This document shows, one piece after another, positions 1-53,547 of a DNA stretch of 53,547 nucleotides (positions within the stretch are counted from its first letter, which is position 1; the number at the start of each line of letters is the position of its first letter). The translations under genes and the position numbers were made by a program. This DNA comes from Chiloscyllium plagiosum (taxonomy: Eukaryota): the NCBI RefSeq assembly GCF_004010195.1, contig NC_057751.1, positions 16,339,108 to 16,392,654 on the forward strand, given 5' to 3'. The notes beneath the pieces are model-generated. The model had not been told where the DNA came from. It saw nothing but the letters and a program-made list of their open reading frames with translations, and did no database searches.

Positions 1-172
1 GCCGCAACATGACCTCCCAACTCCTGTACTCAATACTCTGACCAATAAAGGAAAGCATACCAAACGCCTTCTTCACTATCCTATCTACCTGCGACTCCAC
101 TTTCAAGGAGCTATGAACCTGCACTCCAAGGTCTCTTTGTTCAGCAACACTCCCAAGGACCTTACCATTAAG
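1..172 (-). mobile_element. CR1/HER1-like LINE RT fragment
   Basis: Same sequence as the CR1 copies at 20298-20500 and the reverse complement of 4330-4500. Confidence 0.9.
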
Positions 173-179
173 CAAGCAA

Positions 180-675
180 GGTTCTGCTGTTGTTCGAAGA
201 CATGGATTGTGGCGGGGCTGGGTGGGGTGAGCTAATGAATGTTTCTGGGGAACTGCATGAACCGCACATTCTGAGCAGCAACGGCCAGTTCTTTCATAAC
301 GCGCTGGTCGCGTTCTTAAGCGACCCCCGCGCTGTACAGACACCGTGCAGTTAAAAAAAAAACATTTCGGGTGTTGGCAACGTGGTCGTGTCACACACCT
401 CGAGTCCTGCTAAGATTTGCTTTCCCAAAATGCAGCACCTCGTATCTATCTGAATTAAACTCAAGGTGTGCGACGCGATCACGCTGCCAACACCCGAAAT
501 GCTCGGTTTTGTTTTTGACTGCACAGTTTCTGTACAGCGCGGGGGTCGCTTAAGAACGCGACCAGCGCGTTATGAAAGAACCGGCCGTTGCTGCTCCGAA
601 CGTGGGATTCATGCAGTTCCCCAGAAACGTTCACCAGCGCTTCCGGAATACATGCCTTCGAACAGCAGCAGAACC
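180..675. repeat. Inverted repeat (arms 180-405 and 459-675) around a CR1 fragment
   Basis: The arms are reverse complements, with 288-340 and 529-581 identical over 53 bp. The spacer 406-458 continues the CR1 sequence of 1-172. Confidence 0.9.
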
Positions 676-782
676 GTGCCGCTGCCAGGCGTTGTGATAC
701 GGCTTTGCTCGTCTGAACTGGGAGAGCGGGGTCTGGGAGGGGATGCGGGCGGGGAGGGTTGGAGAATGGGACAGCAACTCAC

Positions 783-885
783 TGTATCGTTTGGATCCAT
801 CTTCCAGGCAGCAAACCACTGTTAAGACTGCGTCGTCCTCAAAGAACTCCGTGGCGAAAGCATCCCACCAAAGATTGTCGCATTC
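783..885 (-). CDS. Internal exon of an LDB1/LDB2-family (LIM domain-binding/Chip) gene, dimerisation-domain region
   Basis: Minus strand: acceptor ttttttcttctccAG, 103-nt exon, donor A|GTGAGT. Translates ECDNLWWDAFATEFFEDDAVLTVVCCLEDGSKRY(T), matching recalled LDB1 ECDNLWWDAFTTEFFEDDAMLTITFCLEDGPKRYT and LDB2 DSDNLWWDAFATEFFEDDATLTLSFCLEDGPKRYT. Confidence 0.93.
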
Positions 886-938
886 CTGGAGAAGAAAAAA
901 TAAAAATCACGGCCGCGGTGAGTCAAGATACAACCTCA

Positions 939-1074
939 CATTCCTGATGGAGGGCTTTTGCCCGAAACGCCGACTCTCCTGCTCCTCGGATGCTGCCTGA
1001 CCTGCTGTGCTTTCCCAGCACCGCCCACTCTAATCTTGACTCTAATCGCCAGCGTCTGCAGTATTCCCCACTTC
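939..1074 (+). mobile_element. Penelope-like element terminal fragment with degenerate hammerhead (CTGATGG...GGGC TTTT GCCC GAAACGCC)
   Basis: Same family as 9958-10175, 10211-10434, 27165-27257 and 53275-53488. Confidence 0.75.
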
Positions 1075-1699
1075 GGCCGAAACATACAACTGCTAACCCC
1101 AGAGGAAGGCAATGACAACTGAAGTCCATCTATATCTGAAGTTGGGGGGAGGTGGGGGGAACAAAACCTTGAGGGGCAGGGATGACCACAGTCCATTTCG
1201 GCTCACGTTTCCATTACAGGCACACGCCCCTGGGTCGGAATCAAGTTCGGGCAGGCTTCAGGTTCAGGGTGGGGAGGAGATTGACCACAACGGGTCCGGT
1301 GAGGCAGGATTTCAGGGAGAGGCGAAGAGCAGATCTGCTGGCGGTTTGGATAAGGCGAGAGGGAGGGGCAGGGACAACGGGAACGCGGACGGACAGCGAG
1401 CCGCCTCCCAAGGGCTGAGGAAGGGACAAAGGATTTCAAAGGGAAAATCGGACCAGCGCCTGCGAGGCTGCTGGGAGGGAGTGGGACCGACTGGACCGGT
1501 GCACAGAGAGCCGGCCTGGTCCGTCCTCGATGGGCCGAGTGGCCTCTGACAGTGCTGTCAGTGCCTCTGCAGCTCTCGCACACGCTCTTCAGGCACAGGG
1601 GAGCCGTGAACAGGGAAGAAAACAATTCCAGACTCTCGGCTCCCGCGCTGACTCTTGAGCAGCTCGCCTCCCTCAGCTTAGAGCGATCGGACATTGTGG

Positions 1700-1950
1700 A
1701 AACAGTCCATCGGGTCCGCACTGACCCAGCGAAGAGCATCCCACGCAAACCCCACCTCCCTCCCCCCGTATTCCCCACGGCTAACCCACCCAGCCTGCCC
1801 ACGAGGGAATTCAGCACAGCCAACCCACCCTAACCTGCACAGCTTCTCCAGACCTTGGGAGGAAACCCACGCAGACACCGGGGGGGGAGAACGTGCAAAA
1901 TCCACACAGACAGAGGCCCTGATGGTGGAATCAAACCCGGGTCCCTGGGT
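1700..1950 (-). mobile_element. HE1/V-SINE-like tRNA-derived SINE (degenerate)
   Basis: Contains ccaccctaacctgcac...ggaggaaacccacgcagac...gtgcaaaatccacacagac, shared with the other SINE copies. Confidence 0.8.
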
Positions 1951-3042
1951 TCTCCCGCTGCCTTCTTATTCTCTGTCTCTCGTTCTCTCCCTCCCACTGT
2001 ATTCTCTTTCATTCTGTCTCTCACTCTCTCTCTCTCTGGGTTCTCNNNNNNNNNNNNNNNNNNNNNNNNNNNNNNNNNNNNNNNNNNNNNNNNNNNNNNN
2101 NNNNNNNNNNNNNNNNNNNNNNNNNNNNNNNNNNNNNNNNNNNNNNNNNNNNNNNNNNNNNNNNNNNNNNNNNNNNNNNNNNNNNNNNNNNNNNNNNNNN
2201 NNNNNNNNNNNNNNNNNNNNNNNNNNNNNNNNNNNNNNNNNNNNNNNNNNNNNNNNNNNNNNNNNNNNNNNNNNNNNNNNNNNNNNNNNNNNNNNNNNNN
2301 NNNNNNNNNNNNNNNNNNNNNNNNNNNNNNNNNNNNNNNNNNNNNNNNNNNNNNNNNNNNNNNNNNNNNNNNNNNNNNNNNNNNNNNNNNNNNNNNNNNN
2401 NNNNNNNNNNNNNNNNNNNNNNNNNNNNNNNNNNNNNNNNNNNNNNNNNNNNNNNNNNNNNNNNNNNNNNNNNNNNNNNNNNNNNNNNNNNNNNNNNNNN
2501 NNNNNNNNNNNNNNNNNNNNNNNNNNNNNNNNNNNNNNNNNNNNNNNNNNNNNNNNNNNNNNNNNNNNNNNNNNNNNNNNNNNNNNNNNNNNNNNNNNNN
2601 NNNNNNNNNNNNNNNNNNNNNNNNNNNNNNNNNNNNNNNNNNNNNNNNNNNNNNNNNNNNNNNNNNNNNNNNNNNNNNNNNNNNNNNNNNNNNNNNNNNN
2701 NNNNNNNNNNNNNNNNNNNNNNNNNNNNNNNNNNNNNNNNNNNNNNNNNNNNNNNNNNNNNNNNNNNNNNNNNNNNNNNNNNNNNNNNNNNNNNNNNNNN
2801 NNNNNNNNNNNNNNNNNNNNNNNNNNNNNNNNNNNNNNNNNNNNNNNNNNNNNNNNNNNNNNNNNNNNNNNNNNNNNNNNNNNNNNNNNNNNNNNNNNNN
2901 NNNNNNNNNNNNNNNNNNNNNNNNNNNNNNNNNNNNNNNNNNNNNNNNNNNNNNNNNNNNNNNNNNNNNNNNNNNNNNNNNNNNNNNNNNNNNNNNNNNN
3001 NNNNNNNNNNNNNNNNNNNNNNNNNNNNNNNNNNNNNNNNNN

Positions 3043-3575
3043 GACATTGGTTAGGCCACTGTTGGAATATTGCGTGCAATTCTGGTCTCCTTCCTATCGG
3101 AAAGATGTTGTGAAACTTGAAAGGGTTCAGAAAAGATTTACAAGGATGTTTCCAGGGTTGGAGGGTTTGAGCTACAGGGAGAGGCTGAGCAGGCTGGGGC
3201 TGTTTTCCCTGGAGCATCGGAGGCTGAGGGGTGACCTTTTCGAGGTTTACAAAATTATGAGGGGCATGGATAGGACAAAGAGTCAAAGTCTCTTCCCTGA
3301 GGTGGAGGAGCCCAGAACGAGAGGGCATAGGTTTAGGGTGAGAGGGGAAAGATATAAAAGAGACCTAAGGACGTGTATGGAATGAGCTGCCAGAGGATGT
3401 GGTGGAGGCTGGTACAATTGCAACATTTAAGATGGAATTGGGATGGGTATATGAATAGGAAGGGTTTGGAGGGATATGGGCCGGATGCTGGCAGGTGGGA
3501 CTAAATTGGGTTGGGATATCTGGGTCAGCATGGACAGGTTGGACCGAAGGGTCTGTTTCCATCCTGTACATCTCT
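3043..3575 (+). mobile_element. CR1/HER1-like LINE 3' end
   Basis: TLVRPLLEYCVQFWSPSYRKDVVKLERVQKRFTRM...RLRGDL, a typical CR1 ORF2 C-terminus, followed by the family 3' UTR. Confidence 0.93.
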
Positions 3576-4107
3576 GTGACTAAGAAAAGGGCCAAATCAC
3601 CACCGAAACGATGACGTTTCTCTCAGGATTGTCAACCATTTGCTCTGAACTGTACAGTACTCAAAACACCGGCAAGAGATGACAGGACTTTTTATTTTGG
3701 ATTCCAAAACAAAAGTCACGGGGAGGGGTGTGGGGGAACAGTCTCTTTTCAAAGGCAACACGAATCTCGACAAGCCAGAACCAAAATAGTCCTTACCCGA
3801 TAGCGGGCTCCGGGTACGCAGGAGGGTAAGACAGAGTCGGACTACAAATGGAGACAAAAAAAACACAGCGATGTTAATGTCGGCCGTGTTCGCCAGCGCT
3901 CTTTTGTACGCTGTTAGAGCATCCCCTGAACGACGCAGTCCTGCTGTTGAGCAGCTATCTTCACCGTGGAGGTGCCCAGGACACACGTGAGAGACGGTCA
4001 CGTGGCGGGAACGGTCCCGGGCTCGTAAACCAGACGCTTGCACGAACCCTGGTTCAAATCTCACCACAGCCACTGGTCGAGTTTAAAGTCAATGACATCG
4101 TTGTTGA

Positions 4108-4730
4108 TAGAAATGATTTGGATGAGAGCAGAAGCGGTATAGTTACTAAGTTGGCAGATGACACCAGAATCGGGAGTGTTGTGGACAGCGAAGAGGGTTA
4201 CCTCAGATTACAACAGGATCTGGACCAGATGGGCCAATGGGCTGAGAAGTGGCAGATGGAGTTTAATTCAGATAAATGTGAGGTGCTGCATTTTGGGAAA
4301 ACAAATCTTAGCAGGACTTACACACTTAATGGTAAGGTCCTAGGGAGGGTTGCTGAACAAAGAGACCTTGGAGGGCAGGTTCATAGCTCCTTGAAAGTGG
4401 AGTCGCAGGTAGATAGGATAGTGAAGAAGGCATTTGGTATGCTTTCCTTTATTGGTCAGAGTATTGAGTACAGGAGTTGGGAGGTCATGATGCGGCTGTA
4501 CAGGACATGGGTTAGGCCACTGTTGGAATATTGCGTGCAGTTCTGGTCTCCCTGCTATTGGAAGGACGTTGTGTAACTGGAAAGGGTTCAGAAAAGATTT
4601 ACAAGGATGTTGCCAGAGTTGGAGGGTTTGAGCGACAGTGAGAAGCTGATTAGGCTGGGGCTGTTTTTCCTGGAGCGTGAAGGGATGACCGTATCGGGGT
4701 TTATAAAATCATGAGGGACATGGATAGGGT
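4108..4730 (+). mobile_element. CR1/HER1-like LINE RT fragment
   Basis: KLADDTRIG...LQQDLDQMGQWAEKWQMEFNSDKCEVLHFG...LEYCVQFWSP. Confidence 0.93.
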
Positions 4731-4757
4731 GCAGCTTTTCACCAATTAAGTACGTAC

Positions 4758-4861
4758 CCAAGGTCCCGGTCCAGCATGGCTCCCGGGGTCTCAGCAACAC
4801 ACCTCAGCTGAGAGCGAGAGCTCAGCAAGGGTTCACACTCCCAAGACCGTGACTTGATAAC
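4758..4861 (-). CDS. 5' exon of the LDB-family gene carrying the MLDRD(L/V)G start (ATG at 4777-4775)
   Basis: Acceptor ctctgtctctttgttgttgcAG; the exon ends ...PGAMLDRDLG with donor GG|GTACGT (phase 2). Matches recalled LDB1 ...PGTMLDRDVG at the same exon boundary. Sequence upstream of the ATG may be UTR. Confidence 0.8.
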
Positions 4862-6619
4862 CTGCAACAACAAAGAGACAGAGGACGTTAGGCCAGCTGC
4901 AGTAATGAACGCACCCCCTCCCCAGCCGCGATTCAAAACAGACTGATCAAATTGGGCAGGTCAGGAGGAGGCCACTCCACCCAACCAGTCTGTACCAGCT
5001 CCGAAAACAGCTACCCTCGCTGGTCCCTGTCTCAAGTTCCACCCCCAGAGCCCTCGAAATACAACCCATTCAAAGATAGATCCAGTTCGCTCTGACTCAC
5101 TCTCTCCCTCAGGATTCTCTCTGTCTGTCTTTCTCTCTCGCTCTGGGTTCTCTCTCTCTCTCTTCCACCCACTCTGCGTTCTCTCTCATTCATTCTCTCT
5201 CTCTCCCACCCTCTGGCTTCACTCATTCTCACTCTCCCTCTGGGTTCTCTNNNNNNNNNNNNNNNNNNNNNNNNNNNNNNNNNNNNNNNNNNNNNNNNNN
5301 NNNNNNNNNNNNNNNNNNNNNNNNNNNNNNNNNNNNNNNNNNNNNNNNNNNNNNNNNNNNNNNNNNNNNNNNNNNNNNNNNNNNNNNNNNNNNNNNNNNN
5401 NNNNNNNNNNNNNNNNNNNNNNNNNNNNNNNNNNNNNNNNNNNNNNNNNNNNNNNNNNNNNNNNNNNNNNNNNNNNNNNNNNNNNNNNNNNNNNNNNNNN
5501 NNNNNNNNNNNNNNNNNNNNNNNNNNNNNNNNNNNNNNNNNNNNNNNNNNNNNNNNNNNNNNNNNNNNNNNNNNNNNNNNNNNNNNNNNNNNNNNNNNNN
5601 NNNNNNNNNNNNNNNNNNNNNNNNNNNNNNNNNNNNNNNNNNNNNNNNNNNNNNNNNNNNNNNNNNNNNNNNNNNNNNNNNNNNNNNNNNNNNNNNNNNN
5701 NNNNNNNNNNNNNNNNNNNNNNNNNNNNNNNNNNNNNNNNNNNNNNNNNNCGAACGTGTTGTTCTATTCGGTCGATGGCTGCTCAAGGACACATAGCTGG
5801 ATCGGCCTCTCTGTCTCGGAGGCCATTTCCCAAGGAGAAAACAAATCAGTCTTGGGCAATCCCAACCGTCCAGTACGGTGTGCGCGCGCGCTCGCATCTG
5901 TGTCGAGTGAGATGGGGAGAGAGCGCGATCAAGAGCAGGGTATTATGAAATAGTGAACTGGAAGGCAGGAAGCTAGGATTTATTTATAAAAAAGAACGAC
6001 AGAGCGTGTGGGACTTTCAAGAGACAAAGTGCTTTCCTAAGCTTTGAGATTTACATAAAGAAATGTGTCTGTGGGTGGATGTACACAGTTCTGAAATTGA
6101 AACATGGCTGCATGACTGGACACCTTCAGCTTGTTTCGATGTTTTAGCAACCAGCTTGAATCAGCCAATTAATTCACTTAAAGATTGAAAACCAATTGAA
6201 TTTAAATCTGATGGCTTTGACAACGTCGGACCAACGCTAAATGTACAAAAATTGATATGTCATTCAAGGTATAGACGGAGAGAGTTTTTGAAAGTCGGGG
6301 TGAGCGCGAACTGGGACCTGGGAAATAAGCACCGAGCCCTCACAAGAAATCTCTGTGCTCTATAAGGGAGTACTATCTGCCTGTTAAAGGTACCACGGCA
6401 CTACTCGCTAAGAGGCCTCATGGAAGAACTCACAGAGAAAACAGCCCTGACAGCAGGATTTGCAGGAGACAGACATTTAGGCCAGGAGAGACAGTAGAGA
6501 AGACACATTCCGTATAGACTTCGAGAGAGAAAGCTTTAATGTATTTTTTCTTATTAGTTAGGTTTACTGTATATAAGTGAGACTTGTATTTATTGGAATA
6601 CTGGGCGAGAGGGGGCGTG

Positions 6620-6757
6620 CGCGAGAGAGAGACAGACACAGACAGACAGAGTGCGAGAGACAGACACAGACAGACAGAGTGCGAGAGACAGAGTGCGAGA
6701 GACAGAGTGCGAGAGACAGAGTGCGAGAGACAGAGTGCGAGAGACAGAGACAGAGAG
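6620..6757. repeat. GA-rich minisatellite, 14-bp unit gagagacagagtgc
   Basis: Tandem gagagacagagtgc units mixed with gacagaca variants. Confidence 0.9.
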
Positions 6758-7316
6758 CTCGCACGATGGAGGAAGAATGTATTCCACTTTTAATTATGCT
6801 GTTTCCTGATTTCCCTCTGAAGTGGCCTGGTTCTGAGTTTAATAACCCATTTTCTCCCCCCCTCTCTCTCTCAGATCCTCTACCCGGCTTCACATTTTCA
6901 ATGTCTCAGATGGATCACCCTTATTGCTGCTTGTTCAGCACCCAGCAACCCCCCCCCCCCCCCNNNNNNNNNNNNNNNNNNNNNNNNNNNNNNNNNNNNN
7001 NNNNNNNNNNNNAAGAAAAAGGCGAGATGTGAACATTATTTCCAACAGCCATTCCTCCCTCAACATCTCACTGCCAGGTCAGCATTTTCCTTCAATGATC
7101 GCTTCAAATTTCTTCTGCTCTGCTTGTTTTAGGGAAGGCGAGAAGCAGATTTGAGGCTGGAGATACAGATATTTAACCAGGGAGAAGAAATCAAGGGTCA
7201 CGGGGGCGAGCGCAGCGAGAGGATGATCAGATTGGTTAGAGTAGAGCTGACACGACGGGCTGAATGGCCTACTGCTGCTTTTCCCGCCTCGATTGTACTG
7301 CCCTGTGGGCACTCAC

Positions 7317-7789
7317 CGCTGCAGCTCCTCGTCCTGAATCCTCTCGTTGTCCCACATGAAGGCGGCAGCAAAGGCAGCCACCAGCTTGCCGCCAGTGCCC
7401 CGGTTCCGGCTGTGGAATCGCCTCCACAGGCTGGTGATCAGGCCCCGGCGGGACCGCTCCGAGTACAGGTTGCTGTACAGCTGCCCGATCTGCTGTGCCC
7501 TCCGCAGCCTCTGCCCGGTCACGTAGCTGCACTGACTGGCGAGAATCGACACCAGCTTCTGGCGGGCCACACCCCTCGAGCCGCCGCCGCGATCCCTCAG
7601 CCAGCCCAGTGCCCACCGCTGGACGTCACCCGCCCACTTCCTCCAGGCCTCCGGCTCAACTACCTTGCGCCAACCCCCGGGCTGGCTCGAGAAGCAGGCC
7701 GAGCGCAGCCACTGCGAGTAGGACTCGCCGAGCGGCGGCTTCGAACGGGCTGAGGGCAGGAGTACGGCTGGCCTCCTCACGGTCAACAT
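7317..7789 (-). CDS. STARD7: STARD7 first coding exon (mitochondrial-targeted N-terminus of the StAR-related lipid transfer protein 7)
   Basis: gccATG at 7789. The peptide ...ILASQCSYVTGQRLRRAQQIGQLYSNLYSERSRRGLITSLWRRFH...AAFAAAFMWDNERIQDEELQR matches recalled STARD7 (LLANQCRFVTGLRVRRAQQIAQLYGRLYSE...VWDEERIQEEELQR). Donor CG|GTGAGT at 7317/7316. An acceptor ttttgtccgcAG at 7817 implies an upstream UTR exon. Confidence 0.93.
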
Positions 7790-8171
7790 GGCACACGCAG
7801 CGGGGCCAACCTTCAGCTGCGGACAAAACAGGAGAGTGACAGCAGTCAGCAAGAGCGCTGGAGACACAACGCCCCAGCCGGGGCGAGTCGCAAACGCTGC
7901 CCACGGCAGCTATTTTATCTTTGCAACAACCCGCAGGTGGGTCGAGCCCTTTTAATGGCGTAATGGGGACATTCCCTTTGCAAACTGTTGCCAGGGTTCT
8001 CCTGCACACAGGCCCTAGCCTTTCTGTGCCCTGCTCCCAATGCTCCTCTAATTATCCCCCTCCTACCCTAATGCCTCTCTCTTGCTGTTTCAACCCTTCT
8101 TTAGCAATTCCCTCTCTTTTGGCTCTCTCAATGCCCCTGTCCCCTCCCTCGCCCACTAAACCCTTCTTTAC

Positions 8172-8450
8172 CAATTCTCCCCCTTTGGCTGGCTGAATGT
8201 CCCTCTCTCCCTCCCTTCCTCCTTGCCTCCTGTCAATCACCGCACCCACGTGGTGCATCCTCGCGCACCTCGATCTGATTGGCCCGCTCTGCAGAGGGCC
8301 CTGCCGCTATTGGTCGAGGGCCCTCCCCGTCAATCAGCGTCAGGCTCCCCCCCCCCCCGTCAATCAGCGTCAGGCTCCGCCCCCTCCCCCACCACGGTGT
8401 GGGGACCCAGCAAGTGACCCTGCACCGCCGACCCGGAACGAGCTGGGGCT
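8172..8450 (-). promoter_or_regulatory. Probable STARD7 promoter and short non-coding exon 1
   Basis: CCAAT-type boxes (ctgattgg ~8275, ctattgg ~8307), a duplicated gtcaatcagcgtcaggctcc (8329, 8359), a GC box ccgccc (~8377) and CpG richness. Candidate minus-strand donor TTG|GTAAAG at 8172/8171. Confidence 0.55.
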
Positions 8451-8634
8451 GATAACATCCTCCCCCACCATCACAACTGATATCCGTATAACACGTGGCT
8501 GGGTGGCCGGGGAAAGCGAAGAGAAGGAAAGCGGTTACTGACCGCCAGGAGAAGCGCGAGAGGCACGGGTCATACCTCCAGCGGAAATGAGGAGCCCCGG
8601 AACCTGAATATCCGATAACCAGCTGGGAGGAGAC

Positions 8635-9725
8635 GGGGCAATGTGAGCATGCTCAGTGTGTTGGAGAGGCGGGGCAATGTGAGCATGCTCAGTGTGTTGG
8701 GGAGGCGGGGCAATGCGAGCATGCTCAGTGTTGGGGAGGCGGGGCAATGTGAGCATGCTCAGTGTTGGGGAGTCGGGGCAATGTGAGCATGCTCCAAGTG
8801 CAGGGAGGAAATGGGGCAATGTGAGCATGCTCAGTGTGTTGGGGAGGCGGGGCAATGTGAGCATGCTCAGTGTGTTGGGGAGGCGGGGCAATGTGAGCAT
8901 GCTCAGTGTGTTGGGGAGGCGGGGCAATGTGAGCATGCTCAGTGTGTTGGGGAGGCGGGGCAATGTGAGCATGCTCAGTGTGTTGGGGAGGCGGGGCAAT
9001 GTGAGCATGCTCAGTGTGTTGGGGAGGCGGGGCAATGTGAGCATGCTCAGTGTGTTGGAGAGGCGGGGCAATGTGAGCATGCTCAGTGTGTTGGAGAGGC
9101 GGGGCAATGTGAGCATGCTCAGTGTGTTGGAGAGGCGGGGCAATGTGAGCATGCTCAGTGTGTTGGAGAGGCGGGGCAATGTGAGCATGCTCAGTGTGTT
9201 GGAGAGGCGGGGCAATGTGAGCATGCTCAGTGTGTTGGAGAGGCGGGGCAATGTGAGCATGCTCAGTGTGTTGGAGAGGCGGGGCAATGTGAGCATGCTC
9301 AGTGTGTTGGAGAGGCGGGGCAATGTGAGCATGCTCAGTGTGTTGGAGAGGCGGGGCAATGTGAGCATGCTCAGTGTTGGGGAGTCGGGGCAATGTGAGC
9401 ATGCTCCAAGTGCAGGGAGGAAATGGGGCAATGTGAGCATGCTCAGTGTTGGGGAGTCGGGGCAATGTGAGCATGCTCCAAGTGCAGGGAGGAAATGGGG
9501 CAATGTGAGCATGCTCAGTGTTGGGGAGTCGGGGCAATGTGAGCATGCTCCAAGTGCAGGGGCAATGTGAGCATGCTCACTGTGTTGGGGAAGATGGGGC
9601 AATGTCAGCATGGTCAGTGTGCAGGAGGAGATGGGACAATGTCAGCATGGTCAGGGTGTTGGGGAGATGGGGCAATGTGAGCATGCCCAGAACAGGATGG
9701 GGAGAAGGGGCAGTGAGCATGCTCA
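8635..9725. repeat. 30-bp minisatellite (about 35 units) with internal palindrome TGAGCATGCTCA
   Basis: Unit ggggcaatgtgagcatgctcagtgtgttgg(g/a)gaggc is directly visible, with interspersed longer variants (...ccaagtgcagggaggaaat...). It explains the periodic ORFs at 8535-9611. Confidence 0.97.
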
Positions 9726-9957
9726 AAGTGGAGGAAGATGGTTTGGTCGGGAGTACTTGAGAGATGTCAGATTGAAGTTGAAATATTAACTGTGCATAAA
9801 TATTGTGAGACCTGTTATAGAGATGTAAAGCACGGAAACAGACCCTTTAACCAGATAACCTAAAAAGTCGAGTCCCATTTGCCAGCTCTTGGCCCCTATC
9901 CCTCCACACCCTTCCTATTATTATACACAGCCAGATGCCTTTTAAATGCTGTAATTA

Positions 9958-10175
9958 GGGGAGAAAGTGAGGTCTGCAGATGCTGGAGATCAAAGTTGAA
10001 ACTTTATTGCTGGAACAGCACAGCAGGTCAGGCAGCATCCAGGGAACAGGAGATTCGACGTTTCGGGCACAGGCCCTTCTTCAGGAATGAAGAAGGGCCT
10101 GTGCCCGAAACGTCGAATCTCCTGTTCCCTGGATGCTGCCTGACCTGCTGTGCTGTTCCAGCAATAAAGTTTCAA
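9958..10175. mobile_element. Palindromic Penelope-type insertion with hammerhead ribozyme, 14-bp TSD
   Basis: Perfect 88-bp inverted repeat 9996-10083/10088-10175 with a ggaa loop. Direct repeat aaatgctgtaatta at 9944-9957 and 10174-10187. Confidence 0.85.
10052..10088 (-). ncRNA. Minimal type I hammerhead ribozyme, intact core
   Basis: Minus strand AUUC-CUGAAGA-A-GGGC-CUGU-GCCC-GAAA-C-GUC-GAAU: core CUGANGA, stem II GGGC/GCCC, GAAA, GUC cleavage triplet, stem I AUUC/GAAU and a palindromic ACGU mini stem III. Confidence 0.8.
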
Positions 10176-10210
10176 ATGCTGTAATTATACCAGTCTCCAC
10201 CACTTCCTCT

Positions 10211-10434
10211 AGGAGAAAGTGAGGACTGCAGATGCTGGAGACCAGAGTTGAAAAATATGGTGCTGGAAAAACATAGCAGGCCAGGCAGCATCCGAGGTGC
10301 AGGAGAATTGACATTTCGGGCATAAGGCCTTCTTCAGGATTCCTGATGAAGGGCTTATGCCCAAAATGTCAATTCTCCTGCTCCTTGGATGCTGCCTGGC
10401 CAGCTGTGTTTTTCCAGCGCCACATTTTTCAACT
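10211..10434. mobile_element. Second palindromic Penelope-type insertion (older; hammerhead GAAA or GUC mutated), 16-bp TSD
   Basis: Imperfect inverted repeat centred at 10340 (tcagga-t-tcctga). Direct repeat ctccaccacttcctct at 10195-10210 and 10433-10448. Confidence 0.82.
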
Positions 10435-10929
10435 CCACCACTTCCTCTGGCAGCTCATTCGATACACACACCACCCTCTGCGTGAAAAAGTTGCCCCTTA
10501 CGTCACATTTTTATATTTCCCCTCTCACCTTATGCCCTCTAGTTCTGGACTCCCCCCGTCCCAGGGGAAATACATGTCTATTTATTGCTATCCATGCCCC
10601 CTCATGATTTTATAACCTCTGTAAAGTCACTCCCTCAGCCTCCGACACTCCAGGGAAAGCAGCCCCAGCCTATGCAGCCTCTCCCCGTAGCTCAAACCTT
10701 CCAACCCTGGCAACATCCTTGTCAATCTTTTCTGAACATTTTCAAGTTTCACAACATCTTTCCGATAGGAAGGAGACCAGAATTGCACGCAATATTCCAA
10801 AAGTGGCCAAATGCTGCATCTATCTGCAGCATGCCAGCTTCAATCTCAGTTCATCACATCTCTCAACTGTTTTATCAGCGGAGCAGTTTTGGGGCCTCCG
10901 TAGAAGGCTTGGACAGGTGCAAACTCCCA

Positions 10930-11225
10930 GGGTGGTACTGTGGCACAGTGGTTAGCACTGCAGCCTCACAGCGCCAGAGACCCGGGTTCAATTCCTGCCT
11001 CAGGTGACTGTGTGTGTGGAGTTTGCACATTCTCCCTGTCTCAGCATGGGTTTCCTCCCACAATCCAAAAATGTGCAGGTTAGGTGAATTGTCCATGCTA
11101 AATTGCCTGTAGTGTTAGGAGAAGGGGTAAATGTAGGGGAATGGGTGTGGGTACGTGGCACTTCAGCGGATCGGTGTGGACTTATTGGGTCGAAGGGCCT
11201 GTTTCCACACTGTAAGTAATCTGAA
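10930..11225 (+). mobile_element. HE1/V-SINE-like SINE, near full length
   Basis: tRNA-like head tggcacagtggttagcactgc...gggttcaattcc, conserved core, and CR1-like tail gggcctgtttccacactgta. Confidence 0.92.
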
Positions 11226-11244
11226 TGGGACTAAGCAGAAGAGA

Positions 11245-11390
11245 AGGAAACTACAAATCCCAGAACGCATTGCGTCAAGGCGCTGAGTGTCACGTTTAGT
11301 AGCCAATGAGCGACCTGGGTGCCTTTGACGTGGACCAATAGTAACGATAAGGGGCGGTCCAGAGGCCAGTAAGGGAAAATGGCGGCGGCA
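11245..11390 (+). promoter_or_regulatory. Housekeeping-type Pol II promoter
   Basis: ZNF143-type ACTACAAATCCCAGAACGCA (11250), CCAAT (11303, 11335), TGACGTGG (11326), GGGGCGG (11351) and YY1-type AAAATGGCGGC (11376). Confidence 0.75.
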
Positions 11391-12469
11391 GGGAGGATCA
11401 TATGGTGAAGTGGAGACTCTGTCACTATCAGGTCGTATTGTTAACTCTTCTGACTGAATCAAACAGGTATTAGCTCCTAGTGTCATCTGATGAAAGTATC
11501 CAAGAGAAATCAAGCTTTCTCTTGCAGGAGTTGCATAAATAGCCCTAGTAAGGGAAAGTGAGTCAGTTTCACTAAAGGCTGGAAATGCCATGTGATACTC
11601 CCTGAGTTGTCCAGTCTGGAAAGGGTGTCTGGATCCAACCTCAGTTAGCCCTCTTTCCACTCCCCCACCCCCAATAATAAAATGTGAGGGGTAACAAGCT
11701 GAAGAGACAGAGCTGATCATGAGAGGCTTGGCTATTTTCACTGCTGGCAGGCTGGATGGATTCTGGAATGCAGGTTGGGTCTGAAATGTTGGTGTGATGT
11801 GGATTTGGCAGCAGCTCCAGAGAGATGGTGGGGGAGCAGCAGGCGGGGGGGGGGGGGGGGGGAAGGATTGCAATGCCTCCCCAGTGCGATAGCAGGAGGC
11901 AGGAATTGACTGCAGTGCTACTCCTGGGTGTTTCCAACATTTTCTCCTTCCTGCGGTTGGATTGCCATCTTCCGCAGGATGTTGCCCCTGTCTTAAGTAA
12001 AACCCAACTTTTACTTCCAGGAGGTGACAGCTTGCATTTGTATAGCGCCTTTGAAGGTTGCTTCGTCGTGTGAAATGAGGCATGAATGCAGTTGGGAAGC
12101 GGTTTGGAGTCTCAAAGTGGGTGCTGTGGGATGACTTCCTGCTAGTGGAAACTGCAAAGCAGAATGAAGGCTGCGATTCCTTAGATCGCAGAGATGTTAA
12201 GACACTGTGGTAAAGCCAATGGTAAGTGTTTGGTAATGCCAAGCTACAGCTTTAACAGCCTTTGGGGCATTTGGTGGGAAGGGCATAAATGTTCTCAAAC
12301 ATATTTCAGTCAATTCAGGCAGTTCTTATTTGCAGACTCACTCTGGGTCAGACCTTTTCCCTGGCCTGGCACCTTTTTAAGTCTGCGACAGGAAATCCCC
12401 AGAGTACTGTATGTATTTGCTGTGTCCCGTAGAGGTCACAACAGCCACAACTTCTCTGGAACAGTTATA

Positions 12470-13245
12470 GAGTCATAGTGATTTAGAGCATGGAAACAGA
12501 CCCTTCCCCTTCGGTCCAACTCGTCCATGCCGACCAGATATCCCAACCCAATCTAGTCCCACTTGCCGGCACCCAGCCCATATCCCTCCAAACCCTTCCT
12601 ATTCATATACCCATCCAAATGTCTTTTAAATGTTGCAATTGTACCACCTCCACCACTTCCTCTGGCAGCTCATTCCATACACGTACCACTCTCTGTGTGA
12701 AAAAGTTGCCGCTTACGTCCCTTTTATATCTTTCCCCTCTCACCCTAAACCTATGCCCCTCTAGTTCTGGGCTCCCCCACCCCAGGGAAAAGATTTTTGT
12801 CTATTTATCCTTTCCATGCCCCTCATGATTTTATAAATCTCAATAAGGTCACCCCTCAGCCTCTGACCCTCCAGGGAAATCTCCTGTATGCAATACTCTG
12901 ACCAATAAAGGAAAGCATACGAAACTCCGTCTTCACTATCCTACCTACCTGTGACTCCACTTTCAAGGAGCTATGAACCTGCACTCCAAGATCTCTTTGT
13001 TCAGCAACACTCCCTAGGACCTTACCATTAAGTGGATAAGTCCTGCTAAGATCTACTTTCCCAAAATGCAGCACCTCACATTTATCTGAATTAAACTCCA
13101 TCTGCCACTCCTCAGCCCATTGGCCCATCTGAACAAGGTCCCATTGTAATCTGAGGTAACCCTTCTTCGCTGTCCACTACACCTCTGATTTTGGTGTCAT
13201 CTGCAAACTTACTAACTAAACCTCTTATGCTCACATCCAAATCAG
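12470..13245 (-). mobile_element. CR1 LINE 3'/RT fragment with an internal deletion
   Basis: SKFADDTKI...GQWAEEWQMEFNSDKCEVLHFG plus the family 3' UTR. Confidence 0.92.
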
Positions 13246-13884
13246 TTGCAGAAATATTCGACCAGTCAACAAGAATTCTGACTTTGCAGAATGGAAAAGG
13301 GAAACGGAGGGGGGAAGGATTCCCATCAAGCACCGGGTTCTTTGGTCTCAACTCAACTTTGAAGTCTTGAGGGGCGTTCCCTCCCTCCCTCAGGACATTG
13401 TGGGTCAACCCATAGTACGCGGACTGCAGTGATTCAGGAAGGCAACTCACCACCATCTTTTCAAGGGCAACATGGCCATGCCCCATTAGTGAATTTAAAA
13501 TTAGTGCCTTCCTGATCATGAAAGTGTGGGGAACGTGTTATCAAAGCTGGTTTTTTTTAATGTTTGCTTTGTACCTGTCAACTGGGAGCGGAACTTGGAC
13601 TGTGAGACGTTTTTCCATGATTGGGCAGCACTTGCTAAACAAATCCAAGTACGTTTCCCGCAACCCTCACAAACGAGACACAGTAATCAGTTGAGCCTGA
13701 AACACGGGTCTTATATGCTTGCTGGATTTATTTATATGCAGGAGACCCATTCTCGGCAAACAGCAGCCGTGCGCCATTGTTAACTACCTGGGAACGTGAG
13801 GGAACCCGTCTGCTTTCTCACTGGCTCAGCCTGAGCTGACCGGAATCCAGTTGCCACCAATCACTAACCCTTTTCTCTGTGTCT

Positions 13885-14300
13885 ATTAGATTAGGTTCTC
13901 TACATTATGGAAACAGGCCCTTCAGCCCAACAAGTCCACACCGCCCCACCGAACAGTAACACACCCAGGCCCATTCCCCTACCCTATACTTATCCCTGAC
14001 TAATGCACCTAACACGATGGGACAATTTAGCGTGGCCAATCCACCCTAACCTGTACATGAACACTATGGGACAACTTAGCATGGCCAATCCACCCTAACC
14101 TGCACATCCCTGAGCACTATGGGTAATTTAGCATGGCCAATCCACCCTAACCTGCACATCTTTGGACTGTGGGAGGAAACCCACACAGACACTGGGAGAA
14201 TGTGCAAACTCCACACAGACATTCGCCTGAGGCTGGAATCGAATCTGGGTCCCTGGTGCCATGAGGCAGCGGTGCTAACCACCGAGCCACTATGCCGCCC
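13885..14300 (-). mobile_element. HE1-like SINE with short internal tandem expansion
   Basis: tRNA head at 14230-14300 and repeated gccaatccaccctaacctgcacat units. Confidence 0.9.
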
Positions 14301-14594
14301 CTTGTTGCGATCGTTTGGACAATTTGGCATTTGTCCTGAAGAAAAGCTTCCATCTTTGCAGCAGTGTTGCAAGTTCATTCACAAAAAGAGCAGCCGTGAT
14401 CTTATTGAATGGCGGAGCAGGCTTGGGTGGGCTGGAGGGCCTGCTCCTAGTTCTTATGTTCGTTGAGTTGTATCCGTCTCTCTTCTCCTTTTAAGGTGCC
14501 CGATGAGGTCTGCCAGTGCACGCACACTCATGTTCTGATGCCTGTTGGGGTCCCTTAGCCTCCTGACAGTTGCCTGAAGAGCCAACAGAGCACG

Positions 14595-15255
14595 GTCCAC
14601 CGATTCTTCAACAACAAACCCACGCGTCCAGAAACTCTAGCCATCCTACCATATATCAAATGACTACCAGACTACTCTGACCCCCTTGGCATCGTGGTAG
14701 CCCACAAACCTAACAAATGCTACTGATGAACTAAAGGACACTATACCCACGACCAGCAAAATGAGTGTCATTTATAAAATACCGTGCAAGGACTGTAACA
14801 GACACTACATTGGACAGACAGGCAGGAAACTAGCCACCAGGATACACAAACACCAATCAGCCATCAGAAGATATGACCCACTATCACTAGTATCCTTACG
14901 TACAGACGAAGATGGAACCACTTCGACTGGGTCAACACACCCATCCTGGGACAGGCTAAACAGAGACGTGCACGAGAATTCCTCGAAACCTGGCATTCCA
15001 ACGGGAACTCGATCAACAAACACATCGATTTGGACTGCATTTACCAACCTCTGAGAAGCAGAACCGGAAATGATGTCCCCCACTACAACAGCCCAAGACG
15101 GATAAGCGAGACAGAACACCAGCGCTTCACCCGAGGCTCACTGTCGATGTTACTGAGCACGGTGATGTAACATCTGCGAACAGACCGTCAGCTTAGCCAG
15201 CAAACTTCCGACTGGGACCTCAACCTGAGCTACCAGTCTTCTCCAAAATCGCAGA
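14595..15255 (+). mobile_element. Penelope-like retroelement remnant: GIY-YIG endonuclease plus decayed hammerhead
   Basis: VIYKIPCKDCNRHYIGQTGRKLATRIHKH is a PLE-type GIY-YIG, frameshifted downstream. 15141-15175 (ctgtcgatgttac...gtgatgtaacatc) resembles a decayed CTGANGA-stem-GAAAC-GTC. Confidence 0.85.
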
Positions 15256-15739
15256 AGGTAGGCGTCCCAGCAAGCTATGACAATATCGTTCAAATGTCAA
15301 CACGGAACGTTCTGTCTTGTGCCGATCTAGGACTTGGATTGGTTTTGTAATTGGAGTGTCTTTACCCGAACCGACACAGCCACGTTCACTCTGATGGTGT
15401 GAACGGTTAGGTTTCTGGGCTTGGGACGAATGTGGCTCCTCCTTCCACCGTTTTGACCTCTCCCCTCTCCGCAGGCTCACTCTGCGCCCGGAGCTGCTTT
15501 TCCTACCTGGCGCTTTCTGCGCCTGCGATGTCGGTAACTATATTTTTTTCCCACTGACGCCGTCCACCATCTGCACGGGAGCCATACCAGGGCAGTGTCC
15601 GGGAAACAAGCGATTGCCGAGAAAGGTGGTGTGAAAACGAGTGGCGCTCGGGCCCAGTTAACATGATGACGGCAGTGAAATCTGGCTAGAAATTTGTCTG
15701 GGGTGGGCTAAAGCGTTGCTGTGGGGTTTAAGAGCCTGG

Positions 15740-16255
15740 TCAGAGAGTCCCAGGGCACAGAGACAGGCCCTTTGGCCCAACCAGTCCATACTGGCCAAAT
15801 TGTCCGTCCACATTCACCCCATTTCCCTGCATTTGGCCTACTTCCTGCTAATCCTTTCCTATCTGTGCATTTGTCCGAATGCCTTTTAAATATTGTTAAT
15901 GCATCGACCACCTCCACTGTCACCTCATTCCATGTGCGTACCACCCTCTGTGTAAAAACATTGCGCCTCAAGTTCCCTTTTATTCTTTCCCCTCTAACCT
16001 TAAACTGATGCCCTCCAATCCTTGATTCCCCAACTCTGGGGGGAAAAAAGACTGAGTGCGTTCACCCTATCCATGCCTCTCATGGTCTTCAACAACTCTA
16101 TAAGATCCCCCCCCTCGGTCTCCTGCGCTCTAAAGAAAAACAAAAATCCTAGCTTGACCAACCTCTCCGTGTGGCTAAGACCCTGGTGTCCTGGCAACAT
16201 CCTTGTAAATTTCTTCTGCCCTCTTTCCAGTTTAATATAGTCCTTCCGATAACAA
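15740..16255 (-). mobile_element. CR1 LINE 3' fragment (older subfamily)
   Basis: RNVFTQRVVRTWN...FKRH and GDLIELLKTMRGMDRV. Confidence 0.88.
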
Positions 16256-16352
16256 GGTCTTGTTCGTTTTCAGATGTTTAAAGTCCCTACTACGGACAGA
16301 TCTTGGCGTGTGGCTGTTTAAGTGATGACTTGCACGTTATCCACTTTAAACA

Positions 16353-17095
16353 CGGGCGGCACGGTGGCTCAGTGGTTAGCACTGCTGTCTCACAGCACCA
16401 GGGTCCCAGGTTTGATTCCGGCCTCGGGTGACTGGGAGAATGTCTGTGTGGAGTTTGCACAATGTCTGCGTGGGTTTCCCTCTGGATGTGCTGGTTTCCT
16501 CCCACAGATCAAAGATGTGCAGGTCAGGGTGAATTGGCCATGCTAAATTACCCATAGTGCCCAGGGATGCGCAGGTTAGGGTGGATTGGCCGTGCTAAAT
16601 TACCCATAGTGCCCAGGGATGCGCAGGTTAGGGTGGATTGGCCGTGCTAAATTACCCATAGTGCCCAGGGATGCGCAGGTTAGGGTGGATTGGCCGTGCT
16701 AAATTACCCATAGTGCCCAGGGATGCGCAGGTTAGGGTGGATTGGCCGTGCTAAATTACCCATAGTGCCCAGGGATGCGCAGGTTAGGGTGGATTGGCCG
16801 TGCTAAATTACCCATAGTGCCCAGGGATGCGCAGGTTAGGGTGGATTGGCCGTGCTAAATTACCCATAGTGCCCAGGGATGCGCAGGTTAGGGTGGATTG
16901 GCCGTGCTAAATTACCCATAGTGCATAGTGCTCAGGGATGTGCAGGTTAGGGTGAATTGGCCATGCTAAATTACCCATAGTGTTAGCTGCATTAGTCAGA
17001 GGGAAATGGGTCTGGGTGGGTTACTCTTCGGAGGGTCGTTGTGGACCTGTTGGGCCGAAGGGCCTGTTTCCACACTGTAGGGAATCTAATCTAAA
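16353..17095 (+). mobile_element. HE1-like SINE with about 9 tandem copies of a 52-bp internal unit
   Basis: tRNA head ggcggcacggtggctcagtggttagc, then unit cagggatgcgcaggttagggtggattggccgtgctaaattacccatagtgcc with period 52 (16562 to 16614), then the SINE tail. Confidence 0.93.
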
Positions 17096-17099
17096 CAAA

Positions 17100-17690
17100 A
17101 CCTCCAGGGTGTCATTGCTCCTCATGTCATTTTTAAATCTTTTAAATCTGAAAAGTATGCCCCCTAATTTTAAACTCCCCCAACCCTTGGCGAAAGAACC
17201 GTTGCCATGCATCTTCACTCTGCCCCTCATGATTTTATTAACCTCAACCTCCCACGCTCCATTGAAAAAACTCCCAGCCTTTCCAGTCTTTTTTTTTTAA
17301 TATACCTCAACCCCTCCATTCCCACCAACATCTCTGAACCCTCTCCAGCTCAGTAATATCTTTACTATAACAGGGCGACCAGAACTGCACACACAACTCC
17401 AGAAAAGGCCTCACCACATGGACCAGGCCCTGAACAGCCTCAACCTGACGTCCGACTCCTGGACTTAAAGGTCTGAGCAATCGAGGCGAGCGTGCTGAAT
17501 GCCTTCTTAACCTCCCTGTCTAACTGTGACACAAATTGCAAAACATTATGTAGCCGGACGCCTGGATCTCTGGCGTACAGCACAACCCGTTAATTGTATA
17601 AGTCCTGCCCTTGAGTGTTGTACCAAAATGCAATTAGACCTCACATTTATCCAAATTCAACTCCATATGCCATTCCTCAGCCCAGTGCCA
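17100..17690 (-). mobile_element. Degenerate CR1 fragment
   Basis: cccctcatgattttat...gaccagaactgcacac...aattcaactccat are CR1 landmarks. Confidence 0.75.
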
Positions 17691-18259
17691 TGTCGGGCCA
17701 GACTGGATAAAGGTGGAGATCGTTAGTTAAATGGATGGCTTTTAGTTTATATTAGACAGTTTCATGACAATTACAAAGACGAGGTTAAAATCCTCGATTT
17801 ATTATTCGAATTTAACTCATACCTTGGTGGGATTTGTACCCAAATGCCCCTTGATATTCAGCCAGGATCTCTGAATTACTCGCCCAGTGACATTCCCACT
17901 GTATCTCTTAGGTTTCTCTGAGAGATCGATTGTCAGGTAACACAATGAGAGGGTTCAGGGGCACTCACCCTTCACAAATTGATGTCCTTCCTTTTCTCTT
18001 TCAGACAGAGTTTCGGAAGAGGAAGTTGCCATTGACAGCTCTCCCAGAGTTTCCTTTCTGGACAGAACCATCCCAGGTTGCAGTTTGGAGCTGAGCAAAG
18101 GGAGCTGGAGGCAAGGTGGAATCCAGCTCTGGCTCCTGCTGCACAATAAAAGCTAGAAATACAGTGTGGTGTGGGTTTCATTACTGTCAGGGCAAACAGC
18201 TGGCTGGAGAGAGATACTGAATACACATCCAGCCCTGCACGAAAGAAATCAGTCAAATG

Positions 18260-19030
18260 AATCACTGAATCCCTACAGTCTGTAAGCAGGCTGTTCGGCC
18301 CATCAAGTCCACACCAACCCTCCAGACGGCATCCCACCCAGACCCACTAATGCTGTAACTTTGCATTTCCCCATGGCTAACCTACACATCTCTGGACAAT
18401 ACGGGCAATTAAGTACGGCCAATCCACCCTAACCTGCACATCCCTGAGCACTATGGGTAATTTAGCACGGCCAATCCCGAATCTTCTGTTCCCTAGATGC
18501 TGCCTGACCTGCTGTGCTGTTCCAGCAATAAAGTTTCACCCATGGCTAACCTGCACATCTCTGGACAATACGGGCAATTAAGTACGGCCAATCCACCCTA
18601 ACCTACACATCCCTGAGCACTATGGGTAATTTAGCATAGCCAATCCACCCTAACCTGCACATCCTTGAGCACAATGGGCAATTTAGCACAGCCAATCCAC
18701 CCTATCCTGTGCATCCCTGAACAATATGGGTAATTTAGCACAGACCATCCACTCTAACCTGCACATCCCTGAGCACTATAGGTAATTTAGCATAGTCAAT
18801 CCACCTGAACCTGCACATCCCTGAACACTCTGGGTAATTTAGCATGGCCAATCCACTCTAACTACACATTGTTGGACTGTGGGAGGAAACCGGAGCACCC
18901 GGACGAAACCCATGCAGACATGAGGGGGGAGAATGTGCAAACTCTGCACAGACAGTTGCCCGAGGCTGGAATTGGAGCCGGGTCCCTGGCACCGCGAGGC
19001 AGCAGCGCTAGCCATTGTGACACCATTGTC
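18260..19030 (-). mobile_element. HE1-like SINE with tandem 52-bp units and a nested PLE-end fragment (~18477-18538)
   Basis: SINE head at 18950-19030. The insert gatgctgcctgacctgctgtgctgttccagcaataaagtttca matches 10132-10174. Confidence 0.87.
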
Positions 19031-19088
19031 ACAGCTCATCCTGTAAGCCATGGGGAATATTCCTCCCCCCCCCCCCCATAGTCATTAA

Positions 19089-19240
19089 ATACAGTTATCC
19101 GAACATCAATTATCTGAATTTCGGATTATCCAAACAAGATCTCAAGGTCCTGTAAAAACATTCTTCGTTATCCGAACAGTTAGCTGTCTGAACAAAAGAC
19201 TCCTTGCCTTTATCGACTGGATAATCGAGGTTGTTCTGTA
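19089..19240. mobile_element. Tc1/mariner (Tigger/pogo-like) MITE remnant
   Basis: Ends tacag...ctgta, has repeated ttatccgaac/cggattatcc subterminal motifs and a right end ggataatcgaggttgttctgTA. Confidence 0.55.
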
Positions 19241-19889
19241 CTCACCTCTGCATTTCAAACCCTTCCACTAAACTCTTTGCACAAAAAGTCTTGAGCAGCG
19301 TGGCCGTGCAGTGCCAGCAGATGGCGCCTGATGCCCTGGGGACGGGCGGGACAATGAGCAGAAATACACAGACCTCCCGTCTCCAATGGCCAGTGGTGGG
19401 AGTACCCTGGCTGCTTCAAGGGATTGCAATTTGGCCTTGGTAGAACTGAACTGCCCCAGTCATTGCTGAATTGAGGCACGTTCCCAAGGGTCCTGGGCAG
19501 GACTTAAAATTCAAATGATAATTTCCAGCCAATCAACGCAACTTTTCTGCTGCGGGATGAATCATTGACTTGTTTTAATTGGAACGTTTGTTGAACAGAA
19601 CCCAAGTGTTGGAAACTTACATCAGAACAAATGCAAGAATCAAACAGTCACGACAATTTATACCACAAGACAATGTGAACTATTAGGTAGAAATATAAGG
19701 TGTTGTGAGTGTTTGAAATTGGGCATTCTTGCATTTATCCTGTTGGTAATCCTTGATGAGTCTCACTATTCAGTGACACTCAAGACACAATTTATTCTGC
19801 AGGTACAAAGGTGAATTGTTAGATATAAGTTTGCTGTGATCATTGAAATTTGGCATTCTTGTCTGTGTCCTGATGAGTGTGTCCCTTTG

Positions 19890-20503
19890 TCATAGAGTCA
19901 CAGAGATGCACAGCACGGAAACAGACCCTTTGGTCCAACCCGTGCATGCTGACCCAGATATCTCAACCCAATCTAGTCCCACCTGCCAGCACCCGGCCCA
20001 TATCCCTCCAAACCCTTCCTATTCATATACCCATCCAGATGCCCCTTAAATGTTGCAATTGTACCAGCCTCCACCACATCCTCTGGCAGCTCATTCCACA
20101 CACGTACCACCCTCTGTGAGAAAAAGTTGCGCCTTAGGTCTCTTTTATATCTCTCACCCTAAACCTATGCCCCTCTAGTTCTGGACTCACCCACCCCAGG
20201 GAAAAGATTTGTCTATTCACCCTATCCAAGCCCTCTCATGATTTTATAAACCTCTATAAGGTCACCCCTCAGCCTCCGACGCTCCAGGGAAAACACAGCC
20301 GCAACATGACCTCCCAACTCCTGTACTCAATACTCTGACCAATAAAGGAAAGCATACCAAACGCTGCCTTCACTATCCTATCTACCTGCGACTCCACTTT
20401 CAAGGAGCTATGAACTTGCACTCCAAGGTCTCCTTGTTCAGCAACACTCCCCAGGACCTTACCATTAAGTGTATAAGTCCTGCTAAGATTTGCTTTCCCA
20501 AAG
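19890..20503 (-). mobile_element. CR1 LINE 3' fragment
   Basis: Family 3' UTR plus RT C-terminal sequence with an internal deletion. Confidence 0.92.
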
Positions 20504-20554
20504 TTCTATTCTGGCTGACTACCACTGGCCTTGACTTTATGACCGCTGTGAGGG

Positions 20555-21370
20555 CAGTACAGTGGCTCAGTGGTTAGCACTGCTGCCTCACCGCGCCAGG
20601 CCTCAGCCTCGGGCGACTGTCTGCATGGAGTTTGCACATTCCCTCCCCATATCTGCGTGAATTTCCTCTGGGTGCTGTATAGAGTTACACAGCATGGAAA
20701 CAGACCAGAGGGTAGTGTGCGAATGGAACGAGCTGCCAGAGGAAGTGGTGGAGGCTGGTGCAATTACAGCATTTAAAAGGCATCAGGATGGGTATATGAG
20801 TAGGAAAGGTTAATAGGCATATGGGCCAAGTGCTGGCAAATGGAACTAGATCAGTTTAGGTTGGCATGGACAAGTTCCTCCCACAATCCAAAGCTGTGCA
20901 GGTTAGGGTGGATTGGCCGTGCTAAATTACCCCATAGTGCTCAGTGATGTGCAGGTTAGGGTGGATTGGCCATGCTAAATTACCCATAGAGCTCAGGGAT
21001 GTGCAGGTTACGGTGGATTGGCCATGCTAAATTATCCATAATGTTTAGGATGTGCAGGTTAGGGTAGATTGGCCGTGCTAAATTACCCAATCCACCCTAA
21101 CCTGCATATCCTAAACACTATGGATAATTTAGCATGGCAAATCCACCCTAACCTGCACATCCCAGAGCTCGATGGGTAATTTAGCATGGCCAATCCACCG
21201 TCACCTGCACATCTTTGGACCATGGGAGGAAACCAGAGCACCCGGAGAAAACCCACGCAGACACGGGGAGTGTGCAAACTCCACACCGACAGGCGCCTGA
21301 AGGTGGAATCGAACCCGGGCCCCTGGCGCCGTGAGGCAGCGGTGCTGACCACTGAGCCCACCGTGCTGGC
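20555..21370. mobile_element. SINE/CR1 cluster, including tandem SINE units that switch strand at ~21088
   Basis: Plus-strand SINE head (20555-20670), CR1 piece (20700-20875), plus-strand 52-bp units (20890-21088), then minus-strand units and SINE head (21089-21370). Confidence 0.85.
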
Positions 21371-24300
21371 CTTTTTCTCAAACTCACCAGCACACATCCT
21401 CGCCGAGTTTCGAGTCGTCCTCCGCCAGAAACGTTTTCGCCAGGATCAGGAGCACCTGAAAAACAGGAGAGGGAAGAGTTGAACGCGGCATTTCTCAAGG
21501 GCGAGGCTTGCGGGACAAGGCCTCGCCTGAGCTTTTGTTGCTGCAGGCCAGGTTCACGAGAGGGTCAGGTCAAGACCCGCAAGTACGCAATCACCCAGGC
21601 CTTCGCTCGGCGATGGCTGTGTTTCTTACAGCTCCAGAAGCAGACTGGAGCTGTTGGCAGGTGTGGTCTGCCGATTTTGGTCGAGACGCCTTTGGCATGT
21701 TTTTCTTCACTTTGACGGGAGGCCAATTTATAAGTGCCTGAGCAAACCGAAATAACCAACAACAGCAGCTTCAGACTTCTTGAAATCGATTGCGGGACTC
21801 AGGCTCCGAAAGGCACTCATTCAGGGCGAAGGAAGGGCTGGTTTACCGGGTGCACACAAAAAAACAGAAGGCGCGACGTCTGAGGCGCGCGACGGTGTTT
21901 CCGATGTATTTCTATGGCTTCTGGCAAACATCGAGGCGGGTCTGGGAGGAAAAGCAGGATTGTTGACGTCCTGAAGTAACCGCCGACTGGAAATGTTCCC
22001 AAATCAGAGCAGGAGGAGGCCACTCAGCCCCTCCAGCCTGCTCCGCCATTCGACGTGATCGTGGGTTGATCGTCCGACTCGGTCTCCTGTTCCCGCTTCC
22101 TCCCCTTCAGCCCCAAGAGTTGTGTCCACCTGAAAACATTCAGTGTCTGCGGCTTTCTGCGGCAGAGATTTCCACCCCTCTCTGGGTGATGACATTTCTC
22201 CTCATCTCAGTCCTAAATGGCCTGCCCCACATCCGTAAGACTCCGCAGTCATTGGGAACATCCTGCGTTTCCCCTGCCTCGTCCATGTTAGCATTTGGTA
22301 GGCCTCAATGAAAGCCTCACCTACCCCATTCGGATTATTGTAATCCTAACCGGCCCAGTCTCTCTTCAGATGTCAAGGCCTGCCATTCCCAGAAACCTGG
22401 TAAACCTTTGTCACGTTAGAACATAGAAAGGTACAGCACAGAACAGGCCCTTTGGCCCACGACGTTGTGTCACACTCCCTCCATCATCAGAACATCCTTT
22501 CTCAGACAAAGAGAGCCCAAACCGCCCGTCCACAGTCCTCCAGGGCGGAGGCTTCCCCCTGTCCGTCCCTGCTCCTCTCGCCACGGAGGGCCCAACGCCC
22601 CAGAGGCCCTTCCTCACCGCCCGCTGCTCCTGCAAGGCTGGCTTTCAGCCAGTGGGGTAGGAGGGACACCCAGGTCGCGTGGCATCTCTCCCCACCTCCC
22701 CCCCCCCCACTTTCCCTGAATGGCCTCCCTGTTTCTGCTGGCTGAGTGGAGAACCTCCCATCACTCCACATTAACCTGCATTGACTCATGCATTTGCCTA
22801 CCCATGCAGCTTGTCTCCGTCACCCTGAGGCATCTCCGCATCCTCCTCACAGCTCACCCACCTGGCTCCAAACTACATTTCATTCCCTCACCTATATTGC
22901 TAATAGGTTAGACCCAAGCGTATATCCCGGCTGTACAGCCCCCAGCTCCCTCGTCACTACCAGCCACTTACAAAAAGACCTGTGGACTTGGAGGGCAGTG
23001 AACCTTTTCCCTGGCTCTTCACACAGGCAACATTACCTGGATGGCGCGTTTACCTGGTGTCTTCGACAGAATGGAAACGACCTTGGCGCCTTGTTGGAGA
23101 ATGGTCAAAGGGTCACCTGACGGCGAGCGGCAAACGTTAGCTCAGCCGACCCGGTCAAAGAGCACGGCTTTGAGCAGCGTCTGAACCGTCGCAGGAGCGC
23201 GGCATCGGGGGAGTTGGGCCCCAAGCAGCTGAAGGCAGACCCGCCAATGGCAGAGGCATGAACCACGGGGAAGGGGTGGGGCAGGAGGAGACTCCAGAGA
23301 CAGGGAAGGCACTGAGAACCAAGAACGAGAGGATGCCCCTGTGCATGTCTCCCGGGAACAGGCAACAGTGCACCTCAATCGAAAGCCACAAAGTGTCTGA
23401 CCGATGCCCGTAGTTGGCATCAACTCTTGGCACGTGTCCTCTTTCTGAGAAGGAATGCAAGGTCGAATCGCCCAGATTCGTTTTGTTTTGGCAAGGGGAG
23501 GCCAAATAGTTCCAAAGTCCTGAAGAAGGAGACAGAAACGTCTCTTTGTTAAGTGTGTCCAGAAATAATGTGCTCACAGTCATCTTCCAGGGAAATGCGG
23601 GCATGAGATAACTGGCGTGGCGTGTGTCCAGTGCCATTTTTAAGTTGCAAGCTGGCCTTATGCCCGTGGTCTGGCTTTGCGCATTCCCTTGATCTGAGGC
23701 AGTACGGTGTGTGGTAATTTAAGAAGCAAGTAATTGACTTTGCAATAAGCAGTACAAATGGTGATTGTTCGAATGTTTTGTTAAAAATTCGCTTGCAAGA
23801 TATGGGCATCGCTGGCTGGGCTAGCATTTACCGTCCATCCCTAACTGACCTGGACAGGGTAGGGGATGAGCTGCACTCCTTGGGGAGTCAGAACACCTCA
23901 GTGGTGTTAGGGGAGGGAGTTGACCCAGCGACACTGAAGGGACAACGAGATATTCCCCAAGTCAGGATGGCGTGTGTGTGTGTGTCGGGGGAGGGTTTGG
24001 AGGGGAACCGGCAGAGGGCGGCTGTCCTTCTGGACTGTTCGAGGTCACGAGTTGTGGTTTACATTTTTTTTTCGCTGATGACTGCTGGACGACAAAGCCT
24101 TGGGGACAAGGCTCCCTTTTGCTGAGCTTCTCGTTTTTTTTATCCCCCCCCCACCCCCGATGTTCATTGAGTCTCACGTGAGGACAGCCACAAGTTTGAA
24201 CTCGCTGAGAGCTGACAAGCGGAAACAGCTGCGGTCTCCGCGTAAAACAGAGAGTGCTGGCTCACGAGAGGACGTACCACGCCACTCAGATCACTCTGCA

Positions 24301-25034
24301 CTCGCACTGTCACCAGCGACATGCTCACACACACAGTGCCCGTATGACTGAGACAGCACATTTTGTGACGAGCAAGCTTGCTATGACATCTGTAAACTGC
24401 GCCCTCGTTTCTCAGGCGATTTTGTTTCCAATTTGACAAATCCATTCCTTTCGAAAGGTGAATGTTTTGCATTCCACTGTTGCGTCAAGGTTTTGCCACA
24501 GAGTAACCCTCGGGCAGCGGAATTTCTGCTCCGTGTCCCGTACTGAGAAAGAGGAGTGTGTTTCCCGGGACTCACTGGAGTTGATTAAAGCTGGTGTTGT
24601 GGAAACATATGGTGGGGGGGGGGGGGGGGGTGGGAGGTGCTTGACAGGGTAATTAATGCAGAGAGGTTGTCTCCCACTGAAGAGAGAGAAAGAGAGGAAT
24701 TTCTTCTCTGAAATTCTCCGCCCCACACAGAAGGGAACCCTGGGTTATGAAGGAAAGGCAGGAGGGTGCACTTGAGGATGAAGGAGATGAGCCATCATCT
24801 CATCCGTCAGCAGAAAAGACTCCACAGGATGCTTCTGTGGCGCGCTCACCACAAGGACAGTGTCCCAACCATGACCAGGCGCTTCCCGACAAGGCAAAAG
24901 TCACAGCCACATACCGTCAGCGGCTGTGTCATCGGCGACTTGCTGTTTGTGTCACCCTTGTCTCTGAGTCACAAAGTCCCTGGGCTGGGTTCCTCTCCAG
25001 GGCTTGAGACACAAACATCCAGTGCAGACTGATA

Positions 25035-25530
25035 AGAGTCGCGCAGCACGGAAACAGACTCTTCGGTCCCACCCGTCCATGCCGACCCAGATATCCCAAA
25101 CTGAATTGGTCCCATTTGCCAGCACTTGGCCCATATTCCTCTAAACCCTTCCCATTCGCGTCCCCATCCAGATGCCTTCTGAATGCTGTCATTGTACCAG
25201 CCTTCACCATATCCTCTGGCAGCTCATTCCACACACGCACCACCCTCTGGGTGAAAACGTTACCCCTCCTGTATCAGTCTTTCCCCTCTCACCTTAAACC
25301 TGTGCCCCTCTAGTTCTGGACTCCCCCACCCCAGGGGGAAAAGACCTTGTCTATTTACCCTACCCATGCCCCCTCATGATTTTATAAACCTGTATTAGGT
25401 CACCCCCTCAGCCTCCGACGCTCCAGGGAAAACAGCCCCAGCCTGTTCAGCCTCTCCCTGTAGCTCTAACCCTCCAACCCTGGCAATGTCCTGGTCGATC
25501 TTTCCTGCAGCCTTTCAAGTTTCACAACAT
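25035..25530 (-). mobile_element. CR1 LINE 3' fragment
   Basis: VRVWNELPEDMVKAGTMTAFRRHLD plus the 3' UTR. Confidence 0.92.
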
Positions 25531-25869
25531 GCTCACGTTAAACTGAGGCCACCCTGTGCCCGCTCAGGATATTGCTAGAGATCCTGCGATTCTATTTTGA
25601 AGAGGGACCCCCAATCCCCCCCCCGGTCAACATTTCCCCCTCAATCAACAGCCTGGAAGCAGAGGGTCTGCCAAGTGCTGGAGGTCAGAGCTCGCGACAC
25701 GCAATTTGGCGCACGCCACAGCGACTAAACTTCAAAGCACTACTTCATCAGAGACATTCGCAGCTTAAGCAAAACAAAAAGGCGCTACGTCAATGCAATC
25801 CCTCCTTTGGCAGCATTGAAGCAGCAGGTTGGGCAGCGGTCATGGCTGGTGTTAGAAACGAGAACACGC

Positions 25870-28029
25870 GTAATTAACCAACAGATCAATATTGGACGTT
25901 AAAGATTAACTGCGCTCTCGGAGGGAGGGGGATACCTGAGGCAGCAATCAGACCCCCCGCTTTGGGGCAACGGGCCCAGCACCGTGTCCAATCCCACGCG
26001 GGCTGGGCGAAAACACCCCTCTCTGATCGCAGGACGCTAGCACTGAACACAGAGTGAGTCCAGAGGTCAGGGAGAGGCAGGGTTCCAGATTCCCAGAGGG
26101 GTGGTTCACCAGAGACAGCGCTAAAGCTGCGGGCCATAGCACGTGGATCAGGGACAGGAGACAACAGCAGAGAGAAAACCTCCGAGAGGTCAAAAAGGCA
26201 TCTGGCACGCTTCACTTCATTGGCTGGTGCACTGAGTCTCGGGGCTGGGAGGTCATGTTGCAGCTGCACAGGACATTGGTTAAGCCGCGTTTGGAATATT
26301 GTGCGCAATTCTGGGGTCTCCCAGCTACAGGAAAGATGTTGTTAAACATGAAAGGGTTCGGAAAAGATTGACAAGGATGTTGGCGGATTATCAAGCAGGT
26401 GTCAAAGCAGTTTTGTTCCCATAGTTTCAGCATGGCTAATTGTTTTCAGTTCCTGGATAAATTTGTCCTTGTCTTTAATAGCTTATTCCAGACAGAGCTA
26501 TTGCTGCTACTTTTCACATGTCACAGTTCGCATGGCCAATTCACCCTCACCTGCACATTTTTGGACTGTGGGAGGAAACCAGAGCACCCGGAGGAAGCCC
26601 ACGCAGACACAGGGAGAATGTGCAAACTCCCACACAGACAGTCACACGAGGCTGGAATTGAACCCAGGTCTCTGGCACTGTGAGGCAGCAGTGCTAACCA
26701 CTGTGCCACCCATTATAGGTTGAATAGGCTGGGGCTGTTTCCCTGTAGTGTCAGAGGCTGAGGGGTGACCTTATAGAGGTTTATAAAATCATGAGAGGGC
26801 ATGGATAGGGTAAATAGGTCTTTACGCTGGGGTGGGGGAATTCATAATTAGAGGTTTAAGGTGTGAGGGTAAAGACTTACAAGAGACCTAAGGGGCAACT
26901 TTTTCACACAGAGGGTGGTACGTGTATGGAATGAGCTGCCAGAGGAAGTGGTGGAGGCTGGTACAATTACAGCATACAAAAGGCATCTGGATGGGGACAT
27001 GGATAGGTAGGGTGTGGAGGGATAAGGGACAAATGCTGGCAAATGGTACTAGATAAATTTAGGATATCTGGGTCGGCATGGACGAGTTGGGCCGAAGGGT
27101 CTGTTTCCGTGCTCTTATGACTCTGTTACTTAGCAGGTCTGCACCTGAAGACAGCAGTCAGCGTCCGAAAGTGTGGACGCTGGAAAAGCACAGCAGGTCA
27201 GGGGCAGCATCCGAGGAGCAGGAGAATCAACGGTTCGGGCATAAGCCCTTCATCAGGCTTGCAAACATTCTCACAGCTCGTCTTTTCCAAGACCACTCGA
27301 GGGTGGGTGCGATGTGTTCGACTTCAGGACTTCAACAATTGTTCATGGATTGAACAAAGCAGCGAATGATGAACTGTGACATGTGAAAAGTAGCAGCAAT
27401 AGCTCTGTCTGGAATAAGCTATTAAAGACAAGGACAAATTTATCCAGGAACTGAAAACAATTAGCCATGCTGAAACTATGGGAACAAAACTGCTTTGACA
27501 CCTGCTTGATAATCCGCCAACATCCTTGTCAATCTTTTCCGAAGCCTTTCATGTTTAACAACATCTTTCCTGTAGCTGGGAGACCCCAGAATTGCGCACA
27601 ATATTCCAAACGCGGCTTAACCAATGTCCTGTACAGCTGTAACATGACCTCCCAGCCCCGAGACTCAATGCACCAGCCAATGAAGTGAAGCGTGCCAAAT
27701 GCCTTTTTGACCTCTCGGAGGTTTTCTCTCTGCTGTTGTCTCCTGTCCCTGATCCACGTGCTATGGCCCGCAGCTTTAGCGCCGTCTCTGGTGAACCACC
27801 CCTCTGGGAATCTGGAACCCTGCCTCTCCCTGACCTCTGGACTCACTCTGTGTTCAGTGCTAGCGTCCTGCGATCAGAGAGGGGTGTTTTCGCCCAGCCC
27901 GCGTGGGATTGGACACGGTGCTGGGCCCGTTGCCCCAAAGCGGGGGTCTGATTGGTGCCTCAGGTATCCCCCTCCCTCCGAGAGCGCAGTTAATCTTTAA
28001 CATCCAATATTGATCTGTTGGTTAATTAC
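25870..28029. repeat. ~660-bp inverted duplication (25870-26529 and 27371-28029) with an ~840-bp spacer
   Basis: Mirror ORFs 26054-26371(+)/27529-27846(-) and 26212-26433(-)/27467-27688(+) are near-identical. Ends are gtaattaac/gttaattac and tcacagttc/gaactgtga. Confidence 0.95.
26530..27257. mobile_element. Spacer repeats: SINE (-, 26530-26710), CR1 3' end (+, 26715-27125), PLE-end fragment with degenerate hammerhead (-, 27165-27257)
   Basis: Family landmarks as in the other copies. The minus strand reads cctgatgaagggcttatgcccgaaccgttg. Confidence 0.85.
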
Positions 28030-28269
28030 TTTGTGTTATTTAAAGTTACTTTGTGTTGATGTACCCTCAATAGTGGGGTGGGGAAAGAGGCCGACTTGTA
28101 CCCACAAGTCTTACCTGACAACCATGACACTGCTAGCTGACCGATTTCCTGTCCCATCCACATTTCTGGCCTGAAAACAACTCTCCCGGCTCATGAGCTG
28201 AGGGTCCCCAGCACTCCTGAGTAAAGACATCTCCCCTGTTCTCAGTCCGATATGCTCAACACTTTATTA

Positions 28270-29410
28270 GAGTTGTAGTCATGGAGATGTACAGCATGGA
28301 AACAGACCCTTCGGTCCAACCCGTCCATGCCGACCCAGATATCCCAACCCAATCTGGTCCCACCTGCCAGCACCCGGCCCATATCCCTCCAAACCCTTCC
28401 TATTCATATACCCATCCAAATGCCTCTTAAATGTTGCAATTGTACCAGTCTCCACCACTTCCTCTGGCAGCTCATTCCATACACGTACCACCCTCTGCGT
28501 GAAAAAGTTGCCCCTTAGGTCCCTTTTATATCTTTCCCCTCTCACCCTAAACCTATGCCCATCTAGTTCTGGGCTCGCCCACCCCAGGGAAAAGACTTTG
28601 TCTATTTACCCGATCCATGTCCCCTCATGATTTTACAAACCTCTATAAGGTCACCCCTCAGCCTCCGACGCTCCAGGGAAAACAGCCTGGCCTGTTCAGC
28701 CTCTCCCTGTAGCTCAAATCCTCCAACCCTGGCAACATCCTTGTAAATCTTTTCTGAACCCTTTCAAGTTTCACAACATCTTTCCGATAGGAAGGAGACC
28801 AGAATTGCACACAATATTCCAACAGTGGCCTAACCAATGTCCTGTACAGCCGCATCATGACCTCCCAACTCCTGTACTTGTTCAGCAACACTCCCTAGGA
28901 CCTTCCCATTAAGTGTATAAGTGCTGCTAAGATTTGCTTTCCCAAAATGCAGCACCTCACATTTATCTGAATTAAACTCCATCTGCCACGTCTCAGCCCA
29001 TTGGCTCATCTGGTCCAGATCCTGTTGTAATCTGAGGTAACTGTCTTCGTTGTCCACCATACCTCCAATTTTGGTGTCATGTGCAAACTTACTAACTGTC
29101 CCTCTTATGCTCACATCCAAATCATTTATGTAAATGATGAAAAGTAGTGGACCCAGCACTGATCCTTGTGGCACTGCACTGATCACAGGCCTCCAGTTTG
29201 AAAAACAACCCTCTACCACCACCCTCTGTCTTCTACCTTTGAGCCAGTTCTGTATCTAAATGGCTAGTTCTCCCTGTATTCCATGAGATCTAACCTTGCT
29301 AACCAGTCTCCCATGGGGAACCTTGTCGAACGCCTTACTGAGCTCCATGTAGATCACATCTACCACGCTGCCCTCTTTAATCCTCTTTGTTACTTCTTCA
29401 AAAAACTCAT
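28270..29410 (-). mobile_element. CR1 LINE RT and 3' end
   Basis: SKAFDKVPHGRLVSK, VPQGSVLGPLLFIIYINDLD, KFAHDTKIG, LEYCVQFWSP. Confidence 0.95.
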
Positions 29411-30057
29411 CTGGGACTGCGTCCATGTTTGAAACTCTCCAGCCCGTGTGCCCACAAGTCACACCCGCGAAGAATTTCAGATATTTCGCTGAGAACACGC
29501 ACCATTTTTCGAAACACCAGCAACATTTAACAAGAGCGGGTGGGAGGTTAGATTCCAACTTCGTTCTTTTTAAAAATTTTGGAGTGAACGTAGTGGCAAG
29601 AGTCAACTCTCCGCACAAAGGATAAAACGAGGACGTCAAGATCGATAGTACGTTCGACAAATTAAAAGGTTGTAAAAAAAACATCTGAAAAAGATTCAAT
29701 TTCGCACGATTCCTCTCAGCCCCGCAATTTTCTTCAGAAAACCCGAATCTCGACGACCAGTTATCGCGTGAACGCTCTGTGCTCAAGGCTCAGACTGAGG
29801 TAGCTACAACTGGTCCTTTTCAATAACCCTCTGTGCAGTCATCAGACAGTATTTTCCCTGCAGCTAATATCTTCCTCAAGACATCTAAAACAAACGGCAA
29901 ACTGAACTCAATCAGCCCTCAATTTCAAAGCAAGAACAGGTTGGTTATCCTTTATCTGAACATCCAAGATGACCTAAAAAAAAACGAAAGGTATTTTCAA
30001 AGACGGGTCTGAGTTTGGGACCTTTGGAACAGCCCAGAACAGGCCTTGTTGGACATT

Positions 30058-31265
30058 ACGGGTGCACAGTGGCTCGCACTGCTGCCTCACAGCGCCAGGC
30101 CGGGTTCGATCCCGCCCTCAGGTGACGGTCTGTGTGTGGAGTTTGCACATCCTCTCTGTGCCTGCCTGAGTTTTCTCTGGTTTCCTCCCACAATCCACAG
30201 ATATGCAGGTTAGGGTGGATTGGCCATGCTAAATTACCCATAGTGTTCAGGGATGTGCAGGTTAGGGTGGATTGGCCATGCTAAATTGCCCATAGTGTTC
30301 AGGGATGTGCATGTTAGGGTGGATTGGCNNNNNNNNNNNNNNNNNNNNNNNNNNNNNNNNNNNNNNNNNNNNNNNNNNNNNNNNNNNNNNNNNNNNNNNN
30401 NNNNNNNNNNNNNNNNNNNNNNNNNNNNNNNNNNNNNNNNNNNNNNNNNNNNNNNNNNNNNNNNNNNNNNNNNNNNNNNNNNNNNNNNNNNNNNNNTTGG
30501 CCATGCTAAATTACCCATAGTGTTCAGGGATGTGCATGTTAGGGTGGATTGCCCATGCTAAATTGCCCATGCTAAATTGCCCATAGTGTTCAGGGATGTG
30601 CAGGTTAGGGTGGATTGGCCGTGTTAAATTGTCCCACAGTGGCCAGGGATGTGCAGGATAGGGTGAAGTGGCCGTGCTAAATTGCCCATAGTGCTCAGGG
30701 ATGTGCACGTTAGGGTGGATTGGCCGTGCTAAATTACCCATAGTGCATAGGGATTTTTTAGATTAGATTAGATTACTTACAGTGTGGAAACAGGCCCTTC
30801 GGCCCAACAGACCTGGGTTCAATTCCCGCATCCCGTGTCTGCGTGGGTTTCCTCCGGGTGCTCCGGTTTTCTCCCACAGTCCAAAGATGTGCAGGTTAGG
30901 GTGGATTGGCCGTGTTAAATTGCGCATAGTGTCCAGGAACGAGCAGGCTGGATGGGGGTTAGCCGTGGGAATTACCACGTTACAGGGATAGGGTAAGGGG
31001 GTGGAATTTGTTGGGATGCTCTTCAGAGGGTCGTGTGAGGCAGCAGTGCTAACCACTGTGCCATCGTGCCACCCACAAATGTGCAGGTTAGGGTGGATTG
31101 GCCGTGTTAAATTGCCCATAGTGTCCAGGAACAAGCAGGCTGGATGGGGGTTAGCCGTGGGAATTACCACGTTACAGGGATAGGGTAAGGGGGTGGAATT
31201 TGTTGGGATGCTCTTCAGAGGGTCGGTGTACACTCAAAGGGCCGAATGGCCTGTTTCCACATTGT
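30058..31265 (+). mobile_element. Rearranged HE1-like SINE cluster with a tandem 52-bp array (spanning a gap) and a ~145-bp direct duplication
   Basis: SINE head at 30058, tandem units 30200-30745, and duplicated segments 30887-31033 and 31079-31223. Confidence 0.85.
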
Positions 31266-31639
31266 ATGGTAAGTGTATACAAAGAATAATAGGAGCAGAG
31301 AGAACAGAAGTAAAGGTTTTTGATCATGCTAACGTGAACCCATTTCCCAATGGATAGTCTACAATGAGTTCAAGGATTAAATGAACATATTGCTTTTGGT
31401 TGTGAGATAATTCGTTAAAGATCTTAGGGTATGAGATAAGTGTATCCAAAAAGTAAAAGCATCCTTCATCCGAAGGATAGCTGGACACGAGGTTTTCGGA
31501 TAAAGGATTGCCAAGCTGTGTAGGACTTCTCTAAACTCAGTGACCAGCAGCCCTTCCAGCCTCAGATGATTGATCTCTTGGGTTCTTCTGTCTTCATCTG
31601 GATGTCACTGGACCCTTCTTACTAGGCAACCCCCAATTT

Positions 31640-32586
31640 TACTTTTCCACACACACTGAACTGTCCTCCTGAAGGGTTTAAAACTTCGTTAAGATGCATA
31701 CAAACAAAACAACTGTACAAAATTAAACTCTGCCCCTTCGAAACAGACAAAATATCGTTTAAACTTGCATTTATGTGGTGTTCTGAGGGTGACAACGCTG
31801 TGGCTTTCAGAGGTGTGTTTATCCTGGTTTCTTTTAGAGAGAGAGAGAGAGAGAGAGGGATTGGGAAACAGGTACCAAGCAGCCTCTGAGAAGATAAACA
31901 ACTGGTGAAGCCTTGGGTTTCTAAAAAAAATGTTGGAACAATAGAAATTAAATCCAATTGGTTAAATCCAAAAGCTGATTAGATTACTTACAGTGTGGAA
32001 ACAGGCCCTTCGGCCCAACAAGTCCACACGACCTGCCGAAGAGCAACCCACCCATTCCCCTACATTGACCCCTTCACCTAACACTACAGGCAATTTAGCA
32101 CCCAGAGGAAACCCCACGCAGACATGGGGAGAACGTGCAAACTCCACACAGTCAGTCGCCTGAGGCGGGAATTGAACCCGGGTCTCTGGCGCTGTGAGGC
32201 AGCAGTGCTAACCACTGTGCCACCGTGCCACTGGGGTTTTGTTGCCTGCTACAGTGATTGCATGTGAGACCATCTGTCATCTTGCCTTTGCCAAGGGTGT
32301 GTTTGTGGGATGTTACTATATTGAAACAGTTAATTAGTATCAGTTATTGCATCTCTTATTCTGTTCAGTTTTCCAATAGAGCTAAATTATTCCAATCCCT
32401 TCTTTCTCTTGTTATATTTTAATCAAAGAGTTGGAATAAATTGTGTTCTGCTTTAAATCCAATAGCTTGATCAACTGAATTGCATTTGAAATGCAACATC
32501 TCACATTTACCTTTAAAATAACGAAAGTATTAGGGTCAAGGTTATCTTCTTCATATATCTTGAGGGGGTCTGGTTTTGTCTATAAC
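31640..32586 (+). mobile_element. Possible solo LTR interrupted by the SINE
   Basis: AT-rich, with AATAAA near 32435 and an end in ...gtctataACA. The texture resembles 5940-6600. The 5' TG end was not located. Confidence 0.3.
31978..32230 (-). mobile_element. HE1-like SINE
   Basis: gattagattacttacagtgtggaaacaggccc tail and tRNA head at 32160-32230. Confidence 0.92.
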
Positions 32587-33749
32587 ATTGGCACAATGGG
32601 ATTTGCTATTGTGAAGAATGGGTGGGTGTGAAGTTATCAGGGTGTACAAGATCCTCAGGTAGCTTGCCAGGGAGGACACTGAGTGGTTGTTTCCCCATGA
32701 CTGGGGAATCTAGAACATGGGGAGTTCAGGCTCAAGACAGGATGCTTATCATTGAGGACTGGGGTAGACTTATTGAACAGAAATCATAGAATTCCTATAG
32801 TGTAGAAACAGGCCATTTGGCACAACAGGTCCATCCACACCAACCTCTCCAAAGAGTAACCCACCCAAACCCATTCCCCAACCCAATTACTCAACACTTA
32901 ATCCTGACTAATGCACCTACACGACAAGTACCAGGACACTACGGGCAATTTAGCATGGCCAATCCACCTGACCTGCACTGTGCAGAAACTTCTTCCAGGA
33001 GGCAGTCAAGTTTTGGATTTTTTTTATCCCAGAAGGCCAGGGATGATCCATCATTGAAGTAAATGCAATGGCTATCTCAGAAACGGTCTTTCCATCTGTG
33101 GGGATGACCATGGAAGGCATCACGCCGCTGGAAGGAACCGTCATGGTTGTCTGCCATGCTCACTACACAAGGGCATACACTGTGACATGAGACACCCCAC
33201 AGAATCATAGAACTCTGACGGTATGGTAAAGAGGTGCCGAACATTATCTGACTGGAGGATGTTCCAGCGCAGAGATGGTTTTGGGAGTCCTCATGTATGC
33301 AGGTTTGGCGGGTACACCAGTCCCGACAACATCCTGGTAAATCTGTTCCGAACCCTCTCCGATTTACTAACATCCTTCCTATGAGATGGCGACGAGAACC
33401 GTACAGAGTGCTCCAGGAGAAGCCTCAACGACGTCCTTTACAACCCCAACTCGATGGCCTGAGCAATGAAGGCAAGCGTGCTAAACGCTTCCTTAACCGC
33501 CCTCTCCATCTGTGACGCCGCTTCCAAAGAACCGTGTACCTTGAGTGCATGTGGGTCAGAGATAGACAGGCTCTTGGTGTGTCATGGGGAGGTGGGGGCA
33601 AAGGGTCATGGGGAGAAGGCAGGAGAATGGGGGAGGGGGGGTGGGGGTGAGAAACATATCAGCCATGATAGAATGGCAGAGCAGACCCAATGGGCCAAAT
33701 GACCTAATTCTGTTCATTCATCTTTTTTTTTAATGGAGGTTGGGGAGGA

Positions 33750-34464
33750 ACCACTCACCCTCTCCATCGTCGCCTGTTGACACCTTCTTTGTGGCTTGCT
33801 CCTGGTCACGTGGCTAGCAGCAAACGAGGGGGGGGGGTGCTCCCCCCCCCCCCAGGCGCACCGCGCAGGCGCAGCCCGTCCGTCCTGTGTGACGCCAGTG
33901 GGGGTGTGGGGAGGGAGGGAGACGCGATGACGCAAGGGCGCATGCCCTTCCGCGGGGGCGGGCGGTCGGGCGGGGAGAGGGCTGCGCACGCGCGCTCCTG
34001 GCGGGGTGCGCGCACGGCCGACCACGCCCCGCTTTCGGCAGGCAGGCGTGCGTGCGTGCGCGCACGCTGGTTCCCATGTCATTGGCGGTCAGCGCCGGCT
34101 GTGAAGGGGACGGAGGGAAGCATTGTCTGCCCCGGGAGAGGAGAGGAGTCGAGTGTCGGAAAATTTAAAAAAGAAATAAGGGAGGAGGGGCTCGTTCGTG
34201 AATTGCTTTTATTCCCCCCCCCAACCACCTTCTTCGTTATCACAGTGGCTTCCAAGGCATCGGGTAAGTGCATACGACGCGAAGCCGGTGAATTGATTCT
34301 TTCCTCACCCTCCCGCCTAAACTCTCCATCCTCTCCGTTATCGGGGGTGACCGGGGGGTGGGGGTGGGGGGAGAGTCTGAAGCCGGTGGGTGTGGGGCGG
34401 AAACACGTCACTCGGCCACCCGCCCCCCCCCCCAAGCCCAAACGTTCCGCGGGCGCCGGCCCCG
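33750..34464. promoter_or_regulatory. CpG-island promoter of OGDH, probably bidirectional
   Basis: Very CpG-rich. CACGTG (33807), TGACGC half-CREs, NRF1-like gcgcatgc/tgcgcacgcgc/gcgtgcgcgca, GC boxes and ATTGG (34081). Outward-facing donors at 34264 (+) and 33758 (-). Confidence 0.85.
34100..34263 (+). other. OGDH: Probable OGDH non-coding exon 1 (start approximate)
   Basis: Strong donor CGG|GTAAGT at 34263/34264 inside the CpG island. The OGDH coding exon has an acceptor upstream of its ATG. Confidence 0.65.
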
Positions 34465-35739
34465 NNNNNNNNNNNNNNNNNNNNNNNNNNNNNNNNNNNN
34501 NNNNNNNNNNNNNNNNNNNNNNNNNNNNNNNNNNNNNNNNNNNNNNNNNNNNNNNNNNNNNNNNNNNNNNNNNNNNNNNNNNNNNNNNNNNNNNNNNNNN
34601 NNNNNNNNNNNNNNNNNNNNNNNNNNNNNNNNNNNNNNNNNNNNNNNNNNNNNNNNNNNNNNNNNNNNNNNNNNNNNNNNNNNNNNNNNNNNNNNNNNNN
34701 NNNNNNNNNNNNNNNNNNNNNNNNNNNNNNNNNNNNNNNNNNNNNNNNNNNNNNNNNNNNNNNNNNNNNNNNNNNNNNNNNNNNNNNNNNNNNNNNNNNN
34801 NNNNNNNNNNNNNNNNNNNNNNNNNNNNNNNNNNNNNNNNNNNNNNNNNNNNNNNNNNNNNNNNNNNNNNNNNNNNNNNNNNNNNNNNNNNNNNNNNNNN
34901 NNNNNNNNNNNNNNNNNNNNNNNNNNNNNNNNNNNNNNNNNNNNNNNNNNNNNNNNNNNNNNNNNNNNNNNNNNNNNNNNNNNNNNNNNNNNNNNNNNNN
35001 NNNNNNNNNNNNNNNNNNNNNNNNNNNNNNNNNNNNNNNNNNNNNNNNNNNNNNNNNNNNNNNNNNNNNNNNNNNNNNNNNNNNNNNNCCCCACGTCCCC
35101 AAGGCCTGGTCACTTACCGACCGTCCCCTGTCTACCTTCACCTTGACACAGGCAAGCGGAGGCCACTCTGCCCTTTTCCCAAATTGAGTGTACAGCCCGA
35201 AGCCTGGGTGTCTTATTGACCCCCTGCCAGCTGGGTTTCCCTTGGGAGGAAAGCAGGAGAGGCCACTCTACGCTGCCAGCCTGCCAACCCCTTACCGAAC
35301 TGACCCTCCCGTCCCAAATTCACCTTGACAAAGATTGCAGGAGGCCGCTCTACTCTTCCTGCATTGTCTTCTCCACCTGTCATTCAGCACGGGGACTGGG
35401 CGGCTTATAAACCTCTCCTCAAGCTGGTTTCGCTTTAACAAAAGCAGAAGTAGACCACTTTGCTTTTCTAGTCCGCTACCTCCGCTTTGAGGGAATGTCC
35501 CAAGGTCTGGGTGACTTGCTGAGTTTCCCAATCCAGCTTAACCTTGAGAAAAACAGGAGAGCACACTCTGTACGCTACCAACCTTCTCAGTCCCTATCGC
35601 TGTTGAGACTGCCTGACCTTGCGTTCTCCAGCACTTATTGTTTTTACCTCTTATTTTGAAGCTGTTAGAGTCTCCCCATTTGAGGGGAAGCATTTCCCCT
35701 GTCAAGTCCCCTTAAGACCTTTTATGCTTCAGTAAAATA

Positions 35740-36370
35740 GAAATACTCAGCACGGAAACAGACCCTTTGGTTCAACTCGTCCATGCTGACCAGTTATCCT
35801 AGATTAATCTATTCCCATTTGCCAGCACTTGGCCCATATCCCTTTAAACCTTTCTTATTCGTATACCCATTCAGGTGCATTTTGAATGTTGTAATTGTAC
35901 CAGCCTCCACCACTTCCTCTGGCATACACACGTCACCCTTTGCATGTAAAAGTTGCCCCTCAGATCCCTTTTACATCTTTCCCCTCTCACCCTAAACCTA
36001 TGCCCAATAGTTCTGGATGACTTCACCCCAGGGAAAAGACTTTATCTGTTTCCCATATCCATGCCCTTCATGATTTTATAAACTCCCTCAGCCTCCAACG
36101 CTCCAGGAAAAACAGTCCCCAGCCTATTCAGCCTCTCCCTGTAGCTCAAACCCCACAACCCTGGCAACAGCCTTGTAAACCTTTGGTCACAGGCCTTCAC
36201 CACCACCCTCTGTCTTCTACTTTTGAGCCAGTTCTGTTTCTAAATGGTTAGTTGTCCCTGTATTCCATGTGATCTAACCAGTCTACTATGAGGAACCTTG
36301 TCGAAAGCCTTACTGAAGTCCATATAGATCATGTCCCTCTTCCCTCATCAATCCTCTTAGTTACTTCTTC
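35740..36370 (-). mobile_element. CR1 LINE fragments
   Basis: Family 3' UTR and an RT fragment (gaaccttgtcgaaagccttactgaagtcc is the reverse complement of DFSKAFDKV). Confidence 0.88.
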
Positions 36371-39300
36371 AGACATGCTGCTGGAGTAGCAGAGGCTTAG
36401 CCCAAAACAGGCCTGTTTTCCAGCTCTGGTTCCCACACTGTAGGACGATCTGGCACACTTTGTGCTGTTTTGGTCTCCCTTTTTTATATAAGCATGTTCT
36501 TCAGTGTTAGAGGCAGTTCAGGGAAGGTTCACTGGACTCCTGGGAAAGGGAGGAGGGAGGTTATTTTATGCAGGAAAGGTTGCACCTGTATCTGGTGGAC
36601 ATTCACAGTGTGAATTCTGTCCCTTTCACAAGATCCAGTTCCATCCTTCGAAGGTCCAGTCCACCCAGTCTTTTCTCATCCGGCAGCCCCGCTCTGCCAG
36701 AAATCAGTCCAGTGCTCCTGGACGTTTGGAATGTCCCAGTCTGCGACATTTGCTTGCGCCCAGCTCTTTGCGCTGGAAGACGAGCATGTTTTGGGCTAAG
36801 TCTCTGATCCTCCGGCAGCAGTTCATGTTTGCCTTGACCCGTGACCCCAGCACCACAGCAGGAACTGGGTCTTGGGGGCAGTGAACCGTGAGAGAGCAAG
36901 TGAGAGGTGTGAGTGGCTGTTTCCTCCCCACCAGACCCGCCTCGAGGGCAGTGCCGTGGAAGGGGTCCAGTGGTCAGGCTCCTTCTTGGCACTTACTCAG
37001 GAGCTGAGGTCCTCTGCTGGGGGTCTTTAATAGTCGGCTGGTCAGAGAGCGCCATCTGACAGGACCCAGCACCTTCTCCAACCGATCCTTGTTGTGAAGT
37101 GCACCTGAGAGCTGTGGAGTTTTTCTGCATCTTAGTTGAGGGAAGCGCCCGAAGGGAAACTAAATTTGAGGCCCACGAGAGGCCTATTGAGCCTGAGCGG
37201 ACACATCAGTGCTCATCCCACTTCCCAGCATTTGGCCCACAGCCTTGAATGTTATGACATGTCAAGTGCTCCTTTACTTACATTTCTTTGTGAGGTTTCC
37301 TGCCTCAACGATCCTCCCAGGCAGTGCATTCCAGACCCTCTGGGTGAAATAAATATTTCTTCAAATCCCTCTAACCCTCTGGCCTTTCACTTTAAAATTA
37401 TGGCCCTTGTTATTGACCCTTAGCCCTTGTTATACGCAAAGAGGAACAGCTGCTTTCTATACACTATGTCCAACCTTACACACCTCGTGTCAGGTCGTCC
37501 CCTCCCCTCCCGAACAACACAAGCTTATCCAGCCTCCTTTCACTGCTAAACTACTCCATCCCAGACAACACCTTCTGCACCCCGTCTGGTGCAGTCCCAC
37601 CACTGCTAAGCTACTCCATCCCTGCTTTCAGGGATCTGTGGGCACCCCCACTCTCCCCAATCCCTCCGTTTCTCTTGAGCTCCCTTGTGTTTTAAGTTGG
37701 TTTGCACTTGTAGAATCAGTAATTGGTTTGCCATTCTGTCTATTGGAAACCGCTCTCGCTCTCGCTCTGTGTGTGTTATCCTGCCCTCGGACCTAAGCGG
37801 CTGCCCCAGGACTTGGAGAACCTTGTCAAGTCTCAGAGGTTCAAAGCGTTGTGCCAGGAGCACAATCTCTTAAACACAGAGTAGCATTGGAAGGGGGAAC
37901 GTTTTGTTCATTGTACACAGTGTCGGGACAGTTGGGCCGAGACTGGTGCGCCTACTCTCGGGCTGTGGGCCCGTCTGACTTGTCAGCCCAGATAGGAATG
38001 AGATTGCCCAATCCGCCACTACAAGGAATGCTACACAGCTGCACTGCGATGAATCACTTCACTCCAGAACTGCAGTCGTGACAGAAGCTCTTGGAAGAGC
38101 TCTCCTCCCTCCCGACCCCAATCCAAGGAGGTAACTGTTTATTTTAGCGAAAGGCGTTGGGGCTGGGTGTCTCTAAGGCAGCGGGTGTAAGAGTGGAGGC
38201 GTTTGCACCAGCTCCCCTTCCTGTGAGAGGTGGCTGTGAAAGAGTCGCAGTGGGGTGAATGGTCGGCAGGTCAGTCTCTCGGGGGGGGGGGGGGGGGGGG
38301 GTGTGTGCTGGACGGACAAGTGAGCTGGAGCCAGCAGAGGGTGGGAGTTGGCAGCTCAGTCCTGGCTCTCTCACCCACTCGGCTCTGTCACAAGTTGAAC
38401 GCAGTGCTGGAACAGAAATCCATGGAGGAATTGGACCCAGGCAAGAATGGGTTAGGAGGGTTCAGTTGTACCTGGGTAGGGGGTGCAAATGTCTTCTGAA
38501 AGCAGTGATTGTAACACCCAAAGATAGAAGTGTAGGCAGCGAGAGCTGGCTGTGAACCTGCCAGGGATTCTGCCTTGCCTGTTCCGGGGAGTGCAGCACT
38601 ATGAGGGTCTTTTTAGCACCAATTCACTGCAAGGGGGCAACCTTTCTTAAATGATCGAGTGGCACGTGGGCTGGGTTTCACCCATCGCTAATTAACCTCG
38701 GGTCCCTCACCCATTACAAAGCACAGTTAAGAGTCAGTCCCATTGCTGTGGTCTGGAGTCACATGTGGGCCTGGACTGGGTAAGGATGGCAGATTATGAT
38801 ATTTAAGGGGCATCTGGATGGGTATATGAATAGGAAGGGTTTGGAGGGATATGGGCCGGGTACTGGCAGATGGGACTGAGTTAATTTAGGATATCTGGTC
38901 GGCATGGACAAGTTGGACTGAAGGTCCACGCTGTGTTTCCACGCTGTGCATGTCAATAACTCTAGTTAACCCGATGGGTCTTTACAAGAGTCAGTGACTG
39001 AGACTACCTTTCCATTCTGGCTGTTTATGAACTTGAATTTAAATGCTGCTGGCTGCTGTGGCCGGGGTCTGAACGAGCACATGGCACCTCACTCAGTCTC
39101 AACCCAGCCCTGTGGAGTCCTAGTCCAGTGGCATTGCCTTCGCCTCTCCCCACCTTCCCTTCGGGCCCGTTGCCAAGTGAGGCACAAATGTGTCTGTGAC
39201 CTTGTGGCTGAGGATTTGAGTGGGGGGGGTGTGGCGCTGAGATTCCTCTGCATGTCGTTTGGAGCTATTTGAGGGTGGTGTGGACGGCTTTGTGGGATCC

Positions 39301-40979
39301 ACACCCTCGGGTGTTAGTGCAGGATCCGGAAGGCCAAGATCAGATCCTGTTTATTCCCGAAGGAAGCCGTCTCTCGGGTTGTAACCTACCTATTAAGTGT
39401 CTGCGTCAGTGCCTACTGAGTGGGGATGCAGGTTCCCAAGCATGGAAACAAATTGGGGAGAGCATTAACCCCCGGCGCTGTACTCTCCTGCTAACTGGGC
39501 GGGTTGCGACCTGCTTTTGTGAAATAACGCTGAGTATTTGACTTTGAAGGTTAAGCTGTAGGCTCTGTACCGTGATCCAAAACGAGTTGTTTGTTTGTGT
39601 GTGTGGTTGCATGGTGAGGTGTGGTAAATAATACAGAGGCTGTTGATTGGAATTAATTCTTTGGTCAGCCAGCTTCGTCCTGGTCTGAATAACTTGTTGC
39701 TGATTGCACACCGAGGCAAAGAGCAGGAAGATTGAGCCCTGCACTACGGCACAATCAACTGCAATTTGATATTGCGATATGCTGCCTGTGTAGTGGTGCC
39801 TGCGTAAGATCTCTTGTGAGTCACTGCTCCGTGGGTGAGCGTGGATTGAACTGTGTGTTTCACGTGAGCTGTCAGACATTGGACCCTGATGTTCTGAACC
39901 AGAGAGCTATTTATCTGGGTCTCTGGAGTTCAAAGTGTGAACTTGATTGCACTCTGGGGCTGATTGCAGGCTGAATCAAGGCTCATGCAGTAAAACCACT
40001 GGATGGGAATCTGAACCACTCCCCCATCTTCTCAAGGGGGCAGTTAGGGAGGAATGGGGGAGGGGGGGGCAGTAAACACTGCTGGCTATTGCCCACATCC
40101 CATGAGTGAGTGAATTTAAAAAAAAAAGTTCTGAGACTTTTGGGGAATGAGTGGTGTGGGGCAGTGCCTGAACCAAGTAAAAGCTGTTCCAAACTTTGTG
40201 ACCCCCTCATGAGATCTCACGGGCTGGCACAGGGAGTCAAGAAATAGTCCCCTCTCTTTGTCCGGCCCTTGGCTGATGGACTCCCGGGTCCGGTGAAACT
40301 GAAACTATTGACTCGCTGGGCCCAGTGCACTGTAGTCTGTGACTCCCTGCCCCTCACCCCCTGGTTCATTGTTGCCGGTGCTGTGTCGTCATAATTGTCA
40401 CCGAGTACAACTGTGTGAACAGTTTGAGGCAAAGTTTCTCTCTCTCACAGCAAAGCATATCTCCTTCCTGGTCCCTCCCTGGGGGCTCATGCTGGGGGGA
40501 GGGGGTTACCGTTCTCCAGTCTGTGCCCCCTCTGCTTTGTCCAGGTGCCCGTTCTGGATGACCAGGCTGAACCGTGACGGTGGACAGCAGCCCCAGGGCT
40601 GGCAGTCACTCAGTCCTCTGCGTCTCCCACCCCACCTCCCGAAGCGCAGCACCCTCCTGTTCCCCACCTGGTTGCCGGTCCTTGCCCTTCTGTGACCCCC
40701 CCCCCCCCCCCCAGCCTCACGATTTGCCCCCCTCCCGTCCCAAAATGCCAGCCGCTGGAAGCTACGGCTGCCCTCCGTCCTCCCTCAGACCCTGCGGCGA
40801 AAGGTTGTGCAAAAATTGGGTACTTTGAGCTCACCGTTTTTATTTTAGAGCATTTTTAAACTGTTGTTTTTACTTTTTTTCCTTGTTTGCATGGCTGCAT
40901 TGCTAACTGGACCACCTTTTCTCTTTGTGTTTCATGACTTCCAGCAGAGCTGTGGTGAGATCAGGAGGCAAAAACAAAA

Positions 40980-41201
40980 ATGCATCGATTAAGGACTTGT
41001 GCTGCTAAGCTGAGGCCACTGACGGCCTCTCAGACTGCTAAAACATTATCACACAATGGGCCAGTAGTGTCTAGGACGTTTCAGCAAGGTCGCTTCTACA
41101 CAGCGCCTGTGGCAGCTGAGCCCTTTCTGAGCGGGACTAGTTCGAACTATGTTGAGGAAATGTACTTTGCGTGGCTTGAGAATCCACAGAGTGTTCATAA
41201 G
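40980..41201 (+). CDS. OGDH: 2-oxoglutarate dehydrogenase E1, first coding exon (74 codons; mitochondrial presequence)
   Basis: [24 protein letters not shown]...[35 protein letters not shown], the characteristic OGDH N-terminus. Acceptor ttccAG(CAG) at 40944/40947 and donor AAG|GTAAGC at 41201. No further OGDH exon was recognised in the window. Confidence 0.97.
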
Positions 41202-44129
41202 GTAAGCCCCCGACCGCCCCCCTCGCTCTGTGTCTGCCCAGAGGAAAGCTCTCCGCTGCCAGGTAAGTGTTCAGGACGGTTTGCAGCAACCTCTGGAGAG
41301 AGAACAGGGGCACCTCACTCACTTTGTCGTTCCCTTTCTGCACGTCCCCTTGCGGAGAAGAGAGACCGCCCATTGGTGAAATCACTGCGGTGTCGGTGGA
41401 TTATAACCTGCGGCTCGGCCAAGATTTTGAGCAACTGGATCGTCTTGACCCGGAGTTGTCCAGCAAAGCTGCCTTTGGGGGTTCTGGTTGCTTTAAAAAA
41501 AAGCATAGAATGGCATCAAAGATTAAAAAGCCATCAGGATCTCTCGTCAAAAGATGTTCTAAGTGGCTCCGGAAACCGACGCCTGATTCACGAGTTCTGT
41601 ATTGTGTTGCTTCTTGAAGCAAAAACGGTTTTTGAAACAAAATGCTTTAATACTGCTGATAGGAGACACTTTACTGAAGTTGCCTTTGTCAGGACACGTG
41701 CAAGAATGCCAAATTTCAAATGATTGCACAATCCCTTCAACAACGCATGCTCCCACAGAACCCCATTTCCTTTCTCAGTGGCAACACCATGGCCAGAGTC
41801 AGCTTGCCAACCAGTTGACACCCTTCTGCCCTGTGGTATAAATTGGCACGGCAGTCTGAAATTTGCCACTCTTGCAAGTGTCCTGATGAGTGAGAGAGAG
41901 AGAGCACTTTGGTAATGTCTCTCTCCTCGAGACACAAGTTCTGTTCTACAAAATGACCTTTCAAAAATCTGTACCGAAGTGTTGTGGGGGATGAGGGCAC
42001 GCAAACATACTGGAATGTGAACTCCAGAAGAATTGAAAGGGGGTTCCGAATAAGTAGGTGCAAAATGGAAGGCTGATCTGAGACCACCTTTTACAGGTGG
42101 CGGGGGAGCCTGTTTCTTTACAAATACTTGCAGTGCCTGTGGGAAAGTGAGCTGATGGAGACACGGCAGTTGAGAGGTAGTCTGAAATATTCGATTGGAG
42201 AAACATGAGGCCATTTTAACTGCACAATCGGCTGGCACTCACTTAATAGCTCTTGGTCTGTGGCCCTGGAGGTCAAGGCTTTTCAAGTGTGCCCCCAAAT
42301 AGTTCCTAAATAACGAGGATCTCATTCTTGACAGCCCCCTCCCACTCCCTTCAGACATTGAGGCCCAGATCTCCTGCACTGTCTGTGTGTAACATAATTA
42401 CAATGCTAACCCTTTGTATCACCTTGTTCTGAATCTCTGCCCTCAGGTTAGTTAGTCTGTGCTCAATGACATGAGTCCTCCTTCTCATACCTGTCTCAGC
42501 CCCTCATCATTTTCCCCACTCTGTTAGCTCTCCCCTGTGAGGATGGAAGTGCACCGTCATATCCAATCTTCTCTCGTGTTTCAAACTATTCTCGAGTCTT
42601 TGCAATCGTGTAAAGACATAACATGAGGAAACAAACCAGTAAGAGGTCATTGGGTCTGCCCTGCCTACTCAGACGTCCTGGCTGATCTTGTGTGGCTCAG
42701 TTTTCCTATCTGTACTCCAGAACTCCCTTGTCACTCAAATCTATCCAACTCAACGCTGAATGTATTCAAAGACACAGCCTCCACTCTCTGGGCAAGAGAA
42801 TTCCTTTCGTATCAAAGCGTCTGAGTTGGGGAGAAAGGAAGCCCTGCTCCCGTCCATGAATTATTTCAAATCTCTCCCGCTCTAGATCTGGATTCCCGCA
42901 TTCTCTCTCCATCCACCCTGTCACATACCAACAGAATCAGATTTGTTTGAATAAGATCATCTCTCATTCCCCCAAACTCCCCGATGCGTGTGGGTGGAAT
43001 CTATTCTGCTGTTGTTGACGAGGCAAGCGTTGCCATCTGAGGAAGCAGTCAAGTGAACTTTCCCTGAGCTGTGCCATTATGACTGTCTCGTTTAAGGTGA
43101 CAAAGTCCACATCGATTACTGTAGGTGTGGTCTCTCCAACGTCCTGCGCCGTTTTCAAGAGGTTTCTCTGCTTTTTAAACCCCATTCATCTCACGAGAAA
43201 GGCCCACAACCCACTGACCTTCCTGATAACGTGCTGTGTACCTACATCTTTTGTGAATCGTGCACCAGGACACCCAGGTCCCCCTCTACCACAGCATTTT
43301 GCGATCGCTCCCATTTCTTCCTTTCCCTGTTCTTCCCACCAGAGTGGGCGACCTCCCATTCTTCCACTTTTCCCAATCTGCCACCTGCCCCCCCCCCAAC
43401 TCAGAGTCTTTTCCATAACTCCTTGAACACCTTGTAGATAACAGCTTGTTTTTCTATCTATATTCATATTTCAGCAATTTTAGCCACACCATAATGAACC
43501 TTCATCCAAACAGTTTAATGTAACTGGTAAATAGGTGAGGCCCGAGCTCTGATCCATGCGACGTTCCTTTTTTTTTTTGCTTCCTCACCCTGTGAATCTC
43601 CTGACCCTCTGCCTCCTGTGAGTTATTCAATCCTCCATCCATCCTGAACTAACTCTTTGTGCAGTAACCTTTTTATGTGGCCCCTCTGGTGCCTCACATC
43701 TACCAGTTCCCCTTTATCTAGCCTCCTTTGCTGCCACCTTCCTGTTTAAATCAGAGTCAGATTGGGTAAATTGAATTGTTGAATTGAATAATTGAACCGC
43801 CTCAGCGAAAATAAAAATTCTCTCTCCTCGGGGCCTTTAACGTGCGAGCGATCAGCCTTCCAGTGAAGTGACCAGCGGATCTCTGAACCACAAGTGAATT
43901 AATTGTACCCAGAGTATTTGATACCGCAGAGCAGTCTCTGGAATGCCTATCATGTTTTACCTGTTTGCCAGCTTTATCTGAAATGGGATGACCTGATCAG
44001 GTTACTTGAGAGCTGTCCATGATTTGCGATACATGAATGAGCGCAATTTGAGGGTAGGAAGGATGCATTTCAGTTAGCGCTGGGCCACTTAGTTTGCGTT
44101 GGACTTCAGAAGCGATGTGCTCTGGGGCC

Positions 44130-44590
44130 CCAGTTGTATATAGGAAGGCGGTTACTAAACTTGAAAGGGTGCAGAGAAAGCTGTACAAAGATGTCACTGA
44201 GACTGGAGGGCTTAAGCAGAGGCTGGGACTTGGGTCCCTGCACTGTCAGAGGCTGAGGGGTGACCTTACAGTGGTTTATAAAATCATGAGGGGCATGGGT
44301 ACAGTGACTAGACCAAGGTCTTCGCACTTGGGTAGGGGAGTCCAAATCTAGAGGGCCAAGGTTTAAGGGGAAAGGGATCTGAGGGGCAACTTCACACACA
44401 GGCTGGTGTGTGCAAAGGACGATCTGTCAGGAAGTGCTAGAGGCTGGTACAATTTCAACATGCAAAAGACATTTGGGCAGGTAGATGGATAGGAAGGGTT
44501 TAGAGGGGTATGGGCCAAACATAGGCCACTGAGGTTAGTTAGGTTGAGGAATTCTGGTCGGCATGCTGAGTTGGGCTGAAGGGTCTGACT
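44130..44590 (+). mobile_element. Degenerate CR1 3' fragment
   Basis: YRKAVTKLERVQRK...RLRGDLTVVYKIMRGM. Confidence 0.85.
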
Positions 44591-44867
44591 AGGTTTCAGC
44601 CAGGCTGAGCCTTCAGTGCAGCACCACCTTGCTAAATGATCACTGATCTGATTGACGTGCCCTGCAAATTGCAAGCTAGCCCAGCAGTGATGTTTGTACC
44701 TTCTCAGACAATTCATCAATCCATGGACCCCCCCCTCCCCCCAGGTGTGAAAGTGATAAGTATACAGAACGAAGTGCAGCCTGTCCCGTCTAAATGCAGG
44801 TGTTCTTCAAATATTTTCAATTGCTGCCTCTGGTCATCGGCAGGCAGGTTAGCCTGCCTTTCCAATT

Positions 44868-45512
44868 GTCATAGAGATGTACAGCACAGGAACAGACCCT
44901 TCGGTCCAACCCGTCCATGCCGACCCAGATATCCCAACCCGATCTAGTCCCACCTGCCAGCACCCGGCCCATATCCCTCCAAACCCTTCCTATTCATATA
45001 CCCATCCAAATGCCTCTTAAATGTTGCCATTGTACCAGCCTCCCCAACTTCCTCTGGCAGCTCATTCCATACACATACCACCCTCTGTGTGAAAAAGTTG
45101 CCCTTTAGGTCTCTCTTTATATCTTTCGCCTCTCTCCCTAAACCTATGCCCCTCTAGTTCTGGACTCTCCCACCCCAGGGAAAAGACTTTGCCTGTTTAT
45201 CCTATCCATGCCCCCTCATGATTTTATAAACCTCTACGAGGTCACCCCTCAGCCTCCAACGCTCCAGGGCAAACAGCCCCAGCCTATTCAGCCTCTCCCT
45301 GTAGCTCAAACCCTCCAACCCTGGCAACATCCTTGTAAATCTTTTCTGAACCCTTTCAAGTTTCACAACATCTTTCCGATAGGAAGGAGACCAGAATTGC
45401 GCGCAATATTCCAACAGTGGCCCAATCAATGTCCTGTACAGCCCCGACATGACCTCCCAACTCAATACTCTGACCAATAAAGGAAAGCATACCAAACGCC
45501 GCCTTCACTATC
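44868..45512 (-). mobile_element. CR1 LINE 3' fragment
   Basis: LEYCAQFWSPSYRKDVVKLERVQKRFTRMLPGLEGLSYRERL. Confidence 0.94.
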
Positions 45513-45739
45513 CTGAGAGGGGTGTGTAAGATTGGGGGGCGGGGGGGTGGAGACAAAGCTGTTGCTCCACAAAGCAGTAGTTTGTCAACAGCATACTGAT
45601 GATTCTGTACACAAGCCCTGAACTGGAGGCGGTGGAAGGGTTGGCATCAACTGAGCAACGTTGGCTCTTGGCCTGGTTCCAAGAAAGCACATTGTTACAG
45701 AATCTGATGCAATGAAGCTGAGGTTGGATAAACTAAAGC

Positions 45740-48700
45740 AGAGAAATCCATTCAGCCCATCCAGTCTGCTCCTAGCTGACGAGTTTTTAAACCCCATTCT
45801 CCCACTTTCTCCCCATAACCCTTGATACTCAAGAACTTATCTATCTCTGTCTTAAATATACTCAATGACCTGGCCTCAACATGCCTTCTATAGCAATGAA
45901 TTCCATAGATTCACCACTCTCTCTCTGGCTGAAGACATTTCTCATTCTCTCTGTTCTGAAAGGGCTCCCCTTTACTCTAAGACTGTTTCCCAGTGTCTCC
46001 TACCAATGGAAACATTTTTCCAACATCTACTGTGTCCAGGCCATTTGGTATTCTGTATGTTTCAATGAGAACCCCCCCCCATACTTCTGAACTCCTTGAG
46101 TATAAACCCAGAGTCCTCAAATGTTCCTAATCTGTTCAGCTTTTCATTCCTGGGGCCATTCTTGTGAACTGCCTCTGAGCATGCTCCAGGGTCAGTAATC
46201 CTTCCTGAGATATGGGGCCTAAAACTGCACACGATATTCCATATGTGGTCTGACCAGAGTCTTGTAGAGCCTCAGAAATACATTCCTGCTTTCACATTCA
46301 ACTCCTCTCAAAATAAATGCCATCATTGTATTTGCCTTCCTACTACTGACTCAACCTGCAAGCTTACCTTGAGAGAATCCTGGACTAAACTCCCAAGTGT
46401 CTCTGCAGTTCAGACTTGGGAATTTTCTCCCCATTTAGAAAATAGTCCATGCCACTATTCTCTGTACCAAAGCACATGACCTCACACTTTCCCACGTTGT
46501 ACTCCCTCTGCGACCTCTAACCTGTTCAAATCCTCCTGCAGCCTCCCTGCCTCCTCAGTGCTACCTCTCCCTCTACCTGTCTTGTATTGTCTGCAAACCT
46601 CATCAGATTGCCCTCAGTTCCTTCATACACATGGTTAGTATATAAAGTTAAATGTGGCCCCTACACTGAGCCTTGCGGAATACCACTTGTCACCGGCTGC
46701 CATCCTGAGAAGGACCCTTTTATCCCCACTGTTTGCTTTCTGCCAGACAGCTAAGCTTCTATCCGTGCAAGCACCTTGACTCGAACACCATGGGCCCTTA
46801 TCTTACTCAGCCTCCTGTGCAGCACCTTGTCAAAGGCCTTTAGAATTACTCAGAATCCCGACAGTGCGGAAACAGGCCCTTCGGCCCAGCAAGTCCATAC
46901 TGACTCTCCAATGAGTACCCCACCCAGACCCAGTCCCTTGTTTCTCTACATTTCCCCTGACTAATGCACTGAACACTAAGGGCAATTTAGCACAGCCAAT
47001 CCACTTAACCCGCACATCTTTGGACTGTGGGAGGAAACCCATGCAGACACTGGGAGATTGTGAAAACTCTACACAGACAGTTCACTGGTATCGAACCTGG
47101 GTCCCTGGTGCTGTGAGGCAACAGTTCTAACCACTGAGCCACCATGCTGCCTTAAAATTTAGTAAGACTTCTTTCTCTCCCCGCTGCATAGGAGCCCCCC
47201 CACACCTTGAAATCAGGTAGATAATATCTGTTAGCTCTCCTGGTCTAACCTGCTCGTTACTTCCTCAAACAATTCTAGCAGATTTGTCAGGCATCACCCC
47301 CCCCTTGATGAAACCATGCTGACTTTGCCCTATTTTACCATACACTTCCAAGTATTCAGAAATCTCCTTCACAAAGGATTCCAGGATCTTGCCCACGACC
47401 AAGGTTGGGCTAATCGGTCTGTAGTTTTCCATCTTTTGCCTTACTCCCTTTTTAAACAAGCATGGCACGTTTAAGACTTTCCAGTTCTCTGGGACACCCC
47501 CTGACTCGATCGATTCCTGAAACATCACCACTAATGCCTCCGCTATCTTTTCAAGCGCTCTCCCTTTAAACTCTGGGGTGTAGGCCGTCTGGTCCAGGTG
47601 ATTTATCCCCCTTCAGACCATTCAGTTTTTCTAGCACCTTCTCCTTGGTGATGGCCACCATACTCGGTTCTGCCCCCTCACTCTCTTGAATCTTTGGCAT
47701 ATTACTATGTCTTCCACTGTGAAGCCTGACGTGAAGTAATTATTCAGTTCCTCAGCCATTTCCTTGTTCCCCATTACTATCTCTCCAGTGTCATTTTTCA
47801 ATGCCCCAGTGTCCACTCTTGCCCACATATATAAAGAAAGAAACTCTTACAGTCTTCCTTTTGTATTGCTGGCTAGCTTATCCTTATTTAAACCTCTGTC
47901 CTTATTTCTCTCTTTTTGTTGCCCTCTGGTCTTTGTAAGTTTCTTAATCCTGTATTTTTCCACTGCTCTTCACATTACATGCTTTCTCTTTTGGTTTTAC
48001 ACTATCCCTGGCTTCCCTAGTCAGCCACAGTTCCCTCATCCTCCCTGTACCATACTTCCTTTCCCTCGGGATGAATCTCTGCTGTGTTTCCTGAATTATT
48101 CCCAGAATCCCCTCCCATTGCTGATCCACTGTCTTTCCTGCTAGGCCCCTCTCCTAGTCAATCCTACCCAGCTCCTCCCTCACGCTTCTGTAGTTGCCTT
48201 TATTCAGCTGTAATACTGTTACCTCTGACTCTGCCTTCTCCCTCTCAAATTGCAGAGTAAATTCAATCATTTCATGATCACTGCCTTCACCTGAAGCTCC
48301 CTTATCTAGTCTGCCTCATTGCACAACACTAAATCCAGTATTGCCTGTTCCCTAATGGGCTCCACCACAAGTGGATCCAAAAAGCTATCTTGTACAAATT
48401 CCACAAGTTCCTTTTCTTGCAACCCACTACCAACCTGATTTTTCCAGTCCATTGCATATTGAAATCCCCCAGGATCAGTGTAACTTTACCTTTCCTGCAC
48501 ATCTTTTCTATCTCCTGATGTATCTTGTGCCCCAGCTCCTGACTACAGTTTGGAGGCCTGTACATCACTCCAACCGTAGTCTTTTTTTACCATTTGTAGT
48601 TCCTCAATTCTACCCACACCCAGATTCTACTCCATCTGTGACCCTACTTTGTTTCTTACTATTGATTTAGTTGCATTTCTTACTCATAAGGCAACCCCAC

Positions 48701-49910
48701 CCCCATGCCCACCTGCCTATCTTTTTGATAGGATAGATATCCTTGAATATTCAGCTCCCAATCCTGATGCCCTTGCAGCAACATCTCCATGATGCCCACC
48801 ACGTCGTGCCTGCCAATTTTGATCTGCGCAACAAGCTCATTAACCTTAGTCCTCATACCATGTGCATTCAGGTATAACCCCTTCAGTCCTGTGCTAACTG
48901 TCCCTCTTCTCAATGTCATTCGTCTGACCAGTGTGTTTGCTAACCCTTTCCCCACGCTCTCCTATTTGTGTCTGTGCTTGGAGATTTTAATGCAGCACTT
49001 TAATACTGCACTCTGACCACCTCCTCTTTTAATGTGGGTTTTCTGATTTCCCCATTACTGAGTTCACCCCCCCCCCCCCATGTAGTTTCAAGCCCTGTCT
49101 ACATTCAATTTGCTGGAGCTCTGGGCCCAGCGTGGTTCTGATGAAGACTGTTCCATCAGAGCAGGTCCCTTCTTCCCCTGTGCTGGTGCCAATGTCCCAT
49201 GAATTCAAACCCAGTTCGCCCACACCGATCTTTGAGCCACGCATTTACCTGCTTAATCTTATTGACCCTGTGCCAATTAGCTCGTGGCTCAGGTAGTAAT
49301 TTGGAGATGATTAACTAGTTGGTTCTGCTTTTTAATTTAGCTCTGAGCTGTTCATACTCCCTTAGCAGAACCTCAGCCCTAGTTTAATCTAAGTTGTTGG
49401 TACCTCCGTGGACCACAACCACTGGTTCTTTACCCTCCCACTCCAAGTTCGTCTGCAGCCCAGATGAGATATCCCCATCCCAAGCAACAGGCAGGCAACA
49501 CCCAACATTCGGGCCTCTTGATCCTGGTCACAGAGAACAGTGTCTATGCCTCTAACTATACTATCCCCAATAACATCAACATTTCTCTTCTCTCCCCCCC
49601 CCCATGGTGCTGTGGTCAGTCAGCTCCATCCTCCCTGCAGCCCCCATTCTCATCCAGGGAGTAAAATTCTTGAACCTGTTGGACAGGGGCTGAGGATACC
49701 TGCAACTCTCCCTCCTGGATCCCTCTACTTGCCTCCCTCGCAGCTGCACCCTCCTATCCACAGGCCAAGTTCGAGTTAGGTAGTCTGAGGAGTGCGACTG
49801 TTTCCTGAAACACAGCATCCAGGTAACTCTCTTCCTCCTGAAGTGCTGTAATGCTTGAACCTCAGACTCCAGCTCATTGACTCTGAGCCAGAGTTCTTCC
49901 AGCAACCAAC
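45740..49910 (-). mobile_element. Long decayed CR1-clade LINE (ORF1 remnant, APE endonuclease, RT), interrupted by a SINE at ~46845-47150
   Basis: In order on the minus strand: ORF1-like coiled coil LEELWLRVNELESEVQAL; APE LYLNAHGMRTKVNEL, YRPPN, GDFN; RT KEMAEELNNYF, NYRPISPT, QHGF. Many frameshifts. Confidence 0.88.
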
Positions 49911-50179
49911 ATTTAATTAGTGTTCAGTTTAGCTTTGGCCCTGCCTCTGGATATACCGGTCTGACAAACACTTTGTTCTACATTCCGATTGCACCATTCC
50001 AACATTATTTGTTCACCACCACCCGCCCCCCCCATATTTTGATCTGCGTTCTGTTTTATTTATCACCGAGATTTCAGATTACAGTCGCACCTCATCTGCC
50101 CCCCCCCAGGCTCCTCAGACAGCACCTTCCAAACCCCACGGCCACTTCCATCTAGAAGGACAAGGGGCAGCTGATAGAA

Positions 50180-51775
50180 CATAAGACAGTACAGCACAGT
50201 GCAGGCCCTTCGGCCCTTGTTGTGTCGACCTTTTATCCTACTCTAAGATCAGAGTATCCTTCATTGTATTATCATTCACAGGACTATCCAAGAGTCTCTG
50301 AAATGTCTCTAATGTATCTGATTCTGCTATCGCCTCTGGCAGTCCATTCCCACCACACGCACTGTAAAGAACCGACCTCTGACATCTCCCTGAAACCTTC
50401 CTCCAATCACCTTAACATTATGCCCCTTGTGATAGCCATTTCCACCCTGGGAAAAAGTCTCTGGCTATTCACTCTATCTAGGCCTCTCATCATCTTGTAT
50501 ACCTCTATCAAGTCCCCTCTCATCCTTCTTCACTCCAATGAGAAAAGCCCTAGCTCCTTCAACCTACCTTCATAGTCCAGGCAGCATGCTGGTCAATCTC
50601 CTCTGAACCCTCTCATAAGCTTCCATATCCTTCCTATAATGAGGTGACCAGAACTGAACGCAATATTCCAAGTGTGGTCTAAATCGGGCTTTAAAGAGCT
50701 GTAGCATCTCTTGAACGCAATCCCCCTGCTAATGAAAGCAAACACACCATACATCACCATAACCCTGTCAACTTGGTTGACAACCTTGAGGGATTTATAG
50801 ACATGGATCCCTCTATTCCTCCACTCTGCCCAAGAATCCTGCCTTTAAGCCTGTATTCTGCATTCAAATTCGACCTTCCAAAGTGAATCACTTTGCACTT
50901 TTCCAGGCTGAACTCCATCTGCTACTTCTTAGCCCAGCTCTGTTCTGTCAATGCCCCATCCTCCAACAGCCCTCTGCACTATCTACAACTCCACCACACT
51001 TGGTCTCATTGGCAAACCTAGTAACCCACCCCTTCACTCCCTCATCCAAGTCCTTCATAAAAATCACAAAGAACAGGGGTCCCAGAACCGATCCCTGCGG
51101 AACACCACTGGTCACCGAGCTCCAGGCTGAATACCTTCCATCTACTACCACCCTCTGTTCTATAGACCAGCCAATTCTGTGTCCAGGCAGCCAGATTTCC
51201 CTGTACCCCATGCCTCCTCGCTTTCTGAATGAGCCTCCTATGGGGAACCTTATCAAACCGCTTGCTAAAATTCATGTGCACTGCCCTATCTTCAATGTGT
51301 TTTGTCACATCCTAAAAGAATCAATAAGGTTTCTGAGGCATGACCCGCCCGGTGGCTCAGTGGTTAGCGCTGCTGCCTTGATTCCAGCCTCTGGCGACTG
51401 TCAGTGTGAAGTTTGCATGTTCTCCCTGTGTCTTTGTGGGTTTCCCTTCTGTCAAGTTGCCTTATAGCGTTCAGGGGTGTGTAGGTTAGGTGCATTGGTC
51501 AGGGTTAAAATGTAGAGTAATGGGGAATGGGTCTGGGTGGGATACCCTTCGGAGGGTGGGTGTGGACTTGTTGGGCCGAAGGGCCTGTTTCCACACTGTA
51601 GGGATTCTATTTCTGTTCTATGACCAAGCCATGCTGGTTGCCTCTAATCAAACTATGGTTTTCCAAGTAATCGTAAATCCTGTTTCTCCGAATCCTCTCC
51701 AATATTTTCCCCATCACCGATGTAAGACTGACCGGTCTGTAATGCCCAGGATTATCCCCATTCCGTTTCTTGATA
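50180..51775 (-). mobile_element. CR1 LINE RT fragment interrupted by a plus-strand SINE (~51345-51615)
   Basis: HYRPVSLTSVMGKILE, QHG, FSKRFDKVPH, GVPQGSVLGPLFFVIF. Confidence 0.9.
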
Positions 51776-52894
51776 CATGGGCACACCACCCCCCTGCAAG
51801 TTCCCCTCACCATCCCGACTCGGAAATATACCAGCCGTTCCTTCAGTGTCGCTGGGTCAGAATCCTGGGACTCTCTCCCTGAGGGCTCTGTGTAGGGGTC
51901 CCTGCAGCACACCACAGGGAATACAGCAGTTCAAGATGGCAGCTCTCCCCCCACCCCACCCTCTCAAGGGGCCAGTTGGGGGAGCAGGGGATGGGGCAAT
52001 GAATCCTGGATCCAGCCAGCAACTCTCCCAGATCCCATGGAAGAATCCTTTTCAAAAAGTGACGCAATCCATGCGTTGGCTTGTTCAAGTGGATGCCAGA
52101 GATCCCATGCAACTACTTGAAGCATCAAGGTGTGGGCGTGCATTTGAAAATGTTCCAAAATGCTTTGGAGCCCGAGAAGCACAGCCACTGTTGTCACGTT
52201 TTGAAACCGTGGTGCCTAGTTTATTGCCAACTAACCCGGTGGCAGCGGGTTGCTGACCAGATCATCTCTTTCCGAGCGATGTTGGCCGAGGGTTGATAGA
52301 GCAATGCATTGTCCTGGCCAACAGTCCTCCATCGGCGCCTTCTCAAATGAGTTGGCTTATAGAACATAGAAGAATACAGCGCAGTACAGGCCCTTTGGCC
52401 CTCGATGTTGCGCCGATCCAAGCCCACCTAACCTACACTAGCCCACTATCCTCCATATGCCTATCCAATGCCTGCTTAAATGCCCATAAAGAGGGAGAGT
52501 CCACCACTGCTATTGGCAGAGCATTCCATGAACTCACGACTCGCTGAGTAAAGAACCTACCCCTAACATCTTTTCACCATATTTCCCACACTACCATGAC
52601 TTCACCTTATTCACTATTGCTTTGGAATTTCCTGGGATCATGAAAGGTTTTACATAAATGCAATTTTTTTTTTATTGGGCACAATACAGCATGCATGTGT
52701 TAGCAATGGACTCATCTCACCTCCACAGCCAGGGTGTTTCGGCAGCATCATTCCAAGCCTGTAAATCACAAGATATCAATGTTTATTCTCAGTCAGGTTT
52801 GAACTTGAAGGAGAAAATCTGTTAGTTTATGGAGTCTTGACAACTTGGAAAGTTTATGGCTTCCAGACCAAAATGTAGATATTTTAAGCCAGTG

Positions 52895-53180
52895 TGATTA
52901 GATTAGATTCCCTACAGTGTGGAAACAGGCCCTTCAGCCCAACAAGTCCACACCAAATTTTCCAACCCACCCAGACCCATTCCCCTACTCCCTACGAATG
53001 CATCTATCACTATGGGCAATTTAGCATGGCCATTCACCTGACCTTTGGACTGTGGGAGGAAACCCATGCAGACACAGGGAGAATGTGCAAACTCCACACA
53101 GACGGTCACCTGAAGCTGGAATCGAACCCGGGTCCCTGGCGCTGCGAGGCAGCAGTGGTAATCACTGAGCCACCGTGCCA
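52895..53180 (-). mobile_element. HE1-like SINE
   Basis: gattagattagattccctacagtgtgg tail and tRNA head at 53110-53180. Confidence 0.92.
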
Positions 53181-53274
53181 TAATAATAGCTCAATCCAAT
53201 GTCGATTTTATTTTGGTGACTGAGAATCCTTCGATCACAGTGGTTTACAGTTTGATTGGCTGCTTATGAAACCG

Positions 53275-53547
53275 AGGAGAAAGTGAGGGCTGCAGATGCT
53301 GGAGATCAGAGCTGAAAATGTATTGCTGGAAAAGCGCAGCAGGTCAGGCAGCATCCAAGGAACAGGAGAATCGACGTTTCAGGCATAAGCCCTTCTTCAG
53401 GAATGAGGAAAGTGTGTCCAGCAGGCTAAGATAAAAGGTAGGGAGGAGGGACTTGGGGGAGGGGCGTTGGAAATGCGATAGGTGGAAGACAGGCCGCCTA
53501 CTTGCGGAATGTTTCAGAGAACACCTCTGGGACACCCGGACCAACCA
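53275..53547. mobile_element. Penelope-like element: inverted terminal segment with hammerhead (-, 53368-53404) joined to plus-strand GIY-YIG coding sequence (53489 to window end)
   Basis: Minus strand AUUC-CUGAAGA-A-GGGC-UUAU-GCCU-GAAAC-GUC. The plus strand from 53489 reads TGRLLAECFREHLWDTRTN, resembling the PLE endonuclease G(E/Q)TGR.L..R..EH motif. Confidence 0.78.

Follow-up and report, generated by a model that had tools for sequence, protein, structure and literature searches.

A third LDB-family gene of sharks, rays and chimaera, likely a 2R sister of LDB1, in the Chiloscyllium plagiosum genome

Enhancer complexes of the LIM-homeodomain, GATA1/TAL1 and Wnt kinds have LDB proteins as their looping core, and papers on these proteins count two LDBs in vertebrates. 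LDB3 (ZASP/Cypher) is like them in name only; it is a PDZ-LIM protein unrelated to the Chip/LDB family, and the name LDB3 is unfit for the gene described here. This third LDB family gene of sharks, rays and chimaera is likely a 2R sister of LDB1; bony vertebrates seem to have lost it, and it is predicted to act as an ordinary scaffold. Databases already annotate it, with orthologues labelled "LDB1-like", and our literature search found no published description of it; it is a real, undescribed ohnologue. The retention of ohnologues in cartilaginous fishes is already a well-known phenomenon, and the main text of PMC10115646 reports 19 ohnologues that chondrichthyans retained and bony fishes lost (wnt6b and cspg5 are named) with a history like that of the third LDB, which also resembles the beta-segment ohnologues described there in its beta-segment location and faster evolution. 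LDB is not named in that main text and may be among the 68 differentially retained ohnologues of the study.

The closest described gene is LDB1 (NLI/CLIM2), the sister clade, with which the third gene shares about 80% identity, the MLDRD start, exons 3, 5, 6, 7 and 9 of equal length and phase, and every SSBP and Pygo contact residue that was mapped. However, it lies on another chromosome (C42, with LDB1 on C22), has no LDB1-type sequence upstream of the methionine, and evolves faster. Of 219 sites at which LDB1 and LDB2 agree, 15 are changed across the clade. With LDB2 (CLIM1) it shares the domain layout and 8 diagnostic sites of LDB2 against LDB1, most of which also represent the outgroup state. 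Unlike LDB2, whose exons 4-11 span about 290 kb, the third gene is compact, with exons 2-9 in about 14 kb, and a sister relation between the two was rejected.

The window analysed is a stretch of 53,547 nucleotides of C. plagiosum DNA. Its features, together with the exons lying to its left, are the following (exons in LDB1 numbering):

783..885, minus strand: third LDB exon 5, 103 nt, a portion of the dimerisation domain (34 residues, ECDNLWW...GSKRY)
2046..3042: expected place of exon 4 (a 76 nt exon in both paralogues), an assembly gap
3797..3841, minus strand: third LDB exon 3, 45 nt, phase 2-2
4758..4861, minus strand: third LDB exon 2, encoding MLDRDLG, likely start ATG at 4777
5251..5750: assembly gap, candidate site of scaffold C101895 (alternatively the gap at 6964-7012)
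7317..7789, minus strand: first coding exon of the neighbour STARD7
40980..41201, plus strand: first coding exon of the neighbour OGDH (PF16078)
C42:16335622-16335794, left of the window: third LDB exon 6
C42:16333745-16333867, left of the window: third LDB exon 7
C42:16332896-16332973, left of the window: third LDB exon 8
C42:16330895-16331018, left of the window: third LDB exon 9

The first-pass annotation had reported two minus-strand exons with canonical AG/GT ends, and both were found in place, the one with MLDRDLG being exon 2, whose methionine is the first residue in most orthologue models. Exon 3, in which 15 of 15 residues are the same as in the Hemiscyllium orthologue, had been overlooked. 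All seven located exons have canonical splice sites without stop or frameshift, their lengths and phases equal those of the paralogues, and exon 5 matched the solved chains of LDB1 (E 5e-16) and LDB2 (E 2e-14). Exons 4, 10 and 11 of the third gene were not found in the assembly; for exon 4 and the LID exon the search was genome-wide, and these two were also not found on the unplaced scaffold C101895. Exon 4 matches occurred genome-wide only on C22 and C1, yet the orthologous proteins contain this exon. Gaps of N are present at the expected sites (window 2046-3042 for exon 4, C42:16325874-16329884 for exons 10-11), and the three missing exons likely fall in them.

Searches with exon 5 and with exon 9 each gave three LDB loci, namely LDB1 (C22) and LDB2 (C1), both with complete reading frames, and the third gene (C42), so that the locus count proposed with the first-pass annotation indeed returned separate LDB1 and LDB2 genes. 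A fourth candidate on C50 (E 0.25) was rejected, as its translation showed no LDB sequence. In the IQ-TREE phylogeny, which comprised 30 sequences and 347 columns with cyclostomes, one chondrichthyan LDB1 and no named amphioxus sequence, the third gene formed its own clade (100/100), shark LDB1 from C22 grouped with that of six bony vertebrates (99.4/100), and LDB1 and the third gene were united against the rest (99.4/100); the placement relative to cyclostomes received only 80/88. With constrained trees from a fast search under an unselected JTT+G4 model, the AU test rejected the third gene as sister to LDB2 (p 0.014), outside both LDB1 and LDB2 (p 0.006), and as a shark-only duplication (p 0.003; SH test 0.052, not significant). 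Tree and AU tests thus place the gene within neither the LDB1 nor the LDB2 clade, distinguish it from the LDB1 and LDB2 of the same genome, and date the duplication to after the divergence from invertebrates but before that of sharks and bony fishes. The earlier proposals that the gene is neither LDB1 nor LDB2 and forms a distinct clade in cartilaginous fishes are borne out, and its origin as a whole-genome-duplication paralogue kept in that group is likely, given the tree, the AU tests and the paralogon synteny described below.

Orthologues were identified in at least 18 chondrichthyan species, including sharks, rays and chimaera. Faster evolution, one side of the earlier reading, was observed in 7/8 relative-rate tests; identity from shark to chimaera is 85-87% for the third LDB versus 97% for LDB2, and bamboo sharks sit on a long branch (0.10), with nine positions that are invariant elsewhere altered before the tail. 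That some bony vertebrates also keep the gene, in a more diverged form or without annotation, which would make it a 2R ohnologue not specific to chondrichthyans, is rather unlikely, though it has precedent: among the 68 differentially kept ohnologues, 41 are common to coelacanth or ray-finned fish and 19 are chondrichthyan-only, as reported in the main text of PMC10115646. The protein listings covered the best 120 of 177, 120 of 906 and 150 of 1211 matches, and among 397 LDB-like proteins retrieved there was no bony-vertebrate third LDB. The 41 proteins that scored best against the third gene were 34 named chondrichthyan proteins and 7 unnamed, distant ones with a margin of at most 9 bits. Among the exon 6 matches listed, identity falls from 81% to 72% with nothing in between, and bichir, sturgeon, lungfish and arowana proteins were placed in LDB1 or LDB2 by FastTree. 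From those protein matches and one 2008 paper, we infer a loss from all bony vertebrates.

The encoded protein carries the N-terminal dimerisation domain PF01803, homologous to that of LDB1/2 (an orthologue matched solved LDB1 with E 3e-133). The SSBP/Pygo contacts Y81, I83, L87, R90, R196, N201, N205, R208, L209, I212, M216, L219 and M220 are unchanged, which preserves the SSBP-binding helix (M216, L219, M220) and the lateral patch (Y81, L87, R90) of the LCCD, and clade-wide changes affect 0/47 invariant LCCD sites. The basic nuclear localisation signal that follows the LCCD is present in orthologues, outside this assembly, and the start of its exon was seen in contigs of sequencing runs. PF17916 (LID) was detected in 10/17 representative orthologue models; it is absent from both Hemiscyllium models and from this assembly, which has a gap at the expected place. 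Since the SSBP- and Pygo-binding residues are unchanged, the third LDB likely works as an ordinary, faster-evolving LDB scaffold, as judged from its sequence. It is predicted to dimerise through the N-terminal domain; its LCCD would bind dimers of SSBP and proteins with NPF motifs (Pygo), and its LID, in most species, proteins of the LIM-homeodomain/LMO type. It would thereby bridge enhancers and promoters, with a function that may largely overlap that of LDB1 and an expression pattern divided between them.

The first-pass annotation had described an LDB1/LDB2 mosaic with an LDB2-like AFAT. This is not supported: the gene is sister to LDB1, and AFAT, present in only 2/17 orthologues, is shared with lamprey, hagfish and a beetle and so is not diagnostic. 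The change it described of FCLEDGPKRY to CCLEDGSKRY stands in part: F72C is clade-wide (17/17), while P78S is limited to 2/17 orthologues, from two bamboo-shark genera. The altered dimerisation drawn from it was not sustained, as no tie from the motif to dimerisation was found and the adjacent SSBP-facing residues are unchanged; the LDB1 structure paper shows Y81, L87 and R90, directly after the motif, facing SSBP. The AlphaFold monomer model (pLDDT 43) was too poor for use.

A more altered scaffold appears unlikely, in which the apex helices change FOG1/NuRD recruitment and loss of the LID exon in bamboo and epaulette sharks makes the protein a competitor of LDB1/2. At sites invariant between LDB1 and LDB2, residues 173-192, the region required for FOG1 recruitment (PMC4066399), bear 4/14 clade-wide changes versus 11/205 elsewhere (p 0.01), and K192N and N193S hit positions otherwise invariant as far as insects; the long bamboo-shark branch and the absence of the LID from three bamboo/epaulette-shark models and this assembly point the same way. 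However, the excess disappears when outgroups are included (1/6 vs 3/147, p 0.15), S173 and P185 are found in hagfish as well, some species with LID isoforms have LID-less ones too, and the expected LID place falls in a 4 kb gap. Beyond exon 9, two run contigs continue for 441 and 568 nt, which leaves room for a LID exon, its letters not visible. We consider similarly improbable the broader proposal that the last common jawed-vertebrate ancestor had three LDBs, of which the third, now chondrichthyan-only, loops chromatin with its SSBP/Pygo surfaces kept, re-tuned its apex helices towards other co-regulators and shed its LID in bamboo/epaulette sharks to become a modulator of LDB1/LDB2. As an ordinary scaffold, the third LDB might still show some change in co-regulator recruitment by the apex helices (residues 173-193).

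The gene had been placed beside STARD7 and OGDH, and one coding exon of each indeed lies in the window. The closeness to STARD7 was overstated, because the later STARD7 exons sit on the unplaced 88 kb scaffold C101895, together with a PGAM2-like gene and KCNIP3. As the STARD7 gene is split between window and scaffold, C101895 likely belongs between the third LDB and STARD7 exon 1, in the gap at 5251-5750 or that at 6964-7012; no overlap of its ends with a given gap was found. Given this placement, KCNIP3 is likely a nearer neighbour of the third LDB than STARD7 exon 1, with the local order DUSP2, NPC1L1, LDB, [KCNIP3, PGAM2-like, STARD7], OGDH. A STARD7-LDB read-through, with STARD7 exon 1 just upstream on the same strand, was excluded by the STARD7 exons on C101895 and by full STARD7 genes in relatives. 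The contigs left of the 5251-5750 gap, whose origin had been flagged as a possible weakness, belong to the same chromosome arm, since the neighbours fit on both sides and LDB-like and STARD7 genes lie on records of equal length in 13/15 comparable species.

Paralogon synteny is supported, with imperfect microsynteny. KCNIP3 likely adjoins the third gene, C42 carries an FGF17-like and nucleoplasmin pair at 1.39-1.47 Mb, and FGF8-like and prominin genes lie 0.4 and 0.15 Mb from LDB1 on C22; a prominin also lies 1.5 Mb from LDB2. No prominin was found on C101895 or in the roughly 250 kb surrounding the third gene, and the interval from FGF8-like to LDB1 (C22:44.76-45.14 Mb) contained neither KCNIP nor nucleoplasmin. 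The proposed OGDH/OGDHL link to the LDB1 chromosome fails, as the OGDHL-like gene is on C38, away from C22. Kcnip3, Fgf17 and Npm2 belong to a fourth paralogon, sister to that of Ldb1, with no Ldb listed in tetrapods or teleosts (PMC2446394). In skate tables, LER15 corresponds to chicken 6 and 1-alpha and bears Ldb1-1, and LER35 to chicken 22 and 1-beta and bears Pgam2-2. The neighbours of the third gene (DUSP2, NPC1L1, KCNIP3, PGAM2, STARD7 and OGDH, with the FGF17-like and nucleoplasmin genes) fit a 1-beta chromosome of the chicken 22 type, which is the 2R sister of the one bearing LDB1.

An origin by small-scale duplication of LDB1 inside the cartilaginous fishes, followed by a move to C42, is very unlikely. 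LDB1 is the nearest paralogue (78.6% vs 76.0% to LDB2), the gene was seen in chondrichthyans only among the matches listed, and a fast-evolving young duplicate can be pushed outward in a tree. Against this, shark and bony-vertebrate LDB1 group together, the AU test rejects a shark-only duplication, synonymous sites are saturated versus LDB1 (pS 0.87), and the gene lies on the chromosome expected of a 2R copy, with KCNIP3 as its likely neighbour. As a 2R ohnologue, the third LDB would have arisen after 1R split the ancestor of LDB1 and the third gene from LDB2; the two products of 2R would then be LDB1 on C22, the 1-alpha chromosome, and the third gene on C42, the small 1-beta one, and the 2R twin of LDB2 would have been lost. 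The third LDB, conserved from chimaera to rays, would thus occupy the vacant Ldb slot of the fourth Lbx/NK paralogon and put the LDB1/LDB2 split at 1R. Expression or knockdown studies of "Ldb1" in shark or skate may confound two genes, and the clade offers a natural variant set of LDB surfaces free to change (apex helices, beta-sheet) versus fixed (LCCD).

Spliced exon 8-9-10 junctions of the third LDB were present in contigs of 4/4 probable RNA runs, whose RNA nature is a guess, as no run is recorded as RNA; no exon coverage was seen in two raw-read probable RNA runs, where the first pass was repeat-swamped. A decaying pseudogene or assembly artefact, suggested by the three exons absent from the assembly, a mis-scaffolded region and, in a single related organism, the substitution of an invariant glutamine of the LCCD, is already refuted for the clade and has next to no probability, given the intact exons and splice sites, exon 10 sequence in those runs, full-length orthologues in other species and a pN of 0.12 versus the saturated pS. 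The exon 8-9-10 run contigs differ from the third LDB by five synonymous changes and one replacement.

The LDB-family gene on the minus strand of contig C42, at the left end of the window and beyond, is a real third LDB ohnologue of Chiloscyllium plagiosum, apparently undescribed. Queries with exon 5 and exon 9 (numbered as in LDB1) each matched three loci in the genome, so that separate LDB1 (C22; complete, 375 residues, 94% identity to a primate LDB1) and LDB2 (C1; 92% identity to a rodent LDB2) coexist with the third gene (C42). These loci, the tree and the chromosome location uphold the first-pass annotation, which had proposed a whole-genome-duplication paralogue kept in cartilaginous fish. 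C50 was rejected as a fourth locus, its weak family match being judged noise. The two minus-strand exons with canonical splice ends described earlier were confirmed, and a third-gene exon search added another:

4758-4861, minus strand: third-gene exon, AG/GT ends
3797-3841: third-gene exon absent from the first-pass annotation
783-885, minus strand: third-gene exon, AG/GT ends, similar to solved LDB1 and LDB2

Four further exons lie left of the window, and the seven exons keep a continuous reading frame, without stop or frameshift, assuming a 76-nt exon 4. Exons 4, 10 and 11, the last encoding the LIM-interaction domain (LID), were looked for in the assembly and not found; gaps of 997 and 4011 bases occupy expected sites of missing exons. 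The gene is already auto-annotated in databases as LDB1-like: the entry "LIM domain-binding protein 1-like [Chiloscyllium plagiosum]" matches exon 6 at 100% identity and sits on a genome record exactly as long as C42. Both its N- and C-ends are unlike every orthologue, likely reflecting a gene-model patch across gaps.

An exon 6 query returned nine chondrichthyan clusters at 81-100% identity, the next being at most 72% (best 120 of 177 matches), and cluster members (15 of 105 listed for the main cluster) widen the range to skates, rays and further sharks. The gene occurs in at least 18 chondrichthyan species, including a chimaera and counting one partial catshark model. Among 397 LDB-like proteins retrieved, 41 scored best to the third gene, 34 named chondrichthyan and seven unnamed and distant, the latter by margins no greater than 9 bits. 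The matches listed included no bony-vertebrate member, C. plagiosum being the only vertebrate genome searched. A search of openly accessible papers found no published description, and "ldb" does not occur in the main text of the genome papers on whale shark, skate and catshark, whose supplements may bear on the point; the 68 retained ohnologues counted for the skate may include LDB. Lamprey "Ldb3" was rejected as the same gene, being an unrelated PDZ-LIM gene (PMC2671401).

Trees were built with FastTree (55 rows) and IQ-TREE (30 of those rows, 347 columns, JTT+G4; the other 25, left out, were unnamed fragments or duplicated an isoform or a species), and their topologies agree. With a single shark LDB1 included, the third gene, claimed earlier to be neither LDB1 nor LDB2, forms its own clade (SH-aLRT/UFBoot 100/100), sister to a clade of shark and bony LDB1 (99.4/100) as against LDB2, cyclostomes and invertebrates (99.4/100). 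Cyclostome LDBs branch outside these three groups, though less firmly (80/88). On fast constrained trees, the AU test rejected sisterhood with LDB2 (p 0.014), a position outside both LDB1 and LDB2 (p 0.006) and a duplication confined to sharks (p 0.003). Of these, the SH test, which is more conservative, rejected only sisterhood with LDB2.

FGF and nucleoplasmin genes lie 90 kb apart on C42. An FGF and a prominin gene are located 0.4 Mb and 0.15 Mb, respectively, from LDB1 on C22; C1 carries a prominin gene 1.5 Mb from LDB2, plus a separate FGF/nucleoplasmin pair. The labels FGF8, FGF17, NPM2, PGAM2 and STAR are presumed here from motifs and position. Between FGF and LDB1 (C22:44760001-45140000) no KCNIP or nucleoplasmin exon was found, and nucleoplasmin had no match anywhere on C22; NPM3 and KCNIP2 lie in the human counterpart of that interval, according to PMC2446394. 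The same paper describes a fourth paralogon, on chicken 22, with Fgf17, Npm2 and Kcnip3; it is the sister of the one that carries Ldb1 and is given without an Ldb entry. In PMC10115646, skate LER15 and LER34 correspond to chicken 6 (1-alpha) and LER35 to chicken 22 (1-beta), the sister chromosomes from 2R, with Ldb1-1 on LER15 and Pgam2-2 on LER35; beta segments show faster evolution and greater loss. The expected synteny is present, though imperfect: KCNIP3-like and FGF/nucleoplasmin genes are on the C42 side, but an OGDHL-like gene on C38, possibly the counterpart of LER34, counts against it, as do the lack of KCNIP and nucleoplasmin exons between FGF and LDB1 and the lack of a prominin found near the third gene. 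An unplaced 2.9-kb contig carries a prominin exon (C72821:2088-2336) that may be part of the missing PROM2. Two near-identical nucleoplasmin genes lie on opposite strands within 9 kb (C14:66740973-66749477), either a local duplication or an assembly duplicate.

The window is mis-scaffolded, since STARD7 is divided between it and an unplaced 88-kb scaffold, C101895:

Window 7317-7789: STARD7 exon 1
C101895 (1-87961): later STARD7 exons, then PGAM and KCNIP genes in that order

Of the KCNIP exons, one is nearest to calsenilin/KCNIP3; another scored highest to KCNIP4 overall, but of the five alignments listed calsenilin alone has the same start. One of the two gaps at 5251-5750 and 6964-7012 is likely filled by this scaffold, and no overlap of its ends with either was found to tell which. 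The placement "beside STARD7" therefore stands only broadly: LDB-like and STARD7 proteins share equal-length records in 13 of the 15 species that could be compared (the exceptions being one 91-kb piece and one case of two different assemblies), but the later STARD7 exons, PGAM and KCNIP likely intervene. Accession numbers at most about 30 apart in eight species give only a hint. NPC1L1 and DUSP2 lie to the left of the third gene. In human, DUSP2, STARD7 and KCNIP3 map to 2q11 and NPC1L1, PGAM2 and OGDH to 7p13, which places both flanks in one mixed neighbourhood. Between STARD7 and PGAM, a minus-strand open frame with a KH domain (C101895:68409-68864), presumably resembling an IGF2BP fragment, is possibly a processed pseudogene. 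Upstream of STARD7 exon 1, a tandem array of ~33-base units (window 8600-9640) yields long spurious open frames.

The suggested LDB1/LDB2 mosaic with "LDB2-like AFAT" is not supported, as AFAT occurs in only 2 of 17 orthologues and is shared by lamprey, hagfish and a beetle. Of the reported change from FCLEDGPKRY to CCLEDGSKRY, F72C is clade-wide (17/17), whereas P78S is restricted to 2/17. In contigs of four out of four runs, from four studies and presumed to be RNA, exon 9 is spliced to exon 8 and on its other side runs into coding sequence for the beginning of exon 10, absent from the assembly. Six differences separate exon 9 from related organisms, five synonymous and one replacement, and comparison with shark LDB1 gave pN 0.12 and pS 0.87. 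The protein evolved faster than LDB1 in seven of eight relative-rate tests, most on the bamboo-shark branch. At the position of C42:16330924, contigs of one related organism from two studies have arginine in place of an otherwise invariant glutamine of the LCCD domain, which adds to the hints that constraint is relaxed in this lineage of sharks.

Binding of SSBP requires Y81, L87, R90 and LCCD helix methionines (PMC6800368), and Pygo is contacted by R232, N237, N241, R244, L245 and I248 (PMC10287724), renumbered here by minus 36; all these residues are unchanged in the third gene. Clade-wide changes affect 15 of 219 sites at which LDB1 and LDB2 agree: none in the LCCD (0/47) or residues 23-64 (0/27), 2/36 in the LID, 6/47 in residues 97-172 and 5/18 in residues 173-197. 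Residues 173-192, according to PMC4066399, are required for FOG1 recruitment and dispensable for dimerisation and looping. Within these published limits 4/14 sites changed versus 11/205 elsewhere (p 0.01); where outgroups are also invariant, the figures are 1/6 and 3/147 (p 0.15). Given the unchanged LCCD and this p of 0.15 for the apex excess, the product is predicted from its sequence, with good confidence, to be an ordinary LDB scaffold, which may have been retained through divided expression; re-tuning of the apex would be a secondary, weaker lead.

Follow-up and report, generated by a model that had tools for sequence, protein, structure and literature searches.

A perfect fold-back with a hammerhead ribozyme motif at its centre might be a mobile ribozyme-bearing element in its own right, or it might be a by-product of the insertion of some other element. 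The question is raised by positions 9944-10187 of the window (the whole 53,547-nucleotide stretch of Chiloscyllium plagiosum DNA analysed here), where such an insert, bounded by a target-site duplication (TSD), interrupts a decayed LINE.

Architecture of the insert and its surroundings

The features of the locus are listed below. In the element numbering used throughout, the A of ATTCC, at 10088, is +1; CUGA runs from +5 and the predicted cut falls after +32.

9850..10900, minus strand: host repeat, a decayed LINE ORF2 C-terminal region interrupted by both stubs (repeat families D9, D10, D13 and D19, and translation)
9944..9957, plus strand: left TSD, 14 bp, equal to 10174-10187
9958..9995, minus strand: "tail" of a Penelope-like element (PLE), 38 nt, on the left arm only; +94 to about +131; unpaired in the fold
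9996..10083, minus strand: left arm of the 88-bp inverted repeat; sense on minus; the tailed arm, reaching furthest 5'
10053..10088, minus strand: minimal type I hammerhead motif; stem I 10085-10088 with 10053-10056, CUGAAGA 10078-10084, stem II 10065-10076, GAAA, palindromic ACGU
10084..10090, no strand: loop (10084-10087) and head-to-head junction with 3-nt overlap (TGA, 10088-10090)
10088..10175, plus strand: right arm; sense on plus; starts at +6/+7, tail-less, ends at +93
10174..10187, plus strand: right TSD, 14 bp; its first 2 nt are common to the right-arm end
10195..10448, no strand: older head-to-head stub of the same PLE family; 16-bp TSD (10195-10210 and 10433-10448), hairpin 10211-10432

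The 88-bp arms, 4-nt loop and 14-bp TSD of the initial annotation all stand: the arms pair at every one of their 88 positions on either side of GGAA, and the two 14-bp flanks are identical. What that annotation missed is the unpaired 38-nt segment at 9958-9995, a known PLE signature (such tails are described in PMC8557442 and PMC11167929). The predicted fold of the 216-nt insert has a free energy of -188.5 kcal/mol (z -27.7; equally stable shuffles, 0 of 200). Its right arm overlaps the right TSD by 2 nt, and the 3-nt overlap at the junction makes the exact turning point ambiguous. Position 10088 is the common 5' edge of the family, presumably a transcription start; the outer end of the tail would mark a distal RT start site and +93, at the right-arm end, a proximal one.

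The minus strand reads AUUC / CUGAAGA / A / GGGC-CUGU-GCCC / GAAA / CGUC / GAAU, and so contains the sequence elements of a minimal type I hammerhead: CUGANGA, GAAA, an NUH triplet, stems I and II, and palindromic positions at stem III. The complete motif that had been called on this strand, with predicted cleavage after 10057 and a palindromic ACGU, is accordingly present; the plus-strand copy does lack the first C of CUGA, the right arm beginning just after it. As a 44-nt monomer the motif folds weakly (stems I and II, -7.2 kcal/mol, z -0.02), and an Rfam search of the window gave no hammerhead family match at the insert. (The sole Rfam match there, mir-BART20, at 34.6 bits against a cut-off of 70, was rejected as a generic hairpin match.) In any transcript that spans the hairpin the ribozyme would be locked into an 88-bp duplex, and the window copy is therefore likely inert. 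Metazoan PLE minimal type I hammerheads, as presented in PMC4209133, share with the insert the core, the unpaired base before stem II, a 4-bp stem I and palindromic positions in place of stem III, and they too occur mostly as single or opposed short copies. They differ in having a stem II of 7-8 bp, against 4 bp here, and in a hairpin transcript the motif of the insert would be entirely base-paired to its antisense copy. Minimal hammerheads of low activity that derive from truncated PLEs, in opposed or single copies, have already been published (PMC4209133).

The older stub has its left TSD 8 bp, and its hairpin 23 bp, past the right TSD of the first insert. Its tail is on the left arm, a G directly precedes +1, and its arms differ at 9 of 95 positions. 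Both of its arms have the same pattern of CpG decay and other changes in common, as if copied from an already decayed template. The LINE repeat that hosts both stubs (9850-10900) we take, from its peptide, to be CR1-like. Just upstream of it (8626-9726) is a 36-bp minisatellite array. Elsewhere the window holds a 576-bp inverted repeat (25954-26529 and 27371-27946; 99% complementary, 841 bp apart), a plus-strand Rfam match to SNORA77 at 12332-12468 (43.8 against a gathering score of 42, with a weaker match at 15471-15564) and tRNA-related SINE-like repeats whose internal 52-bp unit has undergone tandem expansion (16431-17002, 18325-18909, 20861-21366 and 30117-31171), one of which shows an inverted junction at 21028-21133. 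A SINE-like repeat also contains, at 18478-18538 (plus strand), a solo stub of the same subfamily as the insert that starts at +32 beside the predicted cut, a class that is rare genome-wide. Further family copies are two older solo stubs (945-1020, plus; 27179-27255, minus) and a longer copy with upstream pLTR sequence (53276-53530, minus).

A terminal repeat of an abundant Penelope-like element

The window arm is identical at 128 of 129 positions to a repeat that precedes an ORF start (locus L208), and at 123 of 129 to a repeat that follows a GIY-YIG ORF (locus L139); the same terminal repeat thus flanks the ORF on both sides. Long copies extend upstream into the end of the GIY-YIG ORF, and the sequence beyond the tail, with 879 genome matches, enters an ORF start downstream. 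Reverse transcriptase and endonuclease domains lie in one frame at L249:1418-3367 (minus strand; RVT_1, E 2.5e-6; GIY-YIG, E 3.2e-4), both slightly below the curated Pfam cut-offs, and the L139 peptide scores 22.8 bits for GIY-YIG against a cut-off of 22.6. No intact full-length ORF was found among the long copies, two of which (L196, L197) carry assembly gaps; nine of the ten longer stretches were read for ORFs only through matching shorter loci. Two further PLE copies (L224, L225) have a 54-bp in-frame tandem expansion in the RT-EN linker.

A C-x4-C-x2-C linker precedes the GIY-YIG domain in the PLE frame, and C-x4-C-x2-C is, we assume, the exact spacing of the Neptune linker motif. By this motif the element appears Neptune-like. 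(A linker of this kind is a feature of the Neptune clade as worded in PMC8557442.)

Abundance was gauged by exact sequence patterns over the 3.56 Gb genome. There are 88,292 exact matches to a 22-mer from the arm and 21,305 to a 34-mer of the window subfamily. Head-to-head pairs number 971 with spacers of 0-19 nt, 11,792 with 20-45 nt and 1,527 with 46-75 nt, the spacer being 40 when both arms reach +1. (The pair patterns demand that both cores be intact and count spacers up to 75 nt, so they detect only junctions 5' of stem II; in most matches listed for the 46-75 nt class the extra length is filler or local duplication.) The near-identity to a PLE terminal repeat, together with 11,792 similar head-to-head pairs, argues that the insert is not a separate element. 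The PLE origin suspected in the initial annotation is supported by the 128/129 match to the terminal repeat of an RT and GIY-YIG element, and the insert is an ordinary product of a known element class: probably a record of PLE copying and not a new ribozyme element.

The layout itself is published. The insertion unit of endonuclease-positive (EN+) PLEs consists of a pLTR, an adjoining inverted 5'-truncated copy, a one-sided tail of 30-40 bp and a TSD (PMC3846280, PMC8557442), and a tail of that length at one end only, an inverted 5'-truncated copy and partial tandems are all found in the present family. The likeness to such units (Pen2a_Av in PMC3846280; scheme in PMC8557442) takes in the head-to-head inverted terminal repeat, the tail at one end and the TSD, and also the partial tandems and an initiator-like motif in the pLTR. 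The stubs differ in that the repeats enclose no ORF and comprise just the first 93 and 130 nt, in that TSDs are usually 12-17 bp long, as opposed to 8-10 bp in the rotifer examples (PMC3846280), in that more than 10,000 pairs exist, and in that the published self-priming explanation misfits about half of the pairs.

Poseidon_Ac (PAc) of the green anole (PMC11167929) likewise has a hammerhead near the pLTR-ORF junction and two internal RT starts that bound the tail; both strands are nicked and extended, and uncut RNA is the template. Its ORF starts within stem II, whereas that of the shark PLE starts downstream of the tail, and the Neptune-like linker of the shark element is unlike that of PAc. 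The rule of one tail per pair and the G at +1 do not figure in the part of the account in PMC11167929 on which this comparison draws. The non-LTR retrozymes of bioRxiv 10.64898/2026.07.22.740005 are, like the insert, non-coding, PLE-derived and provided with a type I hammerhead. Since they are direct tandem repeats with a ribozyme in every unit, and the insert is an inverted pair with one complete motif, classification of the insert as a non-LTR retrozyme was rejected.

Tails, junctions and the 5' edge

The 3' ends of 102 subfamily arms (a set that includes loci first chosen as hairpins) peak at +92-95 and +129-131. Among 99 inserts placed in the subfamily frame, 26 are close head-to-head pairs, and exactly one tail is present in all 26. 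TSD lengths, tabulated for the head-to-head pairs, are 12-17 bp in 21; the junctions overlap by 1-4 nt in 18 cases, contain filler in 5 and are blunt in 2, one more having been mis-scored through an indel. Across subfamilies, one tail is found in 77 of 84 pairs, two in 6 and none in 1 (the set drops pairs with N or short flanks, and some of its loci were chosen as hairpins). Half of 312 unpaired arms are tailed (50%; p 5e-16 against the one-tail pairs).

These pairs bear on an origin by fold-back, in which a strand (the first cDNA or an antisense RNA) would snap back at the ribozyme edge and be copied. The initial annotation had raised fold-back priming, and self-priming by antisense RNA has been proposed for head-to-head pLTRs (PMC3846280). 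The window copy is compatible with it, as are 34 of the 77 one-tailed pairs: there the arm with the tail also extends further, and its shorter partner may have been copied from it. In 39 others the tail-less arm reaches further 5' (4 are ties). Each arm then has bases that are absent from the other and neither can derive from its partner, which favours priming from both nicked strands and contradicts fold-back for about half of the pairs. Pairs without a tail, which should be frequent if tail-less cDNAs folded back, number 1 in 84; the short arm stops where solo copies stop, at +93 or +130; and the G before +1, described below, points to a sense, capped template. The arms of a pair do agree in subfamily type (68/97, against 23% by chance) and in rare variants (7 of 71 common to both arms, against a shuffled mean of 0.46 and maximum of 3, with 78 of 85 pairs used), as copying of one arm from the other would have it, but variants in both arms are equally expected if the two copy the same RNA; one template RNA, small subfamilies or conversion would each fit. 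Fold-back is on this evidence an unlikely source of the stubs. The other 64 of the 71 rare variants are private, each occurring in a single arm, which, together with the differing arms of the neighbouring stub, implies that the perfect pairing of the window copy reflects youth rather than maintenance.

Inversion points are non-random with respect to the ribozyme, as had been anticipated: tabulated genome-wide by spacer they peak at 20-45 nt. They do cluster at the 5' edge of the ribozyme, yet the tie between turning point and ribozyme that had been proposed holds only in part, since solo copies have the same 5' edge and many tandem junctions restart at +1. The edge therefore belongs to the template RNA. 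Of 101 scorable subfamily arms, 56 have their 5' end at -2 to +7, 19 further upstream and 26 downstream; in a wider frame of 246 arms, 105 end at -2 to +7, 9 in the eight positions upstream and 46 beyond. The common edge is most likely the capped 5' end of the template RNA, at which the ribozyme merely begins.

Ends at the cut site (+32-34) are found in 14 of the 246 arms, and several of these, on inspection of arms at +24 to +41, are alignment stops in decayed copies or hairpin junctions. Genome-wide, 70 matches end at +33, of which 39 are hairpin junctions at a GAAT microhomology (the filter, comparable to that used for +1, sees part of them), against 7,291 at +1 in a broader set of subfamilies; cut-site ends were accordingly rejected as a major class, and there may be a minor class of copies from cut templates. 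Because copies keep the whole ribozyme core and cut-site ends are rare, templates were mostly uncut. The anole element likewise uses an uncut RNA template in vitro (PMC11167929).

The templated base before +1 is C. Where the base there is one of the other three, it is G in 57, A in 27 and T in 16 of the first 100 listed of 17,743 matches (G 57/100 against 29% expected, p 5e-9; tallied by hand, all rows from one contig, C1). As a control, the base before +2 is G in 17, C in 46 and T in 37 of the first 100 listed of 17,497. With G barred at the next three upstream places, which removes the commonest hairpin junction, the counts before +1 become G 63, A 20 and T 17 in the first 100 listed of 7,291. 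Enrichment of G just before +1 is expected if RT ran off a capped RNA start. At two loci (L278, L282) a G sits between a 14-bp TSD and +1. Among 16 solo copies with a scorable TSD, the G lies outside the TSD in 2 and an extra A in 1; in the other 13 the TSD ends with the -1 base (G in 7, T in 3, A in 3), and the seven with G fit cap-driven microhomology without proving it. The window copy has its 3-nt overlap and no extra G. In some hairpin junctions, a C from the cap cannot be told from templated C at -1. Untemplated G at full-length L1 and SVA 5' ends has been attributed to copying of the m7G cap (PMC3287187), and those junctions resemble the stubs in having an extra G at a common 5' end and short microhomologies. 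They differ in enzyme class, and the "full-length" PLE product is about 100 nt long because copying starts internally.

The context of +1 matches YYANWYY, the initiator consensus, in 90 of 93 long copies, a set inflated by pyrimidine-rich upstream copies and common ancestry. A possible TATA box at -30 was judged weak: the TTAT at -30 to -32, present in 84 of the 93, makes a poor one. An initiator-like motif has been described in a pLTR (PMC3846280), and D. virilis Penelope is reported to have an internal promoter that includes an initiator (PMC2377424). Judged by sequence, +1 would be a capped Pol II start. RNA reads (X19; long repeat copy and locus) come from many loci and both strands, and 92-98% of them continue into unlike sequence, as passengers; in these multi-locus reads no pile of starts and no locus-specific editing is readable, and X20 gave zero reads.

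It is quite improbable that the +1 edge is instead a ribozyme-related stop or cut, in which RT would halt at stem I or at a bound factor, or the RNA would be processed. The edge does coincide with the 5' strand of stem I, a D. virilis intron end maps to the same place (PMC4209133), and the RNA reads, being multi-locus passengers, supply no start site. On the other hand, the hammerhead is predicted to cut after +32 and not before +1, with the disparity in ends just given; RT approaches the stem from the 3' side; the monomer folds weakly; and a structural halt leaves the G that is specific to +1 unexplained.

Highly unlikely, finally, is the other origin suggested at the outset, a non-autonomous hairpin transcribed and retrotransposed whole with its junction kept: some junctions recur exactly (one in both L059 and L114, and a +2/+7 junction in 4 of 26) and deleted tandem units of 224 and 320 bp at several loci attest to non-autonomous derivatives in the family, but junctions are heterogeneous between copies (the common ones lie at microhomologies, in different loop subfamilies), unpaired arms (312, half of them tailed) stand against 84 pairs, and the arms decay independently, as the private variants and the 9/95 differences of the neighbour attest. 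A MITE-like foldback, for which a fixed junction and symmetrical termini are expected, was rejected on the same variable junctions and on asymmetric ends and variable TSDs. L059 and L114 are unlinked longer inverted inserts with the same junction (-71/-144), possibly a hairpin copied whole or a microhomology hotspot. The tandem units (320 bp at L168, L208, L214 and L130; 224 bp at L172/L173 and L175/L176) are direct tandems of internally deleted PLEs. Every unit has a hammerhead, unlinked loci show an identical deletion junction, and the units may be called retrozyme-like non-autonomous derivatives.

Proposed twin priming and the biology of Penelope-like elements

The window insert is probably a twin-primed head-to-head stub of the abundant RT and GIY-YIG PLE, its two halves joined at insertion. 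The enzyme would introduce a nick into each target strand, with a stagger of about 14 bp, and each nick would prime RT internally on uncut element RNA, one at about +93 and the other at about +130. Synthesis of either cDNA would continue up to the RNA start, probably capped, that lies immediately before the ribozyme motif; the cap would often be copied as well, and the cDNA ends would be trimmed and joined by short microhomology. The sequence-based evidence consists of identity to the PLE repeat, the TSD, two fixed 3' ends, one tail per pair, the sharp +1 edge, the extra G and the microhomology junctions; from it we infer the use of one start site per strand on one RNP, the cap, the joining and the order of the steps. 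For the green anole, the PLE protein has been found to nick both strands and extend them, starting internally at two sites that match the tail ends and without need of ribozyme cleavage (PMC11167929). Against the model, the window copy lacks the extra G, and the arm with the tail is the longer one in it; taken alone, this copy fits fold-back equally well.

A more specific scheme is plausible and can be put forward tentatively. One enzyme dimer on one capped RNA would give each nicked strand one internal start, yielding two strong-stop-like, cap-copying cDNAs that could then be joined head-to-head (hairpins), joined to the target (solo stubs) or extended by a template jump (partial tandems). 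Seven partial tandems (L167, L178, L180, L187, L200, L213 and L215) are of the kind that such a jump after run-off should produce: in each, a piece of the ORF start, differing in length between loci, abuts a unit that begins at +1 or beside it. Literature searches, whose scope excluded most subscription papers and the older Arkhipova/Evgen'ev reviews, returned nothing stating cap run-off or twin priming for PLEs.

PLEs are the closest retroelement relatives of telomerase. PMC8557442 and PMC11167929 both treat the origin of PLE inverted pLTRs and tails as an unsettled question. If true, the scheme of one dimer on one RNA would explain tail, inverted pLTR and tandem together, and would replace antisense self-priming. 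The value of the shark stubs is statistical: thousands of young copies give rules that can be tested in the existing in vitro system, namely that each pair has a single tail, that the 5' edge is fixed and bears an extra G, that templates are uncut and that neither arm is a copy of its partner.
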